Origin: Spirochaetia bacterium
GTDB taxonomy: Bacteria; Spirochaetota; Spirochaetia; SZUA-6; Bin103
Assembly (NCBI GenBank): GCA_965203905.1
Contig: CBDBDQ010000005.1
Coordinates: 5,776,155-5,840,154, forward strand
DNA: 64,000 bases
Reading direction: 5' to 3'
Positions 1 to 64,000 of this stretch are shown in pieces. The notes under the pieces are model-generated. The model was given only the letters and a program-made list of their open reading frames with translations. It had not been told where the DNA came from and made no database searches. Positions within the stretch are counted from its first letter, which is position 1. Every line of letters begins with the position of its first letter. A program made the position numbers and the translations under genes.

Positions 1-452
1 TCCGCGGTGTTCAGGACCGCATGGCCCATGCCGAGGGGACCGGTCTTGAAGCCGGAGATGGGGCGGCCCGGAACGAAGGGATCTTCGGTCAGCATCGGGC
101 CGTGGAAGAACTCGAGGCGATTGCCGGCCGGATCCCGGGCGAGCGCCAGGTCGGTGACGAAGCGCCTGCCGGCCAGGTCGCGGCCGCCGGGGCTGACCTC
201 TACGCCGGCATCCGACAGACGCGCGCAGAGCCGGTCCAGCGCCGCGGCGTCCGCCACTTCCCAGCCCATGCAGGCCAGGGCGGCGCCGGGCTCCGCGGTC
301 ACCAACAGCCGCTGCCTGCGGTCATCCATGCGGAACGCCACCTGGCCGGCGCCGCGATCGACCGTCTGCATCCCCAACTGGCCGCGGGCATAGTCCGTCC
401 AGTCGGCCAGCCGGTCGCTGCGGATGCCCAGGTAACCCAGTGCCGTGATCAT
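1..452 (-). CDS. Extradiol ring-cleavage dioxygenase / VOC (glyoxalase) superfamily, N-terminal part; gene runs off the left edge
   Basis: Own minus-strand translation from ATG at 452: MITALGYLGIRSDRLADWTDYARGQLGMQTVDRGAGQVAFRMDDRRQRLLV... resembles BphC-type dioxygenase N-termini. The listed + ORFs here are R/A/G-rich shadow frames. Confidence 0.6.
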   Translation of the reverse strand, partial: MITALGYLGIRSDRLADWTDYARGQLGMQTVDRGAGQVAFRMDDRRQRLLVTAEPGAALACMGWEVADAAALDRLCARLSDAGVEVSPGGRDLAGRRFVTDLALARDPAGNRLEFFHGPMLTEDPFVPGRPISGFKTGPLGMGHAVLNTA

Positions 453-580
453 GACCTTGAGCCTGCCCGTTGCGGGGGCACGTGTCCACCTGTCGGCGCC
501 CCGGAGTTGCCGGCGCGGCAGTATGCTATGCTCGGCCGCGGTGCGGACTTCCCGTACCCAACCCGATCACGGAGCAGCTC

Positions 581-1387
581 ATGATTTCCCTCGCCGTCAA
601 TTCCGTCCTGTTCGATGCGTTCGACTTCGCCACCGCCGCGCGCCACATCGCCGCCGCCGGCTACGACGGCATCGAGATCGCCGCGCTACCGGGGATGTGC
701 GAGCACCTGGAGGTGGATCGCTGGCGCGAGCAGGCGGCGGACGTGCGCACGATCCTGGAAGAGACCGGGCTCAAGCCGGTGTCGATGGAGACCTCCGACC
801 GCGGTGACGACCGCTATCTGCGCGCCTTCGAGGCGAGCGCGGAGCTGGGCATCCCCGTGGTGGCCGTGGGATCCGGCGGCACCAGCGGCGATCCCGACAG
901 CCTGCGCGAGCGCATCGCGCGCCTGGCCGAGCTGGCCGAGGCGGCGGCACAGTTCGGCGTCACCGTGGTGTGCAAGGCGCACGTCGGCAGCGCGGTGTTC
1001 GACACCCCCACCACGCTGGCGGCGATGGAGGCGATCCCGTCGCCCGGGTTCGGCATCAACATGGATCCCAGCCACATCCACCGCGCGGGCGAGGTGCCCA
1101 GCGAGGCGCTGCGGCAGGTGGTGTCGCGGGTGCGGCACAGCCATATCCGCGACTGCAAGGGGCGCCAGCAGGGGCCGGGCACGCCGCCGCTGCAGGCCTG
1201 CGGCCGCGGCGACATCGACCTGTTCGGCTACTGCAAGGTGCTGGTGGACGCCGGCTATGAGGGCGCCGCCAGCCTGGAGGTGATCGGCGCCGCCAATGCG
1301 GGGCTGAGCCTGGCGCAGGTGGCGATCGTTGCCGCCGAGAGCTACGGCTACCTGAACGCCTGCCTGAAGCAGCTTGGAGCGCGCTGA
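581..1387 (+). CDS. Sugar phosphate isomerase/epimerase (xylose-isomerase-like TIM barrel)
   Basis: ATG 581 preceded by GGAG. MISLAVNSVLFDAFDFATAARHIAAAGYDGIEI... and GINMDPSHIHRAG are typical of AP-endonuclease-2/TIM-barrel family proteins. Confidence 0.75.
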   Translation: MISLAVNSVLFDAFDFATAARHIAAAGYDGIEIAALPGMCEHLEVDRWREQAADVRTILEETGLKPVSMETSDRGDDRYLRAFEASAELGIPVVAVGSGGTSGDPDSLRERIARLAELAEAAAQFGVTVVCKAHVGSAVFDTPTTLAAMEAIPSPGFGINMDPSHIHRAGEVPSEALRQVVSRVRHSHIRDCKGRQQGPGTPPLQACGRGDIDLFGYCKVLVDAGYEGAASLEVIGAANAGLSLAQVAIVAAESYGYLNACLKQLGAR

Positions 1388-1392
1388 CGGCG

Positions 1393-2388
1393 ATGGCTGC
1401 CACCGTGGAACTGGGCCCGGGCATCAAGCTGTCGATGCTCATTCCACCGCAACCGAGCGCCGCCGACCTGCGTTTCGTGGCCGAGCTGGGGCTGACCCAC
1501 GTCTTTACCTGGGTGCCGGCGGAGCTGAGCGGCACGGCCGAGCTGCGCGCGCTGCGGCGGCGGGTGGAGGACGCCGGCCTGACGCTGTTCAACGTCGGCC
1601 ACGGCTCGCTGGCCAAGTGCGACCGGATCCACCTGGCGCTGCCGGGACGCGACGCCGCCATCGACGGCTTCGCGACGTTCCTGCGCCACCTGGGAGCGGC
1701 CGGAATCCATACCACCACCTTCACCTTCGAGCCGGACGGGGTGTGGAGCACGACGTCGGCAACGGCGCGCGGCGGGGCGCCGGCGCGGGCGGTGGACGGC
1801 GCCGAGCTTTCGGCACAGCCCTTCAGCCACGGCCGGGCCTACGACGAGGCGGCGATCTGGGACAACTTCGCCTACTTCATGGAGCGCATCATTCCGATCG
1901 CGGAGGAGGCCGGGGTGCGGCTGGCGCTGCATCCCAACGACCCGCCGGTGCCGGAGATCGCCGGCATCCCCTGCCTGATCCGCTCGTGGGCGAGCTACGA
2001 CCGCGCCTTCGCCATCGCCGATTCCGATTACCTGGGGATGGAGTTCTGCACCGGCTGCTGGTTGGAGGGCGGCTCGTCGTTCGGCGACATCGAGGCGGCG
2101 ATCGGCGACTTCATCGCCCGTGACAAGATCTTCATCGTGCACTTCCGCAACGTCAGCTCGCCGTTGCCGCGCTTCCACGAAACCTTCCTCGACGAGGGCT
2201 ACCAGGACATGAACGCGCTGATGCGGCTGTTCCAGGAGGGCGGCTACCGCGGCACCATGATTCTGGACCACACCCCTCCCATGGCCCACGACGAGGCGGC
2301 CCCTGGCGCCCTCACCATCGCCAGGCCGGTGGCGACCGCGTACGCGCTGGGCTACATGAAGGCGCTGCTGGCCGCGGCCGGCGGCTGA
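1393..2388 (+). CDS. Mannonate dehydratase (UxuA)-like TIM-barrel protein
   Basis: 331-aa ORF 5 nt after the previous stop. IVHFRNVSSPLPRFHETFLDEGYQDMNALMRLFQEGGYRGTMILDHTP resembles the UxuA C-terminal signature. Confidence 0.6.
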   Translation: MAATVELGPGIKLSMLIPPQPSAADLRFVAELGLTHVFTWVPAELSGTAELRALRRRVEDAGLTLFNVGHGSLAKCDRIHLALPGRDAAIDGFATFLRHLGAAGIHTTTFTFEPDGVWSTTSATARGGAPARAVDGAELSAQPFSHGRAYDEAAIWDNFAYFMERIIPIAEEAGVRLALHPNDPPVPEIAGIPCLIRSWASYDRAFAIADSDYLGMEFCTGCWLEGGSSFGDIEAAIGDFIARDKIFIVHFRNVSSPLPRFHETFLDEGYQDMNALMRLFQEGGYRGTMILDHTPPMAHDEAAPGALTIARPVATAYALGYMKALLAAAGG

Positions 2389-2393
2389 CCGCG

Positions 2394-3452
2394 ATGAAGC
2401 TGTTGGTGTTGCCCGGTGACGGGGTCGGTCCGGAGATCGTCGCCGCGGCGCTGGCGGTGCTGGACGCGGTAGCAGCCCGGCAACCGCTGAAGCTGGAGCG
2501 CGAGACGGCGGAGATCGGACTCGCCGCGCTGCAGAGCTGCGGCACTACCCTGCCGGAGGGAGTGTTGGAACGGGCGCGCGCCGCCGACGGGGTGGTGCTG
2601 GGGCCGATAGATCACCTGCGCTACCCGGAGCGCGACCGTGGCGGCGTGAACGTGTCGGCGGCACTGCGCACCGGCCTCGACCTGTATGCCAACATCCGTC
2701 CGGCCCGCACCCGGCGCGGGCTCGGCGGCCCGGTCGGCGCGTTCGACCTGGTGATCGTGCGCGAGAACACGGAGGGCTTCTACCCCGACCGCAACATGTA
2801 CGCCGGCAGCGGCGAGTTCATGCCGGATCCGGACACCGCGCTGTCGGTACGCAAGATCAGCGCGGGCGCCTGTCGCCGCATCGCGCGGCGCTCGTTCGCC
2901 CTGGCCCGGCGGCGGCGGCGCAAGGTGACGGCGATCCACAAGGCCAACAACTTCATCCTCAGCGACGGCCTGTTCCTGCGCCAGGTGCGCGCGGTGGCGG
3001 CCGACTTCCCGGAGGTGGCGCTCGACGAGGTGCTGGTGGATGCCGCGGCGGCGCTGCTGGTGCGGGAGCCGGTGCGCTTCGACGTGCTGTGCACCACCAA
3101 CTTCCACGGCGACATCCTCTCCGACCTGGCCTCGGAACTGTCCGGCAGCCTCGGCCTGGCGGGGTCGCTGAACGCCGGCGACCGCCACGCCTGCGCCCAG
3201 GCGCAGCACGGCTCCGCCCCGGACATCGCCGGGCAGGACCGGGTCAACCCGAGCGCCATGCTGCTGTCGGTCGCCATGCTCCTGGAGTGGCTGGCCGAGC
3301 GCCACGGGCGCGCCGAGCTGGGGGCGGCCGCGGAACGCATCTCCGGTGCGGTCGACCGCACGCTGGCCGAGCCCGCGACCCGCACCGCCGACCTGGGCGG
3401 CTCCCTCGGCACCCGCGCCTTCACCGCCGCCGTGATCGCGGCCCTCGACTGA
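2394..3452 (+). CDS. Isocitrate/isopropylmalate/tartrate dehydrogenase family oxidoreductase
   Basis: MKLLVLPGDGVGPEIV N-terminus, ENTEGFY, NFHGDILSDL motifs. Confidence 0.85.
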   Translation: MKLLVLPGDGVGPEIVAAALAVLDAVAARQPLKLERETAEIGLAALQSCGTTLPEGVLERARAADGVVLGPIDHLRYPERDRGGVNVSAALRTGLDLYANIRPARTRRGLGGPVGAFDLVIVRENTEGFYPDRNMYAGSGEFMPDPDTALSVRKISAGACRRIARRSFALARRRRRKVTAIHKANNFILSDGLFLRQVRAVAADFPEVALDEVLVDAAAALLVREPVRFDVLCTTNFHGDILSDLASELSGSLGLAGSLNAGDRHACAQAQHGSAPDIAGQDRVNPSAMLLSVAMLLEWLAERHGRAELGAAAERISGAVDRTLAEPATRTADLGGSLGTRAFTAAVIAALD

Positions 3453-3568
3453 AGCGATCCGCCGCGTGACGCAATCGAGCCGTGCTTGCGGCAGCCCGCG
3501 GGGGCGTCGTGGTCGGAGCTTGAGGGGCCGGCGCGAACGGCGATAGAGTGTCGGCGCACGGTCCGGCA

Positions 3569-5407
3569 GTGGACGAGACTCCCGCGTACCCCCACATTCC
3601 CTACGGTCAGGGCGACTTCCGGCGCATCCGCCTGAACCGGTGGTTGTACGTCGACAAGACCCGCTTTCTTCGGCGGCTGGAACAGGAGCACTACGTCTTC
3701 CTGATCCGCCCGCGGCGGTTCGGCAAGACGCTCTGGGTGTCGCTGCTGGAAAACTACTACGACCGCTGGTGGGGCCACGAGTTCGAAGCCACCTTCGCGG
3801 GCACCGACATCGGGGCCGATCCGACGCCGGAGCGCCATCGCTACGTGGTCCTGCGCTTCAACTTCTCGATGGTCAACTACAAGCTCGAAACGCTGGAGCG
3901 GGAGTTCGACACCTATTGCACCGCGGAAATCGGGGACACGCTCGATCGGTATCCCGATCTGTTCCCCGCCGCAGTCGTGCGGCGCATCCTCGCCCCGATC
4001 TCGGCTACCGGCAAGCTCACCGAGCTGTTTCTGCATACCAAGCGCCACGACATCCCGCTGTACGTGCTGATCGACGAGTACGACAACTTTGCCAACACGG
4101 TGCTCGCGCACCACGGCGTCGAGGCGTACGAGTCGTTCACCCACGGCGGCGGCTTCTTTCGCAACTTCTTCGCCACCCTCAAGGGCGGCACCGACCGCAG
4201 CGGCGGCGGCATCGATCGCCTGTTCATCACCGGCGTGTCGCCGGTGACCATGGACGACGTTACCTCCGGCTTCAACATCGGCACCAACATCAGTCTGGAT
4301 CCCGACTTCAACGAGATGGTGGGCTTCACCGAGGCGGAGGTGCGGCGCCTGGTCGAGACCTACCGGGACCACGGCGTGTTCGACCAGGACGTGGACGCCG
4401 CCATGGCGCTGATGGGCGAGTGGTACAACGGCTACCGGTTCGCCCGCACGGCCGAAGCGGATCTGTACAACACCGACATGGTGCTCTACTACCTGAAGCA
4501 CTCGATCCCGAACCGGCCCGTCCCGGACGACCTGATCGACACCAACGTGCGCATCGACTACGACAAGCTGCGCCACCTGCTGGTGGTGGGCCGGCAGTTG
4601 AACGGCAACTTCGACCTGCTGCGCGAGGTCATCGGTGAGGAGCAGGCTGACGCCCGCATCCAGCCGAGCTTTCCGCTGGGGCGGCTCGCCGAGCGGGAGA
4701 ACTTCCTGTCGCTGCTGCACTACTTCGGACTGCTGAGCATCAGTGACGGGCAGGGCATGCTGCCGCGGCTGGCGATTCCGAACCAGACCGTGAAGCGGCT
4801 GATGTACGGCTACCTGCGCGACGGCTACCAGGACGTGGGCGTGTTTGCGGTCGACCTGTACCGGTTCGAGCAACTGATGCTGCGCATGGCCACCGACGGC
4901 GAGTGGCGGCCGGTGCTGGAGTTCCTGAGCGAGGCGATCGCGCGGCAGACGGGGATCCGCGAATACATCGGCGGGGAGAAGGTGATGGCGCCCCGTGCCG
5001 GGGCGCTGGGGTTCCTGGCGGCCTACCTGGGCGTGGCCGACTACTACGTGTTCCGCTCGGAGGCGGAGCTGGGCCAGGCCACATCGTGGCCCGGGCACGC
5101 GGACATCGCGCTGGAACCACTGGTCGCCCGCTATCCGCAGTTGCGTCGCGGGTACCTGATCGAGCTCAAGTACCTGAAGCGCTCCGATCGCTCTCAGCGC
5201 AGCGAGCCGGCGCACGAGACGGGGGTGGCGGCGGCGGTCGGCGAAGCGATGGCGCAGTTGCGGCGCTACCTGGCGGACGAGCGGCTGGCGCGGCAGTTTC
5301 CGGGAGTGCGGTTCACGGGCCTGGCGGTGGTGTTCCACGGCTGGGAGATGGTGTTCTGCGACGCGGTGGAGCCGGTCGCCGGCGACGCCGGCCATGACAA
5401 GGGGTGA
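3569..5407 (+). CDS. AAA-ATPase-like protein with C-terminal PD-(D/E)XK nuclease-like domain (PF09820/PF08011-type by recollection)
   Basis: PAYPHIPYGQGDFRRIRLNRWLYVDKTRFL...RPRRFGKTLWVSLLENYYD. GTG at 3569 chosen because the truncated paralog at 45507 starts at the equivalent GTG. The maximal ORF starts at 3548. Confidence 0.7.
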   Translation: MDETPAYPHIPYGQGDFRRIRLNRWLYVDKTRFLRRLEQEHYVFLIRPRRFGKTLWVSLLENYYDRWWGHEFEATFAGTDIGADPTPERHRYVVLRFNFSMVNYKLETLEREFDTYCTAEIGDTLDRYPDLFPAAVVRRILAPISATGKLTELFLHTKRHDIPLYVLIDEYDNFANTVLAHHGVEAYESFTHGGGFFRNFFATLKGGTDRSGGGIDRLFITGVSPVTMDDVTSGFNIGTNISLDPDFNEMVGFTEAEVRRLVETYRDHGVFDQDVDAAMALMGEWYNGYRFARTAEADLYNTDMVLYYLKHSIPNRPVPDDLIDTNVRIDYDKLRHLLVVGRQLNGNFDLLREVIGEEQADARIQPSFPLGRLAERENFLSLLHYFGLLSISDGQGMLPRLAIPNQTVKRLMYGYLRDGYQDVGVFAVDLYRFEQLMLRMATDGEWRPVLEFLSEAIARQTGIREYIGGEKVMAPRAGALGFLAAYLGVADYYVFRSEAELGQATSWPGHADIALEPLVARYPQLRRGYLIELKYLKRSDRSQRSEPAHETGVAAAVGEAMAQLRRYLADERLARQFPGVRFTGLAVVFHGWEMVFCDAVEPVAGDAGHDKG

Positions 5408-5555
5408 TCAGCATGGCCGCAGGATTCTATCCCCTCGGCACGTTCGGCAGCCGTACATTCGTGGCGCTACGCGCGGCGCCGAGACATCGTTCCCACGTGC
5501 CCCGGCGCTGAGGTAACCCTCGAACGGCTGCGCGTACACCGACGAGGACCACACA

Positions 5556-6866
5556 TTGACCAATCTGCGCGGCGCGCTGCACCGATTCCATCCCGACGTA
5601 TACCGTTACCTGATCGCCTCCAGCCTGGTGGGATTCAGCTACTTCGGATTCGTGACCGTGCTGCTCAACCTCTACCTGCTGCGGCTGGGCTACGGCACTG
5701 ACTTCATCGGCCTGGTGAACGGGAGCACCGCCCTCGCCTTCGCGCTGTCGTCGCTTCCCGCCGGCGCGCTCGGCAGCCGCATCGGGATGCGGCGCGGGGT
5801 GATGGCGGGCATGGGCTTCCTGGCGGCCGGCGTGATGCTGGTGCCGCTGGTCGGGCTGTTCCCGGCGGGATCGACGCGGGACTACAGCATCATCGCCATG
5901 CGCCTGCTGTCGGGGATCGGATTCTCCCTCTACATGGTCAACTCCTACCCCTACCTGGTGGCCGCGACCGAGGCTCGCGACCGCCCCTACGCGTTCGCGA
6001 TGCTGGCGGCGATCCCGCCGGTGGCCGGGTTTGCCGGCAGCATCGTGTCCGGCGCGCTGCCCGCGTGGCTTGCCGCCGGCCTGGGGTTGGAGGTCGCGGA
6101 TCCGCTGCCGTTCGCCCTGATCCTGGTGGTGGCCGGCGCGATTCTGCTGCCTAACCCGTTGATCGTGGCCCGTACCCGCGACCTGGAGTCCCCCAGGCGG
6201 CGCCGCAACGGCAGCGCACGCCGGCGTACGCGCGACGAACGAAGCGCCGATGGCGCGATCTATCTGCTGATCTTCTTCCTCAGCATCACCGCCATGCTGC
6301 GCATGTCCGGGGAAGGCGCGGCGCGGTCGTTCTTCAACGTCTACCTGGAGCTGGACCTGGGCGCCTCCACCTCGCGCATCGGCCTGTTGCTGGCGTTCGG
6401 GCAGCTCGCGGCCGGTCCGGCGGCGTTGTGCGCCCCGGCGCTGTCGGCACGCGTGGGGCGGGTGCCGATGATCGTCGTCACCACCGCGATGACCGCCTTC
6501 AGCCTGGTGATCATGGCCGCGGTGCCGCATTGGGCGGCGGCGGGCATCGGCTACACCCTGGTAGTCGGCCTGCGCTCCCTCACCCAGTCGGTGTCCAGCG
6601 TCGTGAACCTGGAGATCGTGCCGGCGAGCTGGCGCGGGATGACGTCGGGCGTAGTGTCGATGTCGATGGGGCTGGGGTTCACCTCGATGTCGCTCGGCGG
6701 CGGCTACCTGATTCCGGTGCTGGGATTCCCGGGCCTCTACCTGCTGGCGGCGTTGATCACCGCGGTGAGCGCGCTCGTCTTCTGGCTCTACTTCCGGGTG
6801 CCGCGGGGCGAGTACCGGCTGCCTTCCGAAGATCCGGCCGCTGCCGTTTCGAGCCGGCGGCCATAG
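5556..6866 (+). CDS. MFS transporter
   Basis: 436-aa hydrophobic multi-span ORF with TTG start. MTNLRGALHRFHPDVYRYL parallels the downstream paralog. Confidence 0.8.
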   Translation: MTNLRGALHRFHPDVYRYLIASSLVGFSYFGFVTVLLNLYLLRLGYGTDFIGLVNGSTALAFALSSLPAGALGSRIGMRRGVMAGMGFLAAGVMLVPLVGLFPAGSTRDYSIIAMRLLSGIGFSLYMVNSYPYLVAATEARDRPYAFAMLAAIPPVAGFAGSIVSGALPAWLAAGLGLEVADPLPFALILVVAGAILLPNPLIVARTRDLESPRRRRNGSARRRTRDERSADGAIYLLIFFLSITAMLRMSGEGAARSFFNVYLELDLGASTSRIGLLLAFGQLAAGPAALCAPALSARVGRVPMIVVTTAMTAFSLVIMAAVPHWAAAGIGYTLVVGLRSLTQSVSSVVNLEIVPASWRGMTSGVVSMSMGLGFTSMSLGGGYLIPVLGFPGLYLLAALITAVSALVFWLYFRVPRGEYRLPSEDPAAAVSSRRP

Positions 6867-6893
6867 GCCAGCGGGCGCTGACGCGAGGCTAGC

Positions 6894-8171
6894 ATGACCA
6901 ACCTGCGCCACGCGCTCCGTGCCTTCCACGCCGACGTCTACAAGTACCTGTTCGCCGTCAGCATCGTCGGGTTCAGCTACTTCGGCTTCGTATCGGTGCT
7001 GCTCAACCTGTACCTGCTGCGCCTCGGCTACGGCACCGACTTCATCGGCCTGGTGAACGGCAGCATCGCCTTTGCCTTCGCGGCCTCGTCGCTGCCGGCG
7101 GGGGCACTCGGCAGCCGCCTGGGGATGCGCCGGACGGCGGCGATCGGCATGGCCCTGCTGACGGTGGGAATGACCTTCGTTCCGGTGGCCGGCTCCATCC
7201 TGTCGGGTACGCCGCGTGACGTGGGCATCATCGCGATGCGCGTTCTCTCCGGCATGGGATTTGCCTGCTACATGGTGAACTCCTATCCCTACCTGGTGGC
7301 GGCCACCGAGCCCCGCGAGCGGACCTACGCGTTCGCCATCATGTCGGGCCTGCCGCCACTGACCGGCTTCGCCGGCAGCCTGGTCTCCGGCGTGCTGCCG
7401 GGCTGGATCGCGCCCCTGCTGGGGCTGGACCTGAGTCACCCGGAGCCGTTCGCGGTGGCCCTGGTCTTCGCGGGGATGATCCTGCTGCCGACCGTCTTCG
7501 CGGTGGGGCGCGCCAGCGACCGGGAGCCGGCGCGGCGCAGTCCGCCGCGGTCGGAGCGGCTGCGCTCTCCCGGCGACGCACGCCGCACGGAAGGTGCGCT
7601 CTACCTCCTGATCTTCCTACTCGCGGTCACCGCCCTGCTGCGCTCCGCCGGCGAAGGGGCGGCGCGTTCCTTCTTCAACGTCTACCTGGAGCTGGATCTT
7701 GCGGCGTCGCCGGCCCGCATCGGGCTGCTGCTCGCGGTCGGGCAGGTGGCCGCGGGCCCGGCGGCCCTGGTGGCCCCGGCGCTGGCCGCGCGTGCCGGCA
7801 AGGTGCCGGTGATCGTGGTCACGGGGCTGGTCACCGCGGCCGGCATGGTGATCCTGGCAGCCGTCCCCCACTGGGCCGCTGCCGGGCTCGGCTTCACGCT
7901 GGTGATCGGCCTGCGGGCGGTGACCCAGTCGGTGTCCTCGGTCTTGCACATGGAGATCGTGCCGGCCGGCCGGCGTACGGTCACCTCGGGAGTGGTGGCG
8001 ATGGCGCTCGGTCTGGGCTTCATGTCGATCTCGTTCGGCGGCGGCTACCTGATCCCGGCCATCGGCTTCCCCGGCCTCCACCTGCTGGCCGCCGCCATCA
8101 CCGTCGTCAGCGCAACGATCTTCTGGCTCTACTTCCGCGTACCCCGGGGCGAGTACCGCAACCCCGCTTGA
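6894..8171 (+). CDS. MFS transporter (tandem paralog of 5556-6866)
   Basis: 425-aa ORF, collinear similarity to the upstream MFS along its whole length. Confidence 0.8.
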   Translation: MTNLRHALRAFHADVYKYLFAVSIVGFSYFGFVSVLLNLYLLRLGYGTDFIGLVNGSIAFAFAASSLPAGALGSRLGMRRTAAIGMALLTVGMTFVPVAGSILSGTPRDVGIIAMRVLSGMGFACYMVNSYPYLVAATEPRERTYAFAIMSGLPPLTGFAGSLVSGVLPGWIAPLLGLDLSHPEPFAVALVFAGMILLPTVFAVGRASDREPARRSPPRSERLRSPGDARRTEGALYLLIFLLAVTALLRSAGEGAARSFFNVYLELDLAASPARIGLLLAVGQVAAGPAALVAPALAARAGKVPVIVVTGLVTAAGMVILAAVPHWAAAGLGFTLVIGLRAVTQSVSSVLHMEIVPAGRRTVTSGVVAMALGLGFMSISFGGGYLIPAIGFPGLHLLAAAITVVSATIFWLYFRVPRGEYRNPA

Positions 8172-8201
8172 CCGCCGGCGGCGATCCGCCAAAGCTGTCG
8201 C

Positions 8202-8396
8202 ATGAGGCAAGTCGTGGTCTATCCCGGCGAGGATGGATACTGGGTAGCCGAGTGTCCAAGTCTGCCCGGCTGCATCAGTCAAGGACGGACGAAACAGGAT
8301 GCGATCGTCAACATCAAGGAAGCAATCGAAGGATATGTCGCCGCCCTCAAAGACGACGATCTGCCCGTTCCCGAGAAGTCCGCCGCTCCCATGTAG
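8202..8396 (+). CDS. hicB: HicB-family (UPF0150) antitoxin-like protein; no HicA partner visible
   Basis: MRQVVVYPGEDGYWVAECPSLPGCISQGRTKQDAIVNIKEAIEGYV is the classic HicB N-terminal fold signature. Confidence 0.75.
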   Translation: MRQVVVYPGEDGYWVAECPSLPGCISQGRTKQDAIVNIKEAIEGYVAALKDDDLPVPEKSAAPM

Positions 8397-8426
8397 CCGC
8401 GATTATGAAGCGGTCGTTCTGGAACA

Positions 8427-9871
8427 TCAGGGTGCAGCACCTGCGTGTGCGGTGACCAGATGGCGCAACCATTCCGGCAACTCGACATCCGGCCGTAGCG
8501 CGACGACACCGACCCGGTGTCTGTCGACGTAGTCCTCGCAGGTGAGCCACTCCGTTTCGTCGGCGTTGGGGACCAGGAGCAACGCAAGATCCGGACGGCG
8601 AGCACCCCAGCGGAGCGCATCGTGGTACAGGTGGGCGCTCTCCGCCATCCCGTCGAGGATGTTTTTCTCCCCGCTGCGGTACTTGGCGTCCAGGACGATG
8701 AAACGCGTTGCGCCGTCACGGGTTTCCGATTTCAAGACGAGGTCAGGTACGTACTGTCGAGAAATCGACCAGGCATCCGCCTGCTCAGCGCCACATTTTT
8801 TTTGAAAGGTCTTCTGCAGATGGAGCGTGATCAGGTGACCGTCGCTGCGATGACCGATGACGCTCCGGCGATCGGAGCCCATCGCGCCCGCGTTCTTCCA
8901 CGCGTGGTCGGGCAGCCACTCCCTGAGTTTCCGGGCCAGAACCACAAGGCACCAACGCTCGTAGATTTCCCATGTCGGGCTGAGCGGCAGCAGGTCCTTC
9001 GGGTCCAGCCGATACACACCGCGCCGGAGAGCCTCCCACCCTACACGCCAGAACCGGCCGTACAGCGGATGCGCCGCAACGGCGTTGAGCCCAGCCGCGG
9101 TGACTTCGGCGCGCTGCACCTCGCTGAACGGCGAGTGGCGTTCAGCCATCACGAACTCGCGCTCCATCTCGCCGAGGATCTGCTTCCAGCGGGGTACGCG
9201 CCCCTTGACGCCAGTCCTCGTTTCCTGCGTGCGACGGTCGGCGAACTTGTCCAGCAGCCTGGTGAGCTCCCGGCACCGCAGGAGAAGCGCTCGAAGCATG
9301 GCAAGAGCGGATCGATTCGCCGGGACATCGAGCGTGCGCTCCACCGCCGGCACTTCCAGGACCGGGCCGTCGGCCGGGCCAGCCGGAAGGCTCAACCCTG
9401 CACCGCGCTGGATTGCCGCAAGCGTGGCAGGCCGACGGATGGCCGCCTGCAGCGTCCTCAGGTCGGTGCGCCGCGCGTCCCTGAGGGGGACGAATCGCCG
9501 CCGCGCCTTCAATACACTTACGGGCTCTCGCCGAAGAGCGGCGAGCGCCTGATTCAGTTCGCTTCGGCGCCGTCGCAACCGTTCGAGCCACACGAGTGGA
9601 TCATCGGTCTCTGCGAGCGCGCCGAGACGACGCCGGGCCGGTTCCTCACCGACCACGAGACGGGCGTCGAATTCGACAATCTCGTTGATCATGCGCTCGA
9701 ACAGGTCGCGGCCAGCCTTGCCGGCATCCGGGCTTACGTCGAGCCGCCATGTCCCGAGCACCCGATCGTCCCGATCCAGCAGCTCGGCGCGTACTTCGCC
9801 CGCATAGAACCCGGGCTCCCACACCCACTCGTTCCGAGCGGTCTCGACTTGGCTGAGCGGTTCGTCGTCGA
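8427..9871 (-). pseudogene. McrC-like (DUF2357 + PD-(D/E)XK) restriction subunit, distal segment of a gene split by an IS
   Basis: VPDLVLKSETRDGATRFIVLDAKYR nuclease motif. The reading frame stays open upstream of the listed start, up to the IS boundary at 9871/9872. Confidence 0.7.
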
Positions 9872-9903
9872 CTAGCCCAAGTTGCGCACTTTCTGACGTA
9901 AAC
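9872..9903. repeat. Left terminal inverted repeat of the IS1634-family element (pairs with 14153-14184)
   Basis: About 21 of 27 positions match the reverse complement of 14153-14184 by eye. CTAG is present at both outer edges. Confidence 0.7.
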
Positions 9904-9939
9904 TGTTTCTGTTACACGATTTGACATTTAAGTTTGTCA

Positions 9940-11082
9940 CTACAATCGATTCCTCCCCGGAAGCGGCGGGGTAGCCGGTATCCGTAACGTCCGGTAAATC
10001 TTGCGATGCTCCAACTCCGGCTGCGACGGCCGCCGCAGGCGGAGCACCGTCCCGTCCGTGCACTGGTGCACGATGGTCACCATTTGGTGGGTCGCCAACA
10101 GGTCGCGGATGGTCGGCCACGAGCGATAGTCGCCGTTCTCCTGCAAGCGCCGCTCGATGGCGTGCAGCAGATGGTAGGCCAGCAACGAGATGAAGATGTG
10201 CGCATCCACCCGCTCGCTGCGCTGATGAAACACCGGACGTATCCCCAGAGTGCTCTTCAGGTAGCGAAATGATCGTTCGATCCGGGTCAGCAGCACGTAC
10301 AGCTTCCACACCTCGGCTTCCGTCAGGTCGGTGCGATCGGTGCGCAGCAGATAGGTCCCGTCAAGCTCCTCGGCGAGTTGTTGCGCCGCATCCTTGCGGG
10401 CCCAGGTTACTTCCGCTCGGCCCTGCTCATCAGTGTGCAGCTGCAGCGTGTAGTAACGCGCTACGCGCGGATAGCGGCCCAATAGACGCCCGATTGCCCG
10501 GTTGATCTTCTCCGGCTGCTTCAGCCGGCCTGCTGCCACCCGCGTCTTGAGCTTCTCGGCATCCTCCTCCAACCGATGCTCGAACCGCTGCCGTATCGCG
10601 CGATCCTTGCTCGCCCGCGCGGCGCTGTGGCACAGCACGTACAACTCGCCCTGGTGCCGCCGCAACTGGCCGCAGACTACGACCTGCCCCTTCGCGTTCA
10701 CTTTCACCGGCACGTAGCGTGAGCTGTCAATCTCGGGAAACAACTCCTGGCGCTCGCTTTGTGGGGTGGTCACGATGTAGTGCTGGCCGCGCTGGCGCAG
10801 CAGTTCCAGGTTCTCGTCCGTAGCGATACCCCGATCCATGATCACCGTCGGTTGACTCGGCCAGCCGACGGCGCCTGTGGTGCGGCAGTCCAGGCTGGCG
10901 AGCATCCGTGCCATGCTGGTTTCGTCTTTGGTGTTGCCGGTGAATACTTCGTGCGCCTTGGGAAAGCCCTCGCCATCGAGCACCAGACCCACCACCACCT
11001 GCTTGCAGTCTGGTCGGTGATCCCGCGAGTAGCCATGCTCCGCCTTCTCGTTGCGCGCCGCGATGCCCTCGAAATAGGTGGA
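9940..11082 (-). pseudogene. IS1634-family transposase, C-terminal portion
   Basis: The frame upstream of the listed ORF reads ...SSTYFEGIAARNEKAEHGYSRDHRPDCKQVVVGLVLDGEGFP, the hallmark IS1634 block. It is cut off at about 11082. Confidence 0.8.
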
Positions 11083-13310
11083 AGAGACAACATGGAATCA
11101 AAAGGTCCGTTGCGATTTGATCGCGAGATCGCACGCCCGGTCAGGAACAGGAACTTGATATGATCGTTTACCAGCATTATTATATGAAACATGCAGCGCG
11201 CCACCCTGCAGCAACGCGCCGAGCGCTTGCAGGCCGCATACGAACTGTGCCGTCAGCACAGCGTGGCCGACGCGGTACGCTTGCTGGCCGCGCGTTTCGC
11301 CCTCTCTCCGGTGCAGGCGCGGCGCTACGTGCGCGCGGCACTCGATCTGAAGGCGCCGCCGGGACAAGCAGACACCAAGCTGCCGATCACCGTGCGCATC
11401 CCACGCCATCTGGTCGAGCAATTGCGGGCGCGGGCACGCGCGAGTGGTCGCAGCCTGGGTTCGCTGGTGGCGCAGGCGATCACCAATTTTCTCTCCGGCG
11501 GCAAGAACTGACCGCGGATGCCACGGTTCCGGTTACGGCACGTATTCGACCGGCTCGCCGCACAGCGCCTCGGGGAAGCCTATGAGCTCTTGGTCCCCGA
11601 ACGATCCTGGTCCACGCACGGAGGACACCAAGATGAACCGCACAGTCGCACCCACGCCGGAGACGGTGGCCGTGTACTTGAGAGTATCGAGCCAAGCCCA
11701 GCGCCACCGCGAGACGATCGCCAGTCAGCGTGAGGCGGTGCTGGAGCACGCCCGCAGCCGTGGTTGGAACATCCCCCACGAGCGCGTGTTCGCCGATGAC
11801 GGCTACAGCGGCGCGACGCTCGACCGTCCGGCGCTGGAAGCGTTACGCGACCTGGTTGCCAGCGGCGCGATCGCCACGATTCTGGCGTGGTCGGTCGACC
11901 GGCTGAGCCGCAACTTCGCCTACCAGATACTGCTGCAGGAAGAGTTCGCGCGCGCCGGGGCGCAGGTCGTGTTCGTCCAGGAGCCCGACGACGCCACGCC
12001 CCAGGGTATGCTGTTGCGGCAAATGCTGTCGGTGATCTCGGAGTATGAGCGAACCCAGATTGCCGAGCGCTCGCGGCGCGGCAAGCTGCACCGCGCCCGG
12101 CAGGGCTCACTGAACATGATCACGCGTGCGCCGTACGGGTACCGTCTGATCCCCAAGACCGAAACGTGCGGCGCTCGGCTCGAGATCGATGACGCCGAGG
12201 CGGACGTGGTGCGCCGGATCTATGACTGCTATCTGCGCGAGGGTCTGAAGATGAACGCCATCTCACGACGCCTCGATGCCGAAGGAATAAGACCGCGTCA
12301 CGCTGAGCGGTGGTCGACCTCGACCGTCGCGGTGATCCTGAGGAACGAGACCTACAGCGGGAAAGCAGCCTACTTGAAGACCACCAGCACCGGCCGGCGC
12401 ACGCGTCCCAACCGCACCGGACGCCAGCGGGCGGGTGCGGTACGGCGCCTGGTCGGACGCACCACGCGCCCGCGCGAGGAATGGATCAGTCTGGCGGTGC
12501 CCGCCATCCTGGATGAGACGACCTTCGCACGAGCGCAACAGCGGCGGGCGGACAACCGGCGCTTCTCGCCGCGCAAGACGGCGGTGTCGACCCTGCTGCA
12601 AGGGCTCTGCGTGTGTGCCGAGTGTGGCTACACCATCGGGCGGAATTCCGCCCAGACCAGTCGCAACAAGCCGCGGCGGCACTACTACCGCTGTCATGGC
12701 ATCGACAGTTGGCGGCGCGCGGAAGGAGCCGTGTGTGACAATCCTCCGGTCCGCGCCGACGAACTCGACGCAGCCGTTTGGAACGAAGTGCTCGCGCTGC
12801 TGGAGAATCCGCAGCTCATCCAGTCCGAAATCAACCGTCGGATCGCCGCCGCCAACGACACCACAACCGCCAGTCAGCGGATGCAGGTTCTGCGTGGCGA
12901 GTTGTCGCGCAACCAGAGCCAGCGTCGGCGCCTGCTGGATGCTTACCAAGCGGGCGTGGTGACGCTGGACGAGTTGCGGACACGAAATGCTCCACTACAA
13001 ACCCAGCAACGCTCGATGCTATCGGAGCTGAAAGCCTTGCAGACCTTCGAACTCGATCGTGAATCTCAGCTTACTCTTGCCGCGACGGTCGAACAGTTCC
13101 TCGGGCGCATGCGGGAGGGGGCGCAAGCACTGTCCCTTGCCGAGCGTCAGCGTGTCATCCGGCTACTGATTCGCGAGGTCAGGATTGGCAAGAAATCGGT
13201 TACGATATGCCATTCAATCCCGGTGAGCGGAGTATCTCCCGCGGGCTCAGATCGTTACGGTGGAGGATCTGCTCTAATGGCACCCGACCAAGGTGCACTT
13301 TTGATTCCAC
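11083..13310 (+). mobile_element. About 2.2-kb nested element (RHH protein + large serine recombinase) inserted inside the IS1634 transposase gene
   Basis: It interrupts the transposase between ...LYDLTTS and STYFEG... A 12-bp inverted repeat, TGGAATCAAAAG (11093-11104) / CTTTTGATTCCA (13298-13309), lies just inside both junctions. Boundaries are good to about 10 bp. Confidence 0.6.
11191..11511 (+). CDS. Ribbon-helix-helix (CopG-like) DNA-binding protein
   Basis: C-terminal KLPITVRIPRHLVEQLRARARASGRSLGSLVAQAITNFL is an RHH beta-alpha-alpha pattern. Confidence 0.6.
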   Translation: MQRATLQQRAERLQAAYELCRQHSVADAVRLLAARFALSPVQARRYVRAALDLKAPPGQADTKLPITVRIPRHLVEQLRARARASGRSLGSLVAQAITNFLSGGKN

Positions 13311-13777
13311 GATGTGGTAAGGTCGTAAAGGACGATCGTTTCATCGAGCGCGAACAGCTCTCGCTCGCGTGCTGCCAGCTCGGTTTCGATTGCCACCCGA
13401 TGCTCATACAACTGATCCGAGACCCGGTAGAGCGCATCCTTGGTCACACTCCTCATGCTACCGGGCATCAGCTCAGCAAGCGCCGTGCGTGCAAACCAGC
13501 CAACCGTGCCCAACTCGCTACGTGGCGCCAGCAGTCTGCCCACCACCTGGATCTCGGCCAACCGGCACTGCCGCGCAGAGAACCCGCAGCGCTGCAGGAT
13601 CTGGTCGCAGCGCAGATGCTCCCAGAACACGTGCGCGACGTACTCCGGGCCGAGTTCGCGCAGCAGCTCACTGCTGCTGCGCTCGGGATAGACCTCCTTG
13701 GCGGGCCCGTGTCCGTCCCGCTGAGCTTGCTGACGCTGCTGCTTGCTGCGGATGCGTTCGGCGAACGGAGCCGCTAG
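11633..13777 (+). CDS. Large serine recombinase; the ORF has no stop inside its own element and reads about 155 codons into antisense IS sequence
   Basis: ATG 11633 lies 9 nt after GGAGG. VAVYLRVSSQAQRHRETIASQREAV...AWSVDRLSRN (resolvase domain), recombinase domain, Cys-rich zinc ribbon (CVCAECGY...YYRCHG), coiled coil. Recombinase-like sequence ends near 13300. Confidence 0.85.
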   Translation: MNRTVAPTPETVAVYLRVSSQAQRHRETIASQREAVLEHARSRGWNIPHERVFADDGYSGATLDRPALEALRDLVASGAIATILAWSVDRLSRNFAYQILLQEEFARAGAQVVFVQEPDDATPQGMLLRQMLSVISEYERTQIAERSRRGKLHRARQGSLNMITRAPYGYRLIPKTETCGARLEIDDAEADVVRRIYDCYLREGLKMNAISRRLDAEGIRPRHAERWSTSTVAVILRNETYSGKAAYLKTTSTGRRTRPNRTGRQRAGAVRRLVGRTTRPREEWISLAVPAILDETTFARAQQRRADNRRFSPRKTAVSTLLQGLCVCAECGYTIGRNSAQTSRNKPRRHYYRCHGIDSWRRAEGAVCDNPPVRADELDAAVWNEVLALLENPQLIQSEINRRIAAANDTTTASQRMQVLRGELSRNQSQRRRLLDAYQAGVVTLDELRTRNAPLQTQQRSMLSELKALQTFELDRESQLTLAATVEQFLGRMREGAQALSLAERQRVIRLLIREVRIGKKSVTICHSIPVSGVSPAGSDRYGGGSALMAPDQGALLIPRCGKVVKDDRFIEREQLSLACCQLGFDCHPMLIQLIRDPVERILGHTPHATGHQLSKRRACKPANRAQLATWRQQSAHHLDLGQPALPRREPAALQDLVAAQMLPEHVRDVLRAEFAQQLTAAALGIDLLGGPVSVPLSLLTLLLAADAFGERSR

Positions 13778-14008
13778 TTGGTCCAGGTCAGAAGTCCCGA
13801 ACGGCACCCGTTCCTGGTGATTGAGGAGATCTTCGATGCGTTCGGCCAAGCGTGGCCACTCGGACTTCGGCAGATCCAGAGTGCCGAGGCTCAAGACCAG
13901 CCGCTGGCGTGGGCCTTTGTCGGTGCGAACCGACTCCAGCAGCCGGTGGTAAGTGTAGGAACGACCGTTACGGGAGACCTTGAGCTGGCCGATGAACACG
14001 TGCCGCAA
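13274..14008 (-). pseudogene. IS1634-family transposase, N-terminal portion
   Basis: MRHVFIGQLKVSRNGRSYTYHRLLESVRTDKGPRQR... ends ...ETIVLYDLTTS and then runs into foreign sequence. Confidence 0.8.
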
Positions 14009-14184
14009 AGATACTGCATCGGCTCGTGGCCGCCAAGAAGAATTATAACTAAGTTCGAGCCATCCATACGATTTATAACTACATCGGCAAAATCTCTCAA
14101 TTGCACCCTTCCAGCCGCCTCCTTTTCGCCTTTATCACCCCCGAAACTTGCTCGTTACGTCGAAATGTGCTCAAGTTGGGCTAG

Positions 14185-14307
14185 TAGCCGGCACTCCCGT
14201 TCAGCGGGGGCAAGGAGGATGGTCCGCCCTCGTTCGGTAAACCCTCGATTCAGTTGTACCGGATCGAGTTCTCGGAGCCCGTCTTCGCTCCGCTCCCATA
14301 ACGTCAT
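14185..14307 (-). pseudogene. McrC-like gene, first 41 codons (upstream of the IS insertion)
   Basis: ATG at 14307, 20 nt after the mcrB-like stop. MTLWERSEDGLRELDPVQLNRGF...ECRL ends exactly at the IS boundary. Confidence 0.55.
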
Positions 14308-14326
14308 CGACGGCCCGGGAACACGG

Positions 14327-16024
14327 CTACCGCCAGAAGCGGAAGCTGCCGGTCTCTTTCAGGTCCTGGATGAGCTCCGCGACCTTGTCGGCGCACCGTG
14401 TCAGGTTGCGTGCCTTCAGCACCTCCTGGCACTTCCCCAGCGCACCACGAGCGCGCGCGGAGTCGTCTCCCCGCAGCTTCGGCAGGACCTTCGCGTAGAT
14501 CACTCGGTCGAGCGCGTCACGCGTGGACAGTTCGGCGCTCTGCTCCTGCCGCAACTCCATGAACTGCAAGACTTCGGCGATAACCCGCCAGCCGAAGTGC
14601 AACCGAGCCGGGCTGAGCGCGTCCATCAGATCATTGAGAACCTCTCTGACATGCGTCCTGTCCGATGCTTCGATTTCGCACTTGTCCCAACCCGGCCATC
14701 GATCTACGTCGATGTCCCAGAACTCGAGCGTAAAGGCGCGGTCCAGGACCTTGTCCGAGATGCCCATGGTGGTTTCGTCCATGTTCACCGTGCCGATGAG
14801 GAAGGAGTTTCCGGGATAGCGGATGCTTGGTGGTACTCCGTCCTTGTTGCCGTCGCCGTCGTGGAGCGGTATGTCACCGTCGTCGCGCTCCATCGCACTG
14901 AGAATCGGCGCCAGGTACTGCTCGGGATGCGACAGGTTCATCTCGTCGAGCACACACACGTGCGGCTCGGTCGGATTCACGGACGCGCGAATCAGGAATT
15001 TCAGAAACTCCGGTTGGATGTATCCACCCTCCCCGAGCGGGTTGACGTAACCGAGCAGTGGCGTCGGGTCATACCAACCGGGCTGCACCGGGATGGTACA
15101 TACCTGCTCGTTCGACTCGCCGGTCGCTCCGGTCAACGCCTCCGCGTACTTCAGGGCGAGTTGGGTCTTGCCGGTTCCGGACAGGCCGGTGAGCACGCCG
15201 AAGTGCCGCCGCTCGTGCGCCCAGAGACCAAGGTGAAGCGCCTCTACCACTTCGGCATCGAACACCAAGTCGCCGTCGTTGCGGAGCGACTCGAAGTACT
15301 CCTTGACTCGGTCCAGCGGTCGCGGGGCAACCGTCTGCAACGGCTGCTCGGCCGAATTGCCAGCGGAGTTCGGTGGGCCTTGTTGCAGAAACCCGCGATA
15401 GACTGCTTCGGGCAGCATCATTCTTCGCGCCACAGCGTTCCAGTCGGAACGATCGGCCGCACCTAACGCCTCGTCAAGCCGCAGGATTATCTCGCGGTTC
15501 GCCCGTGCGGGATACTTTGCTGACCACTGTCTTTCTTCCATGGAATGGAGGAGGTCCTTGCGGTCTGGTGGCTTGACAAGGGTTGTGAAGTCATTCGGGA
15601 AGAGCGTGGCAAACACACGCGTCATTTTGTACGCTGGCGCGGATCGCTTATTGGTCGGGCCAACCGGGGGCATGTGCGGCCGTATGTCCTTCTTCATCTC
15701 ATTGTACGCGTTGTCGAGCTGACGTGCCCTTTCAGCTGAATCTTCCGGTAGAGGTGCTGTGGTCAACTCTAGAAAGCGCTGGCGAAAGTCGGGAGCCGCC
15801 AAGGCGTTCGTGACGTCGAAGGTGTCGTCAGTATCTATCTCGACTAGCGGGTTCTCCAGCCAGACAAGGTGCAGGAACTCTTCGCTACCCCGCTCTGCCT
15901 CCGGAGTCTTACTGATCCGCTCCAGGAAATCGGCGTTCCTGACAATCGATTCTGGATCAAGTCGGCGTTCCGCTTCGCGACACGCGTTCTGCAGCCCTTC
16001 CTTTGTGCTCAGGTCAAAACGCAA
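14327..16024 (-). CDS. McrB-like AAA+ (AAA_5) GTPase subunit of a type IV restriction system
   Basis: GLSGTGKTQLALKYAEAL Walker A, CVLDEMNLSHPEQYLAPILS, FLIGTVNMDETT. N-terminal about 250 aa of unknown specificity. Confidence 0.85.
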   Translation of the reverse strand: MRFDLSTKEGLQNACREAERRLDPESIVRNADFLERISKTPEAERGSEEFLHLVWLENPLVEIDTDDTFDVTNALAAPDFRQRFLELTTAPLPEDSAERARQLDNAYNEMKKDIRPHMPPVGPTNKRSAPAYKMTRVFATLFPNDFTTLVKPPDRKDLLHSMEERQWSAKYPARANREIILRLDEALGAADRSDWNAVARRMMLPEAVYRGFLQQGPPNSAGNSAEQPLQTVAPRPLDRVKEYFESLRNDGDLVFDAEVVEALHLGLWAHERRHFGVLTGLSGTGKTQLALKYAEALTGATGESNEQVCTIPVQPGWYDPTPLLGYVNPLGEGGYIQPEFLKFLIRASVNPTEPHVCVLDEMNLSHPEQYLAPILSAMERDDGDIPLHDGDGNKDGVPPSIRYPGNSFLIGTVNMDETTMGISDKVLDRAFTLEFWDIDVDRWPGWDKCEIEASDRTHVREVLNDLMDALSPARLHFGWRVIAEVLQFMELRQEQSAELSTRDALDRVIYAKVLPKLRGDDSARARGALGKCQEVLKARNLTRCADKVAELIQDLKETGSFRFWR

Positions 16025-16065
16025 CTCTTCGCCTCAGTTATTCGTCGCGCCGTCCATGTTGCATT

Positions 16066-16278
16066 TCAACGGTGCCAGCTTCGCTCGCTTCGAACACCTG
16101 CTCGCCACGGTCGATCCCGGCACCGGATCGTAATCCGAGCCGCCAGTCGTCGCCGGAAAGCTGCTCGAGTCACCCCTTGCAGCGCCAAGTCAACGGTGTC
16201 ATTGGCTCCCGAGGTTCCAAGCGCTTGCTGAGCTTGAGCGAGTTGATGTTTGTCGATTTCGAGTGATGTGCGTCTCAT
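16066..16278 (-). CDS. VapB-like (DUF2191-type) antitoxin, orphan
   Basis: MRRTSLEIDKHQLAQAQQALGTSGANDTVDLALQ matches the usual M-R-T-x-L-x-I-D-D-x-L-L N-terminus. The C-terminus looks atypical. Confidence 0.5.
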   Translation of the reverse strand: MRRTSLEIDKHQLAQAQQALGTSGANDTVDLALQGVTRAAFRRRLAARITIRCRDRPWRAGVRSERSWHR

Positions 16279-16324
16279 GGCCGAGATTCAGTATACAAGA
16301 ACCGCCGGAAGAACATCTGTTCGG

Positions 16325-16489
16325 TCAGCATGACACCACGGGCCGCGCATTTTCGAGGCGGAGACCCGCGATGCGGCCGAAGTGGCATGTGTTGGCGTTT
16401 ATGAGGGTCAGGAGTCACTCATTGGCGATCGCTGCGATGCTCAGGTCGGGCTCCGCAGGGCATGCCGGTATCGAACGGCCTGCCGTCAT
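16325..16489 (-). pseudogene. Remnant of a PIN-domain VapC toxin (internal deletion plus in-frame TGA)
   Basis: Own translation: MTAGRSIPACPAEPDLSIAAIANE*LLTLINANTCHFGRIAGLRLENARPVVSC*. The ATG overlaps the Phd stop (ATGA). Only the C-terminal PIN block (IAAIA...L.T.N..HF.RI.GL.LE) survives. Confidence 0.5.
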
Positions 16490-16782
16490 TCGAATCGAGG
16501 GGGCGGTCGGTCTGTCGCCTGATTGCGAGTGGCGTGCACTTCGCCCATTCGGTCGTCGAGATCGTGCCAGTCGGCGAGCGTGCCTGCTATGGCCGCCAAT
16601 CCGACGGGACGATCCGGGCGTGACGGACTCACTTCGTCCGGGGGAACGAGCGCCATCACCGGCGTACCGCGACGAGCAACGACAATCCGGTCGCCGGCAC
16701 CAACCCGAGCGACCCGCTCGCGGAAGTTTCGCTTGGCCTCGGTAACGCTATAGCGGGCGACTCGGTCGGTCATGTCATTCAA
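16486..16782 (-). CDS. Phd/YefM-family antitoxin
   Basis: YSVTEAKRNFRERVARVGAGDRIVVARRGTPVMALVP is the Phd/YefM N-terminal pattern. Confidence 0.7.
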   Translation of the reverse strand: MNDMTDRVARYSVTEAKRNFRERVARVGAGDRIVVARRGTPVMALVPPDEVSPSRPDRPVGLAAIAGTLADWHDLDDRMGEVHATRNQATDRPPPRFE

Positions 16783-16804
16783 TCTGCCGAATCATGGAAT
16801 TTCG

Positions 16805-18199
16805 TCAAGCCCTCGGCAGCACGGTGCGGAGTTGGTCGATGAAGCGCGGCAAGGCTTCCACGGCGTAGAGCGGCAGAGAGAGCAGTTGCAGGGTGACGGG
16901 TTGTAGGCCGTCGGCGGTGCGGATGGTATGACGGACGGTCTGCAGGCTCGGCGGGTTGGTGTCGAAGCGGACGGCAAGGGGCGGACGCTTCTCGTGGGCG
17001 AATTGCAGCAGCGACTTGAGCGAGCCGCTGCGGCCGGCCTTTACCTCGACGGGAACGATCCAGTCCCCGCGGGAGATCACGTAGTCGACCTCGGCGTTTC
17101 CCTTCCGCGCCTTACGCAGCCAGTAGTGCAGGACCGGGGGCCGCTCGCCCGCACCGAGGGCCGTCAACTCCTGGCCTACGTACTGCTCGGCAATGCCGCC
17201 TTCGTTTACCAGGCGGGCTCCATCCATGGCATCGACGGTAGGTACATCAACGCCGCACACGTGATTCATCAAGCCGACATCCATGAACAGAAGTTTGAAG
17301 GTGCGGTCGTCGACCGCGGCGCCGAGCGGCAGCCCCGAGCAGTGGCTGTGGAGGACGCGGTGGCAGAGCCGCGCCTTCACGAGCAGGTCGATCGCATCAC
17401 GTACCTCGCCTGCGCGTGACTCGTGGTCCAGGGTACGATATACGACCTTGCGGCCCACGGAGCCCGGAATGCTGCGAAAAAGGCGCTGCAGGCGAACGAG
17501 CTGGGAGTTTCTGGCGTACTTTGCGAAGTCATCCTCGTAGGTTTCCGCAATCGACCGGTGCACCGCCGCCACCTCGATCGGCGACCCGGCCGACTCGCCG
17601 TGGGCCAGCACCGCCTCCGGCAGTCCGCCTACCAGCAGGTACTCCCGGCAGCGCCGGAGCAAGCGGCGGTGCGCGGCTTCCGGGGGTGGTACGGCAAGCT
17701 CCAGCGCGGCGAGGTGCTCGGCCAGCCCGGGGTCCGCGGCCCGGAGGTACTCGGCTAATGACATCGGGCCCACGTGCAGGTATTCGATCCGGCCGACCGG
17801 CATGGAGAAGGAATGATCGGCGAGGACGAACTCCAACAGCGAACCCGCGGCGACAACCGGAAAATCGGGCCGATCTTCGTAGAGATAGCGCAGCGCCTGC
17901 AGCGCATGAGGTGCCGCCTGTACTTCGTCGAGGAACAGGATCGATCCTGCGAGCCGTACTCCGCCAACCGCCTCCAACTCGCGGGTGATTCGATCGGTGT
18001 CCAGGCTGCTGAACACGCCGTCGAGGTACAGGTTGCGTTCGAGGTTCACCTCGCACAGGTCCATGCCGGCGCCGGCGGCGAACTGTCGGACCAGGGCGGT
18101 CTTCCCCACCTGCCGCGCCCCGCGAAGCACGAGCGGTTTGCGTCGGCGGCGCGCCAGCCAGCGGCGCAGAATCTGTTCAGCGAACCTCTCCATCGCCAA
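16805..18199 (-). CDS. AAA+ ATPase with DUF4143-type C-terminal domain
   Basis: LVLRGARQVGKTALV Walker A, ILFLDEVQ Walker B. The 464-aa architecture is typical of AAA_14/DUF4143 proteins. Confidence 0.8.
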   Translation of the reverse strand: MAMERFAEQILRRWLARRRRKPLVLRGARQVGKTALVRQFAAGAGMDLCEVNLERNLYLDGVFSSLDTDRITRELEAVGGVRLAGSILFLDEVQAAPHALQALRYLYEDRPDFPVVAAGSLLEFVLADHSFSMPVGRIEYLHVGPMSLAEYLRAADPGLAEHLAALELAVPPPEAAHRRLLRRCREYLLVGGLPEAVLAHGESAGSPIEVAAVHRSIAETYEDDFAKYARNSQLVRLQRLFRSIPGSVGRKVVYRTLDHESRAGEVRDAIDLLVKARLCHRVLHSHCSGLPLGAAVDDRTFKLLFMDVGLMNHVCGVDVPTVDAMDGARLVNEGGIAEQYVGQELTALGAGERPPVLHYWLRKARKGNAEVDYVISRGDWIVPVEVKAGRSGSLKSLLQFAHEKRPPLAVRFDTNPPSLQTVRHTIRTADGLQPVTLQLLSLPLYAVEALPRFIDQLRTVLPRA

Positions 18200-18299
18200 G
18201 ACACGTCAATAATATCAAACTAACTAACAAAATAGACGTGTATTTTAGCACGACGCGTGACAAATGATTCCAGTGCCAGGCGTGGGCCGCGCGAGCCCG

Positions 18300-18395
18300 T
18301 GAGCGGGTCGCGGCGGATCCCTACCTCAGGGTGGTGGCGGTCGGTCCGCTGACCAACCTGGCGCTGGCCATCGCGCGCGACCCCGCCTGGGATGG
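18300..18395 (+). pseudogene. About 90-bp internal fragment of a nucleoside hydrolase paralog
   Basis: Reads ...LRVVAVGPLTNLALAIARDPAW. High nucleotide similarity by eye to 20171-20272 of the intact gene (LWVVAVGPLTNLALAIERDPAW). Confidence 0.55.
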
Positions 18396-18459
18396 GCCGG
18401 GAAGCGGCAACGGCCGCCGGGATGGCGGCCGCTGCCGGGTGCTCCCGGGAGGAAGGAGG

Positions 18460-19740
18460 CCATACTTGTAGAAGAACTGGGGGGCGAAGTTGTTGAGGTT
18501 CAGGCCCTCCTCGAACCAGGGGTGCGGAACGTCGGGCGTGTTGCCGATGTTGGGGCGCGAGATGAACACCATCGGCGACAGGCCGATCGTGCCGATCGTG
18601 CCGATCGTGCCGATCGTGAACAGGTTATCGGCCATCCACCGATGGAACCGGGTGCTCGCGTCGAAATACTCCTCGCTGTTGTAGACGAGGTTGATGCGGT
18701 TGCGGGCGAGCGTAAGCATCTCCTTGATCTCGTCCGGCGGCTCTTCGCCGGGCAGCACGCCGCCCTCGAAGTCGTCGAGGCTCGCCTGTCCTGCTTCGAT
18801 CCGCTCGTTGGCTTCGAACCACAGCCACCAAACCGGAGCATGAGACTGGAAGCCGGCCATGTCGCGCGACAGGAAGGTGTACATCTCGATGCCGTGCACC
18901 GGGTGACTGATCACGTCGGTATCAGGAGCTCGCGTGCGCTCGAACCACATGTTGCCGCCCACTTCCTTGACCTGCACCTCGAAGCCCAGGTCCTCCCAGA
19001 ATTCCTTGACCAGCTCGTGGCCCAGTGCAATGCCGTGGTGGATGATCGAGGCATATTCGATGGTGAGCAGGATCTTGCGCCCCTCGGCATCGCGGCGCAG
19101 GCCGTCGGAGCCGCGGGTCAGGCCCAGCTCGTCCAGCATGCGGTTGGCCTCGTACGGAGCGTAGCGGGCATATGGATGACTCTCCGCCCACTCCGCCTGG
19201 TAGAAGCTGGTGCCGGGAAGCACCGACGCGTGGCGCGGGGTGGCAAAGCCGGAGAAGGCGACGCGGTTGACCTCGTCGCGGTCGATGCCGAGCGACATCG
19301 CCTGCCGGAACTTGAGGTTGTTGGTACAGCTCGCGGCGCACCGGGTCGGGGTGGTTGAGGTTGAATCCGTAGGCTGCCTCGTTGCCCTCCACGCCCGGGA
19401 TCAGCTTGACCACGTAGTTGCCGGCCTCCTCGTTCTGCTTGTACAGGGTGTAGTTGTCGAGCGTGGCGGAGAGGAACGCGATGTCGGCCTCGCCGGCGAT
19501 GATCTTCAGGTCGTAGGTCTCCTTCTCGACCAGCTCGGAAACGATCTTGTCCACGTAGGGAAGCTGGTTGCCGGCCTGGTCCACCTGGTGGAAGTAGGGG
19601 TTGCGCACGTACGCGCGAATCGTGGTGGTCTGCTCGGTGAACATCCACGGGTCGATGCGCGGGCGGTCAAGGTCATGGGTGGGCACGATACTGACGTGAT
19701 GGTTGAACGCCTCGCCCCAGTTCTCGAAGCCCAAATCGCA
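18460..19740 (-). pseudogene. Family-5 (peptide/nickel-type) ABC substrate-binding protein, N-terminally truncated and frameshifted
   Basis: Two frames: ...AYGFNLNHPDPVRRELY then, shifted, NNLKFRQAMSLGIDRDEVNRV... Frameshift near 19310-19330. No signal peptide or N-terminus. Confidence 0.7.
18583..18618. repeat. Perfect 9-bp tandem repeat CCGATCGTG x4 (encodes TIGTIGTIGTIG on the minus strand)
   Basis: Directly visible at 18583-18618. Confidence 0.95.
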
Positions 19741-19867
19741 GTGTACGTGGCCGCGAAAAATGGTGCCAGTGCGGGCGGGTGCGCTTGGCGTGCAAGCGTA
19801 GGGCCGCGTCGAGCAGCGCTGACGAGATGGGTTCCGGCGCGGCTGGTTGCGGGGTATGGTCGGCCTC

Positions 19868-20776
19868 ATGAAGCGCATGATCATCGACTGCGATCCCGGC
19901 CTCGACGACGCCATTGCGCTCATCCTCGCGCACTGGTGTGCCGAAATAGTGGGGATCACCACGGTGAGCGGCAACGTGCCGCTGGCGGCCACCACCGCCA
20001 ACGCGCTGATGCTGACCGCGCTGCTGGACGTGGACACCCCGGTGCACGGCGGAGCATCGCGCCCGCTTGCCGAGGAACCCACCTACGCGGGGCACGTGCA
20101 CGGGGAGTCGGGCATGGGCGACTTCGAAGCGCCGGCGCACGACCGCACCGCTGCCAGCGACGACGCGGTGTCGTTTCTGCTCGACGCGGCGGAGCCCGAC
20201 CTGTGGGTGGTGGCAGTCGGACCGCTGACCAACCTGGCGCTGGCGATCGAGCGCGACCCGGCCTGGGTGAAACGGATCGCCGGCATCTCGATCATGGGCG
20301 GCAGCACCGCGGGCGGCAACGTGACAGCGGCCGCCGAGTTCAACATCTACGCCGATCCGGAGGCGGCGGCGCGGGTGTTCGCCTCAGGCGCCGAGATCAG
20401 AATGTGCGGACTGAACCTGACCGACCAGGTGCAGACCGGCGATGCGCTGGCTGCCAAACTGCGTGCTGCCGGTACGCCGCTGGCGCGGTTCGCCGCCCAG
20501 TTGTTCGACTTCCTGCACGGGGTTATGGAGGACCTGCTCGGCGAGCGCGCCAGTTCGCTGCACGACCCCTGCGCGGTGCTGGCGGTCACTCATCCCGAGC
20601 TGTTCGAGTTCGCGCCGCGGGCAGTCGGCGTGGAGTTGGCAGGCGCCCTCACCCGCGGCATGACCGTGGTCGACGAGCGGCCGGGACGCCTCGGCGGGCC
20701 GCCCAACGCCCAGGTTGCCTACCGCATCGACGCGGCACGCGCCATGGCGCTGGTGCGGGAGTCGCTGGGCGCGTGA
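19868..20776 (+). CDS. Nucleoside hydrolase (IunH family)
   Basis: MKRMIIDCDPGLDDAIALILA N-terminal aspartate cluster, EFNIYADPEAA. Confidence 0.85.
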   Translation: MKRMIIDCDPGLDDAIALILAHWCAEIVGITTVSGNVPLAATTANALMLTALLDVDTPVHGGASRPLAEEPTYAGHVHGESGMGDFEAPAHDRTAASDDAVSFLLDAAEPDLWVVAVGPLTNLALAIERDPAWVKRIAGISIMGGSTAGGNVTAAAEFNIYADPEAAARVFASGAEIRMCGLNLTDQVQTGDALAAKLRAAGTPLARFAAQLFDFLHGVMEDLLGERASSLHDPCAVLAVTHPELFEFAPRAVGVELAGALTRGMTVVDERPGRLGGPPNAQVAYRIDAARAMALVRESLGA

Positions 20777-20786
20777 CGGCCGGACC

Positions 20787-21617
20787 TTACTCGGAGCCGG
20801 CGATCACCGTGTCGCGGCCGAGCCCCTCGGGGCCCAGTCCCAGGTAGCCGCCGTCCACCGGCAGGTCGGCGCCGGTCACGAACGAGGCGTCGTCGCTGAG
20901 CAGGAACAGGATCGGCCCGGCACACTCCAGCGGCTCGCCGCAGCGCTCCAGCATGTGGAAACGGCCCCAGATCGGGCCCCACTTGTCGCGCCCGCCGCCA
21001 TCCATCTGCGCCGCCTTCAGCACCTCGCGGGTCCAGATCCAGCCCGGGCTGACGCTGTTGACGCGGATGCCGTACGGAGCCAGGTCGAGGGCCATGCAGC
21101 GGGTCAGGTTGTGCACCGCGCCCTTGGCGGCGTTGTAGGTCCAGCGCTGCGGCTGCGCGATGTGCGCGGAGATGCTGGACACGTTGACGATCGCCCCGCC
21201 GCCGCCGGCGCGCATCGGCTCGGCGACCGCGGAGGTCATGGTGGCGTAGGCCACCGGTCCCACCTGCAGGCTGCGCTCCCACTCCTCCCGCCGCGCGGCC
21301 AAGCCCGCGGCAATGAACGAGAAGGCGTTGTTCACCAGGTAGTCCACCCTGCCCCACCGCGCCACCGTGTCGGCCACCAGCCGCCGGCAGAACGCCTCGT
21401 CGGCCAGGTCGCCGCACAGCCCCAGCACGTCGTGGCCGGCGTCCGCCAGCTCGCGTCCGGCCTGCTCCACCAGCTCGGGTTCGATCCCGGCGAAGGCCAC
21501 CGCGGCCCCCTCGCGGCACAGCTCCCCGACCACGGCGCGGCCGATCCCCGCCGACCCGCCGGTGACCACGGCGCAGCGCCCGGCAAAACGGCCGTCGATT
21601 GCGTTCCTCTGGTTCAT
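20787..21617 (-). CDS. SDR-family oxidoreductase
   Basis: VVTGGSAGIGRA, NNAF, YNAAKGAV motifs. Confidence 0.9.
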   Translation of the reverse strand: MNQRNAIDGRFAGRCAVVTGGSAGIGRAVVGELCREGAAVAFAGIEPELVEQAGRELADAGHDVLGLCGDLADEAFCRRLVADTVARWGRVDYLVNNAFSFIAAGLAARREEWERSLQVGPVAYATMTSAVAEPMRAGGGGAIVNVSSISAHIAQPQRWTYNAAKGAVHNLTRCMALDLAPYGIRVNSVSPGWIWTREVLKAAQMDGGGRDKWGPIWGRFHMLERCGEPLECAGPILFLLSDDASFVTGADLPVDGGYLGLGPEGLGRDTVIAGSE

Positions 21618-21755
21618 GGGTTGACCAAGACTCTCGGAGATCGACTACCGCCGCGTCAAGCAGCTCGGAGCAGTGGGAGCACTGGCATCTTCCCGGCGTC
21701 CAGGTATGCCGCAGTCCGTTGCACAACCGGGTCGGATTGGGCAGCCTCAGGCATC

Positions 21756-22424
21756 GTGAGCGCGGTTGGATTTCGCGTCCACGTCATGGGCAACAGCGGA
21801 TCGGGCAAGACGACGCTCGCCGCACGGCTGGCGCAGGCGCTGGACGCTGACCTGGTAGAGCTCGACGCGCTCAACTGGGAACCGGGGTGGGTCGCGCTCA
21901 ACGAGTCGGCCCCGGAGGAGTTGGAACGCCGCTTTCGTGCCGCTACCGAAGGTAAACGCTGGGTGAGCGCCGGGTCGTACACCCGCCTGTGCCAGCGCGC
22001 CTTCTGGCCGCGGCTCGATACCATCGTGTGGCTGGATATGCCGTTGCGGGTGTGTGTCTGGCGGCTGCTGCGGCGCACCTGGCGGCGCTGGCGTTCGCGC
22101 GAACTGCTGTGGGGCACCAACTACGAGCGGCTGGGCCACCTGCTGAAGATCTGGCGCCGGGACAACCTGCTGCTGTGGACCGTGACCCAACACGCCCGCA
22201 AGCGGAACGCCATGCTTGCCCACCTGGCCGATCCCAGGTGGACCCACATCCGCTTCGTACGGCTGACCTCGGCGCGCGAAGTGGAGGCGTTTGTCGCCGC
22301 GGTCGCTGCTCGCTCGTGCTCCAGCGGTCAGCACCGTAATGCGATGAGGACGCCGGAGATAAGGCACCGGACGATACTTGTGCTGGACGCCATGGGAGTG
22401 ATGTATCAGCCCGCGGCACGGTAA
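21756..22424 (+). CDS. P-loop kinase-like protein (adenylate-kinase / topology-modulation FlaR-like)
   Basis: GTG 21756; RVHVMGNSGSGKTTLAARLA Walker A at the N-terminus. The upstream part of the listed 569-aa ORF is a shadow frame of the SDR gene. Confidence 0.55.
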   Translation: MSAVGFRVHVMGNSGSGKTTLAARLAQALDADLVELDALNWEPGWVALNESAPEELERRFRAATEGKRWVSAGSYTRLCQRAFWPRLDTIVWLDMPLRVCVWRLLRRTWRRWRSRELLWGTNYERLGHLLKIWRRDNLLLWTVTQHARKRNAMLAHLADPRWTHIRFVRLTSAREVEAFVAAVAARSCSSGQHRNAMRTPEIRHRTILVLDAMGVMYQPAAR

Positions 22425-22524
22425 CACCGCCCGCGACGAGCGCGCGTGGCCCGAACACGGCGGTGGAGAATCCAACCGCGATGGCGGCGTACCGGCCGGC
22501 GGCCACGCCTCGCGACAGGCGATG

Positions 22525-23577
22525 CTACAGGAGATCCTCGTTCAGGCGGACCCCGAATCCCGGCTCGTCGCCCGGTTCGATGGTGCCGTCGATCACCTCC
22601 GGCTCGCCCAGCCACAAGTCTTCGCGCGGCTCCTGCCAGCGCTGCGGCATGGTCTCGGCAAGGTCCAGGCAGTCGGTCGCCACGATCAGGTGCAGTCCCC
22701 ACGGCTCGCCGCCGCGGTGCGGAACCACCGGCACGCCGTGGCGGCGCGCCAGCTCCAGGATGCGCAGCGTGCCGGTGATGCCCCCGGCCCAGGTCACGTC
22801 CGGCTGCCACAGGTCGAGCGCACGGTGGCGGGCGATCGCCGCGAACGCCGCCGGCGTGAAGTCGTGCTCGCCGCCCGCCAGCAGCACCGGCTTGATGCGC
22901 GGGCGCAGCGCGGCCAGTTCGGCCAGGTGCTCAGGGGTCGCCACGTCCTCGAACCAGTACGGCGCGTACGGCGCCAGCAGCTCGCCCATGCGGGCGGCCA
23001 CCGCCACCGGCCACGACAGGTAGCAGTCGACCATCAGGCGCGCCGCGGGTCCCAGCGCCGCCCGCGCGGCCGCCAACCGCTCGCCGGCGCTGTCGAAGTC
23101 CGCCTCGGTCCGCCAGCGGTGGGACAGCTTCAGCGCCCCGTAGCCGTAGCGCGCCGCCAGCTCCAGGTCGCCGCCGGTGGCGTAGGCGGTCACCCGTTCC
23201 TTGGTGCGCGGGCCGATCAGCCGGTGCACCGGAACCCGCTCCGCGCGCGCCAGCGCGTCCCAGAGCGCCAGGTCGACCCCGCTCAGCGCCATCTGTGCCA
23301 GGCCGCCTCGCCCGTAGGGGATCGAAACCCGGTACAGTTCATCCCACGCCGCGGCGATGTCGTCGACGCCGTCGAGCGAGCGCCCCACCAGAAACCGGCG
23401 CAGGTGGTCGTTGATCACCTGCACCGCCGGCTGACCGCCGCCACCGTAGCCGTGGCCGACCACCCCCACGTCGGTGTCCACGCGCACCGCGATCTGCCAG
23501 AAGTGAGCCTGCCACGCAGCGGCCGGCGGCAGGCGACGCCACTTGGGGTAGGCAGCCCGCACCTCGGTTACCGTCAT
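22525..23577 (-). CDS. Enolase-superfamily enzyme (mandelate racemase / acid-sugar dehydratase-like)
   Basis: MTVTEVRAAY...; ALSGVDLALWDALAR; LMVDCY; WFEDV; GEHDF metal-ligand pattern. Confidence 0.8.
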   Translation of the reverse strand: MTVTEVRAAYPKWRRLPPAAAWQAHFWQIAVRVDTDVGVVGHGYGGGGQPAVQVINDHLRRFLVGRSLDGVDDIAAAWDELYRVSIPYGRGGLAQMALSGVDLALWDALARAERVPVHRLIGPRTKERVTAYATGGDLELAARYGYGALKLSHRWRTEADFDSAGERLAAARAALGPAARLMVDCYLSWPVAVAARMGELLAPYAPYWFEDVATPEHLAELAALRPRIKPVLLAGGEHDFTPAAFAAIARHRALDLWQPDVTWAGGITGTLRILELARRHGVPVVPHRGGEPWGLHLIVATDCLDLAETMPQRWQEPREDLWLGEPEVIDGTIEPGDEPGFGVRLNEDLL

Positions 23578-23714
23578 CGGTACCACGTTACCGTCGGAAC
23601 GGCCCGGGTTCCCATTGGGCGGTGCACCGACCGTGTGATCGCGGCGCCGCGGGCCGGCTGCCAACCTCCTTGGTGAGGCCCGGTTGAGATCCCAAATCCT
23701 CGCCTAAGCACCGA

Positions 23715-23955
23715 ATTCTCTCGCGAATTCGCGAATCGGCAGAACTTCCCGAATCTACTCTGAAGTTCGCGATTTCGCGAAATATCGGACTCCCTAGGCA
23801 AAATATCGAACGAGTGCAAGTAAATCGTTTCTCCAAAAAAAGTTGATGAGAACAGTCAACATCGTAGACCAATGAGATGAAAATCAATCTGTCAAATTCA
23901 CGAATTGGCGCGAGTCGCGAAACTGACCAAAATTCGCCATTTCGCGAATGGACCG
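23715..23955. promoter_or_regulatory. AT-rich divergent intergenic region with four paired TCGCGAA-type boxes
   Basis: CTCGCGAATTCGCGAATC (23720), TTCGCGATTTCGCGAAAT (23766), GGCGCGAGTCGCGAAAC (23907), TTCGCCATTTCGCGAATG (23932). Confidence 0.3.
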
Positions 23956-24149
23956 ATGGAGTGTCATTTTAAGTCTATACAACGCTTGGGAACGCAAATT
24001 CATGCTCTACAATACTTTGCGTAAGATTCAGCATGGGCGGCGAGGGCCAGTGAGGTTTCCAAGTTGTTGACCGGCACGGATCGAACGGACCACACTCGCC
24101 TCCGCAGAAGTCTTCGACTGATAGTCGGATCCCATGTAATTGTGAAGCG

Positions 24150-26012
24150 ATGATCTACAGAATCATGCGGCACAGCACCGCCGGGCTGCTGGCGGCGGTA
24201 CTCTTGCTCTTTGGGGCGGCCGTGGTGCCGGCGGACGATGCCCCGGGAGTGGCGTGGCGCTTGGTGCGAGGCGGTGGCGGATTGACCTCCGCTAAGGGAA
24301 CAACCGGCATGGACCTGCGGGGCGTCGCTTCGAACGGCGAAATCTACGTCGCGGTTGGAGCTGCGGGAACCATCGCCCACAGCAGCGACGGCAACCGCTG
24401 GGTCGAGGCAAGCAGCTTCGGCGCTACCGAAAACTGGCTCAATGACGTCGCCTGGGGTAACGACCGCTTCGTGGCAGTCGGCGACTACACCATCATTCAC
24501 AGCAACGATGGCGATCTCTGGCAGTCGGCGAGACGAGTCGATTGGTACAGTTTGGTGAGTGTTGCCTGGGGCAACGGGCGCTTCGTCGCGGTCGGCGACG
24601 ACGGCACGGTAGTGCTCAGCGACGACGGCATCCATTGGCGAGAAGCACGGGAACGCGTTGCCCACGCCAACCTTAGCAGCATCGCTTGGGGTGGCCATCG
24701 GTTCGTTGCGGTCGGAGACGCTGGCATTATCGTGCATAGCGAGGATGGAGACCGCTGGCATCCGGCAGGAGACACCGCCACCTCGACTGCGCTCTACGGC
24801 GTCGCCTGGAGTGGTAAACGGTTCGTGGCAGTCGGCGGCGACAACCTCCTGCACAGCAGCGATGGCGAACGCTGGCAGCCGGTCAGTAGCTTGGCAGGCG
24901 GAGACTCCGGATGGCTTCACGATGTCGCGTGGAGCGGAGGGCGCTTCGTGGCGGTTGGCGACTATGCGATCCTGTACAGCAGCGACGGTGATCGCTGGCA
25001 GCCGGCGACCACGCACATCGACACCCCACTCACCGGTGTCGCCGGGAGCGCCGCAGGATTCGTGGCCGTCGGCTGGGGCGGGACGATCCTGCACAGCAGC
25101 GACGGGATCCGCTGGGATGCCGCAACCGAGGTTGGCGACGGCGTTCCTCTTCCCGATCTCGATGGTGTCGCCTGGAGTGGTGAACGGTTCGTGGCCGTCA
25201 GCGGCAGGACCGACTCCATCGTGCACAGTCTGGACGGGGAGCACTGGCAGGAAGCAGCGGCGGCGATGCCCCTGTACGGTCTGAGTGGCGTCGCGTGGGC
25301 CGGCGACCGGTTCGTGGCCGCCGGCCACTCGATAGGACTCAGCGAAGATGGTATCCGGTGGCGCAACTCGCGCATGTGGGTGCACGGTGACCTCACCGCG
25401 GTGGCATGGAATGGAGAACTCCACGTAGCGGTAGGCCACGAGGGGGTGATCCTACACAGCGACAACGGAGACTGGTGGTCACCGGCTGCCGACAGCGCAA
25501 CCGCGGAGACCCTGACCGACGTAGCCTGGAATGGCGAACGCTTCGTCGCTGTAGGCCACCACGGCGCCATCGTGCATAGCAGCGACGGTGATCACTGGCA
25601 GCCAGCGAGCGAGCCCGCCGTGCCGTTCCGGGCCGCACGCCCGGATGACGCCCCGCACCGGGTCTACTACAGCTTCAGCGGGATCGTCTGGAACGGCGAG
25701 CGCTTCGTCGCGGTCGGATGGGGAGGTAATGACAACTTAGGCGCGGTGGTGCACAGCAGCGATGGTGATCGCTGGGAGTTGGCCGCCGATCACGACCACC
25801 TCGCCGACGAGCACTTCAACGCGATCGCGTGGAGCGGCAAACTGTTCGTGGCGGTCAGCTACTTCGATGGCACGATCATGCTCAGTACGGACGGCGACCG
25901 TTGGGAGCGGACCACTGAGATTGCGACCGTCGACACCCTGGAAGACATCACCTGGGGCAACGGGCGCTTCGTGGCGGTGGGACGCAACGGAACCATCGTC
26001 GTCAGTCCGTGA
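24150..26012 (+). CDS. Secreted beta-propeller repeat protein with 13 Asp-box (BNR, S-x-D-G-x-x-W) repeats
   Basis: Signal-peptide-like N-terminus (LLAAVLLLFGAAVVPADD). Repeated module L.DVAW.G.RFVAVG..G.I.HS.DG..W about every 40 aa. Confidence 0.75.
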   Translation: MIYRIMRHSTAGLLAAVLLLFGAAVVPADDAPGVAWRLVRGGGGLTSAKGTTGMDLRGVASNGEIYVAVGAAGTIAHSSDGNRWVEASSFGATENWLNDVAWGNDRFVAVGDYTIIHSNDGDLWQSARRVDWYSLVSVAWGNGRFVAVGDDGTVVLSDDGIHWREARERVAHANLSSIAWGGHRFVAVGDAGIIVHSEDGDRWHPAGDTATSTALYGVAWSGKRFVAVGGDNLLHSSDGERWQPVSSLAGGDSGWLHDVAWSGGRFVAVGDYAILYSSDGDRWQPATTHIDTPLTGVAGSAAGFVAVGWGGTILHSSDGIRWDAATEVGDGVPLPDLDGVAWSGERFVAVSGRTDSIVHSLDGEHWQEAAAAMPLYGLSGVAWAGDRFVAAGHSIGLSEDGIRWRNSRMWVHGDLTAVAWNGELHVAVGHEGVILHSDNGDWWSPAADSATAETLTDVAWNGERFVAVGHHGAIVHSSDGDHWQPASEPAVPFRAARPDDAPHRVYYSFSGIVWNGERFVAVGWGGNDNLGAVVHSSDGDRWELAADHDHLADEHFNAIAWSGKLFVAVSYFDGTIMLSTDGDRWERTTEIATVDTLEDITWGNGRFVAVGRNGTIVVSP

Positions 26013-26098
26013 CTGCGCCGCGAGTTGGACGAGGACGCCGCGGCGCCAGCCAAGGATGGTGACGTCCGTACGACCGGCCACCGCTGGGAGGACGAACG

Positions 26099-27202
26099 AT
26101 GACACTCGTCAGAATGCTGCGATGCATTGCAGCCACGCTGCTGGCATCGGTGGCCGTGGGCACGGTCTTCGCGCACGACACCGAAAGCATGGAAGATCTC
26201 ACCCGCGCCGCCGAGCGCGGGGATGCGGAGTCCCAATTCGACCTGGGATTCATGTACGCGACGGGCTTCGGCGACTTCGAATCTGACAGCGCCGAGGCGC
26301 TCACTTGGTATCGCCGGGCGGCCGAACAGGGACTCGCCCAGGCTCAAAGCGTCCTGGGCGGTATGTACGCGCGGGGCGACATCCTGGAGCAAGACTTCAC
26401 CCAGGCTGCGACTTGGTGCCTGCTTGGCGCCGAACAGGATGACGCCGAGGGGCAGCTCTGCATGGCCTTGTTGTATGCCGGCGGCTGCGGCGTCGAGCAG
26501 GACTATGCGGAATCCGCCCGGTGGTATCTCCTGGCCGCCAACCAGGGGACCGGGGAGGCTCAGGCCAGACTCGGCGACATGTACGCCAATGGTGAGGGTG
26601 GTGTCCAGCGGGATCCCGTCGAAGCGGACAAGTGGTACCGGCGAGCCGTTGAGCCGGGCACCTACCACTCCACGAAGGTGGCCGGTGTCGAAATCTTCTC
26701 CGGTCGGCATCTCTTGTTCCACCTCTTCGTGCTTGCCAGGCTGTACCAGAACGGTATCGGCATTCCCCATAATGACGTCGCGGCATACAAGTGGCTCGAC
26801 ATCAAGAACCGCCTGCTGTCCGACGGGTCTGGCACGATGACTTCGGAGGGCACGCCGCCGGAACTCGACAATCTGGCGAAGAGAATGACAAGCGAACAGG
26901 TGGCTGAGGCGCAGCGCGCGGCCGATGCGTTTCTCGCAACCTACCGGATCGACTCGTACGAGGTCTGGCGCCGTATGGCCAGCATGAGGTCTTTGCCAAA
27001 GGAGGCACGGGTAAAGCGTGTGTCGAGAGCGCTCTATCCCGTGGCCCGTTTGGGGTATCCGGTGGCTCGTTGGTGGTGGCGGACTCGATCTGCCGTTCGC
27101 GCGAGGATCTCTCCTCCCGTCATCCCTGAGGCCCCGATGACGACTGGGAGCCGCGGCACGCCGGCGTGCAGAGCCGCCACGACCAGCTCCATAAACAGGT
27201 GA
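26099..27202 (+). CDS. Sel1-like (SLR/TPR) repeat protein with signal peptide
   Basis: Repeated A..WYR.AAEQG.A.AQ..LG.MY..G.GV..D units. The C-terminal about 70 aa look non-repeat, so the end is uncertain. Confidence 0.8.
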   Translation: MTLVRMLRCIAATLLASVAVGTVFAHDTESMEDLTRAAERGDAESQFDLGFMYATGFGDFESDSAEALTWYRRAAEQGLAQAQSVLGGMYARGDILEQDFTQAATWCLLGAEQDDAEGQLCMALLYAGGCGVEQDYAESARWYLLAANQGTGEAQARLGDMYANGEGGVQRDPVEADKWYRRAVEPGTYHSTKVAGVEIFSGRHLLFHLFVLARLYQNGIGIPHNDVAAYKWLDIKNRLLSDGSGTMTSEGTPPELDNLAKRMTSEQVAEAQRAADAFLATYRIDSYEVWRRMASMRSLPKEARVKRVSRALYPVARLGYPVARWWWRTRSAVRARISPPVIPEAPMTTGSRGTPACRAATTSSINR

Positions 27203-27408
27203 GAGGAGATCCGCCACGCGGCAGGGTGGGAAGCGTCTGGCGCGCGTGAGGCGATCGCCGAACGGCTGGTACGGCCGCGCATTGGTGGCCCACGTGCAGG
27301 TGAAGCGCGTTCGCCTTTAGCTCGCCTGGGAGATCCCGCGGTTGACCGGCGGCGGAAAAACATCGACGATTGGGCAGCGTCCGACTCGCAGAACACGGAG
27401 GTATCGAA

Positions 27409-28542
27409 ATGCCAATGACCGGCACGGCGCCGATCGCGGCTCCCGGCTGGACGGCGCAGAAGGAGACCGGCGTCCGCATCGTGGACTGCGACGTCCACCA
27501 CAGCTTCGAGAGCCCCGAGCAGCTCCTCCCCTACCTGTCCAAGTTCTACCAGGAGCACCTGTACGACCAGGGGCTGCACTTCGCCGGCGGCGGCTACCCC
27601 AACACCCCGTTCCGCAAGACGCGCAACGACCTCAAGGACCCCGACCTCAAGCGGCGCGACTTCAACTTCAGCCTGGAGTTCACGCAGCGGGAGTTACTGG
27701 ATCGCTGGAACATCGACGTGGCCCTGTTGACCGGGTCTCCTTCCGACATCTACGGGGCGGCCGGCGTGGCCGACCCCGACTGGGGCGCCGCGCTGTGCCG
27801 GGCGTTCAACGATTACACCATCGAGCACTGGCTGGAGCGCGACGAACGGGTGGTGCAGGCGATCCTGGTGGCGCCCACCGACCCGGCGCAGGCGGTGGCC
27901 GAGATCAGGCGTCTCGCGGGGCGCAAGGACACGGCCGCCGTGCACATACCGATGAACACCGCCATGCCGTTCGGCAACCGCTTCTACCACCCGATCTGGG
28001 AAGCGTGCGCCGAGCACGGCCTGCCGGTGGTGTCGCACATCGGCGGCTCCGGTCCCAGCGGCAACACCATGACCCCGGTGGGTTATCCCACCTACTACAT
28101 GGAGACGCGCATGGCGCGGCCGATGGCGGCCAGCGCGCAGGCGGCGTCGCTGATATGCGAAGGGGTGTTCGAGAAGTTTCCGACGCTGAAGTTCGCCATG
28201 ATCGAGGTGCAGCAGCTCTGGGCGGTGTCGGTGATGTGGCACATGGACTTCGACTGGAGGGCGATCCGCGACCAGACCCCCTGGCTCAAGCGGCTGCCCA
28301 GCGAGTACTTCCGCGACCACATCCGGGTCGGCACCCAGCCGATGCACGAGCCGGAGCGTCCCGAACAGTTGCAGCAGATGCTGGAGATGCTGCACGCCGA
28401 TGAGACGCTGGTGTTCTGCAGCGACTTCCCCCACTTCGACCAGAATGACCCGGTGACGGTGCTGCCCGGCATCTCCGACCACATGCGCCGGCGCATCTTC
28501 TGCGACAACGGGCTGGAGATGCTGCGCATGCCCGAGGCGTAG
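27409..28542 (+). CDS. Amidohydrolase-2 family (ACMSD-like) metal-dependent hydrolase/decarboxylase
   Basis: ATG 27409 after GGAGG; VDCDVHH..., FCSDFPHFD. Confidence 0.8.
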   Translation: MPMTGTAPIAAPGWTAQKETGVRIVDCDVHHSFESPEQLLPYLSKFYQEHLYDQGLHFAGGGYPNTPFRKTRNDLKDPDLKRRDFNFSLEFTQRELLDRWNIDVALLTGSPSDIYGAAGVADPDWGAALCRAFNDYTIEHWLERDERVVQAILVAPTDPAQAVAEIRRLAGRKDTAAVHIPMNTAMPFGNRFYHPIWEACAEHGLPVVSHIGGSGPSGNTMTPVGYPTYYMETRMARPMAASAQAASLICEGVFEKFPTLKFAMIEVQQLWAVSVMWHMDFDWRAIRDQTPWLKRLPSEYFRDHIRVGTQPMHEPERPEQLQQMLEMLHADETLVFCSDFPHFDQNDPVTVLPGISDHMRRRIFCDNGLEMLRMPEA

Positions 28543-28544
28543 CG

Positions 28545-28949
28545 GTGGCGGCCGGCGCCAACGGACGGGCGCGCCGGGTCGTCGTCGGCAAGGTGGCGGA
28601 GATCCCGGTGGGCGGCCGCAAGCTGGTGGTGCCGTTCCGGGGCCGCGCCGGGATCGGCGTGTTCAACGTCAAGGGCACCTTCTACGCGCTGCGCAACATC
28701 TGCCCGCACAACCTGGGACCCCTGTGCACCGGCCACGTCAGCGGCCGCTTCGTCGCCAGCGGCCCGCCTTCAAGCGCCGGTGCCACGCTGGCCATGGACC
28801 GCGACGGCGAGATCCTGCGCTGTCCGTGGCACAACTGGGCGTTCGACATCACCGACGGAAGCTGCCTCGGGGACCCACGGCTGCGGGTAAAGACCTACCC
28901 GGTCGCAGTCGAGGGCGACGACCTGGTCGTCGAGTACGCCGACGAGTGA
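28545..28949 (+). CDS. Rieske [2Fe-2S] domain protein
   Basis: CPHNLGPLC ... CPWHNWAFD. Confidence 0.85.
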   Translation: MAAGANGRARRVVVGKVAEIPVGGRKLVVPFRGRAGIGVFNVKGTFYALRNICPHNLGPLCTGHVSGRFVASGPPSSAGATLAMDRDGEILRCPWHNWAFDITDGSCLGDPRLRVKTYPVAVEGDDLVVEYADE

Positions 28950-29026
28950 GCGTCAGCGCCGGCGATTGACAACCTCGCGAGTGTCTGCCACAAGAGTCGG
29001 GTGCTGCTTCCGTGAGGAGGCCCGCA

Positions 29027-29272
29027 ATGCACATTCGGTACGACTCCGAGGCTGATGTGATTTTTCTTTCGCTTCGAGCAGCGGCAGGAGGGGAAGCCGG
29101 GGGCAAGCGGCTCGACGAAGGGCGGATCGCCCATCTCGATCAAGCTGGCCAAATCTTCGCTTATGAGTTCCTGGGTGTCAGTCGAGGCGTTTCACTCACG
29201 GGAATCGACAGGGACGATGCCGACCAGATTCGCGAATCGATCAGGCCGCTCGTCCAGCTCGCGGTCGGGTAG
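29027..29272 (+). CDS. DUF2283-like small protein
   Basis: MHIRYDSEADVIFLSL... is the typical DUF2283 start. Confidence 0.6.
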   Translation: MHIRYDSEADVIFLSLRAAAGGEAGGKRLDEGRIAHLDQAGQIFAYEFLGVSRGVSLTGIDRDDADQIRESIRPLVQLAVG

Positions 29273-29292
29273 GTGCAGGAGACGATAATTCC

Positions 29293-30903
29293 ATGTTGAG
29301 CCGTGAGCTGCAGATAGAGCAGCGGTACCTGATCCTGCCGGTGCGGCGGCGGCCGGCCACCGGAATCCTGCGGCAGGCGGCCGGGCACATGCGCCTGCGC
29401 GCGGGCGACGAGGTGGTGCGTCACTTCGACATCGACCTGGCCGACGGGGCCGGCGACTACCAGGTGTTCAGCGACCTGGAGCCGTTCCTGGGGCGGCGGC
29501 TCACCGTGGAGTTCGAGGGCTCCGGCGCGGCGTCGCTGGCCGGGTTGCGCCTGGCGGCGGAGCCGGTGCCCGCTGCCGGGCTGTACCGCGAGCGCCTGCG
29601 GCCGCAGTTCCACTTCTCCTCCCGGCGCGGCTGGAACAACGACCCCAACGGCCTGTTCTGGTATGGCGGCGAGTATCACCTGCTCTACCAGCACAATCCC
29701 TACAGCGTCGAGTGGGGAAACCTGCACTGGGGGCATGCCGTGAGCCGCGACCTGGTGCACTGGACCGAGCTGCCGGTGGCCCTGTACCCCGACGAGTTGG
29801 GCGCCATGTCCACCGGTTGCGCCGTCGTGGACTACGAAAACACCTCCGGGCTGGGGAGTCCGGGCGCGCCCGCGGTGGTCGCTATCTACACCGCGGGCCA
29901 CGCCTCCTGGACCCCGGGATTCGTGCAGTGCCTGGCGATCTCCACCGACGGCGGCGCCACCTGGAGCAAGTACGATGGCAACCCGGTGATCGACCACATC
30001 GTCCACCGCAACCGCGATCCCAAGGTGATCTGGCACCCCGAGAGCGAGCGCTGGGTGATGGTGCTGTACCTGGACGGCTTCGACTACGCGATCTTCACCT
30101 CGCCCAACCTGTTGCAGTGGGAGCGCACCAGCGACCTGGAACTGCCGCGTTGCACCGAGTGCCCGGAGCTGTTTCCGCTGCCGCTGGACGGGGAGACGAA
30201 GTGGGTATTCTGGGGCGCCAACAGTTCCTACCTGGTGGGCTCCTTCGACGGCCGCACCTTCCACCCGGAGCAGGCGCCGCGCAAGCTGCAGCCGGACGGC
30301 AACGGCTACGCCGCCCAGACCTTTAGCGACGTGCCGCCCGAAGATGGCCGGCGGGTGCAGATCGCCTGGCTCAGGCAGCAGATGCCGGGGATGCCGTTCG
30401 GCCAGTGCATGACCATTCCGCACAGCCTGGGGCTGCAGCGCCGCGGCGGCCAGGTGCTGCTGACCGCGGCCCCGGTGCGCGAGCTGGAGCGCCTGCGGGC
30501 GGAGACCTGGGAGATCGCGGATACGGAGATAACGCCGGCGCGGCCGCTCCAGGCCGAGGTGAGCGGCGAGCTGCTGGACGTGGAGGCGGAGCTGGAGCTG
30601 GGCTCGGCCGACTGCGTGGGCGTGGTGGTGCGCGGCGTGCCGGTGTTCTACGACCGGCGCCTGGGCGCGCTGTGCTGCGGCGGCTACACGGTGCCGCTGC
30701 CGGCTCCCGAGGGTCCGTTCAAGTGGCGAATCCTGGCCGACCGCGCCTCGCTGGAGCTGTACGCGGACGATGGCGCGGTGACCATTGCCGCGGGCATCAT
30801 CCTGCCGGAGTGGGAGACCGCGGTACGGCTGGTGGCCGTCGGCGGCAACGCGGTGGCGCGGCGGGTGACGGTGGCGCGGCTGCGGTCGGCGTGGTCGGTA
30901 TGA
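29293..30903 (+). CDS. Glycoside hydrolase family 32 (beta-fructosidase/levanase-like)
   Basis: RPQFHFSSRRGWNNDPNGLFWYGGEYHLLYQHNP, RDPKVIW, ECPELF. Confidence 0.85.
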   Translation: MLSRELQIEQRYLILPVRRRPATGILRQAAGHMRLRAGDEVVRHFDIDLADGAGDYQVFSDLEPFLGRRLTVEFEGSGAASLAGLRLAAEPVPAAGLYRERLRPQFHFSSRRGWNNDPNGLFWYGGEYHLLYQHNPYSVEWGNLHWGHAVSRDLVHWTELPVALYPDELGAMSTGCAVVDYENTSGLGSPGAPAVVAIYTAGHASWTPGFVQCLAISTDGGATWSKYDGNPVIDHIVHRNRDPKVIWHPESERWVMVLYLDGFDYAIFTSPNLLQWERTSDLELPRCTECPELFPLPLDGETKWVFWGANSSYLVGSFDGRTFHPEQAPRKLQPDGNGYAAQTFSDVPPEDGRRVQIAWLRQQMPGMPFGQCMTIPHSLGLQRRGGQVLLTAAPVRELERLRAETWEIADTEITPARPLQAEVSGELLDVEAELELGSADCVGVVVRGVPVFYDRRLGALCCGGYTVPLPAPEGPFKWRILADRASLELYADDGAVTIAAGIILPEWETAVRLVAVGGNAVARRVTVARLRSAWSV

Positions 30904-31724
30904 GCCTCTCGGTGACCCCGATCGCGGGGGCCCTCGGCGCAGAGGTCGCCGGCGTGGACCTGGGCCGCTCGCTGGACGCCGCCACCGTGGCGGAGATCAG
31001 GCAGGCGCTCCTGGAGCACCTGGTGATTTTCTTTCCCGCGCAGGAGCTGACCCCGAAATCGCTGCTGGCGTTTGCCCGGTGCCTTGGAGAACCCCTCGCC
31101 TACCCCCAGTTGCAGGGCCTGCCGGAGGAGCCGCTGGTGACCGCGGTCACCAAGCTGGAGCACGAGCGCGTCGCCTTCGGCGGCGTGTGGCACACCGACA
31201 CCAGCTACCTGGAGCAGCCGCCGCTGGGCAGCCTGCTGTACGCGGTGGAGCTGCCACCCTACGGCGGCGACACCCTGTTCGCCAACCAGTACCTGGCCTA
31301 CGAGCGGCTCTCCGAGGGACTGCAGAGAACCCTCGCCGGGCTCACTGCCGTATACACCTCCACCAAGCCGGCGGTGGCCGCGACGCGCGAGGACCGGCTG
31401 CGCGAGCGCGGGGTGAAGGCGAAGGTGCTCACCAGCGAGCACCCGGTGGTCCGCACCCACCCGGAAACCGGCCGCAAGGCGCTGTACGTCAACCGCGGGC
31501 ACACCTCGCACTTCAAGGGCTGGAGCGAAGCGGAGAGCGAGTCGCTATTGGAGTACCTGTTCCAGCACCAGGTGGCGCCGGAATTCACCTGCCGCTACCG
31601 CTGGCAGCCCGGCTCCCTGGCGGTCTGGGACAACCGCTGCACCCAGCACCTCCCGATCAACGACTACGACGGCTTCCGCCGCGTGATGCACCGCGTCACG
31701 CTGGCCGGCGACCGGCCTGCCTGA
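30900..31724 (+). CDS. TauD/TfdA-family Fe(II)/2-oxoglutarate dioxygenase
   Basis: ATGA overlap with the GH32 stop; WHTDTSYLEQPP, GGDTLFAN. Confidence 0.85.
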   Translation: MSLSVTPIAGALGAEVAGVDLGRSLDAATVAEIRQALLEHLVIFFPAQELTPKSLLAFARCLGEPLAYPQLQGLPEEPLVTAVTKLEHERVAFGGVWHTDTSYLEQPPLGSLLYAVELPPYGGDTLFANQYLAYERLSEGLQRTLAGLTAVYTSTKPAVAATREDRLRERGVKAKVLTSEHPVVRTHPETGRKALYVNRGHTSHFKGWSEAESESLLEYLFQHQVAPEFTCRYRWQPGSLAVWDNRCTQHLPINDYDGFRRVMHRVTLAGDRPA

Positions 31725-32020
31725 CCATAGGTCGGCCAACCCGCAGGGTGGCCGGGCACACTTTCGAGTCGACCGGTCCGCTTGACAATCGTTCAAGCGT
31801 TGGTAAGCGAACTCGTTGGACGTCACCACCCGTGCGCCGACAGTTCCCATCCTTGGCAGCCCGGCACGGTACATCGGATCAGCATCACTTTCTCCCATAG
31901 ACTCTCAACTCTCGACGGCCTGTTGGTCTTTCTGGATTTCATGTTTACTATGGCTCACGATTACAAATTGCACGCGACACGAGAGTACATCAGAAATTAG
32001 ATCAGCATGGAGGAACGAAA

Positions 32021-32590
32021 ATGACGAACAGGGACACCCTCAGGGAAGACATCGCATACGTCCGCGACGCGACGAGTCGAGCGAGTGCAACCACGGTCCC
32101 GTCGATCCATCTTCTGTGGGCGGCAATCGGATTGTGCGGCTTCGTGCTGGTCGATTTCGTGGAAGACTCCCGCTGGATCGGGGTTTTCTGGTTGCTGGCA
32201 GGTCCCGGGGGCGCGATCCTTTCTATGTGGCTCGGTTTTCGCGCGCAGCGTCAGGTCGGACAATTCGATCGGCGTAGCGGTAGTCGGTTGGGTCTGCACT
32301 GGCTCGCGTTTCTCGTGGCTGGGGTGCTTGGGTTGGCGCTAGTCCTTTCGGGGCACCTCGATTGGCCGGGATTCGGCTCACTGATGGTGCTGCTCCTGAG
32401 TTTGACCTACTTCCACGTAGGCATACAGTTAGACCGCCGGCTCTTGCCGATCGCCACAGTTGCTGCGGTGTGCTACCTGGTCACCCTTATTGTGTCCGGG
32501 TACGAGTGGACCCTTGCCGGCGTCGCAATGGCGTCCGCGCTCGTCTGGCAGGCCCGACTCGGGGCACAGACGCAAGATGTTGCGCACTGA
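32021..32590 (+). CDS. Integral membrane protein (about 5 TM segments), unknown function
   Basis: 189-aa hydrophobic ORF, translationally overlapped by the downstream regulator gene. Confidence 0.6.
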   Translation: MTNRDTLREDIAYVRDATSRASATTVPSIHLLWAAIGLCGFVLVDFVEDSRWIGVFWLLAGPGGAILSMWLGFRAQRQVGQFDRRSGSRLGLHWLAFLVAGVLGLALVLSGHLDWPGFGSLMVLLLSLTYFHVGIQLDRRLLPIATVAAVCYLVTLIVSGYEWTLAGVAMASALVWQARLGAQTQDVAH

Positions 32591-32903
32591 TCCGGACATT
32601 CCAAGCCTCGACGAGTTGCGATCGTTAAATGGCTTGCTTGACCATCGGGTACGGCTGGCGATCTGCGTCTTGCTCTCCAAGCACGATGCCATGTCGTTTA
32701 GCCGGCTGAAGCAGGTACTTGAAGAGAAGGACGGTAGCCTCGGCACTCATCTGCGCAAGCTGGAGGACGCCGGCTACCTGGTGATCGACAAAACCTACCG
32801 CGGCCGGCGACCCGTGACTTGGTATCAGCTTACCGGCGCTGGCCAGACTCGACTGCAACGGCACATAACGAACCTGATGCGTCTTCTCGACCGCGCCCGC
32901 TGA
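32577..32903 (+). CDS. Winged-helix transcriptional regulator
   Basis: LDHRVRLAICVLLSKHDAMSFSRLKQVLEEKDGSLGTHLRKLEDAGYLVIDK... is an ArsR/MarR-like wHTH pattern. ATG 32577. Confidence 0.7.
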   Translation: MLRTDPDIPSLDELRSLNGLLDHRVRLAICVLLSKHDAMSFSRLKQVLEEKDGSLGTHLRKLEDAGYLVIDKTYRGRRPVTWYQLTGAGQTRLQRHITNLMRLLDRAR

Positions 32904-32965
32904 GCCCCGCGGGGCGCGCTCGACGGCGACAACCTCGACGCTGTGCGCTGCCACCCCAGCTATCA

Positions 32966-34489
32966 CTACGGATAGGGGAGCGGATCCTTCGTCAGCTGGG
33001 CGAAACTCAAATCCTCATTCGACAAGCCCGCTAGCCTGCGGGCGATCCGAAATCGAGGATGTCCCAGCAACGGCTGCGAGGGAAGAAAGGGTGCACATAG
33101 CTGAGGTATGAACACTTTGACCAGCTTCAGCTCTCGCCACTGTGACGGAGTCAGATCGAACGCGATTGGCTCGACTTTATTGTGCGCCAGAATCTCCAAC
33201 AGCCGGTCCAGCTTGTCGCCTACGGATAGCTCGACCACATCAGCACCAGCTCGCTCACAGAGCTCCGAGAACTTTACGGACTCCGTGCCGTTCAGATACC
33301 AATCGAGCTTCTCGCGGTTGCTCAAGTGGCCGTAGTATCCGACTACTTTGTAGAACAGGTCGAACTCGTCGAGTTCGGCGTCAGGCCTGACGCTGAACAT
33401 CCTTCTCAGATTATATCCCAGTGGCTTGTCCGGAGCCAATATTCCCATCCGCAACATTCGTTCACTCTGTCCGAATTCGCCCAACGTCTTGACCAACAAC
33501 CGGTGTGGGCACAGGTCCGCCCCACCTCCCGCGTAGTATGAGAATTCATTGAAGTACGGCTCCACTCGAATCGCCGTAAACACCGGTACTTCGTGCAGAT
33601 CAACGTTATGATAGTAGACCTGTGTCGGTACTGGCCAACGGTTCAGATCCGCCACCAGCCGCGCGCACTCCTTGCTCTTTTCGAAGCCACCATCCAATTC
33701 CACTCGAAGCGGAGGAATGCCCGCGTACCACCGAACATTGACGGCGTCACGCTCAATCACCTCGGTGACTGCGTGGTAAATGGCATCCTGTATCGACACA
33801 TGGCAGCTCAGTCCACCACTCTGCGAATACCCTATAGAGTCCTCGCCGCGGGTGAATACGTACCAGAAGTCCACCAACTGGGCCGGTACCGACACTGCTT
33901 CTCCGTCCAGCAGACTCTTGCCAACAACCCAAGCTACCCGCGAGTCCTCCGTAAACGGTTTGTACAGACCCTCAGGACTGTGCATATTGCACTGCTCCGG
34001 TGCGAACAACTTGATCTGGTTCGGAGTCAAGTGCCTCACCCCCTCGCGGTCCAACTCGTGCGCCGTAGCAAGCCGATAGTTCCCCAAACCATTCAGATGA
34101 CAAAGTGAACCGACTACTCGCTCCACGCCCTCCCCCAGACTGGACAAAAACATGTCCGAAAGCAGAAATCCCTTGCCGCCGCCGTGGACGTTGGTGCCGA
34201 CACCGGTATCCAGCGAAGGCATGGTCAACAATCGCGACAGCACGTGGTTCAGATCATATTGCTCGGCATGGCCGGAGCACACATGAAGCTGGCCATCGGC
34301 ACCAAAGTACGACACCACACGAGTGATCGGACCGGTCGTCGGATTGAGCTGCGCGGTCAATTCGCCGATCGCTGTCCGCTGTCGACTACTCACCAGGTAC
34401 GGCAGCAGTTCAGTCCCATTGTTAACGCCTCTTGATCGTAATTCCATCTTCACAGTGTCGCCACCTACTCCCAACGTAAGAAAAGACAT
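32966..34489 (-). CDS. YcaO cyclodehydratase (SagD-type), last gene of the RiPP operon
   Basis: HGGGKGFLLSDMFLSSLGEGVERV; SGGLSCHVSIQDAIYHAVTEVIERDAV; C-terminal ...KDPLPYP (PxPxP). Start ambiguous: 34573, 34489 or 34447. Confidence 0.85.
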   Translation of the reverse strand: MSFLTLGVGGDTVKMELRSRGVNNGTELLPYLVSSRQRTAIGELTAQLNPTTGPITRVVSYFGADGQLHVCSGHAEQYDLNHVLSRLLTMPSLDTGVGTNVHGGGKGFLLSDMFLSSLGEGVERVVGSLCHLNGLGNYRLATAHELDREGVRHLTPNQIKLFAPEQCNMHSPEGLYKPFTEDSRVAWVVGKSLLDGEAVSVPAQLVDFWYVFTRGEDSIGYSQSGGLSCHVSIQDAIYHAVTEVIERDAVNVRWYAGIPPLRVELDGGFEKSKECARLVADLNRWPVPTQVYYHNVDLHEVPVFTAIRVEPYFNEFSYYAGGGADLCPHRLLVKTLGEFGQSERMLRMGILAPDKPLGYNLRRMFSVRPDAELDEFDLFYKVVGYYGHLSNREKLDWYLNGTESVKFSELCERAGADVVELSVGDKLDRLLEILAHNKVEPIAFDLTPSQWRELKLVKVFIPQLCAPFLPSQPLLGHPRFRIARRLAGLSNEDLSFAQLTKDPLPYP

Positions 34490-35250
34490 ATCAGTAGAAT
34501 CGAAAGTGCGCCATAACCCGACAGCACCCACCACGTAATGCTCGCTACTGCATTGATGGAGCCCCCTGTCCAAGCGGCGGTAAGCAACGTGCCCACGTGC
34601 GTCAACGGAAGCGCATTGCTGACGTATTGAAGAAACACCGGAGAGTCGTCAATCGGGATCGACAATCCCGATAGCAACAGATTCGGCATAAACAGCAATT
34701 GGCCGCAAGGTGCCACTGCACCGTGCGATCTTATCGTGGCAGCAATCAGCATCCCCGCTGGTATCATGGAAGCCGCACCAAGCATCAAGCCCAATCCCAA
34801 TGTAAGCAGACTAGACAAGCTGGTCGGGAAATAGATTCCGTACAAGATTCCGTTGGTCACCAGCAGCAGCAGCACGAACACCAGAAAAAACAACAGATTG
34901 GCAAACAGAAAGGACAACACGAGATTTGCCCGTGACAACGGCGAAGCCCTATATAGCTTAAGCAAGCCGTACGACCGCTGCGCGGCAAAATTGGTAGGTA
35001 TGGTAATGAATGCGCTGGCCGCCAGATTGATCCCAATAGCATCCCAAACAATGACATTTCTGTGATATACGCCGGCCACGTCAGTTGCATAATCGCCATA
35101 CAGTACAGCCAATATTGGTACAATAGCGATCGAAAAGACAGCGCCGAATACCAGCCCCACCGGCTCTCTCATGAGTAGTAGCAACTGATATCCAGTGGAC
35201 CGTAGAAGCTGCTCTGTCCGAGTACTGGCGTGGCTATCGTGGAGTTTCAT
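34465..35250 (-). CDS. ABC-2-type transporter permease
   Basis: 261-aa, six-TM-like hydrophobic ORF, 8 nt after the ATPase gene. Confidence 0.75.
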   Translation of the reverse strand: MKLHDSHASTRTEQLLRSTGYQLLLLMREPVGLVFGAVFSIAIVPILAVLYGDYATDVAGVYHRNVIVWDAIGINLAASAFITIPTNFAAQRSYGLLKLYRASPLSRANLVLSFLFANLLFFLVFVLLLLVTNGILYGIYFPTSLSSLLTLGLGLMLGAASMIPAGMLIAATIRSHGAVAPCGQLLFMPNLLLSGLSIPIDDSPVFLQYVSNALPLTHVGTLLTAAWTGGSINAVASITWWVLSGYGALSILLICLFLRWE

Positions 35251-35258
35251 CGAGTGCC

Positions 35259-36191
35259 TCAGGGTGTCTCAGACGTGGCCATGCAAACATGGTAGATGTC
35301 CTCCAGATTGGATTTCCTGAAAAACCTGTGACTGATCTCGTCGTAATTCAACATCCGGGCCAGACTTGACTCCGCAAGCGCCTTGGAGGTGATAAGTAGC
35401 ACGCGACCCTGTACCTGCCCAAACCAGACGATACCGTCCGCACCGCCAATCTGCATCTCGAGGCTGCGCAGGAGCAGCTGTGGATTTGGAGCCGCTATCA
35501 CGTATGTCATGAAGGCGCCAAATCGCTCGACGATATCGGCCACCTTGCCGCTGGCCCGCACCTCACCATCGACCAGGAACGCCACCCGGTCACAGTTGAC
35601 TTCCATGTCCTCGAGCGCATGACTGGAACACACGATCGAGCGCCCGGCATCGCGGCGCCGTCGCACCGCTTCCCAGAATTGGGAACGCGCGCCTGGATCC
35701 ATACCCGCAGTGGGTTCATCGAGCAACACGATCGGCGGATCCCCGAGAAAAGCTAGGGCGATCAGCACACGCCGCTTCTCGCCCCCCGACAGTGTCCGAA
35801 AGAACGAACGATAGTGACTCTCGTCGAGGCCGAACTCGGCGCACAGCGCGCGCGGATTCTCGTTCGCCACAAAGGCCCTGAGAAAGAACCAGAAGGTGTC
35901 CGAGACCCGCGTGAATGGAGGCAATTCGGTGGTCTGGAACTGTACCCCAAAGTGACGGGATGCCTGGGCGTGCTCGGTCCATGTATCATAATTCATGATC
36001 CTTGAATTTCCCAAAGTCGGCTTGGTTATGCCGATTGCACACTCCATGAGCGTCGTCTTACCGGCGCCATTCGGACCGATGAGGCCGACCACCTCGCCAG
36101 GCTCTACGTACAAATCAATCTCATCAAGGGCAGTCTTGGTGCCATACCTCTTGCTCATCTCACGAATCTCCATAACGGCGTTTCCGCTCAT
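35259..36191 (-). CDS. ABC transporter ATP-binding protein
   Basis: GLIGPNGAGKTT, LSGGEKRR, VLLDEPT. ATGA overlap with the upstream amidohydrolase stop. Confidence 0.9.
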   Translation of the reverse strand: MSGNAVMEIREMSKRYGTKTALDEIDLYVEPGEVVGLIGPNGAGKTTLMECAIGITKPTLGNSRIMNYDTWTEHAQASRHFGVQFQTTELPPFTRVSDTFWFFLRAFVANENPRALCAEFGLDESHYRSFFRTLSGGEKRRVLIALAFLGDPPIVLLDEPTAGMDPGARSQFWEAVRRRRDAGRSIVCSSHALEDMEVNCDRVAFLVDGEVRASGKVADIVERFGAFMTYVIAAPNPQLLLRSLEMQIGGADGIVWFGQVQGRVLLITSKALAESSLARMLNYDEISHRFFRKSNLEDIYHVCMATSETP

Positions 36192-37579
36192 CCCATTCCA
36201 CCACGCAGCACATGATCAAGGGATGTTTTCAGTCGCTTCGTGAGCTTCTCAAGATCTACCGACTGGCCTCTGCATATAACGTGAGTTATGCTCGAAATCT
36301 GTTCGATGTCGTTGCTCGGATCGCCGCTGAGCAATACGAGGTCGGCGTACGCACCTGGCTCGATTACACCAACGGGATGGTCGAGGAAGCGGGCCGGTAC
36401 GGACGTCGCTGACTGCAGGCAATCCAATGCGGATATGCCACACATTCGGTGTAGTTCCTTGATCTCATCATGGAGACTGAAGCCAGGGGCCAATGAAGGG
36501 TTGGGAGAATCGGTGCCCGTGAGGATGCGGACACCGCGCTGATGCAGCAACGCGACGGTCTCGCATACTCTTCGGTAACCTTGGCGTACCACCAAGTCTG
36601 TCTTCTTGTCCAAGTCGACGACCGGCAAGTGAGCGGCCAGAATCTTTTTTCCGATTTGGTAGCCAATTCTGCTTCGCATCCGCAGCAGATACTTGTGGTA
36701 CGGCATGGTGAGCGACGCCCACTTCAGACTTGGCGTGGCCAGCATATCCTTGAAGAACGACCATCGTCTGGACACGAGCAACGTCGGGCACAGCATGGTA
36801 CCGGTGGATTCCATGACTTCGCCCATACGGCGGGCAACGGCGGCGGGCACCACGTGAGCCCAGTTCAGCAAATGGCGGATGGCGGCGTTGGCGCCGTGAG
36901 GGACCACCGAATGTTGTTGTTGATGGTCGCGATCGACGAGGTTTATCGCATGCTCGAGGGAATCCACTCCGTGCTCCGCGCCCGCGTGCGCGGACACCTC
37001 ACCGGAGTGAAACGCCACCTTCAAGGAGGCCGCATGTGCTTGCTTTACGAGGTGACCGAACACCGCGGGGGTGATCGACTGGTAGATCTTGACGAAATCG
37101 ACCGCTTCCAACTTGAGTCTTCGGATTGCCATCTCGGCCGCCTCCGGAGTCGTCACCGAACGCGTAAAGCTCCACGTCGGGACGGCGCCATCAAGGAGCG
37201 GTCCGGACGCGTACAGACGTGGCCCAGCGCCGTCTTCGAGCCATCTCTTCAGATAGTGAATCGTGTCCAACGAGTTGCCAACATCGCGCAACGTGGTTAC
37301 GCCATTCAACAGGCACAGCCGAACAAAGTCCTTTGCTGCAGAGTGCGGATTACCCGCCGGCAGACCTCCGCGATAGCCACTCGTGTGAACATGGGCGTCT
37401 ACGAGTCCCGGCATCGCGAATCGTGCCTCGTAATCGAATTCAGGCCTGCTCCGGTCGCGGCGCTGTGCCCCACAGGTGACCCCAACGATACGCTCTCCGC
37501 GGATCTCTATGAGTGGATCCTGCACTACGCGGTGACCATCGAATAGGGCATCGGCTCGTATGCGAGTCGTCCTGCTCAC
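36188..37579 (-). CDS. Metal-dependent amidohydrolase (imidazolonepropionase/prolidase-like fold)
   Basis: GTG 37579 overlaps the CPBP stop (GTGA). FAMPGLVDAHVH, GVRILTGTDSP, AYADLVLL. Confidence 0.8.
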   Translation of the reverse strand: MSRTTRIRADALFDGHRVVQDPLIEIRGERIVGVTCGAQRRDRSRPEFDYEARFAMPGLVDAHVHTSGYRGGLPAGNPHSAAKDFVRLCLLNGVTTLRDVGNSLDTIHYLKRWLEDGAGPRLYASGPLLDGAVPTWSFTRSVTTPEAAEMAIRRLKLEAVDFVKIYQSITPAVFGHLVKQAHAASLKVAFHSGEVSAHAGAEHGVDSLEHAINLVDRDHQQQHSVVPHGANAAIRHLLNWAHVVPAAVARRMGEVMESTGTMLCPTLLVSRRWSFFKDMLATPSLKWASLTMPYHKYLLRMRSRIGYQIGKKILAAHLPVVDLDKKTDLVVRQGYRRVCETVALLHQRGVRILTGTDSPNPSLAPGFSLHDEIKELHRMCGISALDCLQSATSVPARFLDHPVGVIEPGAYADLVLLSGDPSNDIEQISSITHVICRGQSVDLEKLTKRLKTSLDHVLRGGMG

Positions 37580-38232
37580 TTGCGTTGCTCCTGTTGTCCA
37601 GCCCGTGTACCGTACTGAACCAGCACCAGTGCGTTGAATGACAGGTGCATGATCACGGCGAGCAACACGCTCCCGAACAGAATGTTCGAAGCCGCCAACA
37701 CCAAGCCGCCAAAGAGTTTCGACAAGGCACCTGCCAGACCGGAGTTCAGATGAGTCAGAGCGAATCCTACGGAAGTGATCACCGCCACCCACCCTAGCGA
37801 CAGACCGGCAGCGTCCAAAAGCAATTGCCATATGACCCCGCGCCAGAACAACTCTTCGACGACGGCTCCGAAGAGCAACCCGAACGCCCATAATGTCGCG
37901 GTCGACCGAGTGCACCAGCCAGGTCGCGGCGAGCCGGTGCGACGGACGCCAGAGCTGCCGCCGCGGGGCGTACCGCTGCCTCCCACGACCTCCCAAAAAA
38001 GACGGATTCCCTTTTCGGCGATGTACCACAGCAGGGCTGCGACCACCGCAGTGGTACCGGCGACGGCGACCTGCCAGCTCGCCTCGGAGGAGAACCGAGG
38101 AAACGTAGGAATCGATCCCAGGCTGAGGATGATGCTCATGATCACCCCCAGTACCAGCCAGCCGAGGTGGTCAGCAATCACCCCGATCTCGTGTGCAGCA
38201 CGCTCACTACGCTGCCCGGTGGCCGCGATCAT
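37576..38232 (-). CDS. CPBP (CAAX/Abi) intramembrane glutamic protease (SagE-like role)
   Basis: EELFWRG, FALTH, HLSFN motifs. ATGA overlap with the SagB stop. Confidence 0.8.
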   Translation of the reverse strand: MIAATGQRSERAAHEIGVIADHLGWLVLGVIMSIILSLGSIPTFPRFSSEASWQVAVAGTTAVVAALLWYIAEKGIRLFWEVVGGSGTPRGGSSGVRRTGSPRPGWCTRSTATLWAFGLLFGAVVEELFWRGVIWQLLLDAAGLSLGWVAVITSVGFALTHLNSGLAGALSKLFGGLVLAASNILFGSVLLAVIMHLSFNALVLVQYGTRAGQQEQRK

Positions 38233-45635: not shown

Positions 45636-47210
45636 TTACCAGGTGCCGCGCAGCGGCCACACGGAGACATTCCTGGCGTGGGCCACCCCGCCCTCCGCGA
45701 ACAGGTCGACGCCGGTGGCGGAGGGCTCGGGATACACGCGGTCGGTGAGCGCGGCGCCGCCGCAGTACACCTCCAGGATGGAACGGTCCACGAAGATGCG
45801 CAGGGTGACGGTGCCTGCTTCGCCGTGAACGGTGCCGGCCGGTGCTGCGACCTGCGGTGCCTGCAGTTTCTCGGCCGCCCCTTGCAGGTCACCACTCTGG
45901 TTGGCGGCCGGGTTGGCGTAGACCTGTTCCGCACCGAGCAGGCGGTCGACGCCGATGCGGTTTCCCCCCGGCTCGTACCAGACGCGGACGCCACGGCCGT
46001 TGCCCGCCACCCGCACCGCGGCCCCGAACCGGTGGGCGTCGGTGCGCCGCAGGTAGACGGTCAACTCCAGCTCGAGGGAATCGCCGGTGACCGACTCCAG
46101 GTGGCCCGCGGTCCCTGGCACGATGGCCAGATCGCGTTGCCGGTGGAGCGGCCCGCGCAGGGTTTCGAGCTCCGGTACCGGGTACTGCAACAGCTCGTCG
46201 CCCGCCAGCTCCAGGACCCGCGGAATGCTGTGCGCGCCGATCCAGTACGGCACCGTCTCAACCGGTGACCGTGCCCCCAGCAGCCAGCCCAGCAGCAGCC
46301 GGCGCTCGGCGCCTCCCGGCCCGCGGTCGTCCACCAGGTGCGGATTGACGCAGTAGTACAGGCCCAGGTCGACGAAGCGTGGCTCGCGTCGGTCGGGGTG
46401 GAAGCGGCGCGCCTTCCGGTCGTAGCTGCCGGTCCAGTAGGGATTGTTGCGGGCGCCGACCATCAGCACCGCTCGATCACCGAAGGGTACCAGGTAGGGC
46501 AGCTCCCAGTAGCGCCGGCCGGGGTCGTGGTCCTCGGCGATGGTGCCGCGGTGGGTCCACTCCTCCAGGTCGGGCGAGGTCCACAGGTGCGCGGCGCCGC
46601 GCCGGGCGGCACCCTCCCCCACCGCACCGCCGATGAGCTGCTGCCACAGCTCGCCCTCCTTCCACACCTGGGCGTCCCAGTGCACCGGCGAGGCGGCGTT
46701 GGGGCGCTGCTCGTTGTCCATCACCTTGTGCTTGTGCCAGCTCAGCCAGCCGTCGGTGCTGCGCGCCAGCACGCCGTGGGCTTCGGCATGGCCGGCGACG
46801 TTGCCGGTGTACAGCGCACACGGGAAGCCGTCGTCGTCGATGAAGGTGTTGCCGGAGTAGACCCCCTCCACGTCGTAGCGGCGGTCGGGCCACATCGCCA
46901 CCGGCCAGTCTTCCCAATGGACCAGGTCGGCGGAGGTTGCGTGGCCCCAGCACACGGGGCTCTGGCTGCCGTTGGCGAATACCGGCCGGTACTGGTAGAA
47001 GAGGTGGTAAACGCCCTGGTGGTAGATCGGACCGTTGGGGTCGTTGATCCAGCCCTCCGGCGCCGTGAAGTGGTAGCGCGGCCGGTGCGGGTCGTTGGCT
47101 TCCATCCAGCGCCGCAGTTCCCGTGCCGCCGGGCCGAACACCTCCCGCTCCCTGCTGGTCACGGCCACGCGGAAGTCGCGCACCTCGCGCGGCCACGGCG
47201 CGCCGTTCAC
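45636..47210 (-). CDS. Glycoside hydrolase family 32
   Basis: GTG 47210 overlaps the oxidoreductase stop (GTGA). RPRYHFTAPEGWINDPNGPIYHQGVYHLFYQY. Confidence 0.85.
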   Translation of the reverse strand: MNGAPWPREVRDFRVAVTSREREVFGPAARELRRWMEANDPHRPRYHFTAPEGWINDPNGPIYHQGVYHLFYQYRPVFANGSQSPVCWGHATSADLVHWEDWPVAMWPDRRYDVEGVYSGNTFIDDDGFPCALYTGNVAGHAEAHGVLARSTDGWLSWHKHKVMDNEQRPNAASPVHWDAQVWKEGELWQQLIGGAVGEGAARRGAAHLWTSPDLEEWTHRGTIAEDHDPGRRYWELPYLVPFGDRAVLMVGARNNPYWTGSYDRKARRFHPDRREPRFVDLGLYYCVNPHLVDDRGPGGAERRLLLGWLLGARSPVETVPYWIGAHSIPRVLELAGDELLQYPVPELETLRGPLHRQRDLAIVPGTAGHLESVTGDSLELELTVYLRRTDAHRFGAAVRVAGNGRGVRVWYEPGGNRIGVDRLLGAEQVYANPAANQSGDLQGAAEKLQAPQVAAPAGTVHGEAGTVTLRIFVDRSILEVYCGGAALTDRVYPEPSATGVDLFAEGGVAHARNVSVWPLRGTW

Positions 47211-48274
47211 TCTCGATATTTCCTTATGATGTCGATGATCAGGCCGATGTCGTCGCGGGCGGAGGCCAGCGGGGTGCGATTCTCGGTGCCGTCGACGATG
47301 CAGTCGTGGAAGTGGCGCAGCTCGCGCAGGAAGGCGCTCTCCCAGTCGACCGCGGGCTCGGTGCGGTAGGCGGTGCCGTCCGCATCGGTGCCCTGGATCA
47401 CCAGGGAGGAGAGCAGGCCGCGCGCGAACCCGGTCGGATAGGAGAGCAGCACGCGCTGCCCGTCGCCGTAGATCTCCAGGGTCTCCTTGAAGTCCCACAG
47501 GTCGGGCAGGTCGATCCAGGTGGCGACGCAGCGGGCGCCGTTCGGGTACGCCAGGGTAAAGGTGACGGCGCGGCCCTCCTGCCAGATCTCGGCGCTCACC
47601 ACGGCCTCCGGCAGACCCAGCACGGCGCGCATGGTGTACAGGTCGTGGATCATGCTGCCGGACAGCAGGTTGAAGGCGCGCACCACCTCTTCGGGGGCGT
47701 CGCCGAGGGCCTGCCTGGTGGCAACGCGGCGCGCGACCGCGGTCCGCTCGCTGGCGGCCGCGGGATAGTCGTCGAACCGGCGCAGGTCGAACTGGCGCAG
47801 GTGCAGGTCGTTGCTGGGATGCAGGTGGTTCACCTGCACGAAACGGATCTCGCCCATCTCCCCTACCGCCCGCTGCGCCAGCTCGAAGGCGGGGTCGTAC
47901 ACCTTCATGTAACCGGCCTGGGCCACCGTGCCGGCGCCCTGGGCGGCGATCATGGCATCGATCTCGGGCAGCGAGAAGCACAGCGGCTTCTCGATGAACA
48001 GGTGCTTGCCCGCCTCCAGCACCGCCACCGCGGCCTCGGTCTTGGGATCGGTGTGACACAGCAGGATGGCGTCCACGTCCGCCGCCAGCAGCTCCCGGTA
48101 GTCGGTGACGTGGCGGGGAACGTGGAAGCGGCGCGCGGCGTCCGCGGCCGCGCTCGGTGACACGTCGCACACCGCGGCCACCTCGAACTGGTCGGACAGC
48201 GCGTTGAGGTTGGGCAGGTGGTGGACCTGGGCGATCGCCCCGCAGCCCACTACCCCGATCTTGACCCGCTTCAT
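47207..48274 (-). CDS. Gfo/Idh/MocA-family oxidoreductase
   Basis: MKRVKIGVVGCGAIAQVHHLPNL Rossmann N-terminus. Confidence 0.9.
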   Translation of the reverse strand: MKRVKIGVVGCGAIAQVHHLPNLNALSDQFEVAAVCDVSPSAAADAARRFHVPRHVTDYRELLAADVDAILLCHTDPKTEAAVAVLEAGKHLFIEKPLCFSLPEIDAMIAAQGAGTVAQAGYMKVYDPAFELAQRAVGEMGEIRFVQVNHLHPSNDLHLRQFDLRRFDDYPAAASERTAVARRVATRQALGDAPEEVVRAFNLLSGSMIHDLYTMRAVLGLPEAVVSAEIWQEGRAVTFTLAYPNGARCVATWIDLPDLWDFKETLEIYGDGQRVLLSYPTGFARGLLSSLVIQGTDADGTAYRTEPAVDWESAFLRELRHFHDCIVDGTENRTPLASARDDIGLIIDIIRKYRE

Positions 48275-48936
48275 GGCGTGACGCTACGCGCGGCGAAGTC
48301 GTTCCAGGCCGCGGCCAGCTCCGCGGTGCGGCTGAACAGCTCCGACAGCGCCTCCCACATCTCGTTGCGGGCGGCGTGGGCGGCGGCTTCGTCGCCGGCG
48401 GCCAGCGCCTTCTGCCAGCGGGCGAGCTGTTCCTCCTGGACGGCCGCGGACACCGTCGCGGACTGCGCCACGGTCGCGGCCGCCGCCGCCTGGCGCGCCG
48501 CTATCTCCGCGGTGGGCGTGGTGCGGTCGGGCTGCTCGTCGTACGCGCCGGTGGCGGCGAAACGCGGCGCCTGCTTGGTGCCGTCGTCGTTCCAGTAGGT
48601 GTGCGTGGGCTGGATGTGCGGCGTCACCGAGAGGAACATGACCACCTCGTCGTCACCCACGTTGCGCACCGTGTGGTACTGGTCGGTCAGGGCGATGCAC
48701 ATCTGCCCCGGACCGAGCACCGCGCTCTCCCCGTCGATCTCGAACTCCGCGCGCCCCTGCAGAATCAGAAAGATCTCGTGGCCGAGGTCGTGGGTGTGAC
48801 CGGCGTTGAACTGCCCCACCGCCATCTTCAGGAACCGGCAGCGGATCTGCGGGGTCACCAGCATGTTGACGATGTCGCTACGGTAGTCGTAGACCTTCAA
48901 GCTCATGATCCCGCGATGATGCTCCAGCTTGGGCAA
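48271..48936 (-). CDS. Cupin-domain protein with Ala-rich helical tail
   Basis: GHTHDLGHEIFLILQGRAEFEIDGE cupin motifs. Alternative start at 48906. Confidence 0.7.
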   Translation of the reverse strand: MPKLEHHRGIMSLKVYDYRSDIVNMLVTPQIRCRFLKMAVGQFNAGHTHDLGHEIFLILQGRAEFEIDGESAVLGPGQMCIALTDQYHTVRNVGDDEVVMFLSVTPHIQPTHTYWNDDGTKQAPRFAATGAYDEQPDRTTPTAEIAARQAAAAATVAQSATVSAAVQEEQLARWQKALAAGDEAAAHAARNEMWEALSELFSRTAELAAAWNDFAARSVTP

Positions 48937-48969
48937 TGCCGCAAGTCAGTGCGCGGCGTGTCCATGTGA

Positions 48970-49185
48970 TCACACGGCTGCGGTAACCCTCTTGACTTTG
49001 GAGATATGGAGCGAGAGCGTCGTGGGCTCGGCAACGATGTAGCCGCTAACCTCCGGGGTAAGAAGCACGACCACGTGACGTCGGTCAGCTTGCCCATATA
49101 CCTCGTGGACCGTGGCGCGTACCGCGTCTCGGGGACCCCAAGAAATCTCGACTATCTCACCGTACCGTGGTTCGGCAGTTTTCAA
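48970..49185 (-). CDS. Small (about 71 aa) protein of unknown function, paralog 2
   Basis: TTG 49185 lies 8 nt after GAGGAGG. KTAEPRYGEIVEISWGPRDAVRATVHEVYGQADRRHVVVLLTPEVSGYIVAEPTT... The listed ORF extends to 49215. Confidence 0.55.
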   Translation of the reverse strand: MKTAEPRYGEIVEISWGPRDAVRATVHEVYGQADRRHVVVLLTPEVSGYIVAEPTTLSLHISKVKRVTAAV

Positions 49186-49283
49186 GACTATGGCCTCCTC
49201 AGCGGGCTCTGCCATGTCGCCGCCGCGAACCTGTTGGGGGCGATTGCCTGATCACGACGTGAATGACGGAGCTCAGGAAGAAA

Positions 49284-49496
49284 TCAGACCGGTGCGGTGA
49301 TCCGTTTGACTTCCTCGATGGGCACCGAGAACGTCGTAGGCTCGGACACGACGTAATCACTCATCTCAGGTGTGAGTATCACGACGACATGACGTCTTGA
49401 GTGGCCATAGACTTCGTGAACGGTGGCGCGGACCGTGGACCGGCTACCCCACGGGATCTCGACTTGTTCACCGTACACCGGCTCGGTGATCTTCAT
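49284..49496 (-). CDS. Small (70 aa) protein of unknown function, paralog 1
   Basis: ATG 49496 lies 7 nt after AAGGAG, which overlaps the upstream stop. MKITEPVYGEQVEIPWGSRSTVRATVHEVYGHSRRHVVVILTPEMSDYVVSEPTT... Confidence 0.55.
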   Translation of the reverse strand: MKITEPVYGEQVEIPWGSRSTVRATVHEVYGHSRRHVVVILTPEMSDYVVSEPTTFSVPIEEVKRITAPV

Positions 49497-49507
49497 AGTG
49501 TTCTCCT

Positions 49508-50092
49508 TCACCACGGCGGCGCGATCTGCAGCTCGGCGGCGAGTTCGGCGGCCACCACTGCGTCGAGTCTACGCACTAGCCTGTCGCAGGTGCGTCTGAA
49601 TCGGTGGTACGAGCTCAGGGTGGCCGCGATCGGGTGCCGCCGGATCAGCGAATGGACCTCGCTCTCGTTACCATGAACCACAGCATTGCGAAAGTCGACC
49701 AGCAGTTCAAGGCTCGCGATGTCCTGATTGGCCCTGGCGTAGCTACTCTGGAGAGAGGGGATGAGCTTCAATCCCATACGCCCGAAGTCGTTTCCCAGTG
49801 CCTCTCGGCGCGGATTCCGGATGTCGAGAGCTCGACGTCGGCGCAGAAGCCTACGCAGGGCGTCGACCTGGCGTGGATTCGCCTGCGCGAGATACACACT
49901 GATGGCCTCGTCATGGAGCTCTCGGCAGTACACTTGAAACTGGCCCACCAGGGCAACGAACAGGCTCCGGTTCAACTGTTCGGTCTCCCAGCGACGGCCG
50001 CGGCGTGTACCGCGGGCATCGGCGTGGATCCGCTCCAGCTGGTTGAGACGCGGCACGCACTCCGCGTCCCACACTTCCTTGGCTGCCGACAT
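49508..50092 (-). CDS. HEPN-like protein (R-x4-H motif), unknown function
   Basis: ATG 50092. All-helical composition. LELLVDFRNAVVHGNE contains R-N-A-V-V-H. Confidence 0.5.
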   Translation of the reverse strand: MSAAKEVWDAECVPRLNQLERIHADARGTRRGRRWETEQLNRSLFVALVGQFQVYCRELHDEAISVYLAQANPRQVDALRRLLRRRRALDIRNPRREALGNDFGRMGLKLIPSLQSSYARANQDIASLELLVDFRNAVVHGNESEVHSLIRRHPIAATLSSYHRFRRTCDRLVRRLDAVVAAELAAELQIAPPW

Positions 50093-50281
50093 GAGCGCAG
50101 CGGTCAACCCGTGCCCCGCCGGGGCTCCGTAAGCAGGAAGCGGAGCGCGGTCAGGACACGGCGAGGATGGCGGCGATGCATTGCCATGGCCAGCAAGTAG
50201 GCGGCTTCCTCCTGGCGCTGTTCTCGATCCACTCCGCCGCGCCAAGCTCCCTGTACCGCAACTTTGTGAGCGATTGTCGCG

Positions 50282-51001
50282 TTACCGTGAGTAGCAGCGC
50301 AGCAGGGTGACCTGCTCGGCCTCGGTGTTCAGCAGGAACTGGTCGCCCTGCTGCAGGAACACCACGCCGTAGCGTGCCAGCGGGCGTCGCTCGCCGTTGG
50401 CCTGCACGGTGGCGGAACCGTCGATCACCACGAACACCTCTTCGGCGGAAGTCGCCGTGTGGGACAGGTCCTGGTGCTCCGGCAGGCGGATGTAGTCGAG
50501 GCCGAGGTGGCGGGCACCCTGGGCGGCGGAGACCACGCAGCGCCAATCGCCGGGCTGGCCGAGCGCGGGTCCGCCCTTGGCCAGGGAGAGGACGCGCACC
50601 TCGCTGCGGTGGCCGGCGGGCGGCAGCGGGGAGGCGCCGGCGCCATGGTCGCGCTTGCCGGCGTACAGCGCCGGGTCGGGAGGCGCCTGAAAGCTGATCA
50701 GCCGCGCCGGTGTGCCGCTGTCGTTGACCGTGCCGTGCACCTCCCCCACTGGAACGAAAATCCCCTCCCCGGCTTCGATGGGGGTGTAGGTATCGCCCTG
50801 GCGCAGCGCGCCGCGGCCCTCCAGCACCACGATCATGTCTTCCGATTCGTCGTGCAGGTGCTGAGTGAACTCCTGGCCGGGCTCGTGCAGGCCGTGGTTG
50901 AGGGTGAGCCGGCGGGCGCCCATCTCCGGGTGCACGATGCGCCAGTTGCTGCCCTTGCCCATGCGGAAGGCGCGGCCCGCGAACAGGTCGAGGATCTGCA
51001 T
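50282..51001 (-). CDS. Bicupin protein
   Basis: ATGA overlap with the PhyH stop. Two cupin modules (HLHDESEDMIVVLEGRG... and EEVFVVIDGSATV). Confidence 0.75.
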   Translation of the reverse strand: MQILDLFAGRAFRMGKGSNWRIVHPEMGARRLTLNHGLHEPGQEFTQHLHDESEDMIVVLEGRGALRQGDTYTPIEAGEGIFVPVGEVHGTVNDSGTPARLISFQAPPDPALYAGKRDHGAGASPLPPAGHRSEVRVLSLAKGGPALGQPGDWRCVVSAAQGARHLGLDYIRLPEHQDLSHTATSAEEVFVVIDGSATVQANGERRPLARYGVVFLQQGDQFLLNTEAEQVTLLRCYSR

Positions 51002-51828
51002 CAGGCCGGGTTGGCCGCGCTCTCGGGGAACAGCGAGGTGGTCCAGGTGCCGGGGTTGGCCGGCTCCTGGAACAGTATCTGCTGGCGCGGGGTGAGCGGC
51101 ACCGACTCGGGCGGCCGCACCCGGCGTGCCGACCAGGCGAGGTGCGACTGGCAGTACTTGTAGAGCAGGGTGCGGCGCTGGTGGGTCCCTTTCCAGGGCG
51201 CGGTGCCGTGCGTCAGCGCCTCGGAGAACAGCACCACGGATCCGGCCGGCGCCTCGGGGATCACGACACCGGGCGCGAGGGAATCGCCCTCCATCATCTT
51301 CCAGCGTCCCTGGTTCACCGTCGGGATCGGGTTCGGGCGCACGAAGTTGCTCTTGTGGCTGCCCGGTACGCAGCAGAAGCCGCCGTGCTCCGGGCCGGTG
51401 TCCGCCAGGTTCCACGACACCACGGTGAAGGCGTTGTGAATCCTGCCGTTGCGCACGTGGTAGTACTCCGCCGGCGAATAGGGCGCGTTGCCGCCGTGGA
51501 GCTGGTAGTCTCCCATGCCCGCCTCCATGTTGATGCCATACAGGCGGTCGAGGCGGAACCAGTCGCCGAGCGTGAGCTGCAGCAGCGGCATGATCCGGGG
51601 ATGGTCGAGCAGGTCGCAGAACGGCGTGCCCCACTCCAGGAACCCGGGACACTCCGGCGCTCCCCCGGCCGCCGAGCCGAAGCGGATCTTGTCGCGCGGC
51701 GGCGGCAACCGCTGGGCGTCGATGAGCCGGTTCAACTCGTCGATCTCCGCCCGGCTCAGGACGTCGGAAATGACCATGAAACCGGCCAGGTCGAACAGGT
51801 AGCGCTGCATCTCCAGGTCGTGGTCCAT
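51001..51828 (-). CDS. Phytanoyl-CoA dioxygenase (PhyH) family protein
   Basis: 275 aa; GFCCVPGSHKSN, VVLFSEALTHG. Confidence 0.85.
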   Translation of the reverse strand: MDHDLEMQRYLFDLAGFMVISDVLSRAEIDELNRLIDAQRLPPPRDKIRFGSAAGGAPECPGFLEWGTPFCDLLDHPRIMPLLQLTLGDWFRLDRLYGINMEAGMGDYQLHGGNAPYSPAEYYHVRNGRIHNAFTVVSWNLADTGPEHGGFCCVPGSHKSNFVRPNPIPTVNQGRWKMMEGDSLAPGVVIPEAPAGSVVLFSEALTHGTAPWKGTHQRRTLLYKYCQSHLAWSARRVRPPESVPLTPRQQILFQEPANPGTWTTSLFPESAANPA

Positions 51829-51862
51829 CGTTCAACCACTATGCGGGCCGTATCTGCCGGCG

Positions 51863-52519
51863 TCAATCCGGCAGCGTGGGCGCCCGGGCGATGGTGGTGA
51901 TCTCCGGGCTCGAGGCGATGAGCGGACTCCGATCCCAGTCGCCGTACCGTGCTTCGATCGCGAAGCCGGCCGCGGCCAGAAAATACGCCAGCGCATCTGC
52001 GCCGAGGAACCGCAGCGTGCTGCGGCTGCGCTCCGCTCGCTCCCAGTCCGCGCGCCGGTAGCTGTTGGTGAACCGTACGACGTCGCCGACCACCGGCGTC
52101 TCGATCTCGGTCTCGAAGCGGACGACGGTGCCGTCGCGGTCGCTGAACTCCACGCCGTGCTCGGGTGTCCATCGCTCCCACTCCCGGACCAGGGGGTTGC
52201 GGGTTTCGAACGCGAGCACGCCACCGGGTACCAGTGCCGAGCGGATCGCACGCAGCGCTGCCCTGACCTCGCCGTCGCTGACCAGCACCTGGAACGCATG
52301 TCCGGTCATCACCGCCAGATCGAACTCCGGGTGCCATGGGACGGTCACCGGGTCGCCGAGGATCCACTCGATGTCAGATCGCTTCCGTGCCACCTGCAAC
52401 ATGCCGCGGGCGCGGTCCAGGCCCACCAGCCGCCCGGTGTGGCCCGACTCGCGGGCCCAGTGCAGCAGGGCACCGGTGCCGCAGCCGACGTCGAGCACGG
52501 CCCCGGCGGCCATTACCAC
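51863..52519 (-). CDS. Class I SAM-dependent methyltransferase (possibly 5'-frameshifted)
   Basis: VLDVGCGTGALL motif I only about 8 aa from the listed start. The upstream frame (52513-52731) ends ...RANFRFYLPW*. Confidence 0.7.
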   Translation of the reverse strand: MVMAAGAVLDVGCGTGALLHWARESGHTGRLVGLDRARGMLQVARKRSDIEWILGDPVTVPWHPEFDLAVMTGHAFQVLVSDGEVRAALRAIRSALVPGGVLAFETRNPLVREWERWTPEHGVEFSDRDGTVVRFETEIETPVVGDVVRFTNSYRRADWERAERSRSTLRFLGADALAYFLAAAGFAIEARYGDWDRSPLIASSPEITTIARAPTLPD

Positions 52520-53003
52520 GGCAGGTAGAAGCGAAAGTTAGCCCGCTCTTCCCGGCCGCACAGCGGACCGTAGAGCGCCACGAGGTGAGGTTCGGAGAGA
52601 CCCTGCCGGTCTACCACTACGTTCAGCCTACCGCAGGAGCGTCCCCGAATATCGGGCGGAAGTCCCGCAATCCAGAATACACTGCCACGGCCGGAACGGC
52701 CCGGCAGACGCAGCTGCCCGAGTACGCTCAATGCCTTACTCTGGTAGTTATAGCTATATCAAAAAAAGGCCGCCAAGCGCGTACAGCATGAGATCCTGCA
52801 AGCTTAGGCGCACGCGACGCAGCCTCGCAACGAGCACCCGTGGGAGTTGCCCAGCGAATGCTCGTTCTCGATCCAGCCTGACGCTCAGCGGCGGGCCAGC
52901 CGGAAGCGTGCTCCTCGCCCGAAGTGATCGCCCTTCCCGTACTGCAGCAGCCACTACCCCGGCTCCAGCAGAACGAAAAGCACAGAATTATTTGACTCGC
53001 TCT

Positions 53004-53978
53004 TTAACCGTCTGAGAGTACCTTCCCATTATCTATCAAGAGCTGTTCATCGACTTCTAATGTCGGCTTATTGTATATCATATCCACGTGTATCGTAGTA
53101 TGAATTGTCCCCCCACCCGCACTGCTTCCTACGGCAATATGGCCTGTACCGAGGACCGCTTCGTTCTCTATTAGGTACTTGCCAATTCGTGCGAATGGAT
53201 TGAGTCCAAATGCTATCTCACCGATGTTATAGGCATTGGAATCATTTACCATCTTTAGGTTTTCTTGAAGCCATTGCGCCCAATTTCCTCCCCGTATTGA
53301 CTCGGGCACCACAAATCCATCCTTGACCAACATCTCAATCGGTTTGTCCACCAATCCGAATGTTGATATTGCTCCGTCGATCACAATCCTGCCGTTGGCT
53401 GTACCTTCAATGGGGGCCCAGTTAACCTCTACATCCGGTGGCGCCTCCATGTTACCGGAGCCGGAGAAAATCCCTCTCAGGATATTCGGTTTCCTGCCCT
53501 TGATGCTGAACCTCAAGTCAGTACCCGATGGACTTGTAATTCTAGCGTCTTCTCCCACAAACAGCTCGGCAAGTCTTTCGGCATTCGCGCTCAATTCCTG
53601 AAAATCGGCTTTGATGAGAGCATCGGAATCCAGCAATTCCTCGTCATATTGAGTCATCAACAAAACCCTTACGCCCAACTTCATAGCATCTTCTGTTGCT
53701 TTGGCGTGCGCTATTGAATAGGTAGTTGGCGTAAAGATCACGTCTGCCTTTTTCATCGCCTCAGCTATTGGACTCGGGGGTTCTTCATGATGCTGATGGC
53801 GCGGTGTCATCACCGTAATCACCACTTCAGCGCCCTTCATTCGACTAGCTATTGCGATGATTTTGGCGATATCAAGCATGTCGCTATCAGTAACGATGAG
53901 AGCTAGTTCACCGGATTTGACAAGAGCACATTCCTCGACGATCTTGATAGCTCCCAAAGAGACCTTTAGTTCCTTCAT
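53004..53978 (-). CDS. Aminopeptidase-T/M29-like (NicX-like) fold protein
   Basis: 324 aa, low GC. ...ITSPSGTDLRFSIKGR...EIAFGLNP...GTGHIAVG resembles the AmpS/NicX family by recollection. Confidence 0.5.
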   Translation of the reverse strand: MKELKVSLGAIKIVEECALVKSGELALIVTDSDMLDIAKIIAIASRMKGAEVVITVMTPRHQHHEEPPSPIAEAMKKADVIFTPTTYSIAHAKATEDAMKLGVRVLLMTQYDEELLDSDALIKADFQELSANAERLAELFVGEDARITSPSGTDLRFSIKGRKPNILRGIFSGSGNMEAPPDVEVNWAPIEGTANGRIVIDGAISTFGLVDKPIEMLVKDGFVVPESIRGGNWAQWLQENLKMVNDSNAYNIGEIAFGLNPFARIGKYLIENEAVLGTGHIAVGSSAGGGTIHTTIHVDMIYNKPTLEVDEQLLIDNGKVLSDG

Positions 53979-53991
53979 ATGTCTGCCTCCG

Positions 53992-55110
53992 TCACATTCT
54001 ATATTTCTCTATAGTTTGCTCGTTTAGCTCAATACCAAGTCCTGGTTTGTCAGGCACTCTTATGTATCCATCCTCCAGCTTCGGGGGGTCCACTAATATT
54101 GCACTCATCAAAGGGGTTTCAGCGGTTCTATATTCTACGAAAAATCCCTTAGCCAGCGACGCAACCAAATGCAAGGCAGCGGTCAGGTTAATAGCACTGC
54201 TCCAGCTATGTGGAACCAGCAGAGTGTTCCACTGTTCGGCTAAGTCAGCGATCCTCTTACATTCAGAAAGGCCGCCTGCTACGTGAACATCGGGTTGGAT
54301 CACGTCCAGAGCATTTCTAACAATCCAGTCCCTGAAACCAAATACTGTCTGTAGTTCCTCCCCGGCTGCGATGCTCAAGTCTAATGCTCGGGACAGCTCA
54401 ACGTAGCCTTCGATGTCAGTCCTCAGAAGCGGTTCTTCCCACCATAACACGTCGTACTTCTCCAACTTTCTGCCTAGCTTTAGTGCTTCCGGAAAGGTCA
54501 GCGTGGATGGTCCATCGACCATCAGTGTAAATCCATAACCGAAGGTGTCTCTGATGACCTTGATGATCTCTTCACTCTCATCCAAGTCCAGCCCAAAACC
54601 TCCGTAACCCAGTTTCACTCCGGTGAAGCCCTCGCCGAGGACTCGCCTGACCAACTCGATTGTCTTGTCTGGATTCTGCATATCGAACACGTCACTGGCG
54701 TACGCCCTAATTTTATCGTGGTAGTGCCCTCCAAGTAGCTTGTAGATGGGCACACCCCATTTTTTCCCGACAATGTCCAGTAGTGCCGTGTCGATTGCAC
54801 TGATAGCATCGAGCGCCAAGCCGCGCTGTCGCGTGTACATTTCGCTCAGATACATCTTATTCCATAACCGGCGGTATTCAAGCGGATCCTCTCCAACGAT
54901 CAGGGGTTTGAATCCTCTTTCAATAAGTGTCTTTACGCTTGCCCCGGCTTCGTGGAAAAAGCAATGCGTCATGGCATCTCCTATTCCCACTATGCCCTCA
55001 TCGGTTTCGACTCTTACGATAGCGATTGAGCCACGCGGTCCAAATGGGACCGGTTCTTTGGTGGGCAGTGTATGCTTCACCACATCAACATGTACAGATG
55101 TAATCTTCAT
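53992..55110 (-). CDS. Enolase-superfamily racemase/epimerase (MR/MLE family)
   Basis: ATG 55110; MKITSVHVDVVKHTLP..., AISAIDTALLDIVGK, LMVDGP, WWEEP, AAGEE. Confidence 0.85.
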   Translation of the reverse strand: MKITSVHVDVVKHTLPTKEPVPFGPRGSIAIVRVETDEGIVGIGDAMTHCFFHEAGASVKTLIERGFKPLIVGEDPLEYRRLWNKMYLSEMYTRQRGLALDAISAIDTALLDIVGKKWGVPIYKLLGGHYHDKIRAYASDVFDMQNPDKTIELVRRVLGEGFTGVKLGYGGFGLDLDESEEIIKVIRDTFGYGFTLMVDGPSTLTFPEALKLGRKLEKYDVLWWEEPLLRTDIEGYVELSRALDLSIAAGEELQTVFGFRDWIVRNALDVIQPDVHVAGGLSECKRIADLAEQWNTLLVPHSWSSAINLTAALHLVASLAKGFFVEYRTAETPLMSAILVDPPKLEDGYIRVPDKPGLGIELNEQTIEKYRM

Positions 55111-55280
55111 TTCTAAAATGCCTCCCCCGGAAACAGGTTCATGCCTCGATAGCAGAACTCTCCCGTCATCTCCAATTCCCGCCATGCCGGCGAAATCGTG
55201 CTGCACTTCCGTTTCGCACAGTGGCTGGAACAGGAGTGCACCTGCGTTTACCGCGGAGCCGAGTAGCCACGACGCGTCGC

Positions 55281-64000: not shown

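Follow-up and report, generated by a model that had tools for sequence, protein, structure and literature searches.

The transposase gene of an IS1634-family insertion sequence in this Spirochaetia genome is interrupted by a 2233-bp insert, very probably an integrative element that is autonomous, carries no cargo and has a large serine recombinase (LSR) as its sole enzyme; integration splits the 3′ end off its recombinase gene. Comparison with related loci defined the boundaries of the element, its site specificity, a split ORF found throughout the family and a conserved tail. In the mechanism that we propose, the attP of the circular form would be a GT core flanked by two imperfect inverted half-sites of 19 bp and would fall within the 3′-terminal part of the LSR gene, so that the reading frame would cross attP and stop 25 codons further on, just before the promoter of a small gene. 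The LSR would join attP to a roughly 40-bp attB, the antisense strand of the (L)(Y/F)-D-L-(T/S)-x-T-Y-F-E-G codons in IS1634-family transposase genes; this would break the transposase and sever the conserved 25-codon tail and stop of the LSR, so that the integrated LSR gene would read on into whatever flanks it. Precise excision (attL × attR) would then re-create the transposase ORF and return the LSR gene to full length.

Boundaries and gene content of the insert

Within the window (the whole stretch of 64,000 nucleotides that was analysed), the insert occupies positions 11086-13316 plus one 2-bp core. An earlier note on this DNA had set the boundaries at 11083 and 13310, and these had to be moved: junction alignment of 14 loci placed the left copy of the crossover core at 11084-11085 (GA, with GT in most relatives) and the right copy at 13317-13318 (GT). 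An unfilled paralogue of the insertion sequence also has GA at the left-core position. Alternative crossovers at neighbouring or the same positions (CG, CA, AC, GA, GG and TG, tried by hand) broke the transposase frame, made attP asymmetric or matched fewer loci than GT. The 12-bp terminal inverted repeat recognized in the same note, TGGAATCAAAAG, had just two occurrences in the 64-kb window (11093-11104 on the + strand and 13298-13309 on the − strand), with a chance expectation of 0.10 and two matches in 0 of 100 shuffles; a repeat finder lengthened the match to 18 nt (11087-11104 and 13298-13315, 89% complementary). Its suggestion that these repeats are attP half-sites retained in attL and attR holds for all the related loci, which conserve 19-bp arms around a GT core. 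The P′ half-site kept in attL is GACAACATGGAATCAAAAG (11086-11104, +), located by the inverted repeat and the junction alignment, and the P half-site kept in attR is CTTTTGATTCCACGATGTG (13298-13316, +), which encodes the LSR residues L-L-I-P-R-C-G.

Only two genes were found in the insert, as had been claimed from ORFs alone and as Pfam also indicates: one for a 106-amino-acid protein with helix-turn-helix (HTH) and ribbon-helix-helix (RHH) parts (11191-11511, +) and one for the LSR. The claim that a cargo-free element of this kind is unusual fits our finding no published description of one in the searchable literature. The body of the LSR gene (11633-13318, +; ATG at 11633) comprises 562 codons with the core included. 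Its frame, as had been noted, meets no stop ahead of the right junction and runs on for 152 codons of antisense insertion-sequence DNA that are not conserved among relatives (13319-13777, +; stop at 13775-13777), giving an integrated product of 714 amino acids. The detached end of the gene, 25 codons and a TGA (11086-11163, +; DNMESKGPLRFDREIARPVRNRNLI followed by the stop), lies at the opposite side of the element and comes into frame with the LSR only when the element is an excised circle. A sigma-70-like promoter, TTGATA-17-TATTAT (11155-11183, +), was the sole promoter-like site in 10950-13500, where 0.3 would be expected by chance; the circle-form LSR stop sits within its spacer. The ATG of the small-protein gene follows only 8 nt 3′ of this promoter, and the mRNA is therefore probably leaderless as judged from this spacing. 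By eye, the sequence at the promoter position is similar in relatives. No known RNA families were found in 9800-14100.

The LSR has an N-terminal resolvase catalytic domain (PF00239, 118.9 bits, residues 12-159) carrying the serine-nucleophile motif (YLRVSSQAQ), and matches to PF07508 (Recombinase) and PF13408 (zinc ribbon, Zn_ribbon_recom) above their cut-offs. Alignment to characterized integrases, which the earlier note had advised for locating the natural C-terminus, matched residues 26-518 to the SPbeta integrase 9dxh, coiled-coil region included, and extended through residue 524 with the A118 integrase; the remainder is a variable linker and the tail. By these alignments the fold is canonical. 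NCBIfam recomb_XisF matched only weakly (94 bits, cut-off 375). The small protein has a three-helix N-terminal domain and a C-terminal RHH (alignment A1 and an AF2 model with pLDDT 84.6), with a Pfam Arc match at E 2.5e-5, an RHH_1 score of 19.5 bits, just below the 20.5-bit gathering cut-off, and weak fold matches to Arc/CopG/VapB. It is a candidate DNA-binding protein that may act as a repressor and/or directionality factor. As a marker it retrieved at least 3,963 clusters at 90% identity from public data, almost all of them unannotated.

Target site and related loci

The host insertion sequence (9869-14014, −), which is flanked by McrC-like and McrB-like genes, measures about 1.91 kb without the insert when aligned to two intact paralogues in the same genome (C1:5361-7275 and C5:1277407-1279318), both 85% identical and lacking the insert. 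Its transposase gene is split at the codons L-Y-D-L|T-S-T-Y-F-E-G into an N-terminal part ending ...IVLYDL (13319-14008, −; an ORF included in the rejoined protein) and a C-terminal part running from ...STYFEG to the stop (9940-11083, −; an ORF with a DDE_Tnp_1 match). Taking out the element and one core copy gave an open frame of 652 codons, ...ETIVLYDL|TSTYFEG..., with a predicted rejoined junction of ...GGTGGAA-G[AT]-AAGGTCG.... The rejoined protein scored 338 bits against NF033559 (cut-off 100), which places it in the IS1634 family, and with three other target lineages at 254-328 bits all four lineages tested passed. DDE_Tnp_1 matched residues 217-534 of the rejoined transposase, with the junction in the N-terminal part of the match; by the IS4/IS1634 DDE signature, the target block is the one that holds the first catalytic Asp. 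That the insert is simply part of the insertion sequence was ruled out by the paralogues without it and by the occurrence of the same element in unrelated insertion-sequence lineages.

More than 15 loci share this layout, with LSRs 56-90% identical and an IS1634-family transposase gene as the target, always antisense. The search for other copies proposed in the earlier note thus allowed attP and attB to be defined by their junctions. Fourteen further loci combine the RHH gene, the LSR and an element of 2227-2239 bp, as do L028 and L029, and the 19-bp inverted arms around the core are conserved in position and sequence (14 loci); the earlier note had allowed for copies with differing ends, and these were not seen. 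Removal of the element restored transposase frames of about 570-650 amino acids in 11 of the 14 loci, with a shorter frame of 401 amino acids in L019. The attB shared by the targets covers about 30-40 bp within a single gene family. Of the empty target sites that were sought, the unfilled paralogues at 85% identity were obtained but no near-identical empty site for any filled insertion sequence. The other doubt raised beforehand, that the window copy has decayed through loss of a conserved stop, was excluded, as in no relative does a stop precede the junction and 67 of 120 database homologues carry LLxPRCx followed by unrelated sequence.

Comparison of elements with their flanks showed, at the level of sequence, recent movement between unrelated insertion-sequence copies. 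The elements of L019 and L020 are 99.9% identical in insertion sequences of 69-76% identity, those of L024 and L025 are 99.8% identical between flanks that could not be aligned, and the window element is 88% identical to that of L017 where the insertion sequences are 79% identical. An LSR more than 40% identical was present in one other genome among 41 relatives; no close homologue was found in other genomes among 401 of the class and 401 of the phylum. A sister lineage inserts in the same manner into the reverse-transcriptase (RT) genes of group II introns, at the RT PQGG..SP motif.

The core was GT on both sides in 11 of the 14 loci; the two cores differ in the window (GA/GT), L012 (GT/CT) and L027 (GA/GT). 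Classical serine integrases are not known to ligate cores that do not match, and since the cores at 11084-11085 and 13317-13318 differ, the window copy may be locked in. A possible, if somewhat doubtful, reading is that this copy is a dead, immobilized relic that can no longer excise, in a family that is active elsewhere: its attB arms are the most deviant of the set, it is a single copy in an 8-Mb genome despite two more IS1634 paralogues, and its small-protein gene occurred in this genome only among 401 sampled of the phylum. However, both window genes are intact, the LSR being 87-90% identical to its closest relatives with no frameshifts, and a one-base core asymmetry recurs in at least two independent insertions (L012 and L027), and by eye in a contig of the sister lineage (L039: AT at one junction against GT in its attP). 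Such asymmetry would fit a course of events in which the attB was mismatched at integration and the heteroduplex later segregated; this speaks for tolerance of a mismatch and not for decay. We infer that the LSR tolerates a one-base core mismatch.

The predicted circular form and the detached tail

Joining the ends in silico (13316→11086) gave the predicted circle junction ...CGATGTG-GT-GACAACATGG..., in which attP occupies codons 556-568 of a 587-codon LSR gene. The stop near the left end that the earlier note had foreseen for the circle was present (TGA, 11161-11163), but 25 codons beyond the core and not about a dozen. Every copy circularized in this way yielded an LSR of 584-589 amino acids with the conserved tail (D/N)N(V/M)E(S/P)KGxLxF(D/E)RxIARPxR, against integrated or called proteins of 549-994 amino acids, 549-841 among the loci compared, with unrelated tails, which bears out the earlier idea that the C-terminus differs between the two states. 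Neither an attP site nor a second copy of the element was found in this genome assembly. A strict attP pattern for the IS1634 lineage had no match among JGI metagenome and IMG/VR contigs, where that lineage is hardly represented, and a generic pattern for both lineages matched one contig there, L039, from the sister lineage. Besides an integrated junction, this contig contains one complete unit of 2240 bp, a further 98 nt from a second unit and an undisrupted attP palindrome, showing by its arrangement of sequence a head-to-tail (attP) junction.

One explanation for the split C-terminus is that the element is real but the tail is a functionless by-product of compactness, its left end being constrained as DNA by the outer attP, the promoter and the RHH operator. 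The first 13 codons of the tail region are exactly the attP arms and would be kept by constraint on the DNA alone; the stop lies within a promoter rich in A and T, in which any frame would be expected to meet one; and integrated copies put up with a junk extension of 150-430 amino acids. Past the arms, however, substitutions are mostly synonymous in the LSR frame only: the 39 nt that follow the inverted repeat (13 codons from 12 non-independent sequences) gave a pN/pS of 0.42 there and of 1.33 and 1.65 in the two alternative frames, a pattern of substitution that shows coding-type constraint on the tail. The codon for a conserved arginine varies (CGA, CGC, CGG, CGT), and the motif K-G-x-[LF]-x-F-[ED]-R-x-I is also found in the sister lineage (LSRs 44-49% identical) and in one contiguous database protein, P0062, its F-(E/D)-R-x-I part being kept in both despite different DNA. 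By eye, no DNA motif common to the lineages was seen in the tail stretch. We regard a by-product as improbable, although an overlapping operator for the RHH protein could account for part of the conservation. We infer instead that the tail has a role while the element is circular, in integration, stability or directionality, and that the tail-less integrated enzyme still excises, possibly with help from the RHH protein. That the element serves its hosts as a domesticated or mutualistic switch which reversibly silences IS1634 transposases in the manner of skin or fdxN is highly unlikely: the transposase frame is regained by precise removal and all three copies of one insertion sequence are filled in genome G416, but near-identical elements sit in unrelated insertion-sequence lineages within one sample, related ones occur in taxa far apart and in a mobile-element gene of another kind, a pattern typical of horizontal, selfish spread, and no regulatory link to the host was visible.

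Relation to known recombinase systems

Archaeal suicidal tyrosine integrases of the SSV type (SSV1/SSV2, pTN3, pT26-2), with Tn4451 the closest precedents that we found, have the att site inside their own ORF; their gene is divided by integration and is complete only in the free circle (PMC8371274, PMC5861418). According to a review, such recombinases are exclusive to archaea. The present element likewise has its attachment site in its own ORF, and a Phage_integr_3 enzyme with catalytic parts removed was not what we found. SSV-type enzymes belong to archaeal viruses and plasmids, are tyrosine recombinases directed at tRNA genes, and have genes that are split midway with inactivation of the enzyme, whereas here a bacterial serine recombinase keeps all recognized domains and only its last 25 codons are detached; the element would thus work like the suicidal integrases without being a member of their group. 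For the myxophage Mx8, Tojo et al. in 1996 and Magrini et al. in 1999 are said to have placed attP within the integrase gene, at its 3′ end, intP becoming intX. The altered prophage C-terminus resembles our case, but Mx8 is a phage of about 50 kb with a tyrosine integrase and a tRNA locus as its target.

The clostridial transposons Tn4451/Tn4453 (TnpX) and Tn5397 (TndX) similarly rely on an LSR alone to excise a circle and re-insert it. Lyras and Rood reportedly found in 2000 that the Tn4451 circle junction creates the tnpX promoter, so that expression of tnpX depends on the circular state. There it is a promoter that is rebuilt, here a coding end; those elements are also larger, at 6-21 kb, bring cargo with them and insert with low specificity at short targets centred on GA, in contrast to the attB described here, which is conserved over about 30-40 bp and lies in one gene family. 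DUF4368, typical of the TnpX/TndX clade (PMC10083194), was not found in the LSR by Pfam, which reported only Resolvase, Recombinase and Zn_ribbon_recom. The integrases of SPbeta (SprA), A118/LI, Bxb1, phiC31 and phiRv1 share with it the domain set, the fold, short inverted half-sites, a 2-bp core and the lack of target duplication. Bibb and Hatfull are said to have observed in 2002 that phiRv1 integrates into a repetitive element. Phage and ICE serine integrases nevertheless come with tens of kilobases of cargo, an attP outside the int ORF and dedicated RDFs. The present element has no cargo, keeps attP within its ORF and has catalytic-motif codons of other mobile elements as its targets. Excision by the LSRs of skin (SpoIVCA) and the fdxN element (XisF) restores an interrupted ORF, as is predicted here, but both are large, passed on vertically and under host control, while this one moves between unrelated insertion-sequence copies and taxa.

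We tentatively propose that the topology of the gene acts as a directionality switch: attP × attB integration would require, or be favoured by, the tail of the 587-amino-acid circle form, while the tail-less, junk-extended integrated form would be capable of excision only, perhaps with the HTH-RHH protein. The element could then be a bacterial serine counterpart of the archaeal suicidal-integrase logic, within a large undescribed class of hyperparasitic LSR elements the size of an insertion sequence that retarget to catalytic-motif codons of other mobile elements. The apparent tolerance of a one-base core mismatch would be unusual for the class of serine recombinases. For annotation, gene callers give chimeric LSRs whose C-termini are antisense transposase sequence. 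As tools, the lineages each supply a compact LSR whose attP (about 40 bp) and attB have been delimited computationally. Perhaps, then, an LSR-driven class of elements invading the catalytic-motif codons of IS1634 transposases and intron RTs has been overlooked, and with it the suicidal-integrase layout would extend to bacteria and to serine recombinases.

Ends of the element and its attachment site

The insert that splits the IS1634-family transposase gene is a large serine recombinase (LSR) integrative element of 2233 bp (11086-13316 plus one core copy), relatives measuring 2227-2239 bp. The earlier note had read it as carrying only two genes, and Pfam matches bear this out: a small-protein gene at 11191-11511, with an Arc match and an RHH_1 match slightly below cut-off, and an LSR ORF that starts at ATG 11633, is preceded by GGAGGA and has Resolvase, Recombinase and Zn_ribbon_recom domains. 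The proposed terminal repeat also stood, as the 12-mer TGGAATCAAAAG occurs at just two sites in the whole window, 11093-11104 (+) and 13298-13309 (-), with 0.10 matches expected by chance and two matches in none of 100 shuffles. A repeat finder returned inverted arms of 18 nt with 89% complementarity (11087-11104 and 13298-13315). Halves of a DDE transposase lie in both flanks on the (-) strand and, when rejoined, score 338 bits against the NCBIfam IS1634 model NF033559 (cut-off 100). No second copy of the insert was found in the window's genome. Two intact IS paralogues in that genome, 85% identical, are without the insert, and the similarity of the window IS to them breaks off at 11085 and picks up again at 13320.

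Junctions were defined by aligning the window to related loci found in metagenomes and in other genomes (left, ...target-GT-rACAACrTGGAAyCAAAAG; right, CTTTTGrTTCCACGATGTG-GT-CAGrTCG...target). This alignment gives an attP made of a GT core flanked by two 19-bp imperfect inverted half-sites, P and P', and the idea that these are retained inside attL and attR held across the related loci. Deletion in silico of the element and one core copy gave a 652-codon frame open over the junction (...ETIVLYDL/TSTYFEG..., slash at the junction); of 14 loci treated likewise, 11 regained a frame some 570-650 codons long and one more, L019, a shorter one of 401 codons. Alternative core positions, checked by hand, broke the frame, made attP asymmetric or fitted fewer loci. 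A weak, terminator-like hairpin, GCACC-N7-GGTGC (13280-13296, +), lies immediately 5' of the P half-site; its T-run comes from the CTTTTG of that half-site.

The two cores can be unequal. The left core is GA and the right core GT in the window and at locus L027, and L012 has GT on the left and CT on the right, so that GT is kept at one junction with a single-base difference at the other. In metagenome contig L039, AT was read by eye at one junction and GT in attP, the right core not being seen. Unfilled paralogues of the window IS have GA at the core position, from a TCT Ser codon. We infer that attP(GT) may have recombined with an attB differing by one base in the core, the heteroduplex then being resolved by replication. 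Classical serine integrases are not known to ligate mismatched cores, so either the family is mismatch-tolerant or the unequal-core copies were later mutated and locked in.

Target site and mobility

The attB consensus, CCCTCGAAGTAGGTGkwG-GT-CAGrTCGwAsAG, is the antisense strand of codons for (L)(Y/F)-D-L-(T/S)-x-T-Y-F-E-G, and the LSR is antisense to the transposase gene in every case. The four target lineages tested have little DNA similarity between them, yet all pass NF033559. In the rejoined transposase, insertion is where the DDE_Tnp_1 match has its N-terminal edge, and the block encoded at attB presumably holds the first catalytic Asp of the IS4/IS1634 signature (D-x-T, then D-R-G, then Y-x2-R-x3-E-x6-K), all parts of which are seen in the rejoined window protein.

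Near-identical elements occupy divergent IS copies. In one sample the elements of L019 and L020 are 99.9% identical and their host IS copies 69-76%; in another pair from one sample (L024 and L025) the elements are 99.8% identical and the host copies unalignable; for the window and L017 the values are 88% and 79%. The element thus moves independently, and what it recognises is the motif rather than any single IS. Genome G416 has three copies of one IS, each of them filled and none empty. Three loci of one ENA sample (L021, L022 and L023) have an identical element and host IS copies 99.9-100% identical in three different genomic contexts, and in two of these a DruA gene and an IS66-type transposase are the neighbours. 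The disrupted IS may still be moved in trans, or invasion of three copies may have been recent. Locus L026 (ENA contig ctg21648c, 5.5 Mb) has an IS1634-type element outside a transposase, between aminotransferase and TPR genes, with deviant arms, unequal cores (AA/GA) and an LSR called N-terminally short; it could have arisen by insertion at a pseudo-site or be a relic that has decayed. The host IS1634 copy of the window is flanked by McrC-like (DUF2357 and PD-(D/E)XK; 8427-9824, -) and McrB-like (AAA_5; 14327-16024, -) genes, a three-level nesting of LSR element within IS and IS within a restriction-type locus.

The recombinase gene and its detached tail

As claimed, the integrated LSR frame crosses the right junction, remaining open until a stop at 13775-13777 (714 aa). 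Close homologues (56-90% identity), with called lengths of 549-994 aa, have in common ...VTICHSIP, about 25 variable residues and LL(I/V)PRCGQ(V/I)V, followed by unrelated sequence. Related loci share the same ends, and the absence of a stop before the junction is a property of the whole family, not only of the window copy. When elements were joined head to tail in silico, 22-26 further codons preceded a stop, giving 584-589 aa in every intact copy, compared with 549-841 aa for the same loci integrated. The predicted difference in C-terminus between the two states was therefore upheld; the predicted stop within about a dozen codons was not.

The circle-form tail reads (D/N)N(V/M)E(S/P)KG(A/P)LxF(D/E)RxIARPxR.... 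Codons one to six of the tail coincide with the P' arm and would be kept anyway because that arm is under DNA constraint. The next 13 have a pN/pS of 0.42 in the LSR frame, the two alternative frames giving 1.33 and 1.65, and the conserved Arg is encoded variously by CGA, CGC, CGG and CGT. The window tail (11086-11160) has its TGA stop (11161-63) inside the spacer of the region's only sigma-70-like promoter, TTGATA-17-TATTAT (11155-11183), 8 nt downstream of which is the small-gene ATG. The canonical LSR fold aligned to the SPbeta integrase up to residue 518 and to the A118 integrase up to 524, so the 3' part of the gene comprises a linker that varies and then a conserved tail straddling attP. 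The database LSR P0062 (597 aa, 69% identical, IS1634-type lineage, ENA contig of 13.3 kb) has a contiguous circle-type tail, ...RCRHSLNTKGNFSFERQIDGWRGRPMLD..., and is the sole close homologue listed in which this is uninterrupted in the called protein; an intact attP may be present at its locus, in a tandem copy, circle or unintegrated replicon.

LSRs of a sister lineage targeting group II intron reverse-transcriptase (RT) genes are 44-49% identical and end ...YLLRSG(R/S), then variable sequence. Loci L036-L038 have a 2239-bp element in such a gene, with a homologous small protein, a 560-aa LSR, GT at both junctions and 24-bp perfect arms; removal in silico gives a 453-aa RT (GVPQGGVV/SPLLSNIYL), and the circle-form LSR has 586 aa with the tail ...HALNAKDNFQFERIISDWKRGF.... 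A scan of JGI metagenome contigs for a generic attP pattern covering the two lineages gave a single match, L039, which contains an N-terminal RT-gene part, one complete 2240-bp unit, an intact attP palindrome and 98 nt exactly repeating the unit start. Its junction frame is ...YLLRSGSNHSLNAKGNFQFDRRVVYR followed by a stop. Such an assembly requires reads with k-mers across P-GT-P', and hence the presence of circles or tandem copies in that sample. The window's own genome has a sister-lineage copy at C5:1550159-1552283 (loci L009 and L041), with a small protein and an LSR ending YLLRSGR that is split by a frameshift. Another, L002, is in a same-genus genome, and its flank beside one arm encodes G-I-G-T-P-H-G-A-I-V, similar to the RT motif.

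The small protein and the family as a whole

The small protein is conserved in both lineages (alignment A1). In its AF2 model (pLDDT 84.6) an N-terminal domain of three helices is followed by a linker and, at the C-terminus, by two more helices; together with the Pfam Arc match and weak Arc/CopG/VapB fold matches, the C-terminal part reads as a ribbon-helix-helix domain. The protein is a candidate repressor, recombination directionality factor or both. Its profile matched at least 3,963 90%-identity clusters at E <= 1e-5, many on contigs no longer than 2.5 kb and few with names, these being hypothetical or "YafY".

Full-text literature searches turned up no account of an LSR element within an IS1634 or intron RT gene, nor any of serine recombinases with attP inside their own ORF; recombinases disrupting their own gene have been reviewed as exclusive to archaea (PMC8371274; see also PMC5861418). 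The observation made in the earlier note is confirmed and its interpretation supported. The tail shows coding-type constraint and is joined to the gene only in the circle, where it may have a role of its own. Three properties distinguish these elements: they have no cargo, they parasitise another mobile element, and their attP lies within the recombinase gene and splits it.
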